In this document: positions 1-64,000 of the stretch, piece after piece
Numbering within the stretch: the stretch's first letter is position 1
Layout of the letters: every line of letters starts with the position of its first letter
NCBI GenBank assembly: GCA_016184225.1
Contig: JACPDA010000004.1
Coordinates: forward strand, 538,763-602,762
Direction: 5' to 3'
DNA length: 64,000 nt
DNA from: Candidatus Daviesbacteria bacterium
Lineage (GTDB): Bacteria > Patescibacteriota > Microgenomatia > Daviesbacterales > UBA10151
Position numbers and translations under genes: made by a program
Notes under the pieces: generated by a model
What the model was told of the DNA's origin: nothing
Databases searched by the model: none
The model's input: the letters and a program-made list of their open reading frames with translations, nothing else

Positions 1-40
1 GGTCTAGGGGATAGGGTTTTAGGGGATAGTGCAGTTAGCC

Positions 41-53
41 CACCTTCGAGGTG
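41..53. repeat. REP core copy (CACCTTCGAGGTG)
   Basis: Exact 13-nt palindrome preceded by gttagcc, near the window start. Confidence 0.6.
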
Positions 54-122
54 TTGTTAAATGGGTTGTGCAGAAGCAGTTGCAGGGGGACAATAAACCA
101 TCATTTTTGTTAAAATAGATGG

Positions 123-1355
123 GTGAGAGCAATTTTAAGACAAACATCCTGGCTTTTTTTTGCCCAGGTTCTAACCCGCGGTATTGGTTTTTTCTATATT
201 ATTTATTTGGCCAGGACTTTAGGGGTTTCTGATTTTGGTTTACTGACCGCTGCCCTGGCTTATTTTTCCATTCTTTCTTCTGTAGCTGATTTTGGCTTAA
301 ACAGGTTTCTAATCAGGGAAGTTGCAAGAGATAGATCAAAAGCGCCGGAGCTGCTTTGGAATGTTGCCATGTTAAGGGTGACTCTCACTTCAATCTTTTT
401 TGCTATTTTTTCCGTTATTCTTTATTTGCTTGACCCGGATAAAATGAGAGTTAGCCTGATCCTTTTGGCCGGTCTGGCAATTTTACCCCAGGCCATTGCT
501 TTTAGCTTTGACGCCGTTTTTGTAGCAGTTCAGAGATTACAATTTTCTGCCGCTGCACTTTTGGTTTCATCCTTGGCTACAGCCTTAGTTGGTTTGTATT
601 TGGTAGGGAAAGGTTTTGGCCCGTTGGGTGCCGTGAATGCTTTGATTATCGGACAAGTTGTATATGCGGCTATTTTAATTATTTTTCTAATAAAGAGAGA
701 AAGATTAGTTTTGTCGGCAATTAATTTAACCGAAATGAAAAAAATAGTAGTAGGATCCTTGCCTTATGGCCTGCTTAGCGTATTAGGTTTGCTTTATTTT
801 AGGATAGATGCCATTCTGCTTTCCTACTTAAGGGGGAATTTTGAAACGGGTCTATATGGGGCAGCTTACAGATTCCTGGAGGCTGTCACCTTTATTCCTT
901 CGGCATTTTCAATGGCACTGCTTCCGGTACTGGCCAGAGCGCATGAAACTTCTGCAAAAGATGTCAGGCAGTTATATTTTAAATCTTTTAAGATAATGTT
1001 AGGGTTGGGTTTGGTAGTGTTTTTGGGGTATGTTTTAGTTTTGCCTGAGATTATTAAAATTGTATTACCCAATTATTTATCATCAATTTTGGTAATCAAG
1101 ATTCTATCTTTGTCCATCCCTTTTATGTTTATCCATGTCCCGGCTGTTTCCGTGTTACTTTCCACAGATAAATATTTAAAGCATGTCTTAATTTTATCGA
1201 TGCTGGCTTTAACTTTTAATATAGCAGCCAACTTAGCCTTTATCCCCCGGTTTGGTTTTATAGCAGCCTCCTGGGTGACGGTGGCATCGGAAATTTTATC
1301 TTTTACTATCTTTTTTAGGTTGGTCAAGGTTAAAATATTGGATAAATCAAAATGA
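123..1355 (+). CDS. Polysaccharide biosynthesis / oligosaccharide flippase (Wzx/MurJ-like MATE-fold membrane protein)
   Basis: 410-aa multi-TM protein. Its N-terminal region resembles the polysaccharide biosynthesis protein family. First gene of a glycan cluster. Confidence 0.55.
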   Translation: MRAILRQTSWLFFAQVLTRGIGFFYIIYLARTLGVSDFGLLTAALAYFSILSSVADFGLNRFLIREVARDRSKAPELLWNVAMLRVTLTSIFFAIFSVILYLLDPDKMRVSLILLAGLAILPQAIAFSFDAVFVAVQRLQFSAAALLVSSLATALVGLYLVGKGFGPLGAVNALIIGQVVYAAILIIFLIKRERLVLSAINLTEMKKIVVGSLPYGLLSVLGLLYFRIDAILLSYLRGNFETGLYGAAYRFLEAVTFIPSAFSMALLPVLARAHETSAKDVRQLYFKSFKIMLGLGLVVFLGYVLVLPEIIKIVLPNYLSSILVIKILSLSIPFMFIHVPAVSVLLSTDKYLKHVLILSMLALTFNIAANLAFIPRFGFIAASWVTVASEILSFTIFFRLVKVKILDKSK

Positions 1356-2038
1356 GTGTTTATGAGCAAATTTTTAAAAAATACGGACTTTCCCCTACCC
1401 AGCAGAAAATCCTGGAAATAGTCGGTAAAGGAAAAAAAGTTTTAGAGATAGGGTCATCCACCGGTTATATGACCAGGGCTTTTTTGGAGCAGGGCTGTAT
1501 TGTTGATGTAGTGGAGTTTAACAAGCAGGCTGTTACTAAACTGCCAAAAAATGTCAGGAAAATATTTGATACTTCTATAGAAGATAGTGAAATTTACAAG
1601 AAACTGGGGGACTATGAATTTATAGTGATGGCAGATGTGCTGGAGCATCTGGTTAGACCTGAGAAAGTGTTAAAAGGGCTGGCAAGGATTGCTTCCTCCA
1701 ATACCAAGTTATTGATCTCGCTTCCTAATATTGCCAGCTGGGTTATGAGGAAACAGTTATTTTTTAGGGGAGATTTCCAGTATCAGGAGAGTGGACTTTT
1801 AGATAAGACCCATTTGCATTTTTATACTGTTAATACCTTGACAAAACTGCTTTCGAAAAATGGCTGGAAAGTCGGCACGGTTATAGGTACGATTACCCAA
1901 TTACCTTTTGAGGGATTGATTAGTAAAATACCGGTATTCGGGTGGATTTTTAAAAAGACGTTGTACCAAAAGTTAGTTGACCGGTATAGAAATTTGGCAT
2001 ATTATCATTTTTTGGTTGTTGCTCTTCAGAATGAATAA
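1352..2038 (+). CDS. Class I SAM-dependent methyltransferase
   Basis: Motif I VLEIGSSTGYMT and an acidic motif VVEF. ATGA overlap with the upstream gene. Confidence 0.6.
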   Translation: MSVYEQIFKKYGLSPTQQKILEIVGKGKKVLEIGSSTGYMTRAFLEQGCIVDVVEFNKQAVTKLPKNVRKIFDTSIEDSEIYKKLGDYEFIVMADVLEHLVRPEKVLKGLARIASSNTKLLISLPNIASWVMRKQLFFRGDFQYQESGLLDKTHLHFYTVNTLTKLLSKNGWKVGTVIGTITQLPFEGLISKIPVFGWIFKKTLYQKLVDRYRNLAYYHFLVVALQNE

Positions 2039-3023
2039 AATACAAACCTCAGTAATTATTCCAAATTGGAACGGACGTAAGTTGCTGGAAGATTGTTTCA
2101 ATTCATTAGCTGAACAAACTTTTGAAGACTTTGAAATAATTTTGGTTGATAACGGGTCAACAGATAATTCACTGGAATATGTTAAAAATCATTTTCCCCG
2201 GGTCAGAGTAATTTCTTTAGGGAAAAATTTTGGGTTTGCCAGGGCTATCAATGAAGGGGTTAGGGCATCAAATGCGGAATATGTGGTCTTTTTAAATAAT
2301 GATACCAGTGTTGATAAAAAGTTCCTGGAAGAATTGGTTGAATGTGCTGATTCCCATCCTGAGGTCGTTTCCGTTAATTCAAAACTGCTAAATTTTTATG
2401 ACAAAGAATTGATAGATGGTGTGGGAATTTTAATAAATGAAGTTGGACAGGCCAGATCAATAGGTTGGCGGGAAAAGGATAAGGGGCAGTACGATAGCGA
2501 GCAATATATTTTTGGGGCAACAGGCGGAGCGTCTCTTTTTAGAAGAGAAGATTTTATTAAGGTAGGTCTGCCGGCTGGCGGATTTGATGAAAAATATTTT
2601 TTGTACTCGGAAGAAGTTGACTTTGCCTTTCGAGCCCAGTTTTTAGGGTACAAGTCAATCTATTGCCCTCAGGCAATTGTTTACCATAAACATAAAGCAA
2701 CCTCTAGGAAATTGCCTGCCCATATCGAGTATTGGCAATTTAGGAATATGACCCAAACTATTATTAAGGATTTTCCGGCCGGTATTTTATTTAAAAATTG
2801 GCGGTGGTTAAAAATAATTTTAGTGCACATAAATACTATTTTTTACCAACTAAAAAACGGATTTTGGTGGCCTCCATTTTCAGCAGACCTTTGGATTTTG
2901 TTCCACTTGCCACAACTTCTCCATGAGAGAAAAAGGATTCAGTCAAGCAGGAAAGTGAGTGATGAATATATAGAAAGTTTTTTGACAGAGAAGAAAGTTA
3001 CTTTTTGGGGCTTATGGAAATGA
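2031..3023 (+). CDS. Glycosyltransferase family 2
   Basis: SVIIPNWNG...DFEIILVDNGSTDNS and a DxD-like NNDTSV. Start moved to the internal Met MNKIQTSV so that only the 3' end of the methyltransferase gene is overlapped. Confidence 0.7.
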   Translation: MNKIQTSVIIPNWNGRKLLEDCFNSLAEQTFEDFEIILVDNGSTDNSLEYVKNHFPRVRVISLGKNFGFARAINEGVRASNAEYVVFLNNDTSVDKKFLEELVECADSHPEVVSVNSKLLNFYDKELIDGVGILINEVGQARSIGWREKDKGQYDSEQYIFGATGGASLFRREDFIKVGLPAGGFDEKYFLYSEEVDFAFRAQFLGYKSIYCPQAIVYHKHKATSRKLPAHIEYWQFRNMTQTIIKDFPAGILFKNWRWLKIILVHINTIFYQLKNGFWWPPFSADLWILFHLPQLLHERKRIQSSRKVSDEYIESFLTEKKVTFWGLWK

Positions 3024-4167
3024 GTAATATCCAAGCCAGTATCGGCGGATAAAAAAGGCTGTTGGCAAAAAGGGAGTGGATCAGGAGCCCGGCAAGTCCG
3101 GTAATTAAATATAAATTTTTCCCATCTGAGGATTTGAAGATAGTCCAGAGAAAATACAGATAAGCCACTAGTCCCAAAATGCCGGTGGTTGATGCAACAA
3201 ATAGTAGGGAGGAGTCATTGCTTGATGAACCGTGGCTTTGTAAAAATTGTTCATCCCCCAGTTGATATTTTTTTAAGGCATACCGGTAACTGTTAAAGCC
3301 TACCCCTAAAATTGGATTAGATTTAAAAAGTATTAAGCCTTGTTGCCAGGTGTTGACCCGGGAGGAGGCTGATTGGGCCCGGTCAATGTTGCGGGGGGTG
3401 GTTACCAGTTGACTATAAATTTGAAATCCTAATAACAGGATGACAAAAAGTATTATGGTGGAAAGAAAGTATAGTCTGGATTTTTTTAAAAAAGAAAGAG
3501 TCATGCCGCTTATTAAAAACATTAAATAACTGGATCTGGAAAAGGTAGTTAAAAGGGCAAAGTAGGTAATGGTAAAAAAAATACAAAAAACCCTAGGTGT
3601 CCTACCTGGGCCACCTCCCAGGTGGGATTGGATAAGAAGAATTAAAGTTAAGGTTAGAACCAAGAAAGCGCCGGCGAAGTTAGGATCCAAAAAAGTTGAA
3701 ACAGTCCTAAAGTAGTGGGGGTCCCATCCGGCTATGGTTAAGAAATTCAAATCAGGAAAAAATATAAACTGCAAAAGCCCCAGGGTTGCAAAGGAAATCC
3801 CGGAAAGTAAAAAAACTTTACCCAAATTCTTTCGCAGATCACCAAAGGCGTCGGAAAAGATGAGCCAGGCAAAAAAGACATAGAGGAAGAGTCTGACAGT
3901 ATAAGAAAAACTTAAAAGATATTCAGAAAGGGTTAGGCGTAAAGGGGTAAGGAGTAATGAAATAACTGCAATGAAAATAAAAATAAAAGCCGCAATAATT
4001 TGAGGAGGAGGTTTTTGAAGATGAAACCTTTGCTTTAAAAACCCCACCATACAAAATAAAGCAACGGTAATATCTAAAGCTGTTACGCCGTGTGTTCCTA
4101 TAGGTATCCTGATTAATTGACCGGCTGCAGTGGCAAATGCTAGAATCGAAATCAAAGATAAAGTCAT
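2998..4167 (-). CDS. O-antigen ligase / polymerase-like (Wzy/WaaL family) membrane protein
   Basis: 389-aa protein with about 10 TM segments and a large periplasmic loop, as in the O-antigen ligase domain family. Confidence 0.45.
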   Translation of the reverse strand: MTLSLISILAFATAAGQLIRIPIGTHGVTALDITVALFCMVGFLKQRFHLQKPPPQIIAAFIFIFIAVISLLLTPLRLTLSEYLLSFSYTVRLFLYVFFAWLIFSDAFGDLRKNLGKVFLLSGISFATLGLLQFIFFPDLNFLTIAGWDPHYFRTVSTFLDPNFAGAFLVLTLTLILLIQSHLGGGPGRTPRVFCIFFTITYFALLTTFSRSSYLMFLISGMTLSFLKKSRLYFLSTIILFVILLLGFQIYSQLVTTPRNIDRAQSASSRVNTWQQGLILFKSNPILGVGFNSYRYALKKYQLGDEQFLQSHGSSSNDSSLLFVASTTGILGLVAYLYFLWTIFKSSDGKNLYLITGLAGLLIHSLFANSLFYPPILAWILLISISPKK

Positions 4168-4168
4168 T

Positions 4169-5230
4169 ATGAAATTATATTCTAATATAAATTATTTTTT
4201 TGTTATTTGGTTGGCAGTGATACTTTTAAGTTTTTATTTAGGCTTTTCCACTTTACCACATTCCGGAAAATTTGATAACAATTTTTGGGCAAGTTTTTCT
4301 AATTGGGACGGCGGGCATTACTTGGGGATTGCCAAAGAGGGTTACAGTGAAAAATTCCAGTATGCATTTTTCCCTCTTTACTCCTTGGTGATTAAGTTAC
4401 TCAACCTTCTAATCCAGAATTATTTAGCAGCAGCGATTTTAATAAGTTTAATATCAACTTTTTTAGGGCTGCATATTTTGTATAAGTTAGTTGCCGCGGA
4501 TTTTGGAAGAAAAATTGCCGGGAAAACAGCGCTGGCTTTTTTGTTTTTTCCAACGTCCTTTTTCTTATTGGTTGTCTATTCTGAAGGGTTATTCTTTTTT
4601 CTGACAGTTTTAACATTTTATTTTTTAAGGCAGAATAAATTATTTTGGGCTACGGTTATTGTTGCCTTGGTTTCTGCCACCAGGCTGGTGGGCTTGGCAG
4701 TAGTGGTAGCTTTATGGATTGATGTTTTAACAAGGCAGGGATTAAACAGAAAGAATTGGTATATTTTATTTGCCCCTTTAGGGTTTATTGCCTACAGCAT
4801 TTTTCTATATAACCAAACAGGGGATCCCTTTTACTTTATAACTGCTGAAAACTATTGGCAAAGGTCGTTGACTACTCCGGGGGCCGGATTTTGGGAAACG
4901 CTAAAGAGTATTATTAACGGGGGACTACCGGCCTTAAATTTCAAGGTGTTTTTGGATTTAATTTTTGCCATATTCGGAGTCGGTTTTGCCATCCGGGCTT
5001 TCCGGTTTTTGGCACCTTCTTTTGCAATCTATAGTTTATTATCAGTTAGTATTCCGCTTTTTACCCCGACGCTTTCTTCTATGCCGAGATTTTTGCTACC
5101 CGTATTTCCGCTGTTTATTTTGGTGGCCCTGATTAAAAATTCTTATCTGCAACTTGCTTTCCAGATGTTTTTCCTGATGTGGCTGGGAATTTTTACTGCA
5201 CTTTTTGCCGCCGGTTATTGGGTATCTTAG
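4169..5230 (+). CDS. Integral membrane protein, possible GT-C-type glycosyltransferase
   Basis: Multi-TM protein. Start placed at the internal Met (MKLYSN) to avoid a divergent overlap. Lies in the glycan cluster. Confidence 0.35.
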   Translation: MKLYSNINYFFVIWLAVILLSFYLGFSTLPHSGKFDNNFWASFSNWDGGHYLGIAKEGYSEKFQYAFFPLYSLVIKLLNLLIQNYLAAAILISLISTFLGLHILYKLVAADFGRKIAGKTALAFLFFPTSFFLLVVYSEGLFFFLTVLTFYFLRQNKLFWATVIVALVSATRLVGLAVVVALWIDVLTRQGLNRKNWYILFAPLGFIAYSIFLYNQTGDPFYFITAENYWQRSLTTPGAGFWETLKSIINGGLPALNFKVFLDLIFAIFGVGFAIRAFRFLAPSFAIYSLLSVSIPLFTPTLSSMPRFLLPVFPLFILVALIKNSYLQLAFQMFFLMWLGIFTALFAAGYWVS

Positions 5231-5233
5231 GTC

Positions 5234-5965
5234 TTAAAGAGTGTAGGTAACTCTTCTTTGTTCCTCGGAAGTATTAGAGGCTTTGTCTACGGCTTTGATG
5301 GAAATAATATTGTCCCCTTCATTTAAGGGTTGTTCTAGGGCGAAATTGCCTTCCGAGTTGACAATAACCTGAGTGCCGCTTACAAAAACACTGGCACCTG
5401 GTTCTGTCTTGCCTGAGACTTTTACTTTCTTGTCTCCGCCCTGGATTTTTTTGTTATCCTCCGGTTCGCTGATACTCAATGCTGGTTTTTCATTATCAAA
5501 AATAAGTTTTATTAATTTGGAAGGCAAGCTTTCGTTTTTCTTTTCATCCAAGGTTTTTCCATAGATATTATTGGTGCCTAAGTTTAAGGAAACTTCTTTA
5601 AAAATGAAGCTGCCATCAGGGGCAGAGGCAACAATATCTTTGGGTTCATCATCTACATAAAGCCGGACTTTTGAGTTTGGGGATGTAAAACCTTTAATAT
5701 CTATTTGGGAAGAGGCGGTTGCTTCATAAGGGATATTCAATACCGGTGGAGCCAGAGTTAAATTATCGTTTAAGCTAGATTCAGATTTTTTGGCAGGATT
5801 CAGGATGTTTGTAAGAAAACCAAGACCGCCTATAAAGTTGGGTAAAATCCAGGTTAGGGTAAAATAAGAAAGGATAACTACTAAGATTATAGTTATCAGG
5901 AATTTCCGCCTGCTTTTACGGGCTAACCTCCTGACGGATCTTCTGGAATGATACCTGTATGCCAT
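5234..5965 (-). CDS. Membrane-anchored protein with Ig-like/Big-type beta domains
   Basis: Basic N-terminus, a single TM helix, then beta-rich repeats. Confidence 0.35.
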   Translation of the reverse strand: MAYRYHSRRSVRRLARKSRRKFLITIILVVILSYFTLTWILPNFIGGLGFLTNILNPAKKSESSLNDNLTLAPPVLNIPYEATASSQIDIKGFTSPNSKVRLYVDDEPKDIVASAPDGSFIFKEVSLNLGTNNIYGKTLDEKKNESLPSKLIKLIFDNEKPALSISEPEDNKKIQGGDKKVKVSGKTEPGASVFVSGTQVIVNSEGNFALEQPLNEGDNIISIKAVDKASNTSEEQRRVTYTL

Positions 5966-6009
5966 AGCAGTCTAAAGTATACCAAAATCTGGTAAAATGT
6001 GGTTTGTTT

Positions 6010-6080
6010 GCGGGGTTAGTACACCGGTAGTATGCCACCTTCCCAAGGTGGAGAAGCGAGTTCAATTCTCGTACCCCGCT
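6010..6080 (+). tRNA. tRNA-Gly (anticodon CCC)
   Basis: Cloverleaf folded by hand. Acceptor GCGGGGT/ACCCCGC. Anticodon stem CCACC/GGTGG with loop TTCCCAA. T-loop TTCAATT. CCA not encoded. Confidence 0.75.
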
Positions 6081-6159
6081 CATCGCCTCGTCTTTTTGAA
6101 CTTTGGTATAAAGAAGAATTTTCCAACAACTATGAAGCTTTTATGGAGAAGAAAATATC

Positions 6160-6879
6160 TTAAAATATCAAGTCGTAAATGAACTTGATTCCTATAAGCA
6201 GTATTGCTATTAAAATTACTTTTTTAAATTTAGCCTGCGGTATTTTTTGAAGAAGTTGCTTTCCTGTAAATGATCCTGTAAGTGCAAGGACAAGTAGTAT
6301 AGGTAAATACCAGTAATACTTACTGTTAAGGAATCCTTGACTAAAGTAGATAGGTATTCGCGTGATGTCAACGGCAAGAGCGATTGCAGCAGCAGTAGCA
6401 ATATATTTCTCTTTTGGGAGATTAAACCCAACAAGGAAAGCCGCTCTTAGAGGCCCACCTGTGCCAATAAGTCCTGCAAGAAAGCCAGATATAGCTCCTC
6501 CTATAATTGAAATGATGGCAGAACCTCGCATAGAAAAATTCTCTTTCCATAATGAAAATAGCGCATAGATAGCGAGAAATAATCCTAACATGCCTTTGAG
6601 TATGTCTTGGGATATGTAGGCTACAAGCATTGCTCCAACAAGAGTGAAGATAACGCTTGGCAAGCCAAATTTTATAAGTAAAGTTTTATCTAAACCTGTT
6701 TTAAAAAAACTTATCCTTCCAATATTGCCGATAATATGGAAAAAGGCAACCAAAACCAAGGCAGTACGAAAGTCAAAAAACAGTAGTGCAAGAGGAAGAA
6801 ATATAGTTGACGAACCGAAGCCAGCCATTGTTCCAATAATTTCCGCTAGAAATGCAAAGAAGAAAAATAGAAGATTCAC
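6160..6879 (-). CDS. Sulfite exporter TauE/SafE (TSUP) family permease
   Basis: MNLLFFFFAFLAEIIGTMAGFGSSTIFLPLALLFF signature, two internal repeats with GTGG motifs. Confidence 0.75.
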   Translation of the reverse strand: MNLLFFFFAFLAEIIGTMAGFGSSTIFLPLALLFFDFRTALVLVAFFHIIGNIGRISFFKTGLDKTLLIKFGLPSVIFTLVGAMLVAYISQDILKGMLGLFLAIYALFSLWKENFSMRGSAIISIIGGAISGFLAGLIGTGGPLRAAFLVGFNLPKEKYIATAAAIALAVDITRIPIYFSQGFLNSKYYWYLPILLVLALTGSFTGKQLLQKIPQAKFKKVILIAILLIGIKFIYDLIF

Positions 6880-6910
6880 TTATTTAGTTTAGCATAGGTG
6901 ATAACAAAAA

Positions 6911-8431
6911 TTATTGGGTTTTGAAGATATAGGTAGTGAAGCCGCCGGATTTTAGGATTGTGGCATCTTTGGTATCGAAGCTTACCGGCACCCTGGATTC
7001 GGAAAAGATGACAGTATATTTGATTGGTTTGTTAGTTATTTCAGATTGATATAACCAACCCATGCCCTGATCTGAGTCACTTCTTTCCGGTTTTTTGCCG
7101 TTTACTATGAATAGATATCTCCAGCCTTCATAAAAGTGACACAGTCCGGTTTGTTTAAGCTCAAATGGTTCATTGTTTATATAGGTGATTACCTGTTTAA
7201 TCAAGGAATTTTTCACTCCCAGGCCGAATTCCGGTTTATTGGTTAGAACAGTATAGGTTCCGAGAATAGCTGCTAAGAAAACTACCAAAATGATCGTCGG
7301 CTTAAATCTGGTAAAGTAATCTGTCAATATCCCAGGCAGAAACATTAACAGCGGGAATACTCCCAAAAGGTAATATTCAAAAGCTCCGCCGGGAAAAAGT
7401 AAAAATGCTGCCATCAATGTAATTAAAAATAAAGCCAGCAGAGTATGGGCATCTTTTTTCCAGGTTTTTCTATTAATTAGGAAAAGAAGTAAGAAAGCTA
7501 ACCCTATTAGTGATAGCCAAACAGGAGGGGTAAACCTTTGGGAAATGCCGGCTACTTTTGGATTGCCTATTCTGGAGCTATCAGTACAGGAGGTGATGAC
7601 CTCGTCGGCATTGACACTGGGAGCTTGTATAAACCACACTCTGCCCAGCACTTGGAATAAAGCCGGTAAATGCTGGCCGGGGTTGACTTGGTTTCTATAG
7701 TCAGCGGTAATTTCCTTATATCTTAGTGGAGTGGTGATATTTGAGCCTTTATGAAAATAATCAAAAGCAATGAGAGGTGCCAGCATTATTAGAAAGGTGG
7801 CTAAGGATAAAAGTATGATTTTCCCTGATGGTCTGATTTTTTGTCTAACCAGCCAATAGCCGGCTATAAATATCACCGGGATCAGGGAAAGATGCGTATG
7901 GAAAACCAGGCCATAACTGGCGGCAAACAAAATTAACCATCCGGGATTTTGCTTTGTCTTAAAAAGAGACAGTAATAGAAGAAGAGATAAAAGGGGAATT
8001 AAGGTAGGGTTCCAGTATTTTTGGTCAAAAAAGACCATTAAAGGAAGGGTGGCATAAAGCAAACCTGCAAAAAGACCGGTCTTCCTTCCAAAAAGAGAAC
8101 TGCCTGTTAGAATGATTAGTAGGGTTGTTAAAACACCTATAGCTGATGAAACATAGCCGGTGATTAAGGGGTTTCCCTGGGAGAGCCATAACCAAAAAGC
8201 AGAAAAGTAAGTCCAGTAAGGACCAAGGTAAAAGCCTAAGTGGGCTGCATTTACTCCCACCCAGATAATATGAAAGTCTTTAACTAAGCTTTGGGCCAGA
8301 GTAGCCTGATATTCTTCATCTCCGGCAAAGATGAAACTATTGGGCAGGTTATAAAAACGCAGGGATGCGGAAATAATAAGAATCAGGAGAATACTGATTT
8401 TTAGCTTGGAAAACCTAGAAATTTTAAACAT
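6911..8431 (-). CDS. GT39/ArnT-like (PMT family) membrane glycosyltransferase
   Basis: N-terminal DE motif (FAGDEEY), about 11 TM segments and a C-terminal soluble domain. ORF trimmed to the internal Met MFKISRF because the longer ORF runs into tRNA-Thr. Confidence 0.55.
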   Translation of the reverse strand: MFKISRFSKLKISILLILIISASLRFYNLPNSFIFAGDEEYQATLAQSLVKDFHIIWVGVNAAHLGFYLGPYWTYFSAFWLWLSQGNPLITGYVSSAIGVLTTLLIILTGSSLFGRKTGLFAGLLYATLPLMVFFDQKYWNPTLIPLLSLLLLLSLFKTKQNPGWLILFAASYGLVFHTHLSLIPVIFIAGYWLVRQKIRPSGKIILLSLATFLIMLAPLIAFDYFHKGSNITTPLRYKEITADYRNQVNPGQHLPALFQVLGRVWFIQAPSVNADEVITSCTDSSRIGNPKVAGISQRFTPPVWLSLIGLAFLLLFLINRKTWKKDAHTLLALFLITLMAAFLLFPGGAFEYYLLGVFPLLMFLPGILTDYFTRFKPTIILVVFLAAILGTYTVLTNKPEFGLGVKNSLIKQVITYINNEPFELKQTGLCHFYEGWRYLFIVNGKKPERSDSDQGMGWLYQSEITNKPIKYTVIFSESRVPVSFDTKDATILKSGGFTTYIFKTQ

Positions 8432-8484
8432 AAGCAATATTATATATGCTTTTTTGTTAAAATATGTGCAGTACAGATTGTTAA

Positions 8485-8560
8485 GCCGAAGTAGCTCAGT
8501 TGGTAGAGCGGCGGTATCGTAAACCGTAGGTCGTGGGTTCAAATCCCACCTTCGGCTCCA
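8485..8560 (+). tRNA. tRNA-Thr (anticodon CGT), CCA encoded
   Basis: Acceptor GCCGAAG/CTTCGGC. D-arm GCTC/GAGC. Anticodon loop ATCGTAA. T-arm GTGGG TTCAAAT CCCAC. Ends with CCA. Confidence 0.8.
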
Positions 8561-8659
8561 AGTTGGTCAGAAGAGCGACGGTTCGTTCATAGTCGTATGA
8601 CTATGCTTTGCGAAGCAAAGTCCCGTCCACCGGCTCATTGATGACATGAGCTACTTTTT

Positions 8660-8947
8660 TTATGCTGAAATAATTTTCTGTTCGATTTTCTCTACTCTAT
8701 TTTCTAACTTATCATATTCTTCTCTAGTTGGAGTATCGTCTTCCAGATACGCAAGTTGCTTGCCTATCTTATCAATTCTCTCATGGGTACCATCAATACG
8801 TCTATTAACCTCTTCAAAACGTTTATTAACCTCTTCAAACCCTTTGTCTACTTTTCTCTCCAGCTTACCAACTTTCTCTAGTACTTCTTGTCTGAAGGAG
8901 CTTTGGCCGTTTATAATAGCCTGAAGCATTTTATGTGTATCATTCAT
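8660..8947 (-). CDS. Small coiled-coil protein (paralog of the 18825..19139 gene)
   Basis: 95-aa protein rich in heptad-like E/K/R. Its C-terminal half aligns with the 104-aa ORF downstream of obg (VNRRIDGTHERI / INDRLDANTRAV, and LENRVEKIEQK / MEKRVETLEDK). Confidence 0.45.
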   Translation of the reverse strand: MNDTHKMLQAIINGQSSFRQEVLEKVGKLERKVDKGFEEVNKRFEEVNRRIDGTHERIDKIGKQLAYLEDDTPTREEYDKLENRVEKIEQKIISA

Positions 8948-9014
8948 AGTTTCAGTTTATATCAACAAGTTTGCTATTTCAATGGATACTTTGTAGTACA
9001 ATTTAAATCAATTT

Positions 9015-9168
9015 GGTGATAAAGACTGCAAAACAATTTATAACAGAATTTACAAAATGGGCTGAAAGCCAGAAGGAAATTTTGGCTGTTTTATTAGTTG
9101 GTTCATATGCCAGAGATGATGTCGGAGGAGAAAGGCATTTAATAATTCTGGCAGAGAAAATACAGTAA
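9015..9168 (+). pseudogene. Truncated minimal nucleotidyltransferase (MNT) fragment
   Basis: Translates to VIKTAKQFITEFTKWAESQKEILAVLLVGSYARDDVGGERHLIILAEKIQ, i.e. only the N-terminal GS-x9-DxD half of a pol-beta-like nucleotidyltransferase, then a stop. Confidence 0.45.
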
Positions 9169-9224
9169 ATTTCCTAGGTGTCAATAGAAATCCACCTCCC
9201 AGGTGGGCAAGTAGACATACCTAT

Positions 9225-18824: not shown

Positions 18825-19139
18825 GTGGATGAAAACAAATTTAAGGCTATAATTGAAGAAGCTATAAATAAAGCCATTGAACCTGTTAAAGAACAACTCA
18901 ATGGAGTAGTAACTAGGTTGGATGATCCGGACACGGGGTTAAAAAGAATTAATGATAGATTAGATGCCAATACCAGAGCCGTCATGGAACTTGAAACAAC
19001 AGTCAAAGGATATGGGGATATGTACAAAATAAATGATTCTAATCTTAGAAAGATGGAAAAGAGGGTGGAGACTTTGGAAGATAAAGCCGGTGTAGTTGTA
19101 CCGGAGGAATTTCATCTTGCAGCAGCGGCAGATATCTAA
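18825..19139 (+). CDS. Small coiled-coil protein (paralog of 8660..8947) lying between the duplicated obg tails
   Basis: 104-aa protein. Its C-terminal half is homologous to the 95-aa ORF next to tRNA-Thr. Confidence 0.45.
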   Translation: MDENKFKAIIEEAINKAIEPVKEQLNGVVTRLDDPDTGLKRINDRLDANTRAVMELETTVKGYGDMYKINDSNLRKMEKRVETLEDKAGVVVPEEFHLAAAADI

Positions 19140-19210
19140 GAAAAAAGTAATCCCCGTTTCAATCCATGATTGGGATACTTTAAAAGAACTGGAAAGGTCC
19201 CTGAAGTGAT
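19139..19210. repeat. obg 3'-end segment, copy 2 (free-standing, encodes an alternative intact C-terminus)
   Basis: Read in the obg frame it gives KKKVIPVSIHDWDTLKELERSLK*. Confidence 0.7.
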
Positions 19211-19263
19211 AAACTGCTCTCTATTAACAGAGCTTGATGAATCAAGTATAATCGGATCATATT

Positions 19264-19557
19264 ATGAATCTTACTTTGGATCAAGTTAAACATGTAGCAA
19301 AACTTGCTAATTTGCCGCTGACTCCGGAAGAGGAAGAGAAGTATTCGGAACAACTTTCCAAGGTTTTGGATTATATAGAACAATTGAACTCAGTTGATAT
19401 AACTAATGTCGAACCGACTTTTAATGTCACCGGGCAAGTTAATGTCATGCGGGAAGATACGACTGCAGGATGTTTTACCCAGGAAGAAGCCTTGTCAAAT
19501 GCTCCTAAAAAGAAAGATGGCATGTTTGAAACAAAAGGAGTGTTTGAGGATGAATGA
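19264..19557 (+). CDS. gatC: Glu/Asp-tRNA amidotransferase subunit C
   Basis: 97-aa protein: [23 protein letters not shown]...DITNVEPT. Confidence 0.85.
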
Positions 19558-20989
19558 TATAACAACTTTAACTTTAACAGAGACAATTGAGGCTATAAAA
19601 CAAAAAAAATTCTCGGAAGAAGAGTTAAATAAAGCCTACTTAAAAAAAATAGCAATAATTAACCCGAAAATAAATTCTTTTTTAAAAATTCAAAAAAACT
19701 CCCGCGGTATTCCTGCGGCAATTAAAGATGCCATTTTAACCAAAGGAATAAAAACAACAGCGGGGTCAAAAATATTGAGTAATTTTGTCCCTCCTTATAA
19801 TGCCACGGTTATTGATAAATTATTAGAACAAAATATAAGTGTTATTGGTAAGACAAATTGTGACGAGTTTGCCATGGGGGGCTCAGGAGAAAATTCAGCA
19901 TTTAGACCAACCAAAAACCCTTGGGATCTAAATAAAGTTACAGGAGGTTCTTCCAGTGGTTCGGCTGCTGCAATTGCAGCAGATTTATCCGTATTTTCTC
20001 TTGGGTCAGATACCGGTGGATCTATCCGCCAGCCTGCATCTCTTTGCGGGGTAGTGGGTTTAAAGCCGACATATGGCCGGGTATCCAGGTATGGGCTGAT
20101 TCCTATGGCATCATCCTTGGATCAAATTGGACCGATTACCAAATCAGTTGAGGATGCGGCATTGGTGTTGGATTGGATTTCAGGGGCAGACAGCCTGGAT
20201 GCTAATTGCAAGGACGCAAAGTTTAGCTTTACACCTTCGAGGTGGGAGCCTAAACTTAATGGATTAAAAGTGGGGATACCTAAAGAATATTTCGGAGAAG
20301 GTCTGGATCCAAAAGTAAAGGCAGTTATAGAAGAAGCTATAAAAAAACTGGAAGAATTAGAGGCTGAGATAGTAGAAATTAGCTTGCCACACAGCCAGTA
20401 TGCACTGGCAGCTTACTATATTATTGTTCCTTCAGAAGTTTCATCCAATATGGGGAGGTTCGACGGAATAAGATTTGGTCTGGGAAGAGAGAACTTGGGC
20501 CAGGAAGTAAAAAGAAGGATTATGTTGGGGACTTTTGCCCTTTCTTCCGGTTATTATGATGACTATTATGCAAAAGCTGCTAAAGTTCGGACTTTGGTAA
20601 AACAGGATTTTGAAAAGGCTTTTGATCCGCTAGCTGGCGGAGTTGATGTGATAGTTGGCCCGGTCTCCCCCACCACAGCGTGGAATTTGGGAGAAAAAAT
20701 AGACGATCCGCTAAAGATGTATTTATCTGATATTTATACAATTTCTGCAAATTTAGCCGGAATTCCGGGAATATCTCTGCCTTGTGGGTTTTCTCCTTCG
20801 ACAAGCTCAGGACAAGCGAGGCTTCCGGTGGGCCTGCAAATTTTGGGGAAACAGTGGGATGAAGAAACGATTCTAAGAGTAGGTTTTGCATATGAACAGG
20901 CCACAAAATGGCATTTGCAAGAACCAGAATTAGTGTCTAGAGTCGAGAGTCAAGAGTCTAGGCAGAAAGGCAATAAGACTGGTTTCTAG
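19550..20989 (+). CDS. gatA: Glu/Asp-tRNA amidotransferase subunit A (amidase)
   Basis: Amidase signature [13 protein letters not shown]. Start set at MNDITTL, which overlaps the gatC stop. Contains a REP copy at 20221..20255 in frame. The 3' end runs into a GAGTC-repeat element. Confidence 0.85.
20221..20255. repeat. REP element lying inside the gatA coding sequence, in frame
   Basis: gtttagctttaCACCTTCGAGGTGggagcctaaac, which encodes [13 protein letters not shown]. Confidence 0.7.
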
Positions 20990-21014
20990 ATTCTAGACTC
21001 TAGCGACTAGTCAC
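20935..21014. repeat. GAGTC/CTAG-rich repeat element spanning the gatA 3' end and the gatA-gatB spacer (about 80-nt imperfect palindrome)
   Basis: gtctagagtcgagagtcaagagtctagg...ttctagattctagactctagcgactagtcac. Confidence 0.7.
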
Positions 21015-21021
21015 TTATTTT

Positions 21022-22347
21022 ATGAATTACGAACCCGTTATAGGTTTAGAAGTTCATGTAGAGCTTAATACCAAATCCAAAATGTTCTGCAGGTGCTCTG
21101 CTGATTATTTTGGCAAGGAGCCGAATACCCACACCTGCCCGGTTTGTTTAGGTTTACCCGGCGCTTTGCCTTATATCAATAAAGCGGCAATTGAAGATTG
21201 TATAAAAATCGGTCTGGCCTTAAATTGCACGGTCAGTGAGCGATCTTCATTTGAAAGGAAAAATTACTTTTATCCTGATCTGCCTAAAGGCTACCAAATT
21301 TCCCAATACAGATGGCCGCTTTGTGTAGGAGGTAGGTTACAGGTGACAGGTGACAGGGGACAGGATGTCACAATCAGAATCAATAGGGCCCATCAAGAGG
21401 AGGATACCGGAAAATTAACTCACTCGGAAGGGGTAACCCTAATCGATTTTAACAGAAGCGGAGTACCACTGGTAGAGATTGTTACCGAGCCTGATTTTAC
21501 AGACACTGCTCAGGTCAGGGATTATGCCAAAAAACTGCAGCAGCTGTTTAGATATTTAGGGGTATCCAATGCTGATATGGAGCGGGGCGACATGAGACTG
21601 GAAGCCAATGTGTCTGTTAGGCCGGTTGGCCAGAAAGAACTGCCAAATTACAGAGTGGAATTAAAAAATATTAACAGTTTTAGGTTCATGGTAGCAGCAA
21701 TTGAGCATGAAATTAAACGGCAAATTGCCGCACTGGAGAAAGGTGAAAAGCTTTCTCAGGAAACCAGGGGTTGGAATGAGGACAAAAAGTCTACATTCCT
21801 GCAAAGAAGCAAAGAAGAGGCCCATGATTACCGCTATTTCCCCGAACCGGATTTACCGGAGCTGAAAGTGGACAGGTTACAGGTTACAGTGGACAGTATT
21901 AAAAAGAGTATGCCGGAGTTGCCGTGGGATAAGAGTAAGAGGTTTGTGGAAGAGTTGAAATTAACGGAAGCGCAAGCAAAGATGCTTTCCGAAACAAAAG
22001 AATTGGCTAACTTTTTTGAAGAGGCAGTAAAAGCAGGAAACCAGCAGGAAGTAAATGCTATTACTGTCGCAAATTACATTATTAACCAGAAAGTAGACAT
22101 TAAAACCGTTAAGCCTTCAGAGGTGATAGAAAAAATAAAGAGCAAAAGTGCAGGGTTAATTAGTGATGCAAGGGAATTGGAAAAGTTAGCCCAGGAGGCA
22201 ATAGAGGAAAATCCCCAGATGGTAGAAGCGTATAAAAAAGGCAAGGTGACAGTGATTCAAGCCATGATAGGTTCAGTTATGAAAAAGACCGGCGGTAAGG
22301 TTAACCCTAATAAAATCAGAGAAATTCTGGAAGAAAAACTGCGTTAA
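21022..22347 (+). CDS. gatB: Glu/Asp-tRNA amidotransferase subunit B
   Basis: N-terminal MNYEPVIGLEVHVELNTKSKMFC and a C-terminal GatB/YqeY domain. Confidence 0.85.
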   Translation: MNYEPVIGLEVHVELNTKSKMFCRCSADYFGKEPNTHTCPVCLGLPGALPYINKAAIEDCIKIGLALNCTVSERSSFERKNYFYPDLPKGYQISQYRWPLCVGGRLQVTGDRGQDVTIRINRAHQEEDTGKLTHSEGVTLIDFNRSGVPLVEIVTEPDFTDTAQVRDYAKKLQQLFRYLGVSNADMERGDMRLEANVSVRPVGQKELPNYRVELKNINSFRFMVAAIEHEIKRQIAALEKGEKLSQETRGWNEDKKSTFLQRSKEEAHDYRYFPEPDLPELKVDRLQVTVDSIKKSMPELPWDKSKRFVEELKLTEAQAKMLSETKELANFFEEAVKAGNQQEVNAITVANYIINQKVDIKTVKPSEVIEKIKSKSAGLISDARELEKLAQEAIEENPQMVEAYKKGKVTVIQAMIGSVMKKTGGKVNPNKIREILEEKLR

Positions 22348-22453
22348 TATAGATTGCCACTTGAAATAGGAACCCTTGGTGCTGGTAAAATACGGAAGCT
22401 TTCAGTCGTCTTCCCCTTCGGGGGTCCACAGTCGTCAGATAATTACAAAAAAT

Positions 22454-22480
22454 CTGATAGCTGATAGCTGATAGCTGATG
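22454..22480. repeat. Tandem heptamer (CTGATAG x3.5) abutting the dnaE start codon
   Basis: ctgatagctgatagctgatagctgATG. Confidence 0.6.
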
Positions 22481-25400
22481 ACTACTATGGCTAGATTTGT
22501 TCATCTTCATGGTCACACACAATATTCCCTCTTAGACGGGTTATCAAAAATTAACCAATTGGTAAAAGATACAGAAGCACTCGGTATGGATGCGCTGGCT
22601 ATAACAGACCACGGGGTGATGTATGGGGCAATTGAGTTTTACAAAGCTTGTATGGAGACCGGTGTAAAACCGATTGTTGGGGTAGAGATGTATGTCGCCA
22701 AAAGGTCATACAAGGATAAAGAGGGAAAAGTTGACAGCGAACCATTTCATTTGACTGTTTTGGCAAAAAATTACCAAGGCTACCTGAATTTAATGAAGCT
22801 GGTAACCCTGGCGCACACTGAAGGATACTATTACAGACCCCGGGTGGATAAAACTTTACTTAAGGAGTTCCATGAAGGGCTAATTGCCCTTTCCGGTTGC
22901 CCTTCAGGCGAGTTTATCAGGGCTTTAATGAAGGATGAAAAAAAGGGAGAGGAGGTTTTGAAAACATATCTGGAGATTTTTGGAGAAGGTAATTTTTACC
23001 TGGAAGTCCAAAAGCACCCGTATCAGGAATCTCTGGACTTATCTTCCGATGAAATGGTAAAAAAAGACCTGGAAGAGCTTTTAGACATCCAAGAAAAAAC
23101 ACTAAATTGCACCAAAGTTCTCTCTCAAAAAATAGGCATACCGGTTGTGGCAACCAATGACTACCACTATGTTAAAAAAGAAGATGCGGAAGCACAGGAT
23201 GCACTTTTGTGTATTCAAACAGGCAAGTTTTTGTCAGAAACCCAAAGGCTTAGGATGATCGATACTCCTGATTATTTCCTAAAATCCCCGGAGGAGATGG
23301 CGGAAAGCTTTAGGGACCTGCCGGAAGCTTTAGAAAACACTGTGAAGATTGCCGAAAGGATAGATTTGGAAATCCCACTTGGCGTAGCCCGTTTCCCTGT
23401 TTTTGAAACACCCGGTAGCAAATCTTCGATGGATTTTTTAAGGGAGTTAACGTACCAAAAAGCTGCCGAGAAATTTAAAATGACGGTTAAAATTAAGGAG
23501 CGTTTGGAATATGAGCTCGGGGTGATAGAGAAGAAAAAATATGCCGATTATTTTTTGGTAGTGGCGGATTTTATGGAATGGGCCCACCAGCGGGGAATTA
23601 TAACTAATACCCGGGGTTCTGCTGCAGCATCAATGGTTTTGTACTCTCTGGGGGTAACTAATCTAAACCCGCTTGATTACCTTTTGCCCTTCGAGCGGTT
23701 TTTAACAATATACAGGCCAACATTGCCTGATATTGATGTGGATATTGCAGACGACAGGAGGGATGAGGTGATTGAATATGTAACAAAAAGGTATGGGGAA
23801 GAAAGAGTAGCCCAAATTGTAACTTTTGGAACAATGATGGGCAGGGCTGCCATCCGGGATGTAGGCAGGGTTTTAGGATTATCTTACGGGGAAGTGGACA
23901 GGATTGCCAAATTAGTTCCTCCCCCTCATCAGGGATTTCATAAGCCGCTGTCCGGGACAATAAAAGAAGTGCCGGAACTCTCTGATCTTTATAGGAGTAA
24001 CCCTCAAATAAAAAAGCTGTTGGATTTGGCGGTTAGAATTGAAGGAACAGCCCGTCATGCCTCTGTCCATGCTGCGGGATTAGTGATTGCTCCGGAAGAG
24101 ATAACTAATTTTACCCCTCTTCAAAAAGAGTCCAAGGGGGATAAATTGGTTTCCCAGTACGACATGTTTTCTCTGGTTGATGAATACGGCGGAATTGGTT
24201 TGGTAAAGATGGATCTTTTGGGGATCAGGAATTTATCTATTTTAGGTAAGGCAGTTGAGTTTGTTAAAGAAAACCGGGGCATTAGCGTTGATTTAAATAA
24301 AATCCCGCTTGATCATAAAAAGGCCTTTGAGCTTTTGGCAAAGGGTGAAACAATGGGGATATTTCAACTTGAGGGATCGGGTATGACAAGATATGTGACA
24401 GAACTGCAGCCGACTAATATTTTAGATATTCAGGCTATGGTGGCCTTATACCGGCCCGGCCCCATGAGCGTAATCCCCGAATATATTGCCCGAAAACACG
24501 ACCCCCGCAAGATTAAATTTTTTGACCCCCGGATGAAAGAATATATGGAACAATCATTAGGTCTTTTAGTTTATCAGGAGGATGTGCTTTTGACTGCCAT
24601 AAATATAGCCGGATATTCCTTCGAAGAGGCAGATAAATTTAGGAAGGCCATGGGAAAGAAAATTCCCTCTGAAATGGCCAGGCAGAAGGGAAAGTTTATT
24701 GAAGGATGTATAAGCAATGGGATGAGAAGAGCAAAGGCAGAGGAGTTGTTTGCCATTATTGCTCCTTTTGCGGCGTATGGCTTTAACAAAGCGCATGCTG
24801 CCAGTTATGCCATGGTTTCCTACCAGACAGCGTATATGAAAGCCAGCTTTCCGGTGGAGTTTATGGCTGCCGTGATGACAGCTGAGTCCGGGGACAGCGA
24901 TAAGATTGCGGCTGCCATCGAAGAGTGTAAAAGATTGGGGATAGTGGTTTTGCCTCCGGATGTTAATAAATCCGGGGTTGGTTTCTCGCTGGAGAAGCTT
25001 AAGGAGCTGACTCAGGCAGATTTGGAACGCAGCCTGTCTGTAGGAGAAAGCGAGGTTAAGCAAGGTATTAGGTTCGGGTTATCTGCTATTAAAAATGTGG
25101 GAATTTCTGCCATTGAGTCTATTATTGAAGCCAGAAAAAAAAGTGAGTTTATTTCTTTACCTGATTTGTGCTCCCGGGTTGATAATAGATTGGTTAACAG
25201 GAAGACTTTGGAAAGTTTAATCAAAGCCGGGGCGCTGGATCACCTGGGTACCCGGGCCGCCCAACTTTTAATCCTGGATCAGTGTTTGGAAGAGTCCCAT
25301 AAACAGAATAAAAATAAGCTGTCCGGGCAGGTATCTTTATTTGGCAGCGAAGATGACTTAGGGGATGTAGCTATAAAACTGCCTGATGTTTCAGAATTAC

Positions 25401-26032
25401 CTTTAGAACAGCTGTTGGTTTTTGAAAAGGATTTACTGGGATTTTACTTGCATGAACCACCCTATCTGGCTTCTTTGCAACAGTTAACAAAATTTGTTTC
25501 AAATAAGCTGTCTGATTTAGGGGATGAGCATATAGGCAAGACTTTAAAATTAGGCGGTGTGATAGTTTCCGTTAAGAAGGTGATTACCAAAAAGAGTGCA
25601 AAAGAGATGGCCTTTATTAAAATCTCCGACGGTGTCTCTTCTGTCGAAGTGGTGGTATTCCCCAAAACTTATGAAGAATGTAAAAACTTCCTGACTTCGG
25701 ATCAGGTGGTTTTTATCTTTGGGCGGGTGGAGAAACGGGAAGAAGAGTTGTCTTTGATTGTGGAAAAAATCAGTTTATTTGACCCCGATTCAATCGGGGT
25801 TGATCCTAAAAATGTGGAAATTACCATTCCTTTAGGAACAGATGTAACAGTACTGCAAAATATAAACAGAACTTTACGGGGATTTCCCGGTAAGGTGCCA
25901 GTGGCATTGCTTTTGCATGGCAGTAATGGCAGTGTCAGAAGAATGGATTTACCGTTTTCCATAGACCCTGATCTTTCTTTGGAAGAAAAGATTAAAGGGA
26001 TTTTAGGCGAAGGTGCTTTCAAACTGGTCTAA
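22478..26032 (+). CDS. dnaE: DNA polymerase III alpha subunit
   Basis: PHP domain ([13 protein letters not shown]), polymerase core and OB fold. Contains a ccccgatt-family hairpin in frame at 25781..25800 (DPDSIGVD). Confidence 0.9.
25781..25800. repeat. ccccgatt-family hairpin inside dnaE
   Basis: gaccccgattcaatcggggt. Identical to 34746..34765. A related ccccgattaaatcgggg sits in the tRNA-Lys fragment at 31578..31596. Confidence 0.65.
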
Positions 26033-26052
26033 ATTGTGTTAATATTTCATTC

Positions 26053-26367
26053 ATGATTTCGGCACAAATTGGTGAGCAAAATTTACATATCGGGGATACT
26101 GTTAGAGTCCACAGTAAGGTTGTGGAAGGAGAGAAGACCCGGGCCCAGGTTTTTGAGGGAATTTTAATCAGCCTGCGGGGTAGAGGTGAGAATAAGACTT
26201 TTACTGTCCGTAAAATCGGTGCAGGAGGGATTGGGGTGGAGAGAACCTGGCTTTTAAATTCTAATTCTATTATTAAAATTGAGGTCAAAAAAAAAGCCGG
26301 CAAAGTGAGAAGGGCCAAGCTTTATTATTTAAGGGATCTGACCGGTAAGAGCGCAGTAAGGGTTTAA
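26053..26367 (+). CDS. rplS: 50S ribosomal protein L19
   Basis: 104-aa protein with ...[14 protein letters not shown] near the C-terminus. Confidence 0.8.
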
Positions 26368-26376
26368 TAACTCAGG

Positions 26377-26736
26377 GTGACAAAAATACAAGCCGGAAAT
26401 TATGGCGAGAAAATCGCCTATAAGTATCTACAAAAGCTGGGCTATAAAATTCTGGAGAGGAATTACCGGATTCGGGGTGGGGAGATAGATATAGTGGCAA
26501 AAGATGGGGAGACGTTAGTTTTTGCGGAAGTAAAAACCAGATGGTCTCATGAATATGGCTTGCCTGCCGAATCCATGACCCCTTGGAAAATTAAGTATCT
26601 TCTAAAAACTGCTATGTTTTATGTCCAAAAAATCAACTGGGGTGATAGAGAATACAGGTTGGATTTTGTATCGGTAGATTTTGCAGACAGTAGAGAAAAT
26701 CCGAAAATAGAATTAGTTAAGAATATTACTTCTTAG
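26377..26736 (+). CDS. yraN: YraN family (UPF0102) endonuclease
   Basis: GEKIAYKYLQKLGYKILERNYR...GEIDIVAKDG...FAEVKTR. Confidence 0.75.
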   Translation: MTKIQAGNYGEKIAYKYLQKLGYKILERNYRIRGGEIDIVAKDGETLVFAEVKTRWSHEYGLPAESMTPWKIKYLLKTAMFYVQKINWGDREYRLDFVSVDFADSRENPKIELVKNITS

Positions 26737-27583
26737 GTTTAGTCACAGCAAAGGGGATTTCTTCCCAGTCTTTTACTTTCCTGATTTTTTTATTAATCGA
26801 CCAGGCTGCTTCCAAAAGCCTGGGATCTAATTTTAACTGCCTGGCCCGGCCAATCAGTGCTACTACATCTTTGGGGAAGCATTTCCCGCCAAAGCCCTTG
26901 GCTGTGGTGACATCTAAGTGTGAATCAAAAATCCGATGATCTGCCACCACCATGCTTTTAACTTCCTCATATTTGATACCTAAAGCCTGACATAGGACAA
27001 ACATTTCATTGGCAAAAATAACTTTGGTGGCTAAAAATGCATTAGCCATGTATTTGACCATCTCGGCTGTGGTGGTATCGGTTTGGAAAATTTTAGTATG
27101 GGGAAATCTTTGCCGGTACAGTGCTACCACTCTTCTGGAAGTCAAATCATTATTCGCCCCCACTATATTACGGTCTGCATTTAAGAAATCCTCCAAATAG
27201 TTTGCCTCTGTTAAAAATTCCGGATTAAAGGCAAAATTAGTCTTGGGGTATTTTTTTTCAAATTCCGCAGTTGTCCCCGGTACCACAGTGGATTTGATAA
27301 CGATAATCTTGTCGGTATTATCCGTATATTTGGTAATCTCTGTAATACTCTCTCCAATTATGGAAAGGTCAATTCCCGACTCATCCTCTTTCATGGGGGT
27401 AGGCAGGCAGATAAAGATGAATTCGCTGCCGGAAACTACTGATTCCAAGCTGTCAGTGTCTTTGTATTTATCATAGTAGCGGATTTCGTATTTATCTTTT
27501 ATTTCCGGCTGGGAAAATCCGTAAGCCACGGCCTGGCCGACTATGCCGTAACCGATGATGCCGAGTTTAGGTTGATTATTCAT
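26726..27583 (-). CDS. UDP-glucose/GDP-mannose dehydrogenase family protein (short form)
   Basis: Rossmann motif GIIGYGIVG and the catalytic GGKCFPKD motif. Start set at MNNQPKLGIIGYG. Lacks the usual C-terminal domain. Confidence 0.65.
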   Translation of the reverse strand: MNNQPKLGIIGYGIVGQAVAYGFSQPEIKDKYEIRYYDKYKDTDSLESVVSGSEFIFICLPTPMKEDESGIDLSIIGESITEITKYTDNTDKIIVIKSTVVPGTTAEFEKKYPKTNFAFNPEFLTEANYLEDFLNADRNIVGANNDLTSRRVVALYRQRFPHTKIFQTDTTTAEMVKYMANAFLATKVIFANEMFVLCQALGIKYEEVKSMVVADHRIFDSHLDVTTAKGFGGKCFPKDVVALIGRARQLKLDPRLLEAAWSINKKIRKVKDWEEIPFAVTKPKK

Positions 27584-27614
27584 GCAGAAAAAGTATAGCA
27601 TAAAAGAGTAAAGC

Positions 27615-28019
27615 ATGGGTATGATTAGAAAAATGGCTTTGGCAGTATTTAAAGACAGAAAACTCTTACAAGTTAGGACTAAGAAGGAAAAAGACGTTTT
27701 CTATACCTTGGGAGGGAAAATTGAAGAGGGAGAATCTGAGATAGAGTGTTTAAAAAGAGAAGTTAAAGAAGAAATAGGTTGCCAGATCGACGAGTCTTCG
27801 CTTAAGTTCCTGACTGAGTTTGAGGATGTAGCTCATGGCAAAGGGGGGCTACTGGTAAATATCAGGATGTACGAAGGCAAGCTGATCGGTGTGCCCAGGC
27901 CCTCTTCAGAGATAGTGGAAATTGGCTGGTTTGATACCGGATCAGATAAAAAGAACCTGTCGGTAATAGCCCTGCGGACAATTTTCCCCTGGTTAAAAAA
28001 GCATGGGTATATAAATTAG
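27615..28019 (+). CDS. Nudix hydrolase
   Basis: Nudix box GGKIEEGESEIECLKREVKEEIGC. Confidence 0.75.
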   Translation: MGMIRKMALAVFKDRKLLQVRTKKEKDVFYTLGGKIEEGESEIECLKREVKEEIGCQIDESSLKFLTEFEDVAHGKGGLLVNIRMYEGKLIGVPRPSSEIVEIGWFDTGSDKKNLSVIALRTIFPWLKKHGYIN

Positions 28020-28043
28020 TGGACTAGCTTGACACCTACCGTC

Positions 28044-28071
28044 CTTGAGTAAGTAGTTTGATTCCAGTATA
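28044..28071 (+). promoter_or_regulatory. Candidate sigma70-type promoter (TTGAGT-16-TATAAT) ahead of a structured leader and tRNA-Glu
   Basis: Hexamers read by eye from the sequence. No other support. Confidence 0.3.
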
Positions 28072-28202
28072 ATCTTTAAGTCTGGCGCCGAGTCAAATTC
28101 GGCTGGCAAGTTTAACTTGCCGCGATCGTTCCCGATGATCGTTGTCATCGAGGATCCTGATAGCGAAGCGTATCGGGGATTGAAAAGTTAATAATTAAAT
28201 CT

Positions 28203-28276
28203 GACGCCATCGTCTAGTGGCCTAGGACACAGGGTTTTCATCCCTGGAATCGCGGGTTCGACTCCCGCTGGCGTCA
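28203..28276 (+). tRNA. tRNA-Glu (anticodon TTC)
   Basis: GACGCCATCGTCTAGTGGCCTAGGACACAGGGTTTTCATCCCTGGAATCGCGGGTTCGACTCCCGCTGGCGTCA. Close to canonical tRNA-Glu architecture. Confidence 0.8.
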
Positions 28277-28344
28277 CAAGTAGTGGCCGCGGTACCAATC
28301 GACCTATAGTTGACTTAGCTCCGCTATTCCTCTATACTTTTGCT

Positions 28345-28992
28345 ATGGGAAGAACAAGTCCAGAAAATAAAGATCGGTCACCATTTAAAACTGAAGGCCC
28401 GGATTTAATCTTTGTTGATCCAGGTTTGAATTTACCTGAAGGAATGACAACAGCAGATATTAGAGATGCTCTAAATCAAGCTAGAGCTTTTGAGAGGCAA
28501 ACAATCAGCTATGATGTTTTTATCAGAGAAAAATTAGAGAGAAATGGATTACCTAAGGGAGGGGGTTCATGGGGTTCAAGCGGGTTTGGGTTTATAGAAT
28601 TATCAGTAGATTCAGTCAGAATGAAGGCTTCAGATCTCTCGATTCCACCAGGTTATACTCCTGCACCAGCTTCTCAGCAAATGTGGGCAGCAGCTTTTGA
28701 AGAAGCACTTCATGCTGCCAGACAGGTTGCCGGGAAAGATCATGGTGGTTATTTTACTCTTCCAGTAAATCCTACAGAAAAGGATTGGCAGAGATACTTA
28801 TCACAGAAACAGGAAGCTGTTGTGGATAAAGCATTAAATGGAGGAATGCTGGAGGCAAAGTTTGGTAGGGGTGTAATTTACTTGGGGAAAAGAGTTTTAT
28901 ACATAGTTCCTGTTTTAGATCATACAATTGAAAAAAATAAGAAATTTTATCCCTCCAGCAGAGATATTTTGTATAATTTACCTTGTGGTTGA
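28345..28992 (+). CDS. Hypothetical protein (locally elevated GC, just after tRNA-Glu)
   Basis: 215-aa ORF with no recognised motif. Confidence 0.3.
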   Translation: MGRTSPENKDRSPFKTEGPDLIFVDPGLNLPEGMTTADIRDALNQARAFERQTISYDVFIREKLERNGLPKGGGSWGSSGFGFIELSVDSVRMKASDLSIPPGYTPAPASQQMWAAAFEEALHAARQVAGKDHGGYFTLPVNPTEKDWQRYLSQKQEAVVDKALNGGMLEAKFGRGVIYLGKRVLYIVPVLDHTIEKNKKFYPSSRDILYNLPCG

Positions 28993-29851
28993 AGCATTTG
29001 AGAACACAAAAGCCTTCATAAAAGCCGCTCTGGCGGACAGGGCTCACCTGAAAAAACCTGGATATGTTAACGAGTATCGTTGGGTTCGGGCAAAAAATAT
29101 ACTGGGAATTTATTATTTTACCCCTACAGCCACTACCGGGGATTTAGCAAGGATGTATGGTTTTGCAAATCGGGAAAGACCGAGCCAAATTATCGAAAAT
29201 TGCTTAAAACATCTCTATTCTAATTGTTCAATTGAGACTCAGCAAGCTTATGAGTTAAGCCAGCTATACAACAAAAAGCCTTATACTTTAGAACAGTCTT
29301 TGAAAATGTCAAGGATCCTTGGAGGGGCAACTGCTGGCATAGTCTCTTTGGCTAGCCAGGGTAAAACCGCTGAGCAGATCCTTCAGGCTGGATACACAGC
29401 TCGTGAGCTGGGAAGGGCGCGCCGGTGCGCCGCCCGCTGGGGAAATAAGAGGCTTCCTTATATCAGACCGGGTTGTGTTGAAAACACTCAGTTGTTTGAA
29501 GCCTTGCAAAAAGAAGAAGACCCTGAAGAAATTAAGAAGCTGCTTGCCCGGGTGAATGCGTCCTTTTATAATTTGCATAGCAGAGGAGAGGTTCCCTTGC
29601 TTCTATCAGCGAAAAACATTTTCTTGCGAGCAGGTATTCCCAACAACTACAATAGAAGAGGTATTTATCCCCCAGGACTTATTAAACTTCTGGAAGAAAC
29701 AGATGAGCCGATACCTTTTGGATCCTTAATCAAAACTGTTAAATCAGGTCCACAAAAAGGTCCACAGGTCTATTATTTTACATTAACAAGATTTCAGGAA
29801 CCAGCTATTCGTTTGCTTAAGGCATCAGTCCTGAAGCCTAGGATAGAATAG
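28928..29851 (+). CDS. Hypothetical protein (start uncertain)
   Basis: 307-aa ORF with a GC-rich middle section (RARRCAARW). The true start is probably downstream of the 65-nt overlap. Confidence 0.3.
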   Translation: MKKIRNFIPPAEIFCIIYLVVEAFENTKAFIKAALADRAHLKKPGYVNEYRWVRAKNILGIYYFTPTATTGDLARMYGFANRERPSQIIENCLKHLYSNCSIETQQAYELSQLYNKKPYTLEQSLKMSRILGGATAGIVSLASQGKTAEQILQAGYTARELGRARRCAARWGNKRLPYIRPGCVENTQLFEALQKEEDPEEIKKLLARVNASFYNLHSRGEVPLLLSAKNIFLRAGIPNNYNRRGIYPPGLIKLLEETDEPIPFGSLIKTVKSGPQKGPQVYYFTLTRFQEPAIRLLKASVLKPRIE

Positions 29852-30990
29852 AGGTTTTTAAGACCTGGGGAATTTTTCTTTGCCAGGTCCAGAAGAAACT
29901 CTAAGGCCTTTGGGGTATTTAGGTTATTGTCTAAAATGGCAGTAAATTGCTGGATAAGAGAACCAGATTGCTTCGTCGTTTCACTCCTCGCAATGACAGA
30001 TTCTATAGTCTCAACTTTTTTTTGGGCTTGGATTAGGTTTTTCTCTTTGTATTCCCAGTTTTTGTTCCAGTGGTGGGAGAGTAGTAGCCAGCGGATAGCA
30101 TTGGGGGAGTATTTTTTAAGGAGATCGGAAACCATTACCAAATTTCCTTTGGACTTGCTCATTTTTGCTCCTTGGTAAAAAACTGTGCCGGTATGCATCC
30201 AATACCGAACAAAAGGGATTTTTCCGGTGGCTCCTTCGCTCTGGGCAATTTCCGCTTCGTGGTGGGGGAAGATTAAATCATTGCCTCCGCCGTGAATATC
30301 TATTCTCTCTCCTAAATATTCCATACTCATGGCTGAGCATTCTATATGCCAGCCCGGCCGGCCAGGACCAAAAGGGGAGTTCAAGTGAGGTATATGGGGT
30401 GGTTGGTCAGCGGTGGAGGCCCTCCAGAGGGTAATGTCCAGGGGATACCTTTTTTCCGGACATTCCAGATCCTCATCAAAGTCTAGGGAATCTTTAAACA
30501 TTTGATCCTGAGTGAGCCTGGATAACTTGCCATAATCAGGAAACTTTGCCGTATCCAAATAAACACTGTTGTTAACCCGGTAAGCTAATTCTTTATCCAG
30601 CAGATCCCGGATTAGGTCAACCATGTGGTGGATATGTCTGGAAGCTTTAACATAATGGTTGGGGTGAATCCAATTTAATGAGTGCATGTCTTGCAAAAAT
30701 TTCCTGGTCCAAAAGTCAGCCAACTTTTTCCAGGATATATGCTGCTCCTTGGCCCTATCTAAAATGTCGTGATCACGGTCATTTATGTCTGTAACATTTT
30801 GAGTGTAGGTTACTTGAAACCCCTTAAACTTTAAGTATCGGATGAGCGCGTCAAAAGAAATATAGGTAAAGGCATGGCCCAAGTGGGTGGTGTCATAAGG
30901 GGTAATGCCGCAGACATAGATAGTAACCTTATTTTTATTTAGAGGCTTAAATTCTTCTATTTTGGCGGTTAGGGAATTAAAAATGTTCAC
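29794..30990 (-). CDS. cysS: Cysteine--tRNA ligase
   Basis: HIGH motif (TTHLGHAF), KMSKS motif (KMSKSKGN), and a zinc-binding Cys (CGITPY). Confidence 0.85.
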   Translation of the reverse strand: MNIFNSLTAKIEEFKPLNKNKVTIYVCGITPYDTTHLGHAFTYISFDALIRYLKFKGFQVTYTQNVTDINDRDHDILDRAKEQHISWKKLADFWTRKFLQDMHSLNWIHPNHYVKASRHIHHMVDLIRDLLDKELAYRVNNSVYLDTAKFPDYGKLSRLTQDQMFKDSLDFDEDLECPEKRYPLDITLWRASTADQPPHIPHLNSPFGPGRPGWHIECSAMSMEYLGERIDIHGGGNDLIFPHHEAEIAQSEGATGKIPFVRYWMHTGTVFYQGAKMSKSKGNLVMVSDLLKKYSPNAIRWLLLSHHWNKNWEYKEKNLIQAQKKVETIESVIARSETTKQSGSLIQQFTAILDNNLNTPKALEFLLDLAKKNSPGLKNLYSILGFRTDALSKRIAGS

Positions 30991-31192
30991 TCACCATTGA
31001 TTTCAATAAGGATTCCGGCTCCTTCCAAATCCTCTCTGCCCTAAACCGCTCCGATGTATATTTATCCTTGTGAGTATCACACATATCAGCTATTGGGTTA
31101 TTGGGTTGTTCTTTGACATCAAATAAATGCCATTTAGCCTTTTCAGGGCACTTAGGTTCATTGCATGGTTTTGGTTCTCTTTCACTCTTCAT
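30977..31192 (-). CDS. Hypothetical small protein (CxxxxC...CxxH)
   Basis: 71-aa ORF. May form a single frameshifted gene with 31182..31457. Confidence 0.25.
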   Translation of the reverse strand: MKSEREPKPCNEPKCPEKAKWHLFDVKEQPNNPIADMCDTHKDKYTSERFRAERIWKEPESLLKSMVSEHF

Positions 31193-31457
31193 GGTTCACT
31201 TTCGGGTTAACCCAAGGGATTACCTGAAATCTTGGCAATTCAGGAGCGTCTACTGTAGTAAAAGTCCTAGGCCCTAAATCTTCCATGATTGGCCGGAAAA
31301 GTATTCTTTTGGCAGTAATGGGTTTTAAAGCCTCTCCTGCATCAGTACAAGGCCGGGAGATAATCACCTCTTTTTCAATACGAATATAGCCCACAACTCT
31401 TTCAGACATATGATATTTTGAAAATCCTACATTGGCAGAAGATGACAGGGTAGGCAC
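31182..31457 (-). CDS. Hypothetical protein
   Basis: 91-aa ORF with no recognised motif. Confidence 0.25.
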   Translation of the reverse strand: MPTLSSSANVGFSKYHMSERVVGYIRIEKEVIISRPCTDAGEALKPITAKRILFRPIMEDLGPRTFTTVDAPELPRFQVIPWVNPKVNHEE

Positions 31458-31562
31458 AATAGTATTACTTATATCATATCAGCCAGCGTATATCAAGAAT
31501 CAGTAGGTTTAAAGATGCGTGAATATTTTGTATAATACAATCTGCTCTCTCCAAAATTCTAC

Positions 31563-31611
31563 GGGCCGGTAGCTCAGCCCCGATTAAATCGGGGTCAGCG
31601 GTAGAGCAGGA
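31563..31611 (+). pseudogene. tRNA-Lys 5' fragment (positions about 1-28) with a 19-nt hairpin insertion in the D-loop
   Basis: gggccggtagctcag[ccccgattaaatcggggtc]agcggtagagcagga matches the 5' part of the intact tRNA-Lys at 31801, then diverges. Confidence 0.65.
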
Positions 31612-31617
31612 TTGTGT

Positions 31618-31810
31618 ATGTTTTACATGTATATACTAAAAAGCCTTGATGAACGGTACTATATCGGTTCAACAAATGATTTAGTATGAGTTAGTTCATA
31701 AAGAAGAGTATGAAACACTTATTGAAGCAAGAGAACGAGAGAAGAAGCTTAAGTCATATAAAAGTAAAAAATATATAAAATGGTTAGTTAGTAAAAATTT
31801 GGGCCGGTAG
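31618..31810 (+). pseudogene. Decayed GIY-YIG nuclease gene (UPF0213/YhbQ-like), with a frameshift and internal deletion
   Basis: ATG...MFYMYILKSLDERYYIGSTNDLV* gives the GIY-x10-YIG motif. The +1 frame continues VHKEEYETLIEAREREKKLKSYKSKKYIKWLVSKNLGR* and ends inside the first 10 nt of tRNA-Lys. Confidence 0.55.
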
Positions 31811-31872
31811 CTCAGCGGTAGAGCAGGAGCCTTTTAAGCTCTTGGTCCAGGGTTCGATTCCCTGCCGGCTCA
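31801..31872 (+). tRNA. tRNA-Lys (anticodon TTT)
   Basis: GGGCCGGTAGCTCAGCGGTAGAGCAGGAGCCTTTTAAGCTCTTGGTCCAGGGTTCGATTCCCTGCCGGCTCA. Confidence 0.8.
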
Positions 31873-31875
31873 CAG

Positions 31876-32838
31876 ATGATCACACAAATCAACTGGGTTG
31901 ATTTTGTAATTGCCGGTATACTACTGGCCTTTGCCCTAGAGGCTGTGGGCAGGCCCCTGATTTTGGAGCTTTTGGACCTGACCAGTTTTGTTTTGGCCGG
32001 CCTGCTATCTTTTAACTACTATAACCTGCCGGCCAGGTTTTTTGAGAGCCGGTTTAGCGTTCCCCACGGCTTGAGTTTAGTTTTAGGTTTTATGGCGGTT
32101 TGGTTTTTATCAGAAGTAGTTTTTTATTTGTTGGCCAGGCTCTTTTTACAAAGGACAACCAGGCTTAAGGTTCCCGCATCCAGGGCTTTATCGGCGATAC
32201 CGGCGTTGCTTCGGGGGTTAATATTCGTGGCCTTAGCCTTGGTTATGGTGGCCACTTTCCCTATTCAGCCGGCCGTCAAAAAAGCTGTTTTAGATTCAAG
32301 GATAGGCAGCCAAATTTTAAGGTATGCATATGCTCTGGAGCAGCCTGTCAAGCAAGTCTTCGGCGGGGTAGCCAATGATTCCCTCACCTTTCTGACGATC
32401 AAGCCTAAGACCGACCAACGGGTGGACTTAGGTTTTCAAACCAGTGAGTTTTCTGTTGATGAGAAATCAGAGGTAGCAATGGTTAACTTAGTTAATAAGG
32501 AAAGAGCTGCCAGGGGGTTAAAAGCGCTAACTTTAGATGTGCGGCTTCGGGCTATAGCCAGGGACTATAGCGGCGATATGTTCCGTAGAGGATATTTTTC
32601 CCACTATTCTCCGGAAGGGTTATCTGTAGCAGACCGGGTTTTAAATGCGGGAATTGACTTTTTGGTAGTGGGAGAAAACCTGGCTTATGCGCCGGATGTG
32701 GTATCAGCGCATAAAGGATTTATGAATTCGGAAGGCCACCGGGCCAATATTTTATCGGAAGATTATTCTAAGGTGGGGATAGGCGTAATGGATGGAGGTG
32801 TGTATGGCCGGATGTTTACCCAGGTATTTGCGAACTAG
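31876..32838 (+). CDS. CvpA-like membrane domain fused to a CAP/SCP (PR-1-like) domain
   Basis: N-terminal four-TM colicin V production-like region. C-terminal CAP motifs (GYFSHYSPEG...GENLAY...HRANIL). Confidence 0.55.
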   Translation: MITQINWVDFVIAGILLAFALEAVGRPLILELLDLTSFVLAGLLSFNYYNLPARFFESRFSVPHGLSLVLGFMAVWFLSEVVFYLLARLFLQRTTRLKVPASRALSAIPALLRGLIFVALALVMVATFPIQPAVKKAVLDSRIGSQILRYAYALEQPVKQVFGGVANDSLTFLTIKPKTDQRVDLGFQTSEFSVDEKSEVAMVNLVNKERAARGLKALTLDVRLRAIARDYSGDMFRRGYFSHYSPEGLSVADRVLNAGIDFLVVGENLAYAPDVVSAHKGFMNSEGHRANILSEDYSKVGIGVMDGGVYGRMFTQVFAN

Positions 32839-32855
32839 ACGGTAGATGATAGAAG

Positions 32856-33455
32856 TTGGAAGATAGATTGTTGAAGATGGAAGATAGAAGTTGGAATACG
32901 AGATTACTGATTGGTTTAAGTTTAGTAATTTTATTTTTAGGAGTTGGTTTTTTATGGTTTGGGTTAAATCCTAAGACGTTGGAGCAACCCACCCTGTCTT
33001 TAGAAGCTACCCAGCAGGCCACTGGTTCTGCCACGCAAGGAGTGGAGGGAGAAAGAGCTTTGGTGACTAAGGTGGTGGATGGTGATACCATTGTGGTAAA
33101 CGGCGAACAAACAATCCGTCTTATAGGGATAGATACGCCTGAAACAGTTGATCCGCGCCGCCCGGTTGCCTGTTTCGGAAAGGAAGCCAGTAGCGAAACT
33201 AAAAGCTTGTTGTCCGGAAAAGAGGTGATTCTGCAGAAAGATGTTTCAGAAATTGATAAATATAAAAGGCTGCTGCGCTATGTTTTCCTGCCGCTTCCCT
33301 CCGGGCAAACGCTGTTTGTTAATGATTATTTAGTGAGGGAGGGATTTGCCAAAGTCTTAACTTATCCCCCTGATGTTAAATATAACACCCAGTTCAGGCA
33401 GGCGGAGACAGAGGCCAGGGAAGAAAACCGGGGGTTGTGGGGCAGATGCAGGTAG
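32856..33455 (+). CDS. Thermonuclease (SNase-like) family protein
   Basis: VVDGDTIVVNG...IRLIGIDTPET and later YKRLLRYV...VREGFA. Confidence 0.75.
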   Translation: MEDRLLKMEDRSWNTRLLIGLSLVILFLGVGFLWFGLNPKTLEQPTLSLEATQQATGSATQGVEGERALVTKVVDGDTIVVNGEQTIRLIGIDTPETVDPRRPVACFGKEASSETKSLLSGKEVILQKDVSEIDKYKRLLRYVFLPLPSGQTLFVNDYLVREGFAKVLTYPPDVKYNTQFRQAETEAREENRGLWGRCR

Positions 33456-33474
33456 TATGATAAACTAAGGTAAA

Positions 33475-33960
33475 ATGAAAAAATTCATTTTTCAGTTTGC
33501 GCTTTTAGTGATAGGTATTTTTGCGGTACTATTTTTTTATCAAAAAAACCCAGACCTCTCGGGATTACCGTTTGTGCCTGAGCGGTCGGTATTTAAGGAA
33601 CTGCAGATTAATAGCGTCAAGCTTAAAGTTGAGATAGCGGATACTCAAAGCAAAAGAAGCAAAGGCTTGGGAGGAAGAGAAGCTTTGGCATCCGATGAGG
33701 GGATGTTATTTATCTTTCCAAAAACGGAAAGGCACCCCTTTTGGATGAAGGGCTTAAGTTTCCCGTTAGATTTTATTTGGATCAGGGGAGAGGTAGTGGT
33801 AGATCTGTTCCAAAATATACAGCCTCCAACCCCGGACCAGCCTGATGAGTCGCTGCCCATCTATCAATCAAAAGAAGAGGTGGATCAGGTTTTGGAAGTT
33901 TTGGGCGGGACAGCAGCGGGGTTGAAACTTAAAATAGGAGATATGGTAAAGGTAATATGA
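33475..33960 (+). CDS. DUF192 (COG1430) domain protein
   Basis: ADTQSKRSKGLGGRE...GMLFIFP...PFWMKGLSFPLDFIWI. Confidence 0.65.
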   Translation: MKKFIFQFALLVIGIFAVLFFYQKNPDLSGLPFVPERSVFKELQINSVKLKVEIADTQSKRSKGLGGREALASDEGMLFIFPKTERHPFWMKGLSFPLDFIWIRGEVVVDLFQNIQPPTPDQPDESLPIYQSKEEVDQVLEVLGGTAAGLKLKIGDMVKVI

Positions 33961-35696
33961 CGGAAATTCTGCCCATCAGATTATTGCGGGACGAGGACAG
34001 TTTGATTTTTGGGTCATTAAACGTATCTTTGGGAAAACTGGCAAGAATGGATTTTCCGGTTGCGCCTGGTATTGCAGTTACACCACCCACCTTAAAACTT
34101 AAAACTACTTTAGAGAGTTTTGACTTTGGCAGAAAAGAAGTCTTTCAGCAAACCCTTACTTTGGTTAAAATTAAGATAAATAAAATCCCGGTGCCGGAAG
34201 TTTTGATTCGTGAAGCCGGCAATCATAAGGTATTTTTTTTAGACGGAAGGAAAATTAAAGGGCTTAAGGCTTTGTGGGTCGATCTTTTGGACTTTTGGTT
34301 GGAACAGCTTAAAACCAGGCTTTGGAATGGTGGATTTTATCCCGGTATCACGGAAAACTTAAGCCCAAAAGTGGTGGCCTTTGTTAACAATCCGGAAGCC
34401 TTTGTTACCTCCTATGAAGACAATTTGCAGGATGATGTGGTAGTAAATACCAAATCAGGCAAGTTACACCCCACTGATTTGAAGAAAATAGTGGAATTAA
34501 CAGAGTTAGCTGATAAAAAACTGTTTATCCCTAATGAATATGAGTGGGTAGTAGACAGGGGGGTTAAGCTGGTGGGGATAAAGCCATATACTCCAAACCA
34601 TGTCATTCCGGGGACGAACGAAGTGAGAACTCCGGAATCTGATTCTGGACGCGCTGCGCTTGCCAGAATGACAGAAAGTAAAAGCAAAAGTGCTGTTAAA
34701 GTTTTTTTTGATTTATCTCAAGGGTTGGTGGTTGAGAAAGATGTGGACCCCGATTCAATCGGGGTGGACGGAGTTTATATTGCTTCCGAGAAAATTTTTG
34801 ACTTAAACAAGCCTCACGAATCCTTTGATAATCTGGTTTTTAAATTAGTAGAATCTGCTATGACTTTCCCTGACTCTCCTGTTCTTTTTAAATTGGCAGA
34901 TAAATCAGAGGGGATGGGTAAAGTCCGGGGAGCCTTGCGGCTAATTCACCAAAAGAATCTTCTTGATCCATTGTTGGATGCTTTAGATTTTGCCCGCCAT
35001 AAAAGGGGTCTTAATAATATCCATATAGTTATCCCTTTTGTCCGGGGAGTGGGTGAGCTTTTACAGGTTAAAAGAGAGTTGGCCACCAAAAAGCTGATGA
35101 GGAAAGCCTCTTTGCAATACTGGATGGAAGTGGCAATTCCGGAGAACATTATTAATATGGAAGATTATCTTTTGAGCGGGATTGACGGGGTAGTCTTAAA
35201 CTTAAATGAGCTGTTAGCCCATTTAAATGGGTTTGATCCGGCGGAGCCGGAGCTGTCTTTATACAAAAATGAAGTTAGTGGATTAATTAAATTTTTGGAA
35301 GACGGCATTAGGCTTTTGCACAAATCCCAGGTTCCCTTTATAGCTTATGGCAGTTTAAGCCTCTATCCAAAGGTTTTAGAGTTTTTGGTGGGAAAAGGGG
35401 TCTATGGGGTGGTGGTGGAGAAGTACGAAGCCCACTCAGCCCATGACCTGCTACATCAGACAGAAAAAAAGGCTGATTTTAAGAAGGTCAGTTTGACTCA
35501 CCTCGAAGGTGAAGGAAATGCGGTTACACCTTCGAGGTGGAATAAAAGGACATATTCTCCTTTGGGTCCGCCAGTTGGCGGGTTGAGCTCTTCCAGCCAC
35601 TTTGTGATAGGTTTTGATTCCACACTCTGGTGGATTTTGGTAAGTTCATGGGCTAGTACTATTTCCATATTTCCAAAAACTTCTTTCATGTCCTGA
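33957..35696 (+). CDS. PEP-utilizing enzyme family protein (PEP synthase/PPDK-like N-terminal and TIM-barrel domains, with no phospho-His domain recognised)
   Basis: N-terminal LGKLARMDFPVAPGIAVT. C-terminal IPFVRGVGELLQ...GIDGVVLNLNEL. The last 60 or so codons read through a REP doublet and overlap rsmI, so the true stop is likely earlier or was lost. Confidence 0.45.
   Translation: MTEILPIRLLRDEDSLIFGSLNVSLGKLARMDFPVAPGIAVTPPTLKLKTTLESFDFGRKEVFQQTLTLVKIKINKIPVPEVLIREAGNHKVFFLDGRKIKGLKALWVDLLDFWLEQLKTRLWNGGFYPGITENLSPKVVAFVNNPEAFVTSYEDNLQDDVVVNTKSGKLHPTDLKKIVELTELADKKLFIPNEYEWVVDRGVKLVGIKPYTPNHVIPGTNEVRTPESDSGRAALARMTESKSKSAVKVFFDLSQGLVVEKDVDPDSIGVDGVYIASEKIFDLNKPHESFDNLVFKLVESAMTFPDSPVLFKLADKSEGMGKVRGALRLIHQKNLLDPLLDALDFARHKRGLNNIHIVIPFVRGVGELLQVKRELATKKLMRKASLQYWMEVAIPENIINMEDYLLSGIDGVVLNLNELLAHLNGFDPAEPELSLYKNEVSGLIKFLEDGIRLLHKSQVPFIAYGSLSLYPKVLEFLVGKGVYGVVVEKYEAHSAHDLLHQTEKKADFKKVSLTHLEGEGNAVTPSRWNKRTYSPLGPPVGGLSSSSHFVIGFDSTLWWILVSSWASTISIFPKTSFMS
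34746..34765. repeat. ccccgatt-family hairpin inside the PEP-like ORF
   Basis: gaccccgattcaatcggggt, read as DPDSIGVD as in dnaE. Confidence 0.65.
35497..35545. repeat. REP doublet (two cores in inverted orientation) in the overlap of the PEP-like ORF and rsmI
   Basis: CACCTCGAAGGTG at 35501..35513 and CACCTTCGAGGTG at 35529..35541. Confidence 0.7.
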
Positions 35697-36244
35697 AGTG
35701 ATTTAATCAACTTATGGGGAGCTACAAAAATAATATAAGTCAGTTTCAACCCCAGTTCACCTGGAAGGTGTCTGTGTTGTTCACCTTCCAGGTGTAGCTT
35801 GGAAAGTTTTTTTAGTAGATCCATTCTGTGGCCAGGTTTCTCCGGCAAGTACCCTAAAAACATAAATTTATCAGGTGGCAATCCTGACAGTGTTAAGGCC
35901 GTGATCACGGAGGATGGACCTGGGAGGGAATCAACCTGAATCCCCTGGTGTAAGCATTCCCTTACTAGTTTGAAACCAGGGTCACAGATGAGTGGTGTCC
36001 CGGCATCAGAAACCAGAGCCAGGTTCTGTCCGGATTTTAACCTGTCAATAATCTGCGGAAAACTTTTCGATTCGTTGTAGTCATTCAAAATAATGAGCGG
36101 TTTCTTGATTTGGTAGTGATTTAAAAGAAGGGAGGTTCTTCTGGTATCTTCGCAAATTACGGCGTCCACAGACTGCAAGGTTTCCAAAACCCTTAAGGTG
36201 ATATCTTTTAAATTACCGATAGGCGTAGGCACAATGTATAGCAT
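35498..36244 (-). CDS. rsmI: 16S rRNA (cytidine1402-2'-O)-methyltransferase
   Basis: MLYIVPTPIGNLKDITLRVLETL...DAVICEDTRRT. The C-terminal tail is encoded by a REP copy. Confidence 0.8.
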   Translation of the reverse strand: MLYIVPTPIGNLKDITLRVLETLQSVDAVICEDTRRTSLLLNHYQIKKPLIILNDYNESKSFPQIIDRLKSGQNLALVSDAGTPLICDPGFKLVRECLHQGIQVDSLPGPSSVITALTLSGLPPDKFMFLGYLPEKPGHRMDLLKKLSKLHLEGEQHRHLPGELGLKLTYIIFVAPHKLIKSLQDMKEVFGNMEIVLAHELTKIHQSVESKPITKWLEELNPPTGGPKGEYVLLFHLEGVTAFPSPSR

Positions 36245-36287
36245 ACCGATGAAAGTATATCATGATCGATGTAAGAGAGAAGTTTTC

Positions 36288-36398
36288 AGCTGAGGGGTAG
36301 GATCAAGAATTATTTTTAAAGACATTTATTTATGTGTTGTCTTCTTTTTATTCTTAAGTATTAACCTAAAGTTAATTTCCTACCCCCAGCCTGAATGA
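36288..36398. repeat. IR-flanked AT-rich ~110-nt element (MITE-like), copy 1
   Basis: ctgaggggtaggatcaagaatt ... ttcctacccccagcctga. Homologous ends to 40974..41111. Confidence 0.5.
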
Positions 36399-36435
36399 TT
36401 TAAATTTATCACGAAATAAACAAAGATTCTGTTAT

Positions 36436-36822
36436 TTATATCACAGGATTTAAAACGTTTCTGACTTGTTCAACTACATCGGCAAGTTTGACATTGCTTT
36501 TAACCAAAAAATCATAAACCCCGATCTTCATTGCTTCTGAGACTTTTCTCTGGTCATTTAAATTAGACAGGATAATGACAGGTACTCCTTTGCCCCACTC
36601 ATCCCTCCGTAACTTCTTAAGCATAGTCAACCCGTCCATTTTGGGTAAAATAACATCCAGTAAGATTAAGTCCGGACGGTTTTGCAAAGCCAGCCTGATG
36701 CCTGCTTCCGCGCTTTGGGCTGTGTTGACTGCAAACCCGGAGTCTTTAAATTTGTCAGCCAAAAGTTCCAACAGAATAGTTTCATCTTCGATAACCAATA
36801 TTTTCTTCGTTTGTTTTCTCAT
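36436..36822 (-). CDS. Response regulator, receiver domain only (CheY-like)
   Basis: KKILVIEDE...LILLDVILPKMDG...K: the Asp, Asp and Lys signature residues. Confidence 0.75.
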   Translation of the reverse strand: MRKQTKKILVIEDETILLELLADKFKDSGFAVNTAQSAEAGIRLALQNRPDLILLDVILPKMDGLTMLKKLRRDEWGKGVPVIILSNLNDQRKVSEAMKIGVYDFLVKSNVKLADVVEQVRNVLNPVI

Positions 36823-38339
36823 AGAATAATCCTTGCTACTTGTTTTGACTGGATTATCTCCAGCGCCACGGGTAGGATAACAGTAAAGACAGTGCCCTGT
36901 TTTATGCTTGATTTGACCGTAATCTTACCACCCATGTGATTAATAATTCCACTGGTGATATAGAGCCCGAGTCCCGAGCCTTCAAACTTATCCTTGACAT
37001 TGTGCGCCCGGTACATTTTCTGAAATATTCTCTCCTGGGCTCCCTTCGGAATTCCCACACCTGAATCACTAATTTGCAGGATAAGCTCTTTTTCCGTCCT
37101 GGAAATTTTTAAACTGACTGTGCCGCCAGCCGGGGTAAATTTGACTGCATTAGATAAAAGGTTGTGCATAATCATATAGATGGCATTGGAATATGTTTGA
37201 TAAGCCTTGATATCTCTGCCTGAAATAAGTTTAAATTTGATTTTTTTGTCCTTAATCCGGTTTTCTAAATCCTCGATTACATCAGAGGCTATTTTTAAAG
37301 GATTTACTTCCTCATATTTATATGAAAGGATTCCGAACTCCATCCGGGTGGCATCCAGTAAGTCATTGGTAAGCTGGATCATTCTTTGGGTCTGTTCGTA
37401 AATGCGGTCCAGGAATTTTTTCTGCTCCGCAGAATACTTTTGACCTTCTTCGTTCAGTCGCTCCAGGGACCAGGCAACGGCTGAGAGGGGGGTACGCAAG
37501 GTATGGGAAGCAAAGTACAGGAATTCGTCTTTGGCCCGGTCAATGGCTACCTGTTGGCTGACATTCCGGTAAATGTTAACTGCCCCTACCACTGTACCGT
37601 CTAAAATTACCGGCGCTGAGGTGATAAACAGGGGAAGTTTTTCAACACCTTTCCTTATTAGGAAATAAATTCCATGCCCGACCTGGGCAGTAGTTAACGC
37701 CAGCTGGATAGGACGTAAGGCTTTAGGTATTATTTTGCCATGTTCATCTGCCAGTTTAAATTCCGCAAACAGAGACTTTCCTAACACATCCTGGGTTTTC
37801 CAGCCAAATATAGCTTCAGTTTTATTGTTTAAAGCAATGATTTCCCCTTTCTTGTCCATGGCGATTACACCATCGCCAATACTTTCAAGCAGGGCTTTTT
37901 CCTTAACAAATTCTTCCTGCAAAGACCGATTGAGGGTTACCAGTTGGCTGGCACGTTTCGCCAGTTCTGTTTCAGCTTCTGTGTACTCGGTTATATCATG
38001 CTGGATTTGGACATAAAAAACCGGCTTGCCGTTTTTTTCAATGGGAATGTAACTAGCATTGATTTGATACAAGGAACCGTCTTTGCGTTTATTGATTACC
38101 TCCTTGGTGGTAAAGGGTTTTCCACTCATTAGTGCTTGATAGAGCGCCCGGTACACCCGCAAGGGAGTTTGACCGCTTTTTAAAATACGGGGATTTTTAC
38201 CTTTGACTTCCGCTAATTTATAACCGGTTAATCTCTCAAAAGCAGGATTAATATAAACAATATCCGGGTTAGTGTCTGTGATAACAACCGCCTCGGGCAG
38301 TATTTTTAATGCCGGTAAATAATCTAAAGGGTGGTTCAT
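36819..38339 (-). CDS. Sensor histidine kinase with PAS domains
   Basis: Two PAS-like regions, HisKA (ASHTLRTPLSAV) and HATPase_c (G-boxes DSGVGI, GSGLGL). Confidence 0.75.
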   Translation of the reverse strand: MNHPLDYLPALKILPEAVVITDTNPDIVYINPAFERLTGYKLAEVKGKNPRILKSGQTPLRVYRALYQALMSGKPFTTKEVINKRKDGSLYQINASYIPIEKNGKPVFYVQIQHDITEYTEAETELAKRASQLVTLNRSLQEEFVKEKALLESIGDGVIAMDKKGEIIALNNKTEAIFGWKTQDVLGKSLFAEFKLADEHGKIIPKALRPIQLALTTAQVGHGIYFLIRKGVEKLPLFITSAPVILDGTVVGAVNIYRNVSQQVAIDRAKDEFLYFASHTLRTPLSAVAWSLERLNEEGQKYSAEQKKFLDRIYEQTQRMIQLTNDLLDATRMEFGILSYKYEEVNPLKIASDVIEDLENRIKDKKIKFKLISGRDIKAYQTYSNAIYMIMHNLLSNAVKFTPAGGTVSLKISRTEKELILQISDSGVGIPKGAQERIFQKMYRAHNVKDKFEGSGLGLYITSGIINHMGGKITVKSSIKQGTVFTVILPVALEIIQSKQVARIIL

Positions 38340-38956
38340 TCAAGCTCCGTTTCTAACAATTGCAATTTAGGAATGGTAATGAAGTGGCTATTATAGGAAA
38401 TAAGCTTTTTATTAAGCAGGTTATTAATTTCTATGGTTACCCGCTCGCGGGAGAGCCCGGCAATGCTGGCTATATCCTGGTGGGTAAACCAGTAGGCAAT
38501 GACCGTACCCTCTTTATCCTTTTGGCCAAAACATTCGACCAGAGTTAAAAGGGTTGTCACTACTTGTTGGTAGGCATCGTTAAAAATTTTAGATTCCAGT
38601 TTTTTGATAGCTGACTGTGAAAAGGTAGTTAGTTGTTGCAAAATTTTTACACCTGCACCTGGTTTTTCTGCAATTAGTTGCTGCAGCTTGCTCTTTTCCA
38701 AGCCGTAAATTTCCACCGGTGTTAAAGATTCAAAATAGTATTTATTAGGCTCTGGATCTTTATTCCACAAGATCGGAAAAACAGAGGAAGGAGAAAATAT
38801 ATGCAGTGTTAACTCCGCGCCTTCTCCGGAAATGGTATACAACCTGATATAGCCCTGGTTTAAATAGAAGATACGGTTTAAATCATCAGAGCCGGTAATT
38901 GTCTCTTTTCTCCTAAAAAGCATCGGTTTAGATTGTTTTAAGAAACTATCCAGCAT
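38336..38956 (-). CDS. Crp/Fnr family transcriptional regulator
   Basis: cNMP-binding beta-roll plus a C-terminal HTH (QDIASIAGLSRERVTIEINNL). Confidence 0.7.
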   Translation of the reverse strand: MLDSFLKQSKPMLFRRKETITGSDDLNRIFYLNQGYIRLYTISGEGAELTLHIFSPSSVFPILWNKDPEPNKYYFESLTPVEIYGLEKSKLQQLIAEKPGAGVKILQQLTTFSQSAIKKLESKIFNDAYQQVVTTLLTLVECFGQKDKEGTVIAYWFTHQDIASIAGLSRERVTIEINNLLNKKLISYNSHFITIPKLQLLETELE

Positions 38957-38993
38957 ATAGGTTGATTGCCGGATGAGTATAGCATTTGAGAGG

Positions 38994-39428
38994 TTATTCT
39001 ACAACCAAGTTCCCGACCATGCCTTTCTCGGTATGCGTGGGAACAGAACAATTATATTGGAAGGTGCCGCTTTTGTCGACAATGAAATCAATTGTGTCCT
39101 GCTCGCCCTTTTGGATGGTCTTTGTTGCGGCATTTAAGTCCTTAATGGTGAGATTATGCATGCCCAGTTCGTTTTTAAAGGTAATTCTGACCCTATCTCC
39201 AAGCTTCACTTTAATTTCCGCCGGTTCAAATTTAAAGGGAGTGCCGACTACGGTAAATTCCTTGACATTGGACTCTGTTGGTGTTGGTTGGGGTTGGACG
39301 GCCGGGGTTTGGACTTGATCAGACTGTCCTGGTTTGGACAAAAGCATCCATCCTAAAAGGGCAACCGCGATAACTATGCCAAATCCTGCGATAAATTTTG
39401 TGTTTGTACTCATTGGTGCTATTATCAA
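38994..39428 (-). CDS. Cupredoxin (plastocyanin/azurin-like type-1 copper protein), membrane-anchored
   Basis: H(MHNL)...CSVPTHTEKGM: the His/Cys/His/Met ligand pattern. Confidence 0.65.
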   Translation of the reverse strand: MIIAPMSTNTKFIAGFGIVIAVALLGWMLLSKPGQSDQVQTPAVQPQPTPTESNVKEFTVVGTPFKFEPAEIKVKLGDRVRITFKNELGMHNLTIKDLNAATKTIQKGEQDTIDFIVDKSGTFQYNCSVPTHTEKGMVGNLVVE

Positions 39429-39490
39429 CGAATTGGTCAGGGATTTCTGTGATTTAGGTCACACTTTTTAAAAGTGGTAGAATAAATAAT

Positions 39491-40099
39491 ATGTTAGAAG
39501 CGGTTGCTAATTGGATTATATATGTCATATCAGCTCTCGGTTACCCGGGAGTGATTCTGACCATGGCTATTGAATCTGCCCTGATTCCCCTTCCTTCGGA
39601 AATAATCATGCCCTTTTCCGGATTTTTGGTTTCCACCGGCCGGTTTGACTTAAATTTAGTGGCCCTGTCCGGTGCTATTGGAAATGTTTTAGGGTCTTTG
39701 GCAGCCTATGCCTTAGGTTACTGGGGACACGAAAAGCTGGTCAGAAGGTTTATCAGACGGTTTGGCAAGTGGTTTTTGATTTCCGAGAAAGAGCTGGATG
39801 AAACGGAGAAACTGTTACGCAAATTTAAGGATTTGGTGGTTTTGGGCAGTAGGGTAGTACCCGGGATCAGGACAGTCATCTCTTTACCCTGCGGGTTTGC
39901 CAAGCTGCCTTTGGGCAGGTTTATAGTCTTAACCTTTATCGGTTCGCTGGCATGGTCATATTTCCTGGCCTGGATTGGATTTGTAATGGGGGAGAATTGG
40001 GATAGCCTGGGACCGTATTTCCATAAAGCCGATGCAGTTGTGGTGGTACTGATAATTGGGGCATCACTCTTTTACGTCTATCACAAGATTAAAAATTAG
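39491..40099 (+). CDS. DedA family membrane protein
   Basis: GYPGVILTMAIESALIPLPSEIIMPFSGFL signature. Confidence 0.75.
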   Translation: MLEAVANWIIYVISALGYPGVILTMAIESALIPLPSEIIMPFSGFLVSTGRFDLNLVALSGAIGNVLGSLAAYALGYWGHEKLVRRFIRRFGKWFLISEKELDETEKLLRKFKDLVVLGSRVVPGIRTVISLPCGFAKLPLGRFIVLTFIGSLAWSYFLAWIGFVMGENWDSLGPYFHKADAVVVVLIIGASLFYVYHKIKN

Positions 40100-40108
40100 G
40101 TTTGTAAC

Positions 40109-40726
40109 TTACTGGAACCGGCGGATTACTCCGACGCATTTGCCCTGGATTTTGACATCAGTAGCATAAATAGGGGACATGGAGGAGTTGGCCGGCTCCA
40201 AACGGATACGGCCGGCTTCTTTGAAAAAGCGTTTTAAGGTAGCCAGGCCATTTTCCAACAGAGCTACCACTATATCTCCGTCTATGGCAGTATTTTGTTC
40301 TTCAATAATGACATAGTCTCCGTCTAAAATCCCCTCCTCTATCATGGAATCCCCTTTTACTTGCAGGACATAAGAGCGTTTCTTGCCGGAGACCATGTTA
40401 GGAGCAACTTTAATAGTGGCATCAGGGTCAGTGTAGGTCATAATTGGTTGCCCGGCGGCAATAAAACCTAAAACCGGCAGTTCGATCCCCTTTAATGTAC
40501 TGGATATTTTTTGGTCCAAAACTTCTATGCCCCTGACTGCCCCTTCAAACCGCTTGATAACGCCTTTGTGGGCTAAGGCCTGCAAATGCTCATGGACGGT
40601 GGCTAAAGAGGAAACTCCGATGGCCTCGGCTATTTCTCCCAAAGTCGGGGAGTAGCTGTATTTTTCAATGTATTGCCTGATGAAATCCAGTATCTGTTTT
40701 TGGCGGCGGTAAAGGGTTATCGGCAT
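40109..40726 (-). CDS. lexA: LexA repressor
   Basis: N-terminal winged HTH (TLGEIAEAIGVSSLATVHEHL) and an S24 peptidase domain with AAGQPI cleavage site, Ser (GDSM) and Lys. Confidence 0.85.
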   Translation of the reverse strand: MPITLYRRQKQILDFIRQYIEKYSYSPTLGEIAEAIGVSSLATVHEHLQALAHKGVIKRFEGAVRGIEVLDQKISSTLKGIELPVLGFIAAGQPIMTYTDPDATIKVAPNMVSGKKRSYVLQVKGDSMIEEGILDGDYVIIEEQNTAIDGDIVVALLENGLATLKRFFKEAGRIRLEPANSSMSPIYATDVKIQGKCVGVIRRFQ

Positions 40727-40735
40727 GCTGTATTT

Positions 40736-40764
40736 ACATTACCAATAAAACCCGAAAGTGTCAA
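40736..40764 (-). promoter_or_regulatory. Candidate lexA promoter (TTGACA-17-TAATGT on the minus strand)
   Basis: Hexamers read from the sequence immediately upstream of the start codon. Confidence 0.3.
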
Positions 40765-40773
40765 GACCCTAAT

Positions 40774-40965
40774 TTAAGGAGAGCCGTGACCGATAATTAG
40801 ATTATCCAGAAGCCCTCTTAGTGAGGACTCCCTGGTGATTTTTTCAGCAGGCATTTTTAGTTTTGGTTGATCGATAGGTGCGGTCCAGAGAGTATAAAAG
40901 GCACCGAATATTGATTCGTTTAAAACCCTCTCTGTCTTAAGCCTTATTTTGTGAATTTTGCTCAT
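40774..40965 (-). CDS. Hypothetical small protein upstream of lexA
   Basis: 63-aa ORF. Could be spurious. Confidence 0.2.
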   Translation of the reverse strand: MSKIHKIRLKTERVLNESIFGAFYTLWTAPIDQPKLKMPAEKITRESSLRGLLDNLIIGHGSP

Positions 40966-40973
40966 ATACTGAT

Positions 40974-41111
40974 ACGGACTCAGTTGAAGGGTAGGCCCAA
41001 GAATTGTATTGGTAGATATGAATCTTTATTTTTGTCAGATCTCCATAATCTTCTTGGATGAACTTGATAACTCATCAGTATCAAGTCTTTTCCTACCCTC
41101 AACCTGAGTAG
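40974..41111. repeat. IR-flanked AT-rich ~140-nt element (MITE-like), copy 2
   Basis: ctcagttgaagggtaggcccaagaatt ... ttcctaccctcaacctgag. Confidence 0.5.
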
Positions 41112-41213
41112 GTGCATAATAAACTTTGAAAATAAGAAGTTTAAAAAAAATATGTAATAAATAGGTTAGAACAGTGGGTTGTAATAGGTTTTGATGGTAT
41201 AATCTTACAATCA

Positions 41214-41885
41214 ATGATAAAGACAATTTTAGTTGTTGAAGATGATACCGGGCTTCAAAGATACTTAAAAGAGCTGCTCACAGAAAATAATTACTCTGTA
41301 AAAATAGCTTCAGATGGAATTGCTGCCCTCAATTCCATCTCCAAACTGCCTCCAAACCTAGTGGTTTTAGATCTGGGACTTCCCAATATGAGCGGGGAGG
41401 CGGTTTGTACGGAGATACGAAAGAAATACCCCGAGCTGACAGTAATCATCTTAACTGCCAAGGACGAAGTTTCCGAGATCGTCTATGGTTTAAACTTAGG
41501 CGCAGATGATTATATGACCAAACCGTTTCAGGCGGATGAGCTTTTGGCCAGGATAAAAGCCCGTCTGCGGCATAAAAACGGAGAAGAGGCTAAACTTAAG
41601 GTGGCTGATTTGGAACTAAATAGTGAAAAATTTGAAGTCAAACGCGCCGGCAAAACAATCCAGCTGACCCCTCAGGAGTTTAAGCTGCTGCAATATCTAA
41701 TGAGCAATAAAGGCAGAATTTTAACCAGGGAGATGATTTTAAACAGGGTGTGGCTTTATTCCAGTGATGTGGAAACCAGGGTGGTTGATGTTTACATGGG
41801 ATATCTGCGTAAAAAAATTGACTCTAATCTTTCCAAAAAACTTATCCATTCGGTTCGAGGTTTTGGCTACATGATTAAGGAATAA
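41214..41885 (+). CDS. OmpR-family DNA-binding response regulator
   Basis: Receiver domain (LVVLDLGLPNMSG) and a winged-helix trans_reg_C domain (RVVDVYMGYLRKKID). Confidence 0.8.
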   Translation: MIKTILVVEDDTGLQRYLKELLTENNYSVKIASDGIAALNSISKLPPNLVVLDLGLPNMSGEAVCTEIRKKYPELTVIILTAKDEVSEIVYGLNLGADDYMTKPFQADELLARIKARLRHKNGEEAKLKVADLELNSEKFEVKRAGKTIQLTPQEFKLLQYLMSNKGRILTREMILNRVWLYSSDVETRVVDVYMGYLRKKIDSNLSKKLIHSVRGFGYMIKE

Positions 41886-41960
41886 AGCAGCATCTTCTAT
41901 TACACTTTTATTACAGAATGCTTATCGGATTTTATATTAAGGTCTATAGCGTAGATCAAA

Positions 41961-42725
41961 ATGATAAAAAGGGAATGTTTGTTGGGATGTGACTTAGATG
42001 GCGTAGTGGTAGATGATGTACCCCTGATGATGAAAATCCTAAAAGCGAAATTTCCGGAAAAGTATGGCTCAGTCAGTGAGGGCGATCTAAATCTTCTCAG
42101 TCCAATACGAAACCTTGATCGTTATCCGGAGCTTCCAACTGATCGAATTGAGTTTTTGAAGGATAGCCGGTACATCCGTGATCTTTCTCCTTGTGCTGGG
42201 GTTTTAACTGGTGTGCCGTTAGTGCGGATATTTTGTGACCGGATGTATCTGATTAGCGCCAGGTGGACAAACCAAGGGGATTCCATAGAGCAGCTTTTTC
42301 AAGAATGGGGATTGTCAGGACACTTCGACGCTAAGTTTTTAAGGGGTGTAAACTCTAAAGAAAGTGCATTGGAGGCGAAACTGCGAAATGCCCAAAGAGA
42401 GGGTATTACCCATATGGTAGAAGATGACCCCGGAATTGCACTTGCGTTTGCTGAGGCTGGTATGGAAGGTGTTGCGCTTATTATTAATTGTCCGGAGAAA
42501 AACGTAGTTCCTAATGGTCCAAATCTTAAGAAATTTCGCAGTTTTCATGATTTTGCAATGGATGTTGTTAATCATCGTTCTGTGAGGGCGGTTTTTGAGC
42601 AATATGAGCCGGGGGAGAGGGATAAGATTCATCAGCCAGATCCCCTTTGCTTAGATCCTTGTGGCCTCAGGAAAATCTGTATAGTTTCCGGACAAGCTGC
42701 TTTTTCACTACTCGATCCTAGTTAA
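41961..42725 (+). CDS. HAD-superfamily hydrolase (5'-nucleotidase-like)
   Basis: Motif I DLDGVVVD. Motif IV VEDDPG. Confidence 0.45.
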   Translation: MIKRECLLGCDLDGVVVDDVPLMMKILKAKFPEKYGSVSEGDLNLLSPIRNLDRYPELPTDRIEFLKDSRYIRDLSPCAGVLTGVPLVRIFCDRMYLISARWTNQGDSIEQLFQEWGLSGHFDAKFLRGVNSKESALEAKLRNAQREGITHMVEDDPGIALAFAEAGMEGVALIINCPEKNVVPNGPNLKKFRSFHDFAMDVVNHRSVRAVFEQYEPGERDKIHQPDPLCLDPCGLRKICIVSGQAAFSLLDPS

Positions 42726-42734
42726 TTCTCTATC

Positions 42735-43757
42735 CTAATTTATATACCAGTAAATACTCCCTTTTTCTTTTAGTGGATTCATCACCAGATAGACGTTTTC
42801 TGGAGAACCTGAAAGTTGACCTATGTGGTCTGCCACAGTATTAAGATAAAAAGCCATATTTCTCATTTGTTTTAAAGCATTTGGATCAGCAGGTATCAGG
42901 TCGCTCCACTTAGATGTAAAAAAAGGATTGGTTGAGAATTCTATTTTCCTTTTTATTCCTCTTAGCTTCTCTGCCTCTTCAAGCATCTCGTTATTGATTG
43001 TTTCCATGTGTTGTAAATCCGCATTTTTTCTTACAATATCTTTAACTTTTCTACCTATCATATATCCCAATCTATCTTCCATTATAGACCCAGTAAGTAT
43101 GATTCTATATTTCTCTAGAACCATTTGGACATCTTCATCATTGGAGTTTAATATCTCTTTGCGCAGTTCCCCTGCTCGCTGCTGTACCCGCAAATCAGGT
43201 ACAAGCACCAAATAAAGCGTACTGCCTTGTCTATTTCCCCTTTTATCTTCTTGGGCAATTAACTTGAGTGCTGAAACTCCTCTGTCTCTTGGCTGTGTCG
43301 CCCCTATTCCAGTTAATTCCACAAATTTAACTTCCCGAGTACCCTTACTAATTGGAGGTATCTCTGCCTTCTCTGCTAATTTTTGATTGAGTATTGACCA
43401 TTCACGGGTACCCCAATTTTGTACAGGCCTGGATTCACTCGGCCCAAACTCTTTTTCGCACTCCTCTTTCACCTTTTCATAAGTTGCAGATGTGAAAGTT
43501 ATACTTCCTGTTCCTGTTCGCAACTCCTGTAATACCGCTTGTTTTAATTCTTCAAGAAGCATTGTTTTGCCAACTCCGGCAGAACCAATTGTTACAACTC
43601 TGGCAATATCCGGGTCTTCCAGGATATCATGTGCGATGTGTGAACCAATCCGGCCGGCCCCTATAGTTCGGACATCTCTTAAGCTCGGCAATAATACTAA
43701 TGGTATATATTCTCTTTTTTCTGGATTTATTGGTTGTGGTTCGTCCTCTTTTTTCAT
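42735..43757 (-). CDS. P-loop NTPase domain protein, co-oriented with and overlapping the GAF histidine kinase
   Basis: Walker A GSAGVGKT. Walker B-like LYLVLVPD. 4-nt overlap with the upstream HK. Confidence 0.4.
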   Translation of the reverse strand: MKKEDEPQPINPEKREYIPLVLLPSLRDVRTIGAGRIGSHIAHDILEDPDIARVVTIGSAGVGKTMLLEELKQAVLQELRTGTGSITFTSATYEKVKEECEKEFGPSESRPVQNWGTREWSILNQKLAEKAEIPPISKGTREVKFVELTGIGATQPRDRGVSALKLIAQEDKRGNRQGSTLYLVLVPDLRVQQRAGELRKEILNSNDEDVQMVLEKYRIILTGSIMEDRLGYMIGRKVKDIVRKNADLQHMETINNEMLEEAEKLRGIKRKIEFSTNPFFTSKWSDLIPADPNALKQMRNMAFYLNTVADHIGQLSGSPENVYLVMNPLKEKGSIYWYIN

Positions 43758-44911
43758 GTCTTTAATTTAGGTAATCTAATTTCAATAGTTGTACCTTTAG
43801 TTAATGCTGACTTGACGGTAATCGAGCCATGATGTTGTACGATGATCGTTTTCGCCAAAAACAATCCCACACCCAAACCGTCCTGAGTATTATTAGATCC
43901 TTTGTGGAAAAGCTTAAAAATTTTAATTTGCTCTCCCTTGGGAATTCCGTGGCCGCGGTCCTTTATTTTAATAATGTAGCTTGATGAGTCTGAACTTAGG
44001 TTTAACGCAATAGGTATTTGTTGAGGGGAAAACTTGGCAGCGTTACCTAGTATATTGTTAAGTACCTGAATCAATTTTTCGGAGTCACCTACTATAGTAT
44101 ATCCTTGGCGTGGCTTTTTTTTTAGAATTAATTTTCTTTCTGGAAAGGAAAACGAGAAATTAATCATGGCTCTTCTTATGATTTCCGTTAAGCTGGTTTC
44201 CTTGAAAATATAGTGAAAAGTACCAGAATGCATACGATTGATCTCTAAAAGTTCTTGTATAAGGTGGGTTAACCTGATGCTTTCACGAGACAACTCTCTG
44301 ACCCAGGAAGCTTCTGAAGACACCTTTTTAGAGAATCTATTTTCTAAAAGTTGAATGTACCCATTTAAGGTCGTAAGAGGCGTTCGGAGTTCATGCGCTG
44401 CCAAAGCAATAAAAAGATCTCTTACCTCAACGGCTTTTTTAGTTTCTTCTTGAAGTTGTGCTTTTCGGATTGCCAAACTGGCAAAATGACCAAATAGTTT
44501 TAGAATGCTAAATTCTTTATCAGTAAAATGTTCCTCTTTCTCGGACTGCACTGTTAATACACCGATGGACTTATTTTTGTAGGATAGAGGGATCATAATA
44601 TCCGCAGATGCTTTAAGTTCCTTATACTCTGGATGAATCTTCACATTCTGGGCTCTGGTTAGAATTGTTGGTCTATGAGTGCTGAATACTTTATAAGCGT
44701 ATCCTCTCTTTCGTGGTTTTATCCTATAAAGAATTGGAGAGGAAGCATATGCTCTTTTAAATGAGCCATTTTGCATAAGCATGATTGACCCATATTTTGC
44801 TTTTACTAATTTAATTGCCTCATTAACAATGACTCTATATGTTTCGTCAAGTGTCAGTGGTTCTAAAAATTTCGGTCCGGCTTTATAAACTTTTTCAAGA
44901 ATGTTATCCAT
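43754..44911 (-). CDS. Sensor histidine kinase with N-terminal GAF domain
   Basis: GAF-like N-terminus, HisKA (AAHELRTPLTTL), HATPase_c (DRGHGIP, GLGVGL). Confidence 0.75.
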   Translation of the reverse strand: MDNILEKVYKAGPKFLEPLTLDETYRVIVNEAIKLVKAKYGSIMLMQNGSFKRAYASSPILYRIKPRKRGYAYKVFSTHRPTILTRAQNVKIHPEYKELKASADIMIPLSYKNKSIGVLTVQSEKEEHFTDKEFSILKLFGHFASLAIRKAQLQEETKKAVEVRDLFIALAAHELRTPLTTLNGYIQLLENRFSKKVSSEASWVRELSRESIRLTHLIQELLEINRMHSGTFHYIFKETSLTEIIRRAMINFSFSFPERKLILKKKPRQGYTIVGDSEKLIQVLNNILGNAAKFSPQQIPIALNLSSDSSSYIIKIKDRGHGIPKGEQIKIFKLFHKGSNNTQDGLGVGLFLAKTIIVQHHGSITVKSALTKGTTIEIRLPKLKT

Positions 44912-45147
44912 ATAGAATTACCTTATCTGCAGCGGAATTATAACATAATTTTATACCAATTTCTTACAAAGCTTTATCATAATATGCGGTTATGTTCTTA
45001 CAAAAATTGCTTAATATAAGTCAAATTAACTGTCTGGCAAGTTATGTAATCTGCTAATTCTTACAAACAATGATTAATTATTGTGACGGCAGTTACAGAA
45101 ATTAGAAATTTATTATTGTAAAAATAGTGACAAAGGAAAATTAAAAA

Positions 45148-48100
45148 TTGAAAAATATTTTCAAGAAATTATTAACATTTGTTACTTTTGCTTCTTTGCT
45201 GTTTAACTTAACTCTGCCTTATCTGGCAACTTCAGTGGCCTTGGCCCAGGAAGTAACCATTGAGCCAGCCCAGATCCAGGAAACCACACCAAGTCCTGCT
45301 CCCTCTGCTGCAGCTGAGCCGTCTGTTACCCCTTTGCCTTCTGTTAGTCCTGAACCAGAGTCTACACCGGAGCCGACCCCTGATCCCACTCCGGCAGCCA
45401 GTGCAGAACCAACTCCTGCACCTTCCGCGACTCCGGCTCCTCAAATAGATCCTCAAGTGGTTGAAGTTACCCCTTCTGCTACCGTGGCGCCATCAATCTG
45501 GAACAGTGTTGACGGTGGCTTTGAGACTAATAATAATGTAGTAGTTGGCGAGGAATATAGCTTCCCGCAAAATGACAAAGTCAAAGTTAAATTTACCGCC
45601 ATTTCCCAATCATCCGGAAAGCTCCTTATTAAGGAAGTCAAATTAACCACTGAGCAAATAGAGCAAACAGGGTCTCTTACTGATACGGCTTATGAAATTA
45701 CATCTACCATGACAGACGGCACTTTCTTTTATGATTTGACTTTGCCGATTCCACCGGAAGCACAAAATAAAGAGGTTGATGTCAAGTCTTCTGAAACAGT
45801 AGAAGAGGCAGGAAATGCCCAAAAGATGACGGAGCCGGAAGAGAAAACTGCCGATACCATCACAATCCACGGCTTAAACCACTTTACTGTTTTTGTCATC
45901 ACAACTCCAAGCCCGGATACTGCCCAGCGGGTATTAATAAATGAAATTTTACCTAATCCTTCTTCCGGTCCGGAATGGATTGAACTATATAATAATGGAA
46001 CCACTGAGATGAATTTTGATGCCGGCAGCGGTTGGACCATCCGCAACTCAGCCGGAAACAGCCAATCATTAAGTAGCCTGGGTACTATTGCAGTCGGTGG
46101 CAGGAAAGTTTTTGAAGCCCCGGCCGGATGGCTCAGTAACGCTGCCCCTGAAACAGTTACTATTTCCAATGAAAACGGGACAACTATTGATACGGTTACT
46201 GTGGCCCTTTCCTCTCCCGGGGTGGCTATTGACCACTATCCCCTGGCAGGGGAATCTGTCGGGAGAAGGTCAGACGGGGTGGCAGACTGGGTATTATTTA
46301 CCACCCCCTCAAAAGGGACAGCCAATGTGGTTGCTGTATCCAGCGGTAATTTAGCCCAAACCGGCCCGGTTAGCGGGACAAGCGGTTTCCCGACCTGGTA
46401 TAAAGACGGCAACGGTATAGCTCTTGATTTAATGGAGGCTGCAGACCCTAACGGAATATCTGAGGGTGTGGAAGCAGGCAATGCCTTTTCGGAACTGATT
46501 GGCTTTGGAGCTGAAGCATTCTGGTGGTCAGCAGAGGCTGATATTGAGACTTCAGCAGGTGGTGCCCTCCTGGTCCAGGCTATTGAAGCTGCTTTTGCCG
46601 GGGAATCTGCGGTGGACGGTGAACAATCTTCCTTTGCCAGGGTCAGGATCAGGATTGATGTAGCAGAACCCGGAACATACACCGTAACATATCCTTACGG
46701 ACAAAAAGTATATGTTGTGACAGAACCCGGGACGCGGGCAATTAATGATACGGTTGATATCGGTTGTTTTGCCGCTATTGGTGTTAACAGTTGTACTCAA
46801 GATGCCGCGCCTAACTTTTCCAGCTTATTGAATGGAGGGATCGGACCGTTCTTAACCTGGAATACCTTTAATGCAAATCCCGCCCTTTCTGATCCTTTGC
46901 TGTCAGTCGGTGGTAGAAGGTATATTGGTTTGGGTACGGCAGCACATGCGGTCACCGGTAGTCCGACCGGAAATAATTTCTTCCGGGTACAAGGACCTAA
47001 TATCGGCGGTCCGGGGGTAAATGTTATTCAAACAAATTTATTTACCGTTAGCGGTCGTTTGTCTGATACCAGCGCTCCAACCATTACATTATTCGGAAGC
47101 AACCCGGTTAGTATCCTGCAGAATGCTGACTATACAGATGCCGGAGCCACAGCCATTGATACTTTCGGCGGGAATCTAACTTCGAGTATTGTAGTCAGCG
47201 GCCTGCCTGTTAATACTTCAACTCTCGGCGCAAAAATCGTGACTTACACGGTCACCGACAATTTGGGTAACAGTGCATCCACTACCAGGACGGTTAACGT
47301 TGTTGAAGCACCTACAACAGATACAACCGATCCGGTGGTAACCGTTACCGGTTCAAATCCGGCAAGCGTGGTCCAGGGAACTACATATATAGATGCCGGT
47401 GCCACCTGTCTTGATAATGTTGACGGTGACTGTACAGCTTCAATTGGTACTACCGGACTGCCTATTAATACTGCAACCCTCGGTGCTAATACTGTCACCT
47501 ATACCGGCACTGATGCTGCCGGTAATGAGGGTACGGCTACCAGAACCGTTAATGTCATAGCTGATGCTGTTGATCCGGTAATTACTGTGCTTGGATCTGA
47601 TCCGGCCAATGTCTTTATTAATGCCGATTATACGGATGCCGGTGCCACTTGTTTGGATAATGTGGCAGGCAATTGTACGGCGGGTATTGTTACTACCGGG
47701 CTGCCGATAGATACATCCTCAGGCGGTGATCATACTGTAACTTATACGTTTACGGACTCAGCCGGTAATGTCGGCTCTGATACCCGGACCGTACATGTAG
47801 CTGCAACTTTACCTGACGGATTGGTAGAAACAGGTCCTGTGGGTGCGACAACGGGCTTCCCGGCCTGGTACAGGGATTCAAATAATCTGGCTTTGGATTT
47901 AATGGAAGCAGCTGATCCTAATGGTATCTCTGAGGGTGTGGAAGCAGGTAATGCCTTTTCTGAACTGATTGGCTTTGGAGCTGAAGCCTTTTGGTGGTCG
48001 GCAGAGGCTGATATGGAAACCTCCGGAGATAACGGGGCAATTTTAGTCCAGGCTATTGAGGCCGCCTTTGCCGGGGAATCAGCAGTAAATGGTGAACAAT

Positions 48101-50571
48101 CCGCTTTTGCCAGGATCAGGCTCAAGATTGATGTAGGTGAGCCTGGTACATACACAGTAACGTATCCTTATGGATCAAGAACATATACGGTGAGCACGGT
48201 GGATGATGGATTTGAAATTTTCGACACAAGCGACATCGGTTGCTTTGCCGCCATAGGGATTAACAGCTGTGAACAAGTAGCCGCTCCTAACTTCTCCAGC
48301 GTCCTAAGCGGCGAGATAGGTCCCTTCTTAACCTGGAATACCTTTAATGCTAATCCTTTACTTTCTGACCCCCTTCTGACAAATGCAGTTACCAATAGAA
48401 GATATGTTGGTTTGCCGGCAGTGGCTCATGCTGTTACAGGCAGCCCGACCGGCAATAACTTTTTTAGGATTGAAGGGCCGAATATCGGCGGTCCGGGGGT
48501 AAACAGCGTCCAGACTTCGCTCTTTGCCGTTAGCGGACGTGTAGTTGAACCGGTCGATGTAAGCGCCCCGGTAATTACCATACTTGGTGACAATCCGGCC
48601 TCGGTATTACGAAATGCCGCCTATACTGATTCAGGTGCTACAGCTACAGATGCTGAAGACGGGGACTTGACTCCTGATATTATTACTACCGGGTTGCCGG
48701 TTGATACCTCGGTCTTAGGTGCCCAGACCGTGACTTACAGTGTGACCGACGCTGACGATAATACTACGGAGGTGACCAGGACTGTTAATGTAACTGCGCC
48801 TGCAGCAGATACGACCGCCCCGGTGATAACCCGGTTGGGCACCAGCCCGGTGACGGTTACCGTCGGCAATGCCTATTCAGACGCTGGGGCAACCGCATTC
48901 GATAATATTGACGGGACTATTACAGCCAATATTGTAACTGTCAATCCGGTTAACACCTCAGTCGCCGGTACCTACACCGTTACTTATAATGTTTCCGATG
49001 CCGCCGGAAATGCTGCTGTGGAGGTAACCAGAACGGTTAATGTGGTGGCGACTGCCCCAACTACCGGTACTATTACAATAATTAAAGATGCCGTCTTAAA
49101 CATCGCCCAGGATTTTGAATACAGGCTGCGCAGCGGGGCTTTTGACCAGAGCTTTTTCCTGGATGACGATGCTGACTCCACACTTTCCAACAACAGGGTA
49201 TTTACAGGTCTTACCCCCGGTTCATTTGACTTGCAGGAGAATGGGGTTGGAGGATGGAGTGTGCTTTCCATCAGCTGCCAGGATGCTGATAATGGGACAA
49301 CTACAGACTTAAACTCAAGGACCGCCACAGTTGACCTGGATGCCGGGGAAAATGTTACTTGTACCTTTACCAACGCCCCAAGCAGGGCTATCTCCGGTAT
49401 GAAATTCAGTGATTTAGATAATGACGGCGTCAAGGATGCGGGCGAGCCGGGGTTATCCGGATGGACAATATTTATAGACACGGATGATGACGGAGTGCTG
49501 GACGCAGGTGAAACATCTGTAACCACAGGGGCTGATGGTACATATCAATTCACTGATGTCTCAAACGGCACGGTTAATGTCAGGGAAGTTGCCCGGGATA
49601 ACTGGGAACAAACTGCTCCTGTAGGCGGCAAATACACTTTAACTATGACCTCAAGTTCCAGCTTTATAAATAAAGATTTTGGTAATTCGCAAGTCTTCTC
49701 GGTGGGTGGTCAGGGAAGCTTTGTATCCACAGGAGGTACTTACGGTTCCACTACTTCAGTAATTTCCCAAGGGGTATCTACAATTACAGTCACGGCAGGA
49801 GGCGGTACCAGCACAATTACTATTCCTGATGGTACGGTTATAACCAGGACTGACGGTTCACCGATGGATATGTCGCTTTTGACATCGTCTATGCCTTCCG
49901 TATCCTCTATTTCCGGGTTAGGCAGTGGGGTAGCGGCTGACGGGGTATTGCAGTGGGGTATTCCGAATATAGGCCTCTCGTTTAATCCGGCCATCACTTT
50001 AAGTATCTTTTTAGGCACCTCATTTAACGGTCAGACTTTAAATATTCAAAGATCAGTAACCGGAACTTCCGGATGGACTTCTGACGGAATTGTCGCTCCG
50101 GCTACCTGCACAGTTTCAGCCGGTCTGTGTTCATTCCAGGCAACTAAGGCATCGTTTTATGCGCCTACTCATACAACTTCATCCTCAAGTTCTTCCAGTA
50201 GTTCGAGTTCTTCCAGCAGCTCCTCTTCCGGCTCCGGCGATGGGCTGTCAGATGGATTAGGGTGTGCAACTCATGATTGCAGCGGCAACGTTGTAGCGCC
50301 AGCAAGCGCCACTCCTTCATTTGAAGAAGAAGTGCTGGGTGAATCCAGTGCGGCTGGTGAAGGTGAAGATTTACCTGAAGTTTTGGGAGCTGAAGATGTG
50401 GGAGCGGATGGGAATGTAGGAATTGGGGGAGGGAATTTACTAGAGCAGCAAGTCATAGGGGGGCAATCTATTTTCGGATACTTGTTAAGCCAGAGGGTAT
50501 TACTTGGAATATTAGCCGGCCTGATTGTAATGTTTGTAGCGAATAAACTCTATATTGCCAAACCCTCATAG
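45148..50571 (+). CDS. Giant cell-surface protein: signal peptide, Pro/Thr/Ala-rich linker, lamin-tail domain, a duplicated ~240-aa module, six DUF5011-like Ig repeats, Cna-B/SdrD-B-like domains, poly-Ser tract, C-terminal TM anchor
   Basis: LTD motif VLINEILPNPSSGPEWIELYNNG. The two long modules are about 75 percent identical (nt about 46340-47060 and 47820-48540). Repeats of the PVITxLGSNP...YTDAGATAxD type. FSDLDNDGVKDAGEPGLSGW (Cna-B-like). S18 run. C-terminal LLGILAGLIVMFVANKLYIAKPS. Confidence 0.7.
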   Translation: MKNIFKKLLTFVTFASLLFNLTLPYLATSVALAQEVTIEPAQIQETTPSPAPSAAAEPSVTPLPSVSPEPESTPEPTPDPTPAASAEPTPAPSATPAPQIDPQVVEVTPSATVAPSIWNSVDGGFETNNNVVVGEEYSFPQNDKVKVKFTAISQSSGKLLIKEVKLTTEQIEQTGSLTDTAYEITSTMTDGTFFYDLTLPIPPEAQNKEVDVKSSETVEEAGNAQKMTEPEEKTADTITIHGLNHFTVFVITTPSPDTAQRVLINEILPNPSSGPEWIELYNNGTTEMNFDAGSGWTIRNSAGNSQSLSSLGTIAVGGRKVFEAPAGWLSNAAPETVTISNENGTTIDTVTVALSSPGVAIDHYPLAGESVGRRSDGVADWVLFTTPSKGTANVVAVSSGNLAQTGPVSGTSGFPTWYKDGNGIALDLMEAADPNGISEGVEAGNAFSELIGFGAEAFWWSAEADIETSAGGALLVQAIEAAFAGESAVDGEQSSFARVRIRIDVAEPGTYTVTYPYGQKVYVVTEPGTRAINDTVDIGCFAAIGVNSCTQDAAPNFSSLLNGGIGPFLTWNTFNANPALSDPLLSVGGRRYIGLGTAAHAVTGSPTGNNFFRVQGPNIGGPGVNVIQTNLFTVSGRLSDTSAPTITLFGSNPVSILQNADYTDAGATAIDTFGGNLTSSIVVSGLPVNTSTLGAKIVTYTVTDNLGNSASTTRTVNVVEAPTTDTTDPVVTVTGSNPASVVQGTTYIDAGATCLDNVDGDCTASIGTTGLPINTATLGANTVTYTGTDAAGNEGTATRTVNVIADAVDPVITVLGSDPANVFINADYTDAGATCLDNVAGNCTAGIVTTGLPIDTSSGGDHTVTYTFTDSAGNVGSDTRTVHVAATLPDGLVETGPVGATTGFPAWYRDSNNLALDLMEAADPNGISEGVEAGNAFSELIGFGAEAFWWSAEADMETSGDNGAILVQAIEAAFAGESAVNGEQSAFARIRLKIDVGEPGTYTVTYPYGSRTYTVSTVDDGFEIFDTSDIGCFAAIGINSCEQVAAPNFSSVLSGEIGPFLTWNTFNANPLLSDPLLTNAVTNRRYVGLPAVAHAVTGSPTGNNFFRIEGPNIGGPGVNSVQTSLFAVSGRVVEPVDVSAPVITILGDNPASVLRNAAYTDSGATATDAEDGDLTPDIITTGLPVDTSVLGAQTVTYSVTDADDNTTEVTRTVNVTAPAADTTAPVITRLGTSPVTVTVGNAYSDAGATAFDNIDGTITANIVTVNPVNTSVAGTYTVTYNVSDAAGNAAVEVTRTVNVVATAPTTGTITIIKDAVLNIAQDFEYRLRSGAFDQSFFLDDDADSTLSNNRVFTGLTPGSFDLQENGVGGWSVLSISCQDADNGTTTDLNSRTATVDLDAGENVTCTFTNAPSRAISGMKFSDLDNDGVKDAGEPGLSGWTIFIDTDDDGVLDAGETSVTTGADGTYQFTDVSNGTVNVREVARDNWEQTAPVGGKYTLTMTSSSSFINKDFGNSQVFSVGGQGSFVSTGGTYGSTTSVISQGVSTITVTAGGGTSTITIPDGTVITRTDGSPMDMSLLTSSMPSVSSISGLGSGVAADGVLQWGIPNIGLSFNPAITLSIFLGTSFNGQTLNIQRSVTGTSGWTSDGIVAPATCTVSAGLCSFQATKASFYAPTHTTSSSSSSSSSSSSSSSSSGSGDGLSDGLGCATHDCSGNVVAPASATPSFEEEVLGESSAAGEGEDLPEVLGAEDVGADGNVGIGGGNLLEQQVIGGQSIFGYLLSQRVLLGILAGLIVMFVANKLYIAKPS

Positions 50572-50972
50572 GCGTAGTAGTCGCCGTAACTTTCTACACA
50601 AACAACTGGTGTATTTTTGAGCATATTGGCTGCATGCTTTGGTGATTTAATCCACATTTCAACTGCGTTATGCTTTGATGTCCGGGCCAAATTCTCAGTA
50701 GCCAGCTTGTAGCGGGGATAAGGCATGGATTTGCTTTTTGCCCTGTCATAGAAGCCGTTATGGGTAAAATCGGTTGAGATCTCTTTAACACGAAGAGCAG
50801 CAAAACTGCAGGTTAAGGGATCGGCTTGGACTGCCGGGATGTTTTTTGAGGCGCGGAATTGGTTGATCTGTGTAATTATTTCCTGGTTATCGGCGAAAGC
50901 AGGTTTGGTAAATATCACAGCACTCAAAAGGTAAAAAATAACTCCAGTTATTAGTAGGAGCGCATGGATCAT
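50550..50972 (-). CDS. CAP/SCP-like (YkwD family) secreted protein
   Basis: Signal anchor followed by FRASKN...HNGF...NLAR...MWIKSPKHAANML, CAP-like motifs. Confidence 0.5.
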   Translation of the reverse strand: MIHALLLITGVIFYLLSAVIFTKPAFADNQEIITQINQFRASKNIPAVQADPLTCSFAALRVKEISTDFTHNGFYDRAKSKSMPYPRYKLATENLARTSKHNAVEMWIKSPKHAANMLKNTPVVCVESYGDYYAYEGLAI

Positions 50973-51059
50973 GTAAGAGGATCATAAGAACTTTGTAAGA
51001 GATTGTCAAGAAAAGTCTTTTCTTCGGATTTTGTTTGGCCTGTGATAAAATAGACTGTC

Positions 51060-53081
51060 ATGCCGAAGTTTCAGATTGTTTCCGATTTTAAGCCCACCGG
51101 GGATCAGCCGCAAGCTGTTAACAAGCTGGTGGTAGGCCTCAAGCAGGGTAGACAACATCAGGTCCTTCTTGGGGTAACAGGCTCTGGCAAGACTTTTACC
51201 ATGGCCAATGTGATTGAAAAAGTGCAGAAACCGACCCTGATTATTTCCCACAATAAAACTCTGGCAGGGCAGCTGGCCCAGGAATTCCGCTCGCTTTTTC
51301 CCGAAAATGCCGTGGAGTACTTTGTTTCCTACTATGATTATTACCAACCGGAAGCTTATATTCCCCAATCTGATACTTATATTGAAAAAGATGCTTCCAT
51401 CAATGAAGAGATTGAAAAACTGCGGCTGGCTACTACTGCCTCTTTGCTCACCCGCCGGGATGTAGTAGTGGTGGCTTCTGTTTCCTGTATCTACAACTTG
51501 GGTTCACCAATTGAATACGGCCAGGCCATTTTGGAAATCGGCCAAGGCATGAAAGCTGGGATGGCTCAGGTGATGAAAATTCTGCAGAAGATGTATTACG
51601 AGAGAAATGACATAGATTTCAAGAGAGGTTCATACCGGGTGCGGGGGGATACGATCGATATTTTCCCATCCTACATGGATCAAGGTTACAGGTTACAGTT
51701 TTTAGGCGACAGGTTGGAAAAACTAGGTAAGCTGGAGGTGGTAACAGGAAATACCGAGGAAGTGTTCGGGACCCAGGTAGTTTATCCGGCCAAGCACTAT
51801 ATTACTCCGGAACAGCGGGTGGTCCCGGGAGTTAAACAAATAGAAGCTGATCTAGAGTCTAGAGTCAAGAGTCTAGAGTCTAGTGGGAAGCTGGTGGAGG
51901 CGCAAAGGCTGGAACAGCGGACTAATTATGATTTGGAGATGATCAGACAGTTTGGCTATTGTAACGGCATTGAGAATTACTCCCGTTATTTTGATGGTAG
52001 GGAGCCCGGAGAGCCGCCTTATACTTTGCTTAACTATTTCCCCAAGGATTTCCTGGTTATTATTGATGAGTCGCATATTACCATCCCGCAGATTAGGGGA
52101 ATGTACAACGGAGACAGGTCCAGGAAAGAAACATTAATTGACTTTGGTTTCAGGCTGCCTTCAGCTTTGGATAATAGGCCTCTCCGGTTTGATGAATTTA
52201 TGAGGAATGTAAACCAGGCCATTTACACTTCAGCTACCCCGGATGAGTATGAATTATCACTGGCTCGAAGCTCCACTCCCGGTGTGTCAAGTCAATTCCA
52301 CACCGGGAGTGTAAGTTCAGATGGTGTAGCCGAACAGTTGGTCAGGCCAACCGGAATTTTGGATCCGCAAATTTCCGTTCGGCCGATTAAGGGCCAAATT
52401 GAGAACTTGATGAAGGAAATTAAGAAGCGGGTAGCAAAGCACGAGCGGGTTCTGGTAACAACTTTGACTAAAAGGATGGCAGAAGACCTGGCGGAGTATT
52501 TGCATGATAAAGGGATTAAAGTGCATTACCTGCACTCGGATGTTAAAACCCTGGAAAGAAGCGACATCCTAGCTTCCCTCAGGATGGGAGAATATGATGT
52601 GATTGTGGGGATCAACCTTCTTCGGGAGGGCTTGGACTTGCCGGAAGTGTCATTAGTAGCAATTTTGGATGCTGATAAGGAGGGGTTTTTGCGTTCCCGA
52701 ACCTCTTTGATCCAAACCATGGGACGGGCTGCCAGGCATATTAAGGGTCAGGTAATTATGTATGCCGATGTTGTCACTGGCTCCATGAAAGCAGCTATTG
52801 ATGAGGTGGCAAGAAGAAGACAGTACCAGCATGGTTACAATAAAAAGCACAAGATTATCCCCAGAAATATTGAAAAGGCCCTCCGGGAGAGGCTGATTGA
52901 GAAAGTAGAAGAGTTGGAGGTGAGTTTAGGTAAAAAAGAACTGACTGTGGAGGATATTCCGGAAAAAGAGCGGGGAAAAATGATCAAGAACCTGGAAGCC
53001 CAAATGAAACAAGCTGCAGAACTTCTAGATTTTGAAGAAGCAGCCAAACTCCGCGATCAGATCAAAGAGCTCCAAGTCTAA
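51060..53081 (+). CDS. uvrB: Excinuclease ABC subunit B
   Basis: Helicase motifs ([12 protein letters not shown]) and a C-terminal UvrB/UvrC interaction motif ([14 protein letters not shown]). Carries a GAGTC-repeat segment at 51851..51883 and a 38-nt palindrome at 52274..52311, both in frame. Confidence 0.9.
51851..51883. repeat. GAGTC/CTAG-rich repeat element inside uvrB
   Basis: tctagagtctagagtcaagagtctagagtctag, read as [11 protein letters not shown]. Confidence 0.7.
52274..52311. repeat. 38-nt palindromic element inside uvrB
   Basis: cactcccggtgtgtcaagtcaattccacaccgggagtg. Identical to 60898..60935. Confidence 0.75.
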
Positions 53082-53169
53082 CCCCTATTCAAATCTTGCA
53101 AAATAAGTTAAAATAGATGCTTAATTTCGGGAAAAATTCGTCCTTCGACGTTGCTCAGGATTATAACCT

Positions 53170-56097
53170 ATGGCTATAGACAAAATTATCATCAAAGGTG
53201 CTAGAGAGCATAATCTCAAAAATATTGACCTGGAAATTCCCAAGAACAAATTGGTGGTTTTGACTGGTATTTCCGGTTCAGGCAAGTCTTCTTTGGCTTT
53301 TGATACCCTTTATGCGGAAGGGCAGCGCAGATATGTGGAATCCCTTTCTTCCTATGCCAGGCAGTTTTTAGGGGTGATGGATAAGCCTGATGTGGATTTG
53401 ATTGAAGGGCTTTCTCCGGCCATCTCCATTGACCAAAAAGGTGTTTCTCACAATCCCAGATCTACAGTCGGTACCACCACAGAAATATATGACTATTTAA
53501 GGTTATTGTTTGCCCGGGTTGGCCATCCCCATTGTCCCATTTGCGGCCGGGAGATTTCCAAGATGTCAGTGGAACAGATTGTGGAAAGAGTGACTAGTGG
53601 CAAGAGTCTAGAGTCTAGTAAAAAAGGTATGAGAATAATGATTTTGGCCCCTGTAGTGAAGGACAGAAAAGGGGAATATACACAATTATTTGAAGATTTC
53701 CGGAAGAAAGGTTTTTCTAAGGCTAGGATTGACGGGCAAGTTAGGAACCTCTCCGATGATTTAGTCTTAATTAAAACCAACAAACACACGATTGATTTAG
53801 TGATAGATCGTCTAGTAATAGAGTCAAGAGTCAAGAGTCAAGAGTCAAGTGAATCGCAGTCTAGACTCTCGATTCTAGCGACTAGACTCTTGCAATCTGT
53901 TGAAACAGCACTCAAATTAGGAGAAGGGTCTGTAATTGTGTCCGAAGTTCTAGACGTTGCTTTGGAATTTCCTCAGAACCCCAAGAAAATGAGCGATCAT
54001 CTTTACTCTGAACGATTCGCTTGCCCAGTAGATAATATTTCCCTTCCCGAGATCGAACCAAGGCTGTTATCTTTTAATTCTCCTCATGGGGCTTGTTCCG
54101 GCTGCGCCGGATTGGGAACACTGCTCGAGATAGATGAAAAGGCTATTTTAAACCCCATTCTTTCAATCGCGGAAGGTGGGATACTCCCCTGGTCAAAATT
54201 GGCCAGCAATGACACTTGGTTTACCAGACTAATCCAGGCTGTTGGAAAGGAATACGGATTTGATTTAAATACCAGGCTGGGGAATTTAACAGCTGAAGCT
54301 CGGAAAATCCTACTTTTTGGGGCAAAAGATGAGCAGTTTAAAGTAGAAGGCAGGAACAGACAGGGCAGATGGACCCATTTTTATTCTGAATTTGTCGGAC
54401 TGGTAGCATACCTTAAGCAAAGATACCAGGAAACTGAGTCAGACTTTGTCAAAGCTGAAATAGAGAAGTACATGTTTAAGGAGACCTGTCCAAAGTGTAA
54501 GGGTGCCAGGTTAAAGGATGAGGCTTTGTCAATCACCATAGAGGGATCAAATATTGCTGAGGTAACTAGCCAATCAATAGTTCAGAGCTTAGAGTGGATA
54601 AAAAATATTAGGCTCTCTGATCGGGAAAACCAAATTGCCACTCCGGTATTGAAAGAAATTAAATCCCGGCTGCAGTTTTTAATTGATGTTGGTTTGGATT
54701 ATTTAACTTTGGATCGGGCTTCCATGAGCTTAGCCGGCGGAGAATCACAGCGGATCAGGTTGGCTTCCCAAATCGGCTCCGGGTTATCCGGAGTTTTGTA
54801 TGTCTTGGATGAACCGTCCATTGGCCTGCACCAACGGGATAATTCCAGGCTGATTGAAACCTTGAAGAGATTAAAAAACCTGGGCAATACAGTTATTGTT
54901 AATGAGCATGACACGGAAACCATGGAGGCGGCGGATTTATTAATAGAAATCGGGCCGGGAGCAGGCGAGCATGGAGGGATGATTGTTTTTATCGGCACCC
55001 CCGCAGAGATTAAAAAAAGTGAAACATCTTTAACAGGCCAATATCTTTCAGGCAGGAAGCAGGTTAAAGTAGCAGATGAGTTAAAAAGGGAACCGGTAAA
55101 AATGGGTACTTTGAAGATTCTCGGAGCCAGCCAGCATAACTTAAAAAACATTAATGTCTCTTTTCCTTTGGGAAGATTCATAGCCGTAACCGGTGTTTCA
55201 GGTTCAGGCAAGTCAACTTTGATTCACGATATTCTATATAAAGCATTGGCACAAAAAGTTTACCGCTCCCGAGAGAAAGCCGGATCCCACAAAGGCATGG
55301 AAGGGGTAGAAAACTTGGATAAGGTAGTATTGGTGGATCAATCGCCTATTGGTAGGACTCCCCGCTCAAATCCGGCAACTTATACCGGAGCTTTTACTTT
55401 CATCAGAGAACTATTTTCTGAGAGCCCGGAAGCTAAAATCAGGGGTTATGGGCCTGGCAGGTTTTCTTTTAATGTTAAAGGCGGCAGGTGTGAGGTTTGC
55501 GAAGGTGAAGGGACTTTAAAAATTGAAATGCAGTTTTTACCGGATGTTTATGTCACGTGTGAAGCCTGCAACGGAGCCAGGTATAACCGGGAGGCTTTGG
55601 AGATTCATTTTAAGGATAAAAACATTGCCGAAGTGCTGGATATGACAGTTGAGGAAGCCTTAAAGTTTTTTGAAAACATCCCGCAGATAAAAAACAAGCT
55701 GCAGGTTTTGTTTGATGTTGGTTTGGGTTATATCAGGTTAGGCCAACCTGCGCCTACTCTTTCAGGAGGCGAGGCCCAACGGATTAAGCTTTCTGCGGAG
55801 TTATCTAAGCGTTCAACCGGGCAGACCATGTATATCCTGGATGAACCAACTACTGGCCTTCATATGGCAGATATTGAAAGGTTATTAACTATCCTGCGAA
55901 AGCTGGTTAATTTTGGCAATACAGTAGTGATTATTGAACATAATTTGGATGTAATTAAAAATACCGATTGGGTAATTGATTTGGGGCCGGAAGGCGGGGA
56001 TAAAGGTGGTAAAGTAGTAGCAGAGGGAACTCCTGCAGAATTAGCCAAAGCTAAAGATTCCTACACCGGCCAATATCTGGCAAAAATTTTGCACTAA
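53170..56097 (+). CDS. uvrA: Excinuclease ABC subunit A
   Basis: Two ABC ATPase modules ([20 protein letters not shown]) and zinc-finger Cys pairs. In-frame GAGTC-repeat insertions at 53593..53619 and 53811..53893. Confidence 0.9.
53593..53619. repeat. GAGTC/CTAG-rich repeat element inside uvrA (first site)
   Basis: gactagtggcaagagtctagagtctagt, read as TSGKSLESS. Confidence 0.65.
53811..53893. repeat. GAGTC/CTAG-rich repeat element inside uvrA (second site; 4x tandem gagtcaa plus a palindromic arm)
   Basis: tctagtaatagagtcaagagtcaagagtcaagagtcaagtgaatcgcagtctagactctcgattctagcgactagactcttg, read as [23 protein letters not shown]. Confidence 0.75.
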
Positions 56098-56116
56098 AAT
56101 TCTACTCCTAAGAGAG

Positions 56117-56548
56117 TTAATGAGGAATTCTTAGAAAACGCATTAGCCGTCTATCAGGCCTAGATCCTTTTGGGTCAAATTTGCTTATTCGGGCAACAAG
56201 ATCATTGGGTAATACTTTAGCAGAATTTAGTATTGTGGTAATCATATCAGCGGTATCATCTGGACCGTAATTACCTGTGAAAAAGTATGCATTCTTTTTT
56301 CCTAATACAACAGTTGTCGGAAATCTTTCAATGTTAATCCTCTTTGCCTGTCTCCAATGATACATTAGAGGATCATAGCCGACAGTAATCCTGCCAACCC
56401 TTATTCCTTCTAACTGTTCGGAGATAGTATCAAGTACACTCACATAAGCATCACAATTACAACAGCCCTGTAACATGAAAGCCAGGACAAAATTTTTGCC
56501 TTTAAGAAAGTTAGGTAAATTAGATTTGCTAAGAATTTCAACTGGCAT
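56117..56548 (-). CDS. Thioredoxin-fold protein (CxxC = CCNC)
   Basis: FVLAFMLQGCCNCDAY in a layout resembling thiol-disulfide oxidoreductases. Confidence 0.4.
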   Translation of the reverse strand: MPVEILSKSNLPNFLKGKNFVLAFMLQGCCNCDAYVSVLDTISEQLEGIRVGRITVGYDPLMYHWRQAKRINIERFPTTVVLGKKNAYFFTGNYGPDDTADMITTILNSAKVLPNDLVARISKFDPKGSRPDRRLMRFLRIPH

Positions 56549-56663
56549 GATAGCCTATATTAGTATAGTGAGTCTACAGATTCAAGTATTAACTTTAACA
56601 AATTTTTAGCTTGCAACCTTTCAGGTTGAAGCGTAAATTTAGCGTAACACAGAGGTTGGGTTT

Positions 56664-64000: not shown

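Follow-up and report, generated by a model that had tools for sequence, protein, structure and literature searches.

Palindromic elements of Rickettsia (RPEs) were reportedly described by Ogata et al. in 2000. They are inserted in frame within protein genes, where they keep the ORF and add a peptide at tolerated surface positions, and the element reported here, a palindrome that we term PAL, does the same. RPEs (named in PMC1779305), however, are about 100-150 bp long, belong to unrelated families and occur in Rickettsia, whereas PAL is 17 bp, always adds 21 nt, has a fixed 4-bp duplication that is not known for RPEs, and is linked to a cassette of GIY-YIG and tRNA sequences. Yeast mitochondrial GC clusters are short GC-rich palindromes with terminal direct repeats (AG or TAG) that have been read as target-site duplications, and in-frame insertions in var1, tandem arrays and merged copies are known (PMC8811140). 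PAL resembles them by analogy, not homology, in its GC-rich palindrome, short direct repeats, tandem arrays and in-frame copies; GC clusters are organellar, heterogeneous and tens of bp long with 2-3-nt repeats, whereas PAL is bacterial and a uniform 17 bp, with 4-nt repeats and a partner cassette.

The REP/REPIN-RAYT and IS200/IS605 systems also combine a short multi-copy hairpin repeat with an HUH Y1 gene in the same genome, but REPs are extragenic, have a fixed tetranucleotide, make no duplication and flank the RAYT gene, none of which applies to PAL. Bacterial MITEs, such as Correia, ERIC and others (reviewed in PMC3184786), are non-coding, multi-copy and presumably mobilised in trans, and share with PAL both terminal inverted repeats and a fixed-length target-site duplication. 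They are at least ~50 bp long (roughly 50-500 bp with internal sequence) and derive from identifiable IS, whereas PAL has 17 bp and a single internal base; no related autonomous IS with PAL termini was detected when half-sites within 6 kb of each other were paired across all the fetched loci. Finally, T4 SegB is a free-standing GIY-YIG homing endonuclease gene in a tRNA region (PMC2330249). The PAL cassette, known from sequence alone, likewise has a small GIY-YIG gene beside tRNA genes, and its tandem copies may suggest self-propagation; a further likeness is to stand-alone UPF0213/SLX1-like proteins (PDB 1ywl, 1zg2, 4xlg), a family that includes nucleases cutting branched or hairpin DNA. It differs from Seg-type genes in duplicating the 5' part of a tRNA, with PAL always in the D loop. 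To our knowledge, such an arrangement has not been described for Seg-type genes. No earlier description of PAL was found in the literature looked at.

Three palindrome insertions and their duplicated targets

Within the window, that is, the whole 64-kb stretch of DNA analysed, which comes from a Candidatus Daviesbacteria bacterium (Patescibacteria), exact copies of GACCCCGATTCAATCGGGGT span 25781-25800 and 34746-34765, and 100 shuffles gave no match. As the original prediction stated, each of these is read in frame as DPDSIGVD, one in dnaE and the other in a PEP-utilizer-like ORF, and a related copy, CCCCGATTAAATCGGGG at 31578-31594, interrupts a tRNA-Lys fragment. The family core is CCCCGATT-N-AATCGGGG (three window copies versus none predicted by chance), a 17-bp sequence with two perfect 8-bp inverted arms, one free centre base and CCCC/GGGG termini; its hairpin potential as single-stranded DNA is -6.4 to -8.4 kcal/mol. 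The features of the locus are as follows.

22478..26032, + strand: ORF, dnaE (DNA polymerase III alpha), host of copy 1
25779..25803, + strand: PAL copy 1 in dnaE, TTGA + CCCCGATTCAATCGGGG (25783-25799) + TTGA; the 21-nt insert encodes DPDSIGV
31508..31536, + strand: promoter-like site TTTAAA-17-TATAAT upstream of the tRNA fragment (consensus match only)
31563..31611, + strand: tRNA-Lys 5' fragment (tRNA positions 1 to ~28), interrupted by PAL, leader of the GIY-YIG cassette
31574..31598, + strand: PAL copy 2 in the D loop of the tRNA-Lys 5' fragment, TCAG + CCCCGATTAAATCGGGG (31578-31594) + TCAG
31618..31797, + strand: degraded GIY-YIG ORF (MFYMYILKS..YYIGSTNDL..), with the Pfam GIY-YIG domain on intact homologues
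31801..31873, + strand: intact tRNA-Lys(TTT), empty-site reference for copy 2, with GCTCAGCGGTAG uninterrupted
33957..35696, + strand: ORF, PEP-utilizer-like (PF02896), host of copy 3
34744..34768, + strand: PAL copy 3 in the PEP-utilizer-like gene, TGGA + CCCCGATTCAATCGGGG (34748-34764) + TGGA; encodes DPDSIGV

All three copies consist of a 4-nt direct repeat, the 17-nt palindrome and the same 4-nt repeat, the duplicated targets being TTGA in dnaE, TCAG in the tRNA fragment and TGGA in the PEP-like gene. A generic scan of the window for this architecture recovered these three only, against 0.0 in shuffles. The target-site duplication proves that the palindromes were inserted, and because the 17-nt core and 4-nt duplication sum to 21 nt, each insertion is exactly seven codons and automatically in frame. 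Most combinations of frame and centre base are stop-free, so insertions survive in proteins. The duplications around the copies had been overlooked in the original prediction.

The intact tRNA-Lys, 230 nt downstream, differs from the tRNA fragment by exactly these 21 nt. The insert, measured earlier as 19 nt, is therefore the 17-nt core plus a duplicated TCAG (compare GCTCAG|CGGTAG in the intact copy). The palindrome had also been thought to occupy protein- and RNA-coding sequence alike; this holds for proteins but not for RNA, where the host is a dead tRNA 5' fragment, and among the loci examined no intact tRNA carried PAL.

In DnaE, the insert lies in a length-variable linker after a conserved LFDP. 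Alignment of DnaE orthologs, which had been proposed as a check, revealed that DPDSIGV is an indel and not a conserved motif: orthologue L280 has the empty site, with TTATTTGATCCT uninterrupted, whereas the identical site is filled in L103 and the insert is absent from closer relatives. Some orthologues (P0014, P0022) do have a native FDPDSI, but from unrelated codons; in L280, FDPDSIAGD is encoded by GATCCTGATAGTATT... without the palindrome.

In the PEP-like protein, the seven residues are a clean indel, missing in 116 of the 120 orthologues listed, and lie in a low-confidence loop joining two beta strands. The tail of this ORF passes through REP-like hairpins, and the true C-terminus is probably near 35500. 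PAL occupies the same site in three genomes, each time flanked by a duplication that fits the local codons of that genome (TGGA in the window, TTGA in both L124 and L125), which points to independent hits and argues against a filled ancestral site that was emptied by deletion elsewhere. In a fourth genome, this position is taken by another 17-nt palindrome, accompanied by TTGA.

Distribution of the palindrome in public data

PAL is a genuine dispersed family, as had been supposed, with far more than the three local copies. In the genome scan, 16 of the 124 non-self matches listed had an exact 4-nt duplication (0.5 expected). Among the matches listed, CPR-labelled MAGs had 8 exact and 12 three-of-four duplications in 39 hits, and other phyla had no exact duplication in 60 hits; duplications among the matches listed in the genome collection were confined to Patescibacteria or unclassified MAGs. 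A metagenome scan for TTGA+core+TTGA (24 fixed bases) yielded at least 108 distinct contexts, and all of these scan counts are lower bounds rather than a census. Many 17-mer database matches in other phyla are plain terminators between A and T runs.

The 17-nt length is invariant in more than 100 contexts. Nested and tandem copies were found in six loci (L111, L101, L125, L206, L144, and L178), with tandem copies in L206 and L144, the former representing re-insertion at a regenerated target. The preferred target is YTGA/TCAR, mostly TTGA followed by C, and is asymmetric (TTGA|C); rarer tetramers, namely CCAG, CAAA, TAAA, TGGA, CGGG, and CCCG, are also matched on both flanks. Approximately 28% of the copies (32/114) are inside open frames 150 codons or more in length, and each of the three reading frames is represented (PDSIG/PDLIG, PIKSG/PIQSG, and PRFNRG/PRLNRG). 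In addition, a few related MAGs have palindrome-identical sequences, without flanking duplication, in place of native variable helices in their 16S and 23S rRNA.

We conclude that the three hairpins are very probably copies of a miniature mobile palindrome that is specific to Patescibacteria and is inserted at a 4-nt staggered break. In the proposed mechanism, the core would enter such a break, so that four target bases are duplicated; the insertions survive in surface loops or linkers of proteins (including essential ones), in intergenic DNA and in dead gene fragments.

The tRNA and GIY-YIG cassette

The tRNA-fragment copy (31578) belongs to a decayed member of a conserved cassette, in which a putative tRNA promoter is followed by a tRNA 5' fragment whose D loop holds PAL, then by a GIY-YIG gene and an intact tRNA. 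The original prediction did not recognise that the tRNA fragment belongs to such a unit. The window GIY-YIG ORF is broken by stops and lacks 58 nt that intact orthologues have, and the GIY-YIG domain is assigned on intact homologues (PF01541, E = 2.6e-13 and 9.8e-15). The cassette protein is ~85 aa long, and its matches are to UPF0213 and SLX1, which are stand-alone structure-specific nucleases.

All six GIY-YIG loci of a blind sample, picked solely on protein similarity and size of contig from a search covering one GIY subfamily only, have the 5' fragment with D-loop PAL, then the GIY-YIG gene, then the intact tRNA. The same arrangement surrounds 21 of the 31 GIY-YIG ORFs in PAL loci, and 19/31 D-loop copies elsewhere have an exact 23-nt copy of the empty site 61-373 nt downstream. 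This anatomy recurs at Lys, Arg, His, and Asp tRNAs, and cassettes may be arranged in tandem (L161, L141, L087, and L270); both features may be indirect signs of site-specific cutting of an empty allele followed by gene conversion. When five Daviesbacteria were compared, the leader and GIY gene had diverged, while the tRNA fragment, PAL and duplication were 100% identical. At the D-loop site of the cassette the +1 base is G, which is disfavoured at solo sites (7%), so the near-total occupancy of cassettes is not accounted for by target preference. This high occupancy could instead reflect survivorship, with PAL splitting a 28-nt direct repeat that would otherwise delete the GIY gene.

Candidate enzymes, rival explanations and significance

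Our leading candidate for the PAL enzyme, put forward tentatively, is the ~85-aa UPF0213/SLX1-like GIY-YIG nuclease, whose gene lies directly downstream of the strictly conserved PAL copy in the cassette. A fuller proposal, which we regard as rather doubtful, is that PAL and this gene form a new autonomous mobile system: the nuclease would recognise the 17-bp hairpin or cruciform and paste it into 4-nt staggered YTGA cuts, and the gene itself would travel in tRNA genes, whose 5' part it duplicates. Characterised GIY-YIG nucleases (I-TevI, Eco29kI) leave short 3' overhangs, which would not give a 4-nt duplication and thus count against the candidate. Moreover, because the window GIY-YIG ORF is a pseudogene, any activity here would require another genomic copy.

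Roughly the same likelihood attaches to an unlinked DDE-type transposase as the enzyme. PAL would then be a non-autonomous element moved in trans, and its presence in cassettes would be secondary, favoured by protection against deletion; we consider this explanation possible, if less than probable. PAL is reminiscent of the IS1380/piggyBac superfamily in its CC...GG termini, its 4-bp duplication and its TTAA-like target, and a true, variable 4-nt duplication is the hallmark of staggered strand transfer. The tandem re-insertions at a regenerated target (L206) also fit, as does the cassette anatomy, in that PAL-bearing cassettes lose the uninterrupted 28-nt direct repeat. However, exact conservation of PAL in cassettes exceeds what an anti-deletion spacer needs, ~1.6 Mb of fetched loci yielded no larger element that combines these termini with a matching duplication, and no DDE transposase was located near any copy. 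The 8-bp arms and 17-bp total are far under known minimal ends, a 17-bp duplex being very short for a conventional DDE synaptic complex, and the target is asymmetric, which is unusual for dimeric transposases.

It is quite unlikely that PAL is a REP-like element moved as a single-stranded hairpin by the HUH/Y1 (RAYT or IS200-type) transposase at 57721-58368. A Y1_Tnp gene is indeed present there and in relatives L280 and L103, PAL is REP-like in size and hairpin potential, and its asymmetric TTGA|C target resembles that of ISDra2 (TTGAT). This gene, however, is flanked on both sides not by PAL but by a different hairpin, CACCTTCGAGGTG, which has its own 8-copy family in the window. HUH transposition gives no duplication and a constant 3' tetranucleotide, and REPs have a conserved flanking tetranucleotide, whereas PAL lacks one and has variable but paired flanks in which even rare tetramers match on both sides. 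Furthermore, about 28% of PAL copies are in long ORFs, and two of the three window copies are inside genes.

We give very little credence to the idea that the 17-mers are excision footprints, i.e., that a larger cut-and-paste transposon departed and its two ends stayed behind between the duplicated targets. Their anatomy (target repeat, two inverted ends, target repeat) is that of a footprint, and Stowaway and mariner footprints are documented (PMC4561436). Yet a cell with a kilobase inserted in dnaE would die before excision, and the dnaE and PEP sites have been filled repeatedly; the length is constant at 17 nt in more than 100 contexts, nested and tandem copies exist, and the fetched loci contained no parent element. 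That the palindrome is not mobile at all, but a conserved DPDSIGVD peptide or DNA motif or a selected regulatory site or terminator, has a practically negligible chance: native FDPDSI in some DnaE orthologues (P0014, P0022) and the terminator-like matches in other phyla favour it, but the native FDPDSIAGD is encoded without the palindrome, the seven residues are missing from nearly all PEP orthologues listed, and conservation cannot yield flanking duplications and empty sites, so this reading is refuted for the Patescibacteria copies.

Genomes of Patescibacteria are tiny and gene-dense, and nearly any insertion strikes a gene. With exactly seven codons gained at every insertion, PAL can spread in such genomes with frames unbroken. 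It causes length variation, from a source not recognised before, in core proteins such as DnaE, PEP-utilizer-like enzymes and many more, and may also vary rRNA helices. Its homoplasious same-site inserts of seven residues confound alignments and phylogenies; PAL also breaks assemblies and could serve as a strain marker. The cassette offers a concrete, testable substrate for the widespread, function-less UPF0213 GIY-YIG family. If the link to this nuclease is true, PAL would be the smallest known transposable unit, with a new transposition chemistry, and a minimal, frame-neutral element transposed as DNA by a GIY-YIG enzyme would be reshaping proteins throughout the Patescibacteria.

A 17-nt palindrome between 4-nt direct repeats

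According to the original prediction, an identical hairpin lies in dnaE and in a PEP-utilizer-like ORF (PEP-like), and a close variant interrupts a tRNA-Lys 5' fragment. Exact matches to the 20-mer GACCCCGATTCAATCGGGGT were found at 25781 and 34746 (0 matches in the shuffled window), both in frame and both encoding DPDSIGVD, and the variant CCCCGATTAAATCGGGG was located at 31578. What the first reading overlooked is that all three copies are a 17-nt palindrome, CCCCGATT-N-AATCGGGG (two 8-bp inverted arms and one centre base, here named PAL), set between 4-nt direct repeats whose sequence varies by site.

PAL copies in the window
dnaE: ORF 22478-26032; 20-mer at 25781; repeat TTGA...TTGA
tRNA-Lys 5' fragment: 31563-31611; variant at 31578; repeat TCAG...TCAG
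PEP-utilizer-like ORF: ORF 33957-35696; 20-mer at 34746; repeat TGGA...TGGA

The tRNA-Lys fragment lies 190 nt upstream of an intact tRNA-Lys (31801-31873). Within the window, the intact gene reads GCTCAG-CGGTAG and the fragment GCTCAG-CCCCGATTAAATCGGGGTCAG-CGGTAG, so the insertion measures 21 nt including the duplicated TCAG, rather than the 19 nt first described. Since 17 + 4 = 21, each PAL insertion adds exactly seven codons, and both genic copies are in frame because every insertion is 21 nt long. When the window was scanned blindly for palindromes of 13-21 nt with an exact 4-nt flanking repeat, only the three PAL copies emerged, all with a core of 17 nt, versus 0.0 per shuffle. The proposal that the palindrome sits in protein-coding and RNA-coding sequence alike held for protein-coding genes; the RNA host is a tRNA 5' fragment, and no intact tRNA carried PAL among the loci examined.

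The window's DnaE shows 100% identity to a Candidatus Daviesbacteria protein encoded on a 769,731-bp contig. The DnaE allele with PAL recurs on contigs of three independent sequencing runs, and the copy is therefore not an assembly artefact; the genome is present in runs SRR12113431, SRR12113385 and SRR12113433. Whether DPDSIGVD is an indel, as the original prediction had raised, was addressed by alignment: the insert site is a linker following the conserved LFDP, with a length of 0 to about 25 residues among orthologues, and the orthologue in L280 (80% identity; L-numbers denote loci fetched from other contigs for comparison) has an uninterrupted TTATTTGATCCT, matching the reconstructed empty site. 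L280 also has a native FDPDSIAGD, encoded by GATCCTGATAGTATT... with no palindrome. The DPDSI of DnaE orthologues was considered as a decayed PAL and rejected, as the L280 codons are unrelated. The PAL peptide does resemble the native linker, but this likeness is no evidence of conservation. In the PEP-like protein, whose gene has the locus tag HYU45_03210, the seven residues form a clean indel, missing in 116 of 120 orthologues and from all fifteen nearest ones (70-74% identity). An AF2 model of moderate quality (pLDDT 65), used solely for locating this insert, places it between strands 248-252 and 272-276, in a loop predicted with low confidence. Overall, 32 of 114 non-redundant PAL copies are inside open frames spanning 150 codons or more, and genic copies use all three frames (PDSIG/PDLIG, PIKSG/PIQSG and PRFNRG/PRLNRG).

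Copies elsewhere and target preference

The palindrome is not confined to the three window copies. The 17-mer had at least 124 non-self matches in the genome collection, and 16 of the 124 listed carry an exact 4-nt flanking repeat (0.5 expected). Among the matches listed, PAL is restricted to one phylum, and those in other phyla are mostly terminators.

Matches to the 17-mer listed, by source
Patescibacteria-labelled MAGs: 39 matches; 8 with exact repeat; 12 with 3/4 matching
Unclassified or 'Gammaproteobacteria' TPA MAGs: 25 matches; 8 with exact repeat; 0 with 3/4 matching
MAGs of other phyla: 60 matches; 0 with exact repeat; 3 with 3/4 matching

The MAGs titled 'uncultured Gammaproteobacteria' (CAYQAW01, CAZCYO01, CAZQWX01 and CAYHUY01) contain cassettes of the Patescibacteria type and a dnaE like that of Daviesbacteria (82% identity), and their titles appear to be mislabelled; one MAG with this label is assigned to Daviesbacteria by its DnaE, also at 82% identity.

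In the metagenome collection, the 24-base pattern TTGA+core+TTGA was found in at least 108 distinct flanking contexts, with a chance expectation of essentially none. PAL also inserts into itself, either at its own central TTGA or TTTA (L111, L101) or in the arm of another copy with duplication of CGGG (L125); moreover, one copy lies in a tRNA acceptor stem with CCCG duplicated (L178), and tandem copies share a common TCAA (L206, L144). The identical PEP codon is filled in L124 and L125, with TTGA on both sides, and in the window genome, with TGGA on both sides; as these repeats agree with each genome's own codons (GTT-GAT or GTG-GAC), the insertions are independent. A different 17-nt palindrome (CCCCGCCACAGGCGGGA) with TTGA occupies the same PEP site in L126, and PAL is found at the same dnaE site in L103 and at another dnaE site in L127. 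Variants CTCC...GGAG and ATCC...GGAT, in which both arms are changed alike, indicate that arm changes are kept symmetric. Thus, PAL inserts with a true 4-nt duplication, reaches high copy number, targets itself and recurs at the same sites.

YTGA/TCAR accounts for roughly half of the duplications not pre-selected by the search, and most of the remainder are one base off. At 86 solo TTGA sites, the duplication is followed by C in 58% of cases, against a background of 19%, and by G in 7%; directly before it, G is weakly preferred. This makes the target asymmetric, TTGA followed by C; no longer motif, including one common to the tRNA D arm, was detected beyond this +1 C and weak -1 G.

Apart from variants of PAL, a scan of the fetched loci for the same architecture returned a small number of palindromes that each occurred once, in flanks that were unrelated or of low complexity, consistent with chance. 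In the cassette D-loop region of L144, L177 and L270, a 25-nt variant recurs whose loop is enlarged, CCCCGATAGCAA(C/A)GACTAATCGGGG; it follows a standard copy in tandem and has a TCAA duplication as well. Viral contigs gave 22 matches, nearly all of them terminators lying between runs of A and T. The viral-filed contig IMGVR_UViG_3300025015_000021 (93.9 kb; L253, L268, L269) contains three PALs, one of them with TTGA exactly duplicated; the contig is either a PAL-invaded Patescibacteria phage or a misfiled genome fragment. PAL-identical sequence was also seen at native variable-helix tips of 16S (L078, 1531-1547 and 1804-1820, minus strand) and 23S rRNA (L068, 6238-6254). These hairpins, in Patescibacteria-like MAGs, fit Rfam models with no extra length and no flanking duplication; they may represent PAL replacing native hairpins, or convergence, and are not counted as proven insertions. 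An archaeal 16S match was rejected as a native helix.

The tRNA fragment/GIY-YIG cassette

In thirty cases, PAL directly follows AGCTCA(A/G) in the D loop of a ~28-nt tRNA 5' fragment; an ORF of ~85 aa comes next and then, ~300 nt further, an intact tRNA (Lys, Arg, His or Asp). An exact 23-nt copy of the empty site is present 61-373 nt downstream in 19 of 31 D-loop copies. The ORF product is a GIY-YIG domain protein (PF01541) similar to SLX1, a structure-specific endonuclease, and to the stand-alone proteins of UPF0213; an intact example in L087 is 80 aa long. In the window, a promoter-like site precedes the tRNA fragment, and the ORF (31618-31797), which has lost 58 nt, is a pseudogene.

All members of a blind sample of six GIY-YIG homologue loci, picked by protein similarity and contig size alone, have a tRNA-Lys fragment with a D-loop PAL, the GIY-YIG gene and an intact tRNA-Lys. 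Comparison of five Daviesbacteria genomes showed a cassette leader that could not be aligned and a GIY gene diverged at roughly one site in three, yet no differences in the tRNA fragment, PAL or the duplication. Position +1 of the D-loop site is the disfavoured G, so that target preference does not explain the presence of PAL there. Tandem cassette arrays upstream of one intact tRNA were found in L087 (4500-5220), L161 (5604-5932), L141 and L270 (1201-1868). Some arrays combine two different GIY-YIG subfamilies, and the GIY ORF extends with its last codons into the 5' end of the intact tRNA.

In L087, the tRNA-fragment leader of the second subfamily contains another palindrome, TCCGCCAGCTGGCGGA (4850-4866). 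Similar to it is a perfect 18-nt palindrome, ATCCGCCGGCCGGCGGAT, in frame in the uvrC ORF (60379-61743) at 61394-61411 (..YRRFKINPPAGGSGQPNDVGMM..), possibly another 7-residue insert from a different palindrome family; no clear flanking duplication was seen. In addition, ATCCGCTGCAAGAGCGGAT occurs in two identical copies (12203-12221 and 14157-14175) ~1.95 kb apart near tRNA-Asp (14189-14262), with flanks identical over at least 15 nt (ctctagatttgaaaa...attttcgaaatctgc), as part of a larger repeated unit or long hairpin.

Candidate enzymes and related elements

Insertion would involve either strand transfer or a 5'-staggered cut of 4 nt at YTGA. Owing to its tight, conserved linkage with PAL, the SLX1-like GIY-YIG nuclease is the leading candidate enzyme, a role that we consider possible but rather doubtful. 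To our knowledge, GIY-YIG enzymes known so far do not produce 4-nt 5' overhangs, and the role is accordingly offered as a hypothesis and not as a finding. A DDE enzyme acting on PAL in trans is also possible; a search for a parent IS, pairing CCCCGATT/AATCGGGG half-sites within 6 kb with matching flanks in the fetched loci, yielded adjacent solo copies only. The HUH/Y1 transposase of the window (57721-58368) is an unlikely mover, since it has its own hairpin family and the PAL duplications are real; we know of no target duplication in HUH chemistry. That PALs are excision footprints is implausible, given the copy within dnaE and the invariant length of 17 nt.

The Y1 gene belongs to a distinct set of repeats in the window.

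Y1_Tnp gene and CACCTTCGAGGTG hairpins
57721-58368 (-): 215-aa Y1_Tnp (IS200/RAYT-like) gene, with TTTAGCTTTACACCTTCGAGGTG on both sides (57680-57720, 58369-58420)
39, 20230, 35499/35525 and 35758/35780: CACCTTCGAGGTG hairpins away from the gene

The hairpin CACCTTCGAGGTG occurs eight times (0.04 expected), partly as inverted pairs. Together with its transposase, it makes up a REP/REPIN-like family distinct from PAL. The pairs at 35499-35794 lie where the PEP-like ORF ends and explain its odd C-terminal tail. Another Y1_Tnp gene (230 aa), flanked by AAGGCAACGCCTT hairpins, is inserted between dnaE and rplS in L280 (3691-4383) and L103 (2563-3252); unlike in these Daviesbacteria relatives, dnaE and rplS are adjacent in the window (26032/26053).

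With respect to known systems, PAL lacks the defining features of REP/RAYT. It shares inverted repeats and target duplication with MITEs, but differs from them in size; the half-site search of the fetched loci found no parent IS. By analogy, PAL acts functionally like Rickettsia palindromic elements and yeast mitochondrial GC clusters. The latter consist of short palindromes rich in GC, whose terminal repeats, also short, are taken to be target duplications; they include in-frame var1 insertions and tandem arrays, and their mover is unknown (PMC8811140). We found no prior description of PAL or of the GIY-YIG/tRNA cassette in the literature, and there is a real chance that the GIY-YIG link could make PAL something new.

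Follow-up and report, generated by a model that had tools for sequence, protein, structure and literature searches.

The tRNA-Lys locus and its decayed nuclease gene

The window analysed here, a 64,000-nt stretch of a Candidatus Daviesbacteria genome, contains a tRNA-Lys(TTT) gene preceded by a displaced copy of its own 5' part and by the remains of a small GIY-YIG nuclease gene. The features of this locus, together with two related insertions elsewhere in the window, are as follows.

31508..31536, + strand: promoter-like TTTAAA-17 nt-TATAAT, matching the consensus at 10 of 12 positions
31563..31577, + strand: pseudo-tRNA-Lys nt 1-15, GGGCCGGTAGCTCAG, displaced 5' piece, exact match to 31801-31815
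31578..31594, no strand assigned: 17-nt perfect palindrome CCCCGATTAAATCGGGG in the D-loop of the fragment
31595..31611, + strand: pseudo-tRNA-Lys nt 12-28, exact match to 31812-31828 (17 nt)
31618..31689, + strand: GIY-YIG pseudogene piece 1, MFYMYILKSLDERYYIGSTNDLV and stop; 22 N-terminal codons (GIY...YIG), then V and TGA
31684..31685, + strand: site of a 59-nt deletion, from alignment to the relatives L001, L002, L019, L021 and L009
31688..31810, + strand: GIY-YIG pseudogene piece 2, in another frame, ELVHKEEYETLIEAREREKKLKSYKSKKYIKWLVSKNLGR and stop, from alignment to intact relatives
31801..31873, + strand: intact tRNA-Lys(TTT), from ARAGORN; Rfam RF00005, 71.6 bits
25783..25803, + strand: second palindrome copy CCCCGATTCAATCGGGG with TTGA duplication, 21 nt, in frame (DPDSIGV)
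34748..34768, + strand: third palindrome copy with TGGA duplication, 21 nt, in frame (DPDSIGV) in a 579-aa ORF

The front of tRNA-Lys is thus split, with the native promoter, the displaced nt 1-28, the ORF and the complete tRNA following one another. The promoter-like site lies 26 nt 5' of the tRNA fragment, the place expected for the native tRNA promoter, and a -10-like box is also found 17-21 nt ahead of tRNA nt 1 or of the fragment in L091, where the site is empty, and in L089. A first-pass annotation of this DNA had proposed a TGnTATAAT-like promoter, of which the upstream TATAAT stands but the TG extension does not. The annotated 5' fragment of about nt 1-28 proved correct: the two blocks 31563-31578 (16 nt, identical to 31801-31816) and 31595-31611 jointly make up a copy of tRNA-Lys nt 1-28. 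They are interrupted by a hairpin that had been given as 19 nt long; the insertion is real, but it measures 21 nt, namely the 17-nt palindrome with, as its target-site duplication, a 4-nt repeat of TCAG (tRNA nt 12-15) at 31595-31598. At its 3' end the fragment reads AGGA, 7 nt ahead of the nuclease ATG. Under a permissive threshold, Rfam matched the tRNA alone between 31400 and 31950, with no leader, intron or ncRNA family and no intron RNA family at E 10 or better, and a structured leader RNA is unsupported by folding of the fragment (z = -1.1), the palindrome being the only stable fold of the region. A hairpin-rich tRNA-Glu leader elsewhere in the window (28079-28201) was considered as a pseudo-tRNA-Glu and rejected as not significant (score 24 vs 20.3 +/- 3.7).

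The nuclease pseudogene spans 31618-31810, its ATG at 31618 being separated from the tRNA fragment by a 6-nt spacer. Piece 1 carries YMY...YIG at codons 3-17, that is, the GIY/YIG motif. Compared with L001, the closest intact relative, a single 59-nt deletion after 31684 has removed about 20 codons and shifted the frame, so that the frame change previously annotated is real, but is not a plain frameshift. In the intact relative, an imperfect repeat, ATGAtTTAG / ATGAgTTAG, lies on either side of the deleted stretch. The conserved block (E)RRLKQH..G.TRTTRILKT is lost, and with it R25 and H29, only the Glu region of the catalytic core being kept; the window copy is therefore a pseudogene and not an active member of its family. 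Joined together, the two pieces match 94 intact GIY-YIG proteins (best E 3.6e-19, 83% identity over aligned columns), which confirms the nature of the ORF that follows the fragment, and this homologue search was required, since in a Pfam search of the separate pieces piece 1 (23 aa) stayed sub-threshold (20 bits vs a cut-off of 22.6, E 8.4e-4) and piece 2 gave nothing. The reading frame has no stop codon of its own and terminates on the near-universal U8-A9-G10 of the tRNA: its TAG at 31808-31810 corresponds to nt 8-10 of the intact tRNA-Lys, within the first 10 nt, as annotated. Between the window pseudogene and L001, dN/dS is 0.076 at a dS of 0.82, which indicates that inactivation is recent relative to that divergence. 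A six-frame motif scan detected no further GIY-YIG genes in the window, and the ORFs adjoining other tRNAs of the window (8646-8924 and 13291-13587), examined as candidates, are unrelated to the nuclease family.

A family of nuclease cassettes in tRNA genes

The intact relatives are proteins of 77-100 aa with invariant R25, H29, R60 and E61, and they score against the Pfam GIY-YIG family (PF01541) with E 1e-13 to 1e-16. The best solved relatives are the UPF0213 proteins 1ywl and 1zg2, which also lead the PDB matches by sequence, followed by SLX1 and I-TevI; the link to the UPF0213 structures is distant (E 2e-6 with a profile) and agrees with the YhbQ/UPF0213-like assignment made at first pass. 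An AlphaFold2 model of the intact relative P0001 (mean pLDDT 85.9) has the strand-strand-helix-helix-strand-helix-helix order of the GIY-YIG fold, and its best Foldseek matches are 1zg2, Slx1 6seh, 1ywl and UvrC 1yd5. NCBIfam returned nothing but a sub-threshold match to a group I intron endonuclease, and identity as a defence system was discarded, PADLOC yielding weak generic GIY-YIG matches only. The minimal Slx1-like lineage has been defined by a stand-alone domain without a conserved C-terminal Asn (PMC1564403). The cassette proteins likewise consist of a stand-alone domain with no auxiliary domain and no invariant C-terminal Asn, and they have no separate DNA-binding domain that would give a long recognition site: besides the catalytic domain there is just a basic helix at the C-terminus, KKLKSYKSKKYIEWLI. 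They share this minimal GIY-YIG domain with EF2693 (1ywl), BH0048 (1zg2) and proteins of the E. coli YhbQ type. The bacterial Slx1-like family has been judged mainly vertically inherited, with fusions to, or neighbourhood with, COG4123 and TrmH-like methyltransferases; the linkage to tRNA genes seen in the cassettes goes unmentioned in that survey (PMC1564403).

The genomic context of the family was surveyed in 95 non-redundant related ORFs from public genomes. Sixty-six lie directly upstream of an intact tRNA on the same strand, and 17 show the mirror layout, with intact tRNA, ORF and 3' tRNA fragment in this order; the remaining 12 have no layout assignment, at least five of them lying at contig ends. 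Intact copies of the same layout are widespread across many different tRNA genes, 13 tRNA amino-acid identities being represented among the upstream-type cassettes. In 31 of 65 cases the last nucleotide of the ORF stop is tRNA nt 10; 30 of these use TAG, which at nt 8-10 of the tRNA is the commonest stop. Upstream of the ORF, 51/66 upstream-type cassettes have an exact block of 10 nt or more from the cognate tRNA, and a cognate block is also present in 12/17 cassettes of the downstream type. In the close cluster the displaced fragment ends at tRNA nt 22-31, whereas in the mirror class it starts at nt 13-21. Among relatives, intact GIY-YIG genes occur in exactly the layout of the window: L001, L002, L009, L019, L021 and others have a 5' tRNA fragment with palindrome, the ORF and then the tRNA; in L001 and L002 the tRNA 5' end falls at the contig end. 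The window feature is one decayed member of this large cassette family in Patescibacteria tRNA genes. A chance origin of the locus is excluded by the E-values and by an architecture repeated in dozens of independent assemblies, and the annotated possibility of a partial tandem tRNA duplication with a nuclease remnant between the copies describes this shared layout well.

With regard to host genes, in 43/81 cases (53%, vs 8.7% at random) the nearest-neighbour nuclease has a host tRNA with the same amino-acid identity; nevertheless, the closest nuclease cluster covers Lys, Arg, His, Ile and Gly tRNAs. The tRNA-Lys(TTT) gene hosts the nuclease in Levy-, Woyke- and Gottesmanbacteria. Some loci have the cassette in tandem or in multiple copies, among them several diverged ones within 3 kb. 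A few loci (L003, L013, L030 and L033) carry a non-cognate tRNA fragment, while the two copies in the window are identical. The intact cassettes are under strong purifying selection, as judged from a dN/dS of 0.08 between L001 and L002 at a dS of about 0.8. A profile of the intact relatives retrieved 1,685 cluster representatives at E <=1e-10 and 13,880 at <=1e-3. A scan of viral contigs yielded partial N-terminal matches only, with no full-length relatives, and a phage origin of the cassette was not retained. It was also observed that gene callers prolong cassette ORFs so that they take in palindrome or tRNA sequence (P0007, P0013), and that the duplicated piece of tRNA is a breakpoint in short-read assemblies.

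Orthologous sites show signs of a cycle of gain and loss, as seen across different species rather than strains. L001, L009, L019 and L021 are intact, the window copy is deleted, L089, L093 and L101 retain the tRNA fragment and a 130-170 nt spacer without ORF, and the tRNA-Lys site of L091 is empty; beside the deleted copy of the window, further-eroded tRNA-Lys sites are present in two relatives. An ORF-less footprint was also noticed at tRNA-Thr.

The 17-nt palindrome

The palindrome is found, identical and at the identical fragment position, in relatives, and it is not confined to tRNA fragments. Three copies are present in the window vs 0.2 expected. The copy at 25783-25803 belongs to the DNA polymerase III alpha gene, within the part for the variable C-terminal linker, and the homologue P0097 carries DPDSIGV at a different position of this linker. 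Homologues of the 579-aa ORF in L093 and L096 lack exactly these seven codons and have one target copy; the in-ORF palindrome site reads GTGGACGG. Dispersed copies are flanked by 4-nt duplications of the local sequence, namely TCAG, TCAA, TAAA, TTGA and TGGA. With its inverted-repeat structure, 4-nt duplications that differ between sites, dispersed copies and empty sites in L093 and L096, the unit resembles a MITE, and no parent insertion sequence was identified for it. More broadly, a GC-rich perfect hairpin occurs within 160 nt upstream of 61/66 cassettes vs 38/304 control windows, and 143 hairpins of the CCG[AC] type lie beside cassettes vs 78 in the rest of the 435 kb surveyed.

Short dispersed palindromes are known from REP/RAYT systems, Rickettsia palindromic elements, and the GC clusters and double-hairpin elements of fungal mitochondria, and some of these small mobile palindromes are in frame in protein genes or clustered around tRNA genes or mobile ORFs. 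The unit described here differs in that it comprises just 17 nt and a 4-nt duplication, equivalent to seven codons, and is tied to a GIY-YIG gene and tRNA fragments. The resemblance to REP/RAYT is functional only: the protein is a GIY-YIG and not an HUH enzyme, no HUH transposase was seen with the cassettes, and the palindromes are on one side only.

Origin and significance of the cassettes

We consider it likely that the region is a recently inactivated, selfish, homing-type tRNA-gene cassette encoding a minimal Slx1/UPF0213-like GIY-YIG nuclease of about 80 aa. Both the nuclease activity and the mobility of the cassette are predicted from comparison of sequences. The tRNA promoter would drive transcription of the ORF, and the AGGA(G) at anticodon-stem nt 26-30 of the fragment may act as ribosome-binding site in cassettes of tRNA-Lys genes. 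RNase P would free the tRNA from the 3' end of the shared transcript, a cut that would also strip the last ORF codons and the stop. The cassette may spread like a free-standing homing-endonuclease gene, the enzyme cutting cassette-free tRNA genes at a conserved D-arm or T-loop sequence, whereupon repair would copy the ORF plus a tRNA stretch, leaving a functional tRNA and a displaced fragment, as in the mobile ORFs of fungal mitochondria. The palindrome would be a separate 21-nt insertion unit colonising the non-functional fragment; as it splits the 28-nt direct repeat into blocks of 16 and 17 nt, it may guard the cassette against recombinational deletion. The suggestion of a GIY-YIG homing-endonuclease-type remnant targeting tRNA-Lys, already made at first pass, is supported by the same layout in intact relatives, the 13 tRNA identities and the empty or eroded sites.

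Besides the Slx1-like proteins and the small palindromes discussed above, three further known systems come closest. The mORFs of fungal mitochondria (Allomyces macrogynus atp6; Glomus atp6/atp9/cox2/nad3 hybrids) are free-standing endonuclease ORFs, LAGLIDADG or, in atp9, GIY-YIG, whose insertion brings a replacement gene end and displaces the native end as a duplicate; one such insert runs in phase with the host gene and does not bring its own stop codon (PMC3630166). As in mORFs, functional and displaced copies of one gene segment flank the ORF, nt 1-28 being present twice in the window. The cassettes differ from mORFs in their host, a bacterial chromosomal tRNA gene without synonymous freedom for a cleavage-resistant restored copy, and in that either gene end can be duplicated, the domain is an 80-aa Slx1-like one and the displaced piece nearly always bears a palindrome. 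In the mORF type the functional copy would be foreign and the displaced one native; in the window the two copies are identical, and in a few loci (L003, L013, L030 and L033) it is the displaced fragment that is non-cognate, the reverse of this expectation. SegB of phage T4 is a free-standing GIY-YIG homing endonuclease in a tRNA cluster, whose 27-bp site includes the conserved tRNA T-loop motif and which drives inheritance of itself and of flanking tRNA genes (PMC2330249). The likeness to the cassette lies in a GIY-YIG enzyme gene among tRNA genes; unlike the cassettes, it is phage-borne and located between genes, with no partial tRNA duplication or stop-codon sharing. In addition, SegB is far larger and has a distinct DNA-binding region. 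Finally, inserts in the rRNA genes of CPR bacteria, the same host group, include some that encode homing endonucleases and some non-intron inserts with GIY-YIG proteins; the latter are sparse and were judged to be outside a homing context, and tRNA genes are unmentioned (PMC11270868). These are likewise endonuclease inserts in structural-RNA genes, of rRNA rather than tRNA.

Several observations count against the homing reading. An occupied allele keeps an intact tRNA, so any target lying wholly inside the tRNA persists, which poses a problem of self-immunity; characterised GIY-YIG homing enzymes have a separate DNA-binding domain, which the cassette protein lacks; its lineage is regarded as mainly vertical (PMC1564403); and the missing full-length relatives in viral contigs leave it with no known vector. 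At most loci the tRNA and its displaced piece both match the local tRNA type, a pattern that duplication of the target produces more readily than the import of foreign tRNA sequence. Cut-and-paste transposition with a long target duplication would account for the fragments that match locally and for the tRNA-Thr footprint lacking an ORF, but this was set aside, the hydrolytic nuclease having no joining activity and the ORF ends no inverted repeats. The low dN/dS of about 0.08 at a dS of about 0.8 and the frequent retention at the same tRNA type (53% of nearest neighbours, and tRNA-Lys(TTT) in Levy-, Woyke- and Gottesmanbacteria) also fit a host-useful gene. Such a gene could, for example, take part in the repair of DNA, in the handling of DNA imported by the cell or in an RNA function connected with tRNA. 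It would be kept in tRNA operons for co-expression, and the tRNA fragments would be long-standing traces of a small number of ancient insertions, passed on vertically, in line with the mainly vertical Slx1-like family and its methyltransferase associations; the window would simply have lost its copy. We nonetheless hold this to be unlikely: the gene is patchy among close relatives (L091 empty; L089, L093 and the window eroded), 13 tRNA identities with locally matching fragments require many independent insertions, the layout is found in both orientations, along with tandem arrays and, within 3 kb, several diverged copies, and 47% of nearest neighbours are at a different tRNA type.

The presence of a palindrome in 61/66 cassettes exceeds what passive colonisation would lead one to expect, and so counts against the explanation preferred here. 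Nuclease and palindrome might instead form a working pair, similar to REP/RAYT, in which the enzyme inserts or swaps in 17-nt palindromes, recognising or cutting D-loop-like TNRR/YGG or the palindrome itself, the fragment copy being the cis element of the cassette. This fits the hairpin excess near cassettes (including the CCG[AC] type), the local 4-nt duplications of dispersed copies, the resemblance of the in-ORF site GTKGA/YGG to the D-loop CTCAR/YGG, and the occupation of the in-ORF site in two lineages with differing local duplications; in addition, different nuclease clades within one locus carry different palindrome types, a comparison limited to four loci (L010, L013, L054 and L063). 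However, the intact cassettes L020 and L027 have no palindrome at all, the palindromes are not symmetric around the gene, and in distant relatives they take the place of the anticodon arm, with no duplication, so that a single insertion mechanism fails to explain both patterns. GIY-YIG enzymes are moreover hydrolytic, and we know of no strand-transfer activity among them. On balance, the pair has a low probability. More speculative and quite improbable is the version in which the Slx1-like nuclease and the 17-nt palindrome together make up a single system, the enzyme cutting with a 4-nt stagger. If so, the cuts would fall in tRNA D-loop-like DNA or in hairpins extruded from tRNA genes, and palindromes would be pasted or swapped into them, inactivating spare targets and sometimes adding DPDSIGV to proteins. 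The palindromes would then rank as the smallest mobile units known from bacteria, at 21 nt with the duplication or exactly seven codons, the UPF0213/bacterial Slx1 family would gain a role as tRNA-gene parasites, and a hydrolytic nuclease would perform a new transposition-like mechanism.

A split or intron-containing tRNA-Lys, or a short tandem duplication arising by chance or misassembly with no mobile element, is extremely improbable. Four short-read contigs with the neighbouring gene do all start inside tRNA-Lys, 57-58 nt upstream of the gene, indicating that the repeat troubles assemblers. Yet the layout recurs across dozens of independent assemblies and taxa, and the ORF is a bona fide GIY-YIG homologue. 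The former intron envisaged in the first-pass annotation has to be abandoned, since the downstream tRNA is complete and uninterrupted (71.6 bits), no intron family matches and the ORF is free-standing.

The feature in the window is itself a dead gene, yet it exposes a regular and widespread arrangement, and no description of such tRNA-gene nuclease cassettes was found in the searched literature. The arrangement is economical, its stop codon being borrowed from U8-A9-G10 of the tRNA and its promoter apparently borrowed too. The 21-nt in-frame palindromic unit is a case in which the tolerance of very compact genomes for selfish DNA can readily be studied. For the bacterial Slx1-like/UPF0213 proteins, whose structures date from 2005 and which have no assigned function, the tie to tRNA genes provides a functional lead. 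A survey of the GIY-YIG superfamily in 2006 asked whether it includes molecular parasites beyond the known homing and restriction enzymes (PMC1564403); the cassette family bears on this question and may well supply an answer.

The tRNA-Lys locus and its GIY-YIG pseudogene

In the window, an intact tRNA-Lys gene is preceded by a partial copy of itself and by the two pieces of a disrupted ORF, arranged as follows:

31508-31536: promoter-like TTTAAA-17-TATAAT, no TG extension
31563-31578: pseudo-tRNA-Lys block 1, exact copy of 31801-31816 (repeat search)
31578-31594: 17-nt perfect palindrome CCCCGATTAAATCGGGG, interrupting the tRNA-Lys fragment
31595-31611: pseudo-tRNA-Lys block 2, exact copy of 31812-31828 (repeat search)
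31618: ATG of ORF piece 1, MFYMYILKSLDERYYIGSTNDLV then stop, 6 nt past the fragment end
31688: beginning of ORF piece 2, in another frame, ELVHKEEYETLIEAREREKKLKSYKSKKYIKWLVSKNLGR then stop
31801-31873: intact tRNA-Lys(TTT) (ARAGORN; Rfam 71.6 bits)

The two exact blocks together cover tRNA nt 1-28, in agreement with the upstream copy described in the first-pass annotation. The hairpin insertion reported there is present, but as a second TCAG (tRNA nt 12-15) directly follows the palindrome, it amounts to 21 nt, not 19. The ORF was also correctly seen to end within the first 10 nt of tRNA-Lys: it borrows its stop codon from the tRNA, the TAG closing the second frame (31808-31810) being U8-A9-G10. 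The promoter, by contrast, had been read as TGnTATAAT-like, and the site lacks the TG. Over 31400-31950, Rfam detected nothing besides tRNA-Lys.

The separate short ORF pieces gave marginal Pfam results, whereas joining them brings up 94 proteins that are 72-105 aa long (plus one 46-aa fragment). Almost all of these have PF01541, and the top hit reaches E 3.6e-19 with 83% identity over aligned columns. The intact relatives match the Pfam GIY-YIG family at E 1e-13 to 1e-16, which bears out the GIY-YIG assignment; their profile retrieves 1,685 cluster representatives at E <=1e-10 and 13,880 at <=1e-3. Among solved structures, 1ywl and 1zg2, both UPF0213 proteins, come nearest, as the suggested UPF0213-like character would have it, then SLX1 and I-TevI, and the same structures are recovered by a fold search with an AlphaFold2 model (mean pLDDT 85.9). 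The intact relatives lack a conserved C-terminal Asn and any extra domain, and match in this the minimal 'bacterial Slx1-like' lineage (PMC1564403).

The reading frame does change, as had been proposed, but the cause is a single inactivating deletion: aligned at the DNA level to five intact relatives, the window's copy has one 59-nt gap after 31684 and no second lesion, and this deletion both shifts the frame and removes the invariant Arg/His block (R25, H29). Intact copies are under purifying selection, and the dN/dS between the window's gene and that of the related locus L001 (0.076 at dS 0.82) equals that between two intact relatives, indicating that the window's gene was under such selection until recently.

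Module layout and occupancy in relatives

The order of elements is shared by the contigs that encode the nearest intact proteins. In L001, it is GGGCCGGTAGCTCAG, palindrome, TCAGCGGTAGAGCAGGA, 5 nt, and an ORF from ATG to a terminal GR, with its stop inside the next GGGCCGGTAG; L002 has the same layout. In loci L003-L008, the upstream, palindrome-riddled fragment derives from a different tRNA, and the downstream gene is tRNA-Ile(TAT). Many homologues terminate in GR, GP or GPVAQR (APVAQRIEQ in the related protein P0013), and these endings are tRNA 5' ends translated in the three frames.

Scanning one genome per species yielded 231 relatives, from which 80 loci were fetched, mostly from Microgenomates, Parcubacteria and Saccharibacteria, with a few from Omnitrophota, Acidobacteriota and Bacteroidales. 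Among the 95 non-redundant ORFs surveyed, 66 lie immediately 5' of an intact same-strand tRNA and 17 immediately 3' of one, the latter followed by a partial 3' tRNA copy that starts in the D-arm (nt 13-21); the remaining 12 were unplaced, at least five being at contig ends. In 51 of the 66 upstream-type modules, a stretch of 10 nt or more that is identical to the cognate tRNA precedes the ATG. In the cluster nearest the window, the fragment's end falls at tRNA nt 22-31, usually 1-12 nt before the ATG; in distant members the fragment may extend to nt 48-58 (T-arm). The stop codon coincides with tRNA nt 8-10 in 31/65 cases (tRNA start 9 nt before the stop end) and is TAG in 30 of these 31; in four cases, the TAG of GGTAGAGC serves as stop. 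Modules occur at 13 tRNA amino-acid identities and may be tandem or multiple (L010, L013, L037), and no full-length relatives were found in viral contigs. These comparisons show the tRNA-Lys fragment to belong to a conserved module rather than to be debris.

On the Acidobacteriota contig L037, four tandem 89-nt units (2240-2600), each a copy of tRNA-Val nt 1-52 with GGCCGACCCGTCGGCC replacing the anticodon arm plus a 37-nt spacer, are followed (2600-3310) by intact tRNA-Val and two tandem ORF + 3' pseudo-tRNA units, the first with an early stop in its ORF. The module also causes annotation and assembly artefacts: gene callers extend ORFs such as P0007 and P0013 too far, either into the palindrome (giving ...PIKSGS... 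at the N-terminus) or across the tRNA (giving APVAQRIEQ... at the C-terminus), and four short-read contigs with the neighbouring gene (L108-L111) all start within tRNA-Lys, 57-58 nt upstream of that gene.

Occupancy of the tRNA-Lys site is patchy: relatives retrieved via the neighbouring CvpA/CAP gene include one with an empty site (L091, promoter directly 5' of tRNA-Lys with no space for a cassette) and others with ORF-less sites. The closest relative, L089 (77% identity in the neighbour), has the promoter and GGGCCGGTAGTTCAGCGG, next a stretch of about 170 nt of non-coding DNA rich in hairpins, and then the tRNA; L093 and L101 are alike, with a spacer of about 130 nt. In both the window and L089, the fragment stands at the distance from the -10 box expected of a tRNA, which argues that it is the gene's original 5' end. 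The window's module is co-directional with the downstream CvpA/CAP gene and opposite in all relatives recovered (L089, L091 and L093 compared), and was thus inverted or relocated in the window's lineage; L002 and L089 have an extra gene in between.

The modules show both site fidelity and switching between tRNAs: in 43/81 cases the nearest-neighbour nuclease resides at a tRNA for the same amino acid (8.7% expected), and the tRNAs occupied by the 29-member cluster to which the window's relatives belong are those for Lys, Arg, His, Ile and Gly.

The palindromic unit

The palindrome CCCCGATT[A/C]AATCGGGG has three copies in the window against 0.2 expected, two of them within ORFs:

25783-25803: palindrome + duplication TTGA (21 nt, DPDSIGV in frame), DNA polymerase III alpha gene
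34748-34768: palindrome + duplication TGGA (21 nt, DPDSIGV in frame), 579-aa ORF

Homologues of the 579-aa ORF have the empty site in L093 and L096, where precisely the 7 codons are missing and the target is present once; that of L091 carries a diverged, still palindromic copy at the same codon, with a duplication, TTGA, of its own local sequence. For the polymerase, homologue P0097 has the identical heptapeptide elsewhere in the linker. P0001, an intact relative of the nuclease, also contains a 21-nt TTCCGATTCAATCGGAA unit, close to its C-terminal end. The four in-ORF copies, those of P0097 and P0001 included, share one reading frame, which an A or G at the central position would interrupt with a stop codon. 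In relatives, D-loop insertions duplicate TCAG, TCAA or TAAA, following the local tRNA, and include tandem and nested copies. L016 differs from L017/L018 in the central base (A or T) with ORFs 97-100% identical, so palindrome orientation is not constrained.

The association of palindromes with modules is strong: a GC-rich perfect hairpin lies within 160 nt upstream in 61/66 modules versus 38/304 control windows. Modules of different nuclease clades within one locus differ in palindrome type, and the fragments of distant relatives have a 16-18-nt palindrome cleanly in place of the anticodon arm, without duplication. This regularity may reflect a true functional pairing with the nuclease, or else survival bias, as a mid-repeat position, where the palindrome is always found, shortens the uninterrupted homology able to delete the ORF.

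Related structures were noticed at other sites of the window:

8561-8636 (+): diverged copy of tRNA-Thr nt 14-75, abutting tRNA-Thr (8485-8560) without spacer; hairpins CATAGTCGTATGACTATG and CTTTGCGAAGCAAAG replace the anticodon/T-arm region (score 40 vs 19.9 +/- 4.2 in shuffles)
14189-14262 (-): tRNA-Asp
14058-14188 (-): diverged pseudo-tRNA-Asp with palindrome ATCCGCTCTTGCAGCGGAT inside and its last 18 nt identical to the tRNA 3' end (score 47 vs 22 +/- 3.8)
12090-12232 (-): near-identical 143-nt copy of the pseudo-tRNA-Asp repeat, 2 kb away
28079-28201: leader of about 120 nt, from a TATAAT box to tRNA-Glu, full of hairpins (GCCGAGTCAAATTCGGC, GGCAAGTTTAACTTGCC, CCCGAT...ATCGGGG)
61394-61411: 18-nt perfect palindrome ATCCGCCGGCCGGCGGAT inside ORF 60379-61743

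The tRNA-Thr copy looks like an ORF-less form of the mirror-type module (tRNA followed by 3' fragment). The repeat pair near tRNA-Asp bounds a segment with three small ORFs (12090-14190), a possible att-like scar or small island. The tRNA-Glu leader starts with TGGCGCC, similar to the TGACGCC of tRNA-Glu, but the leader's similarity to the tRNA is not significant (24 vs 20.3 +/- 3.7). The arms of ATCCGCCGGCCGGCGGAT are related to ATCCGC...GCGGAT palindromes near tRNA-Asp and in L093, and this may be another in-ORF palindromic insertion.

Probable origin and proposed spread of the cassette

The window feature is probably a decayed member of a family of GIY-YIG cassettes resident in tRNA genes, which arrived by insertion with tRNA duplication; the conserved module and patchy occupancy support the earlier reading as a GIY-YIG homing-type remnant at tRNA-Lys. 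The ORF would be transcribed from the tRNA promoter, with the AGGAG or AGGA that ends the fragment in tRNA-Lys modules, 5-7 nt before the start codon, as putative ribosome-binding site. RNase P would release the tRNA and thereby remove the ORF's last three codons and stop, so that one transcript could not yield both a stop-complete ORF and a mature tRNA. The nuclease may break tRNA genes that lack the cassette, at conserved sequence of the D-arm or T-loop, and repair of the break would copy the ORF with adjoining tRNA sequence.

To this homing by repair we give slightly less than an even chance. Its weak points are that the tRNA of the occupied allele is still intact, that the protein is without a DNA-binding domain, that the two tRNA copies are mostly of the local type, and that selection is stronger than is usual in a selfish gene. 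The proposed spread has precedents in the mobile ORFs of fungal mitochondria, where the end of atp6, atp9, cox2 or nad3 is duplicated and the ORF may have no stop of its own (PMC3630166), and in T4 SegB, whose site includes the tRNA T-loop motif (PMC2330249).

The family is a variation on a known kind of element, the free-standing homing-type ORF with partial host-gene duplication, and the window's copy is a dead member of it. COG4123, now regarded as a tRNA m6A methyltransferase, offers a possible lead. The nearest reports are of GIY-YIG proteins in non-intron inserts of CPR rRNA genes (PMC11270868) and the 2006 superfamily survey, which saw the bacterial Slx1-like proteins chiefly as vertically inherited repair factors, noted their fusions to COG4123 and TrmH-type methyltransferases, and raised the question of molecular parasites among the other GIY-YIG members (PMC1564403). 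The literature searched, including Patescibacteria/CPR, UPF0213/YhbQ/COG2827 and target-site duplication, gave no description of the GIY-YIG/tRNA-gene/palindrome arrangement. The local feature represents ordinary decay; the regularities of the family, like the 21-nt palindromic unit, seem not to have been described before and lend themselves to direct tests.
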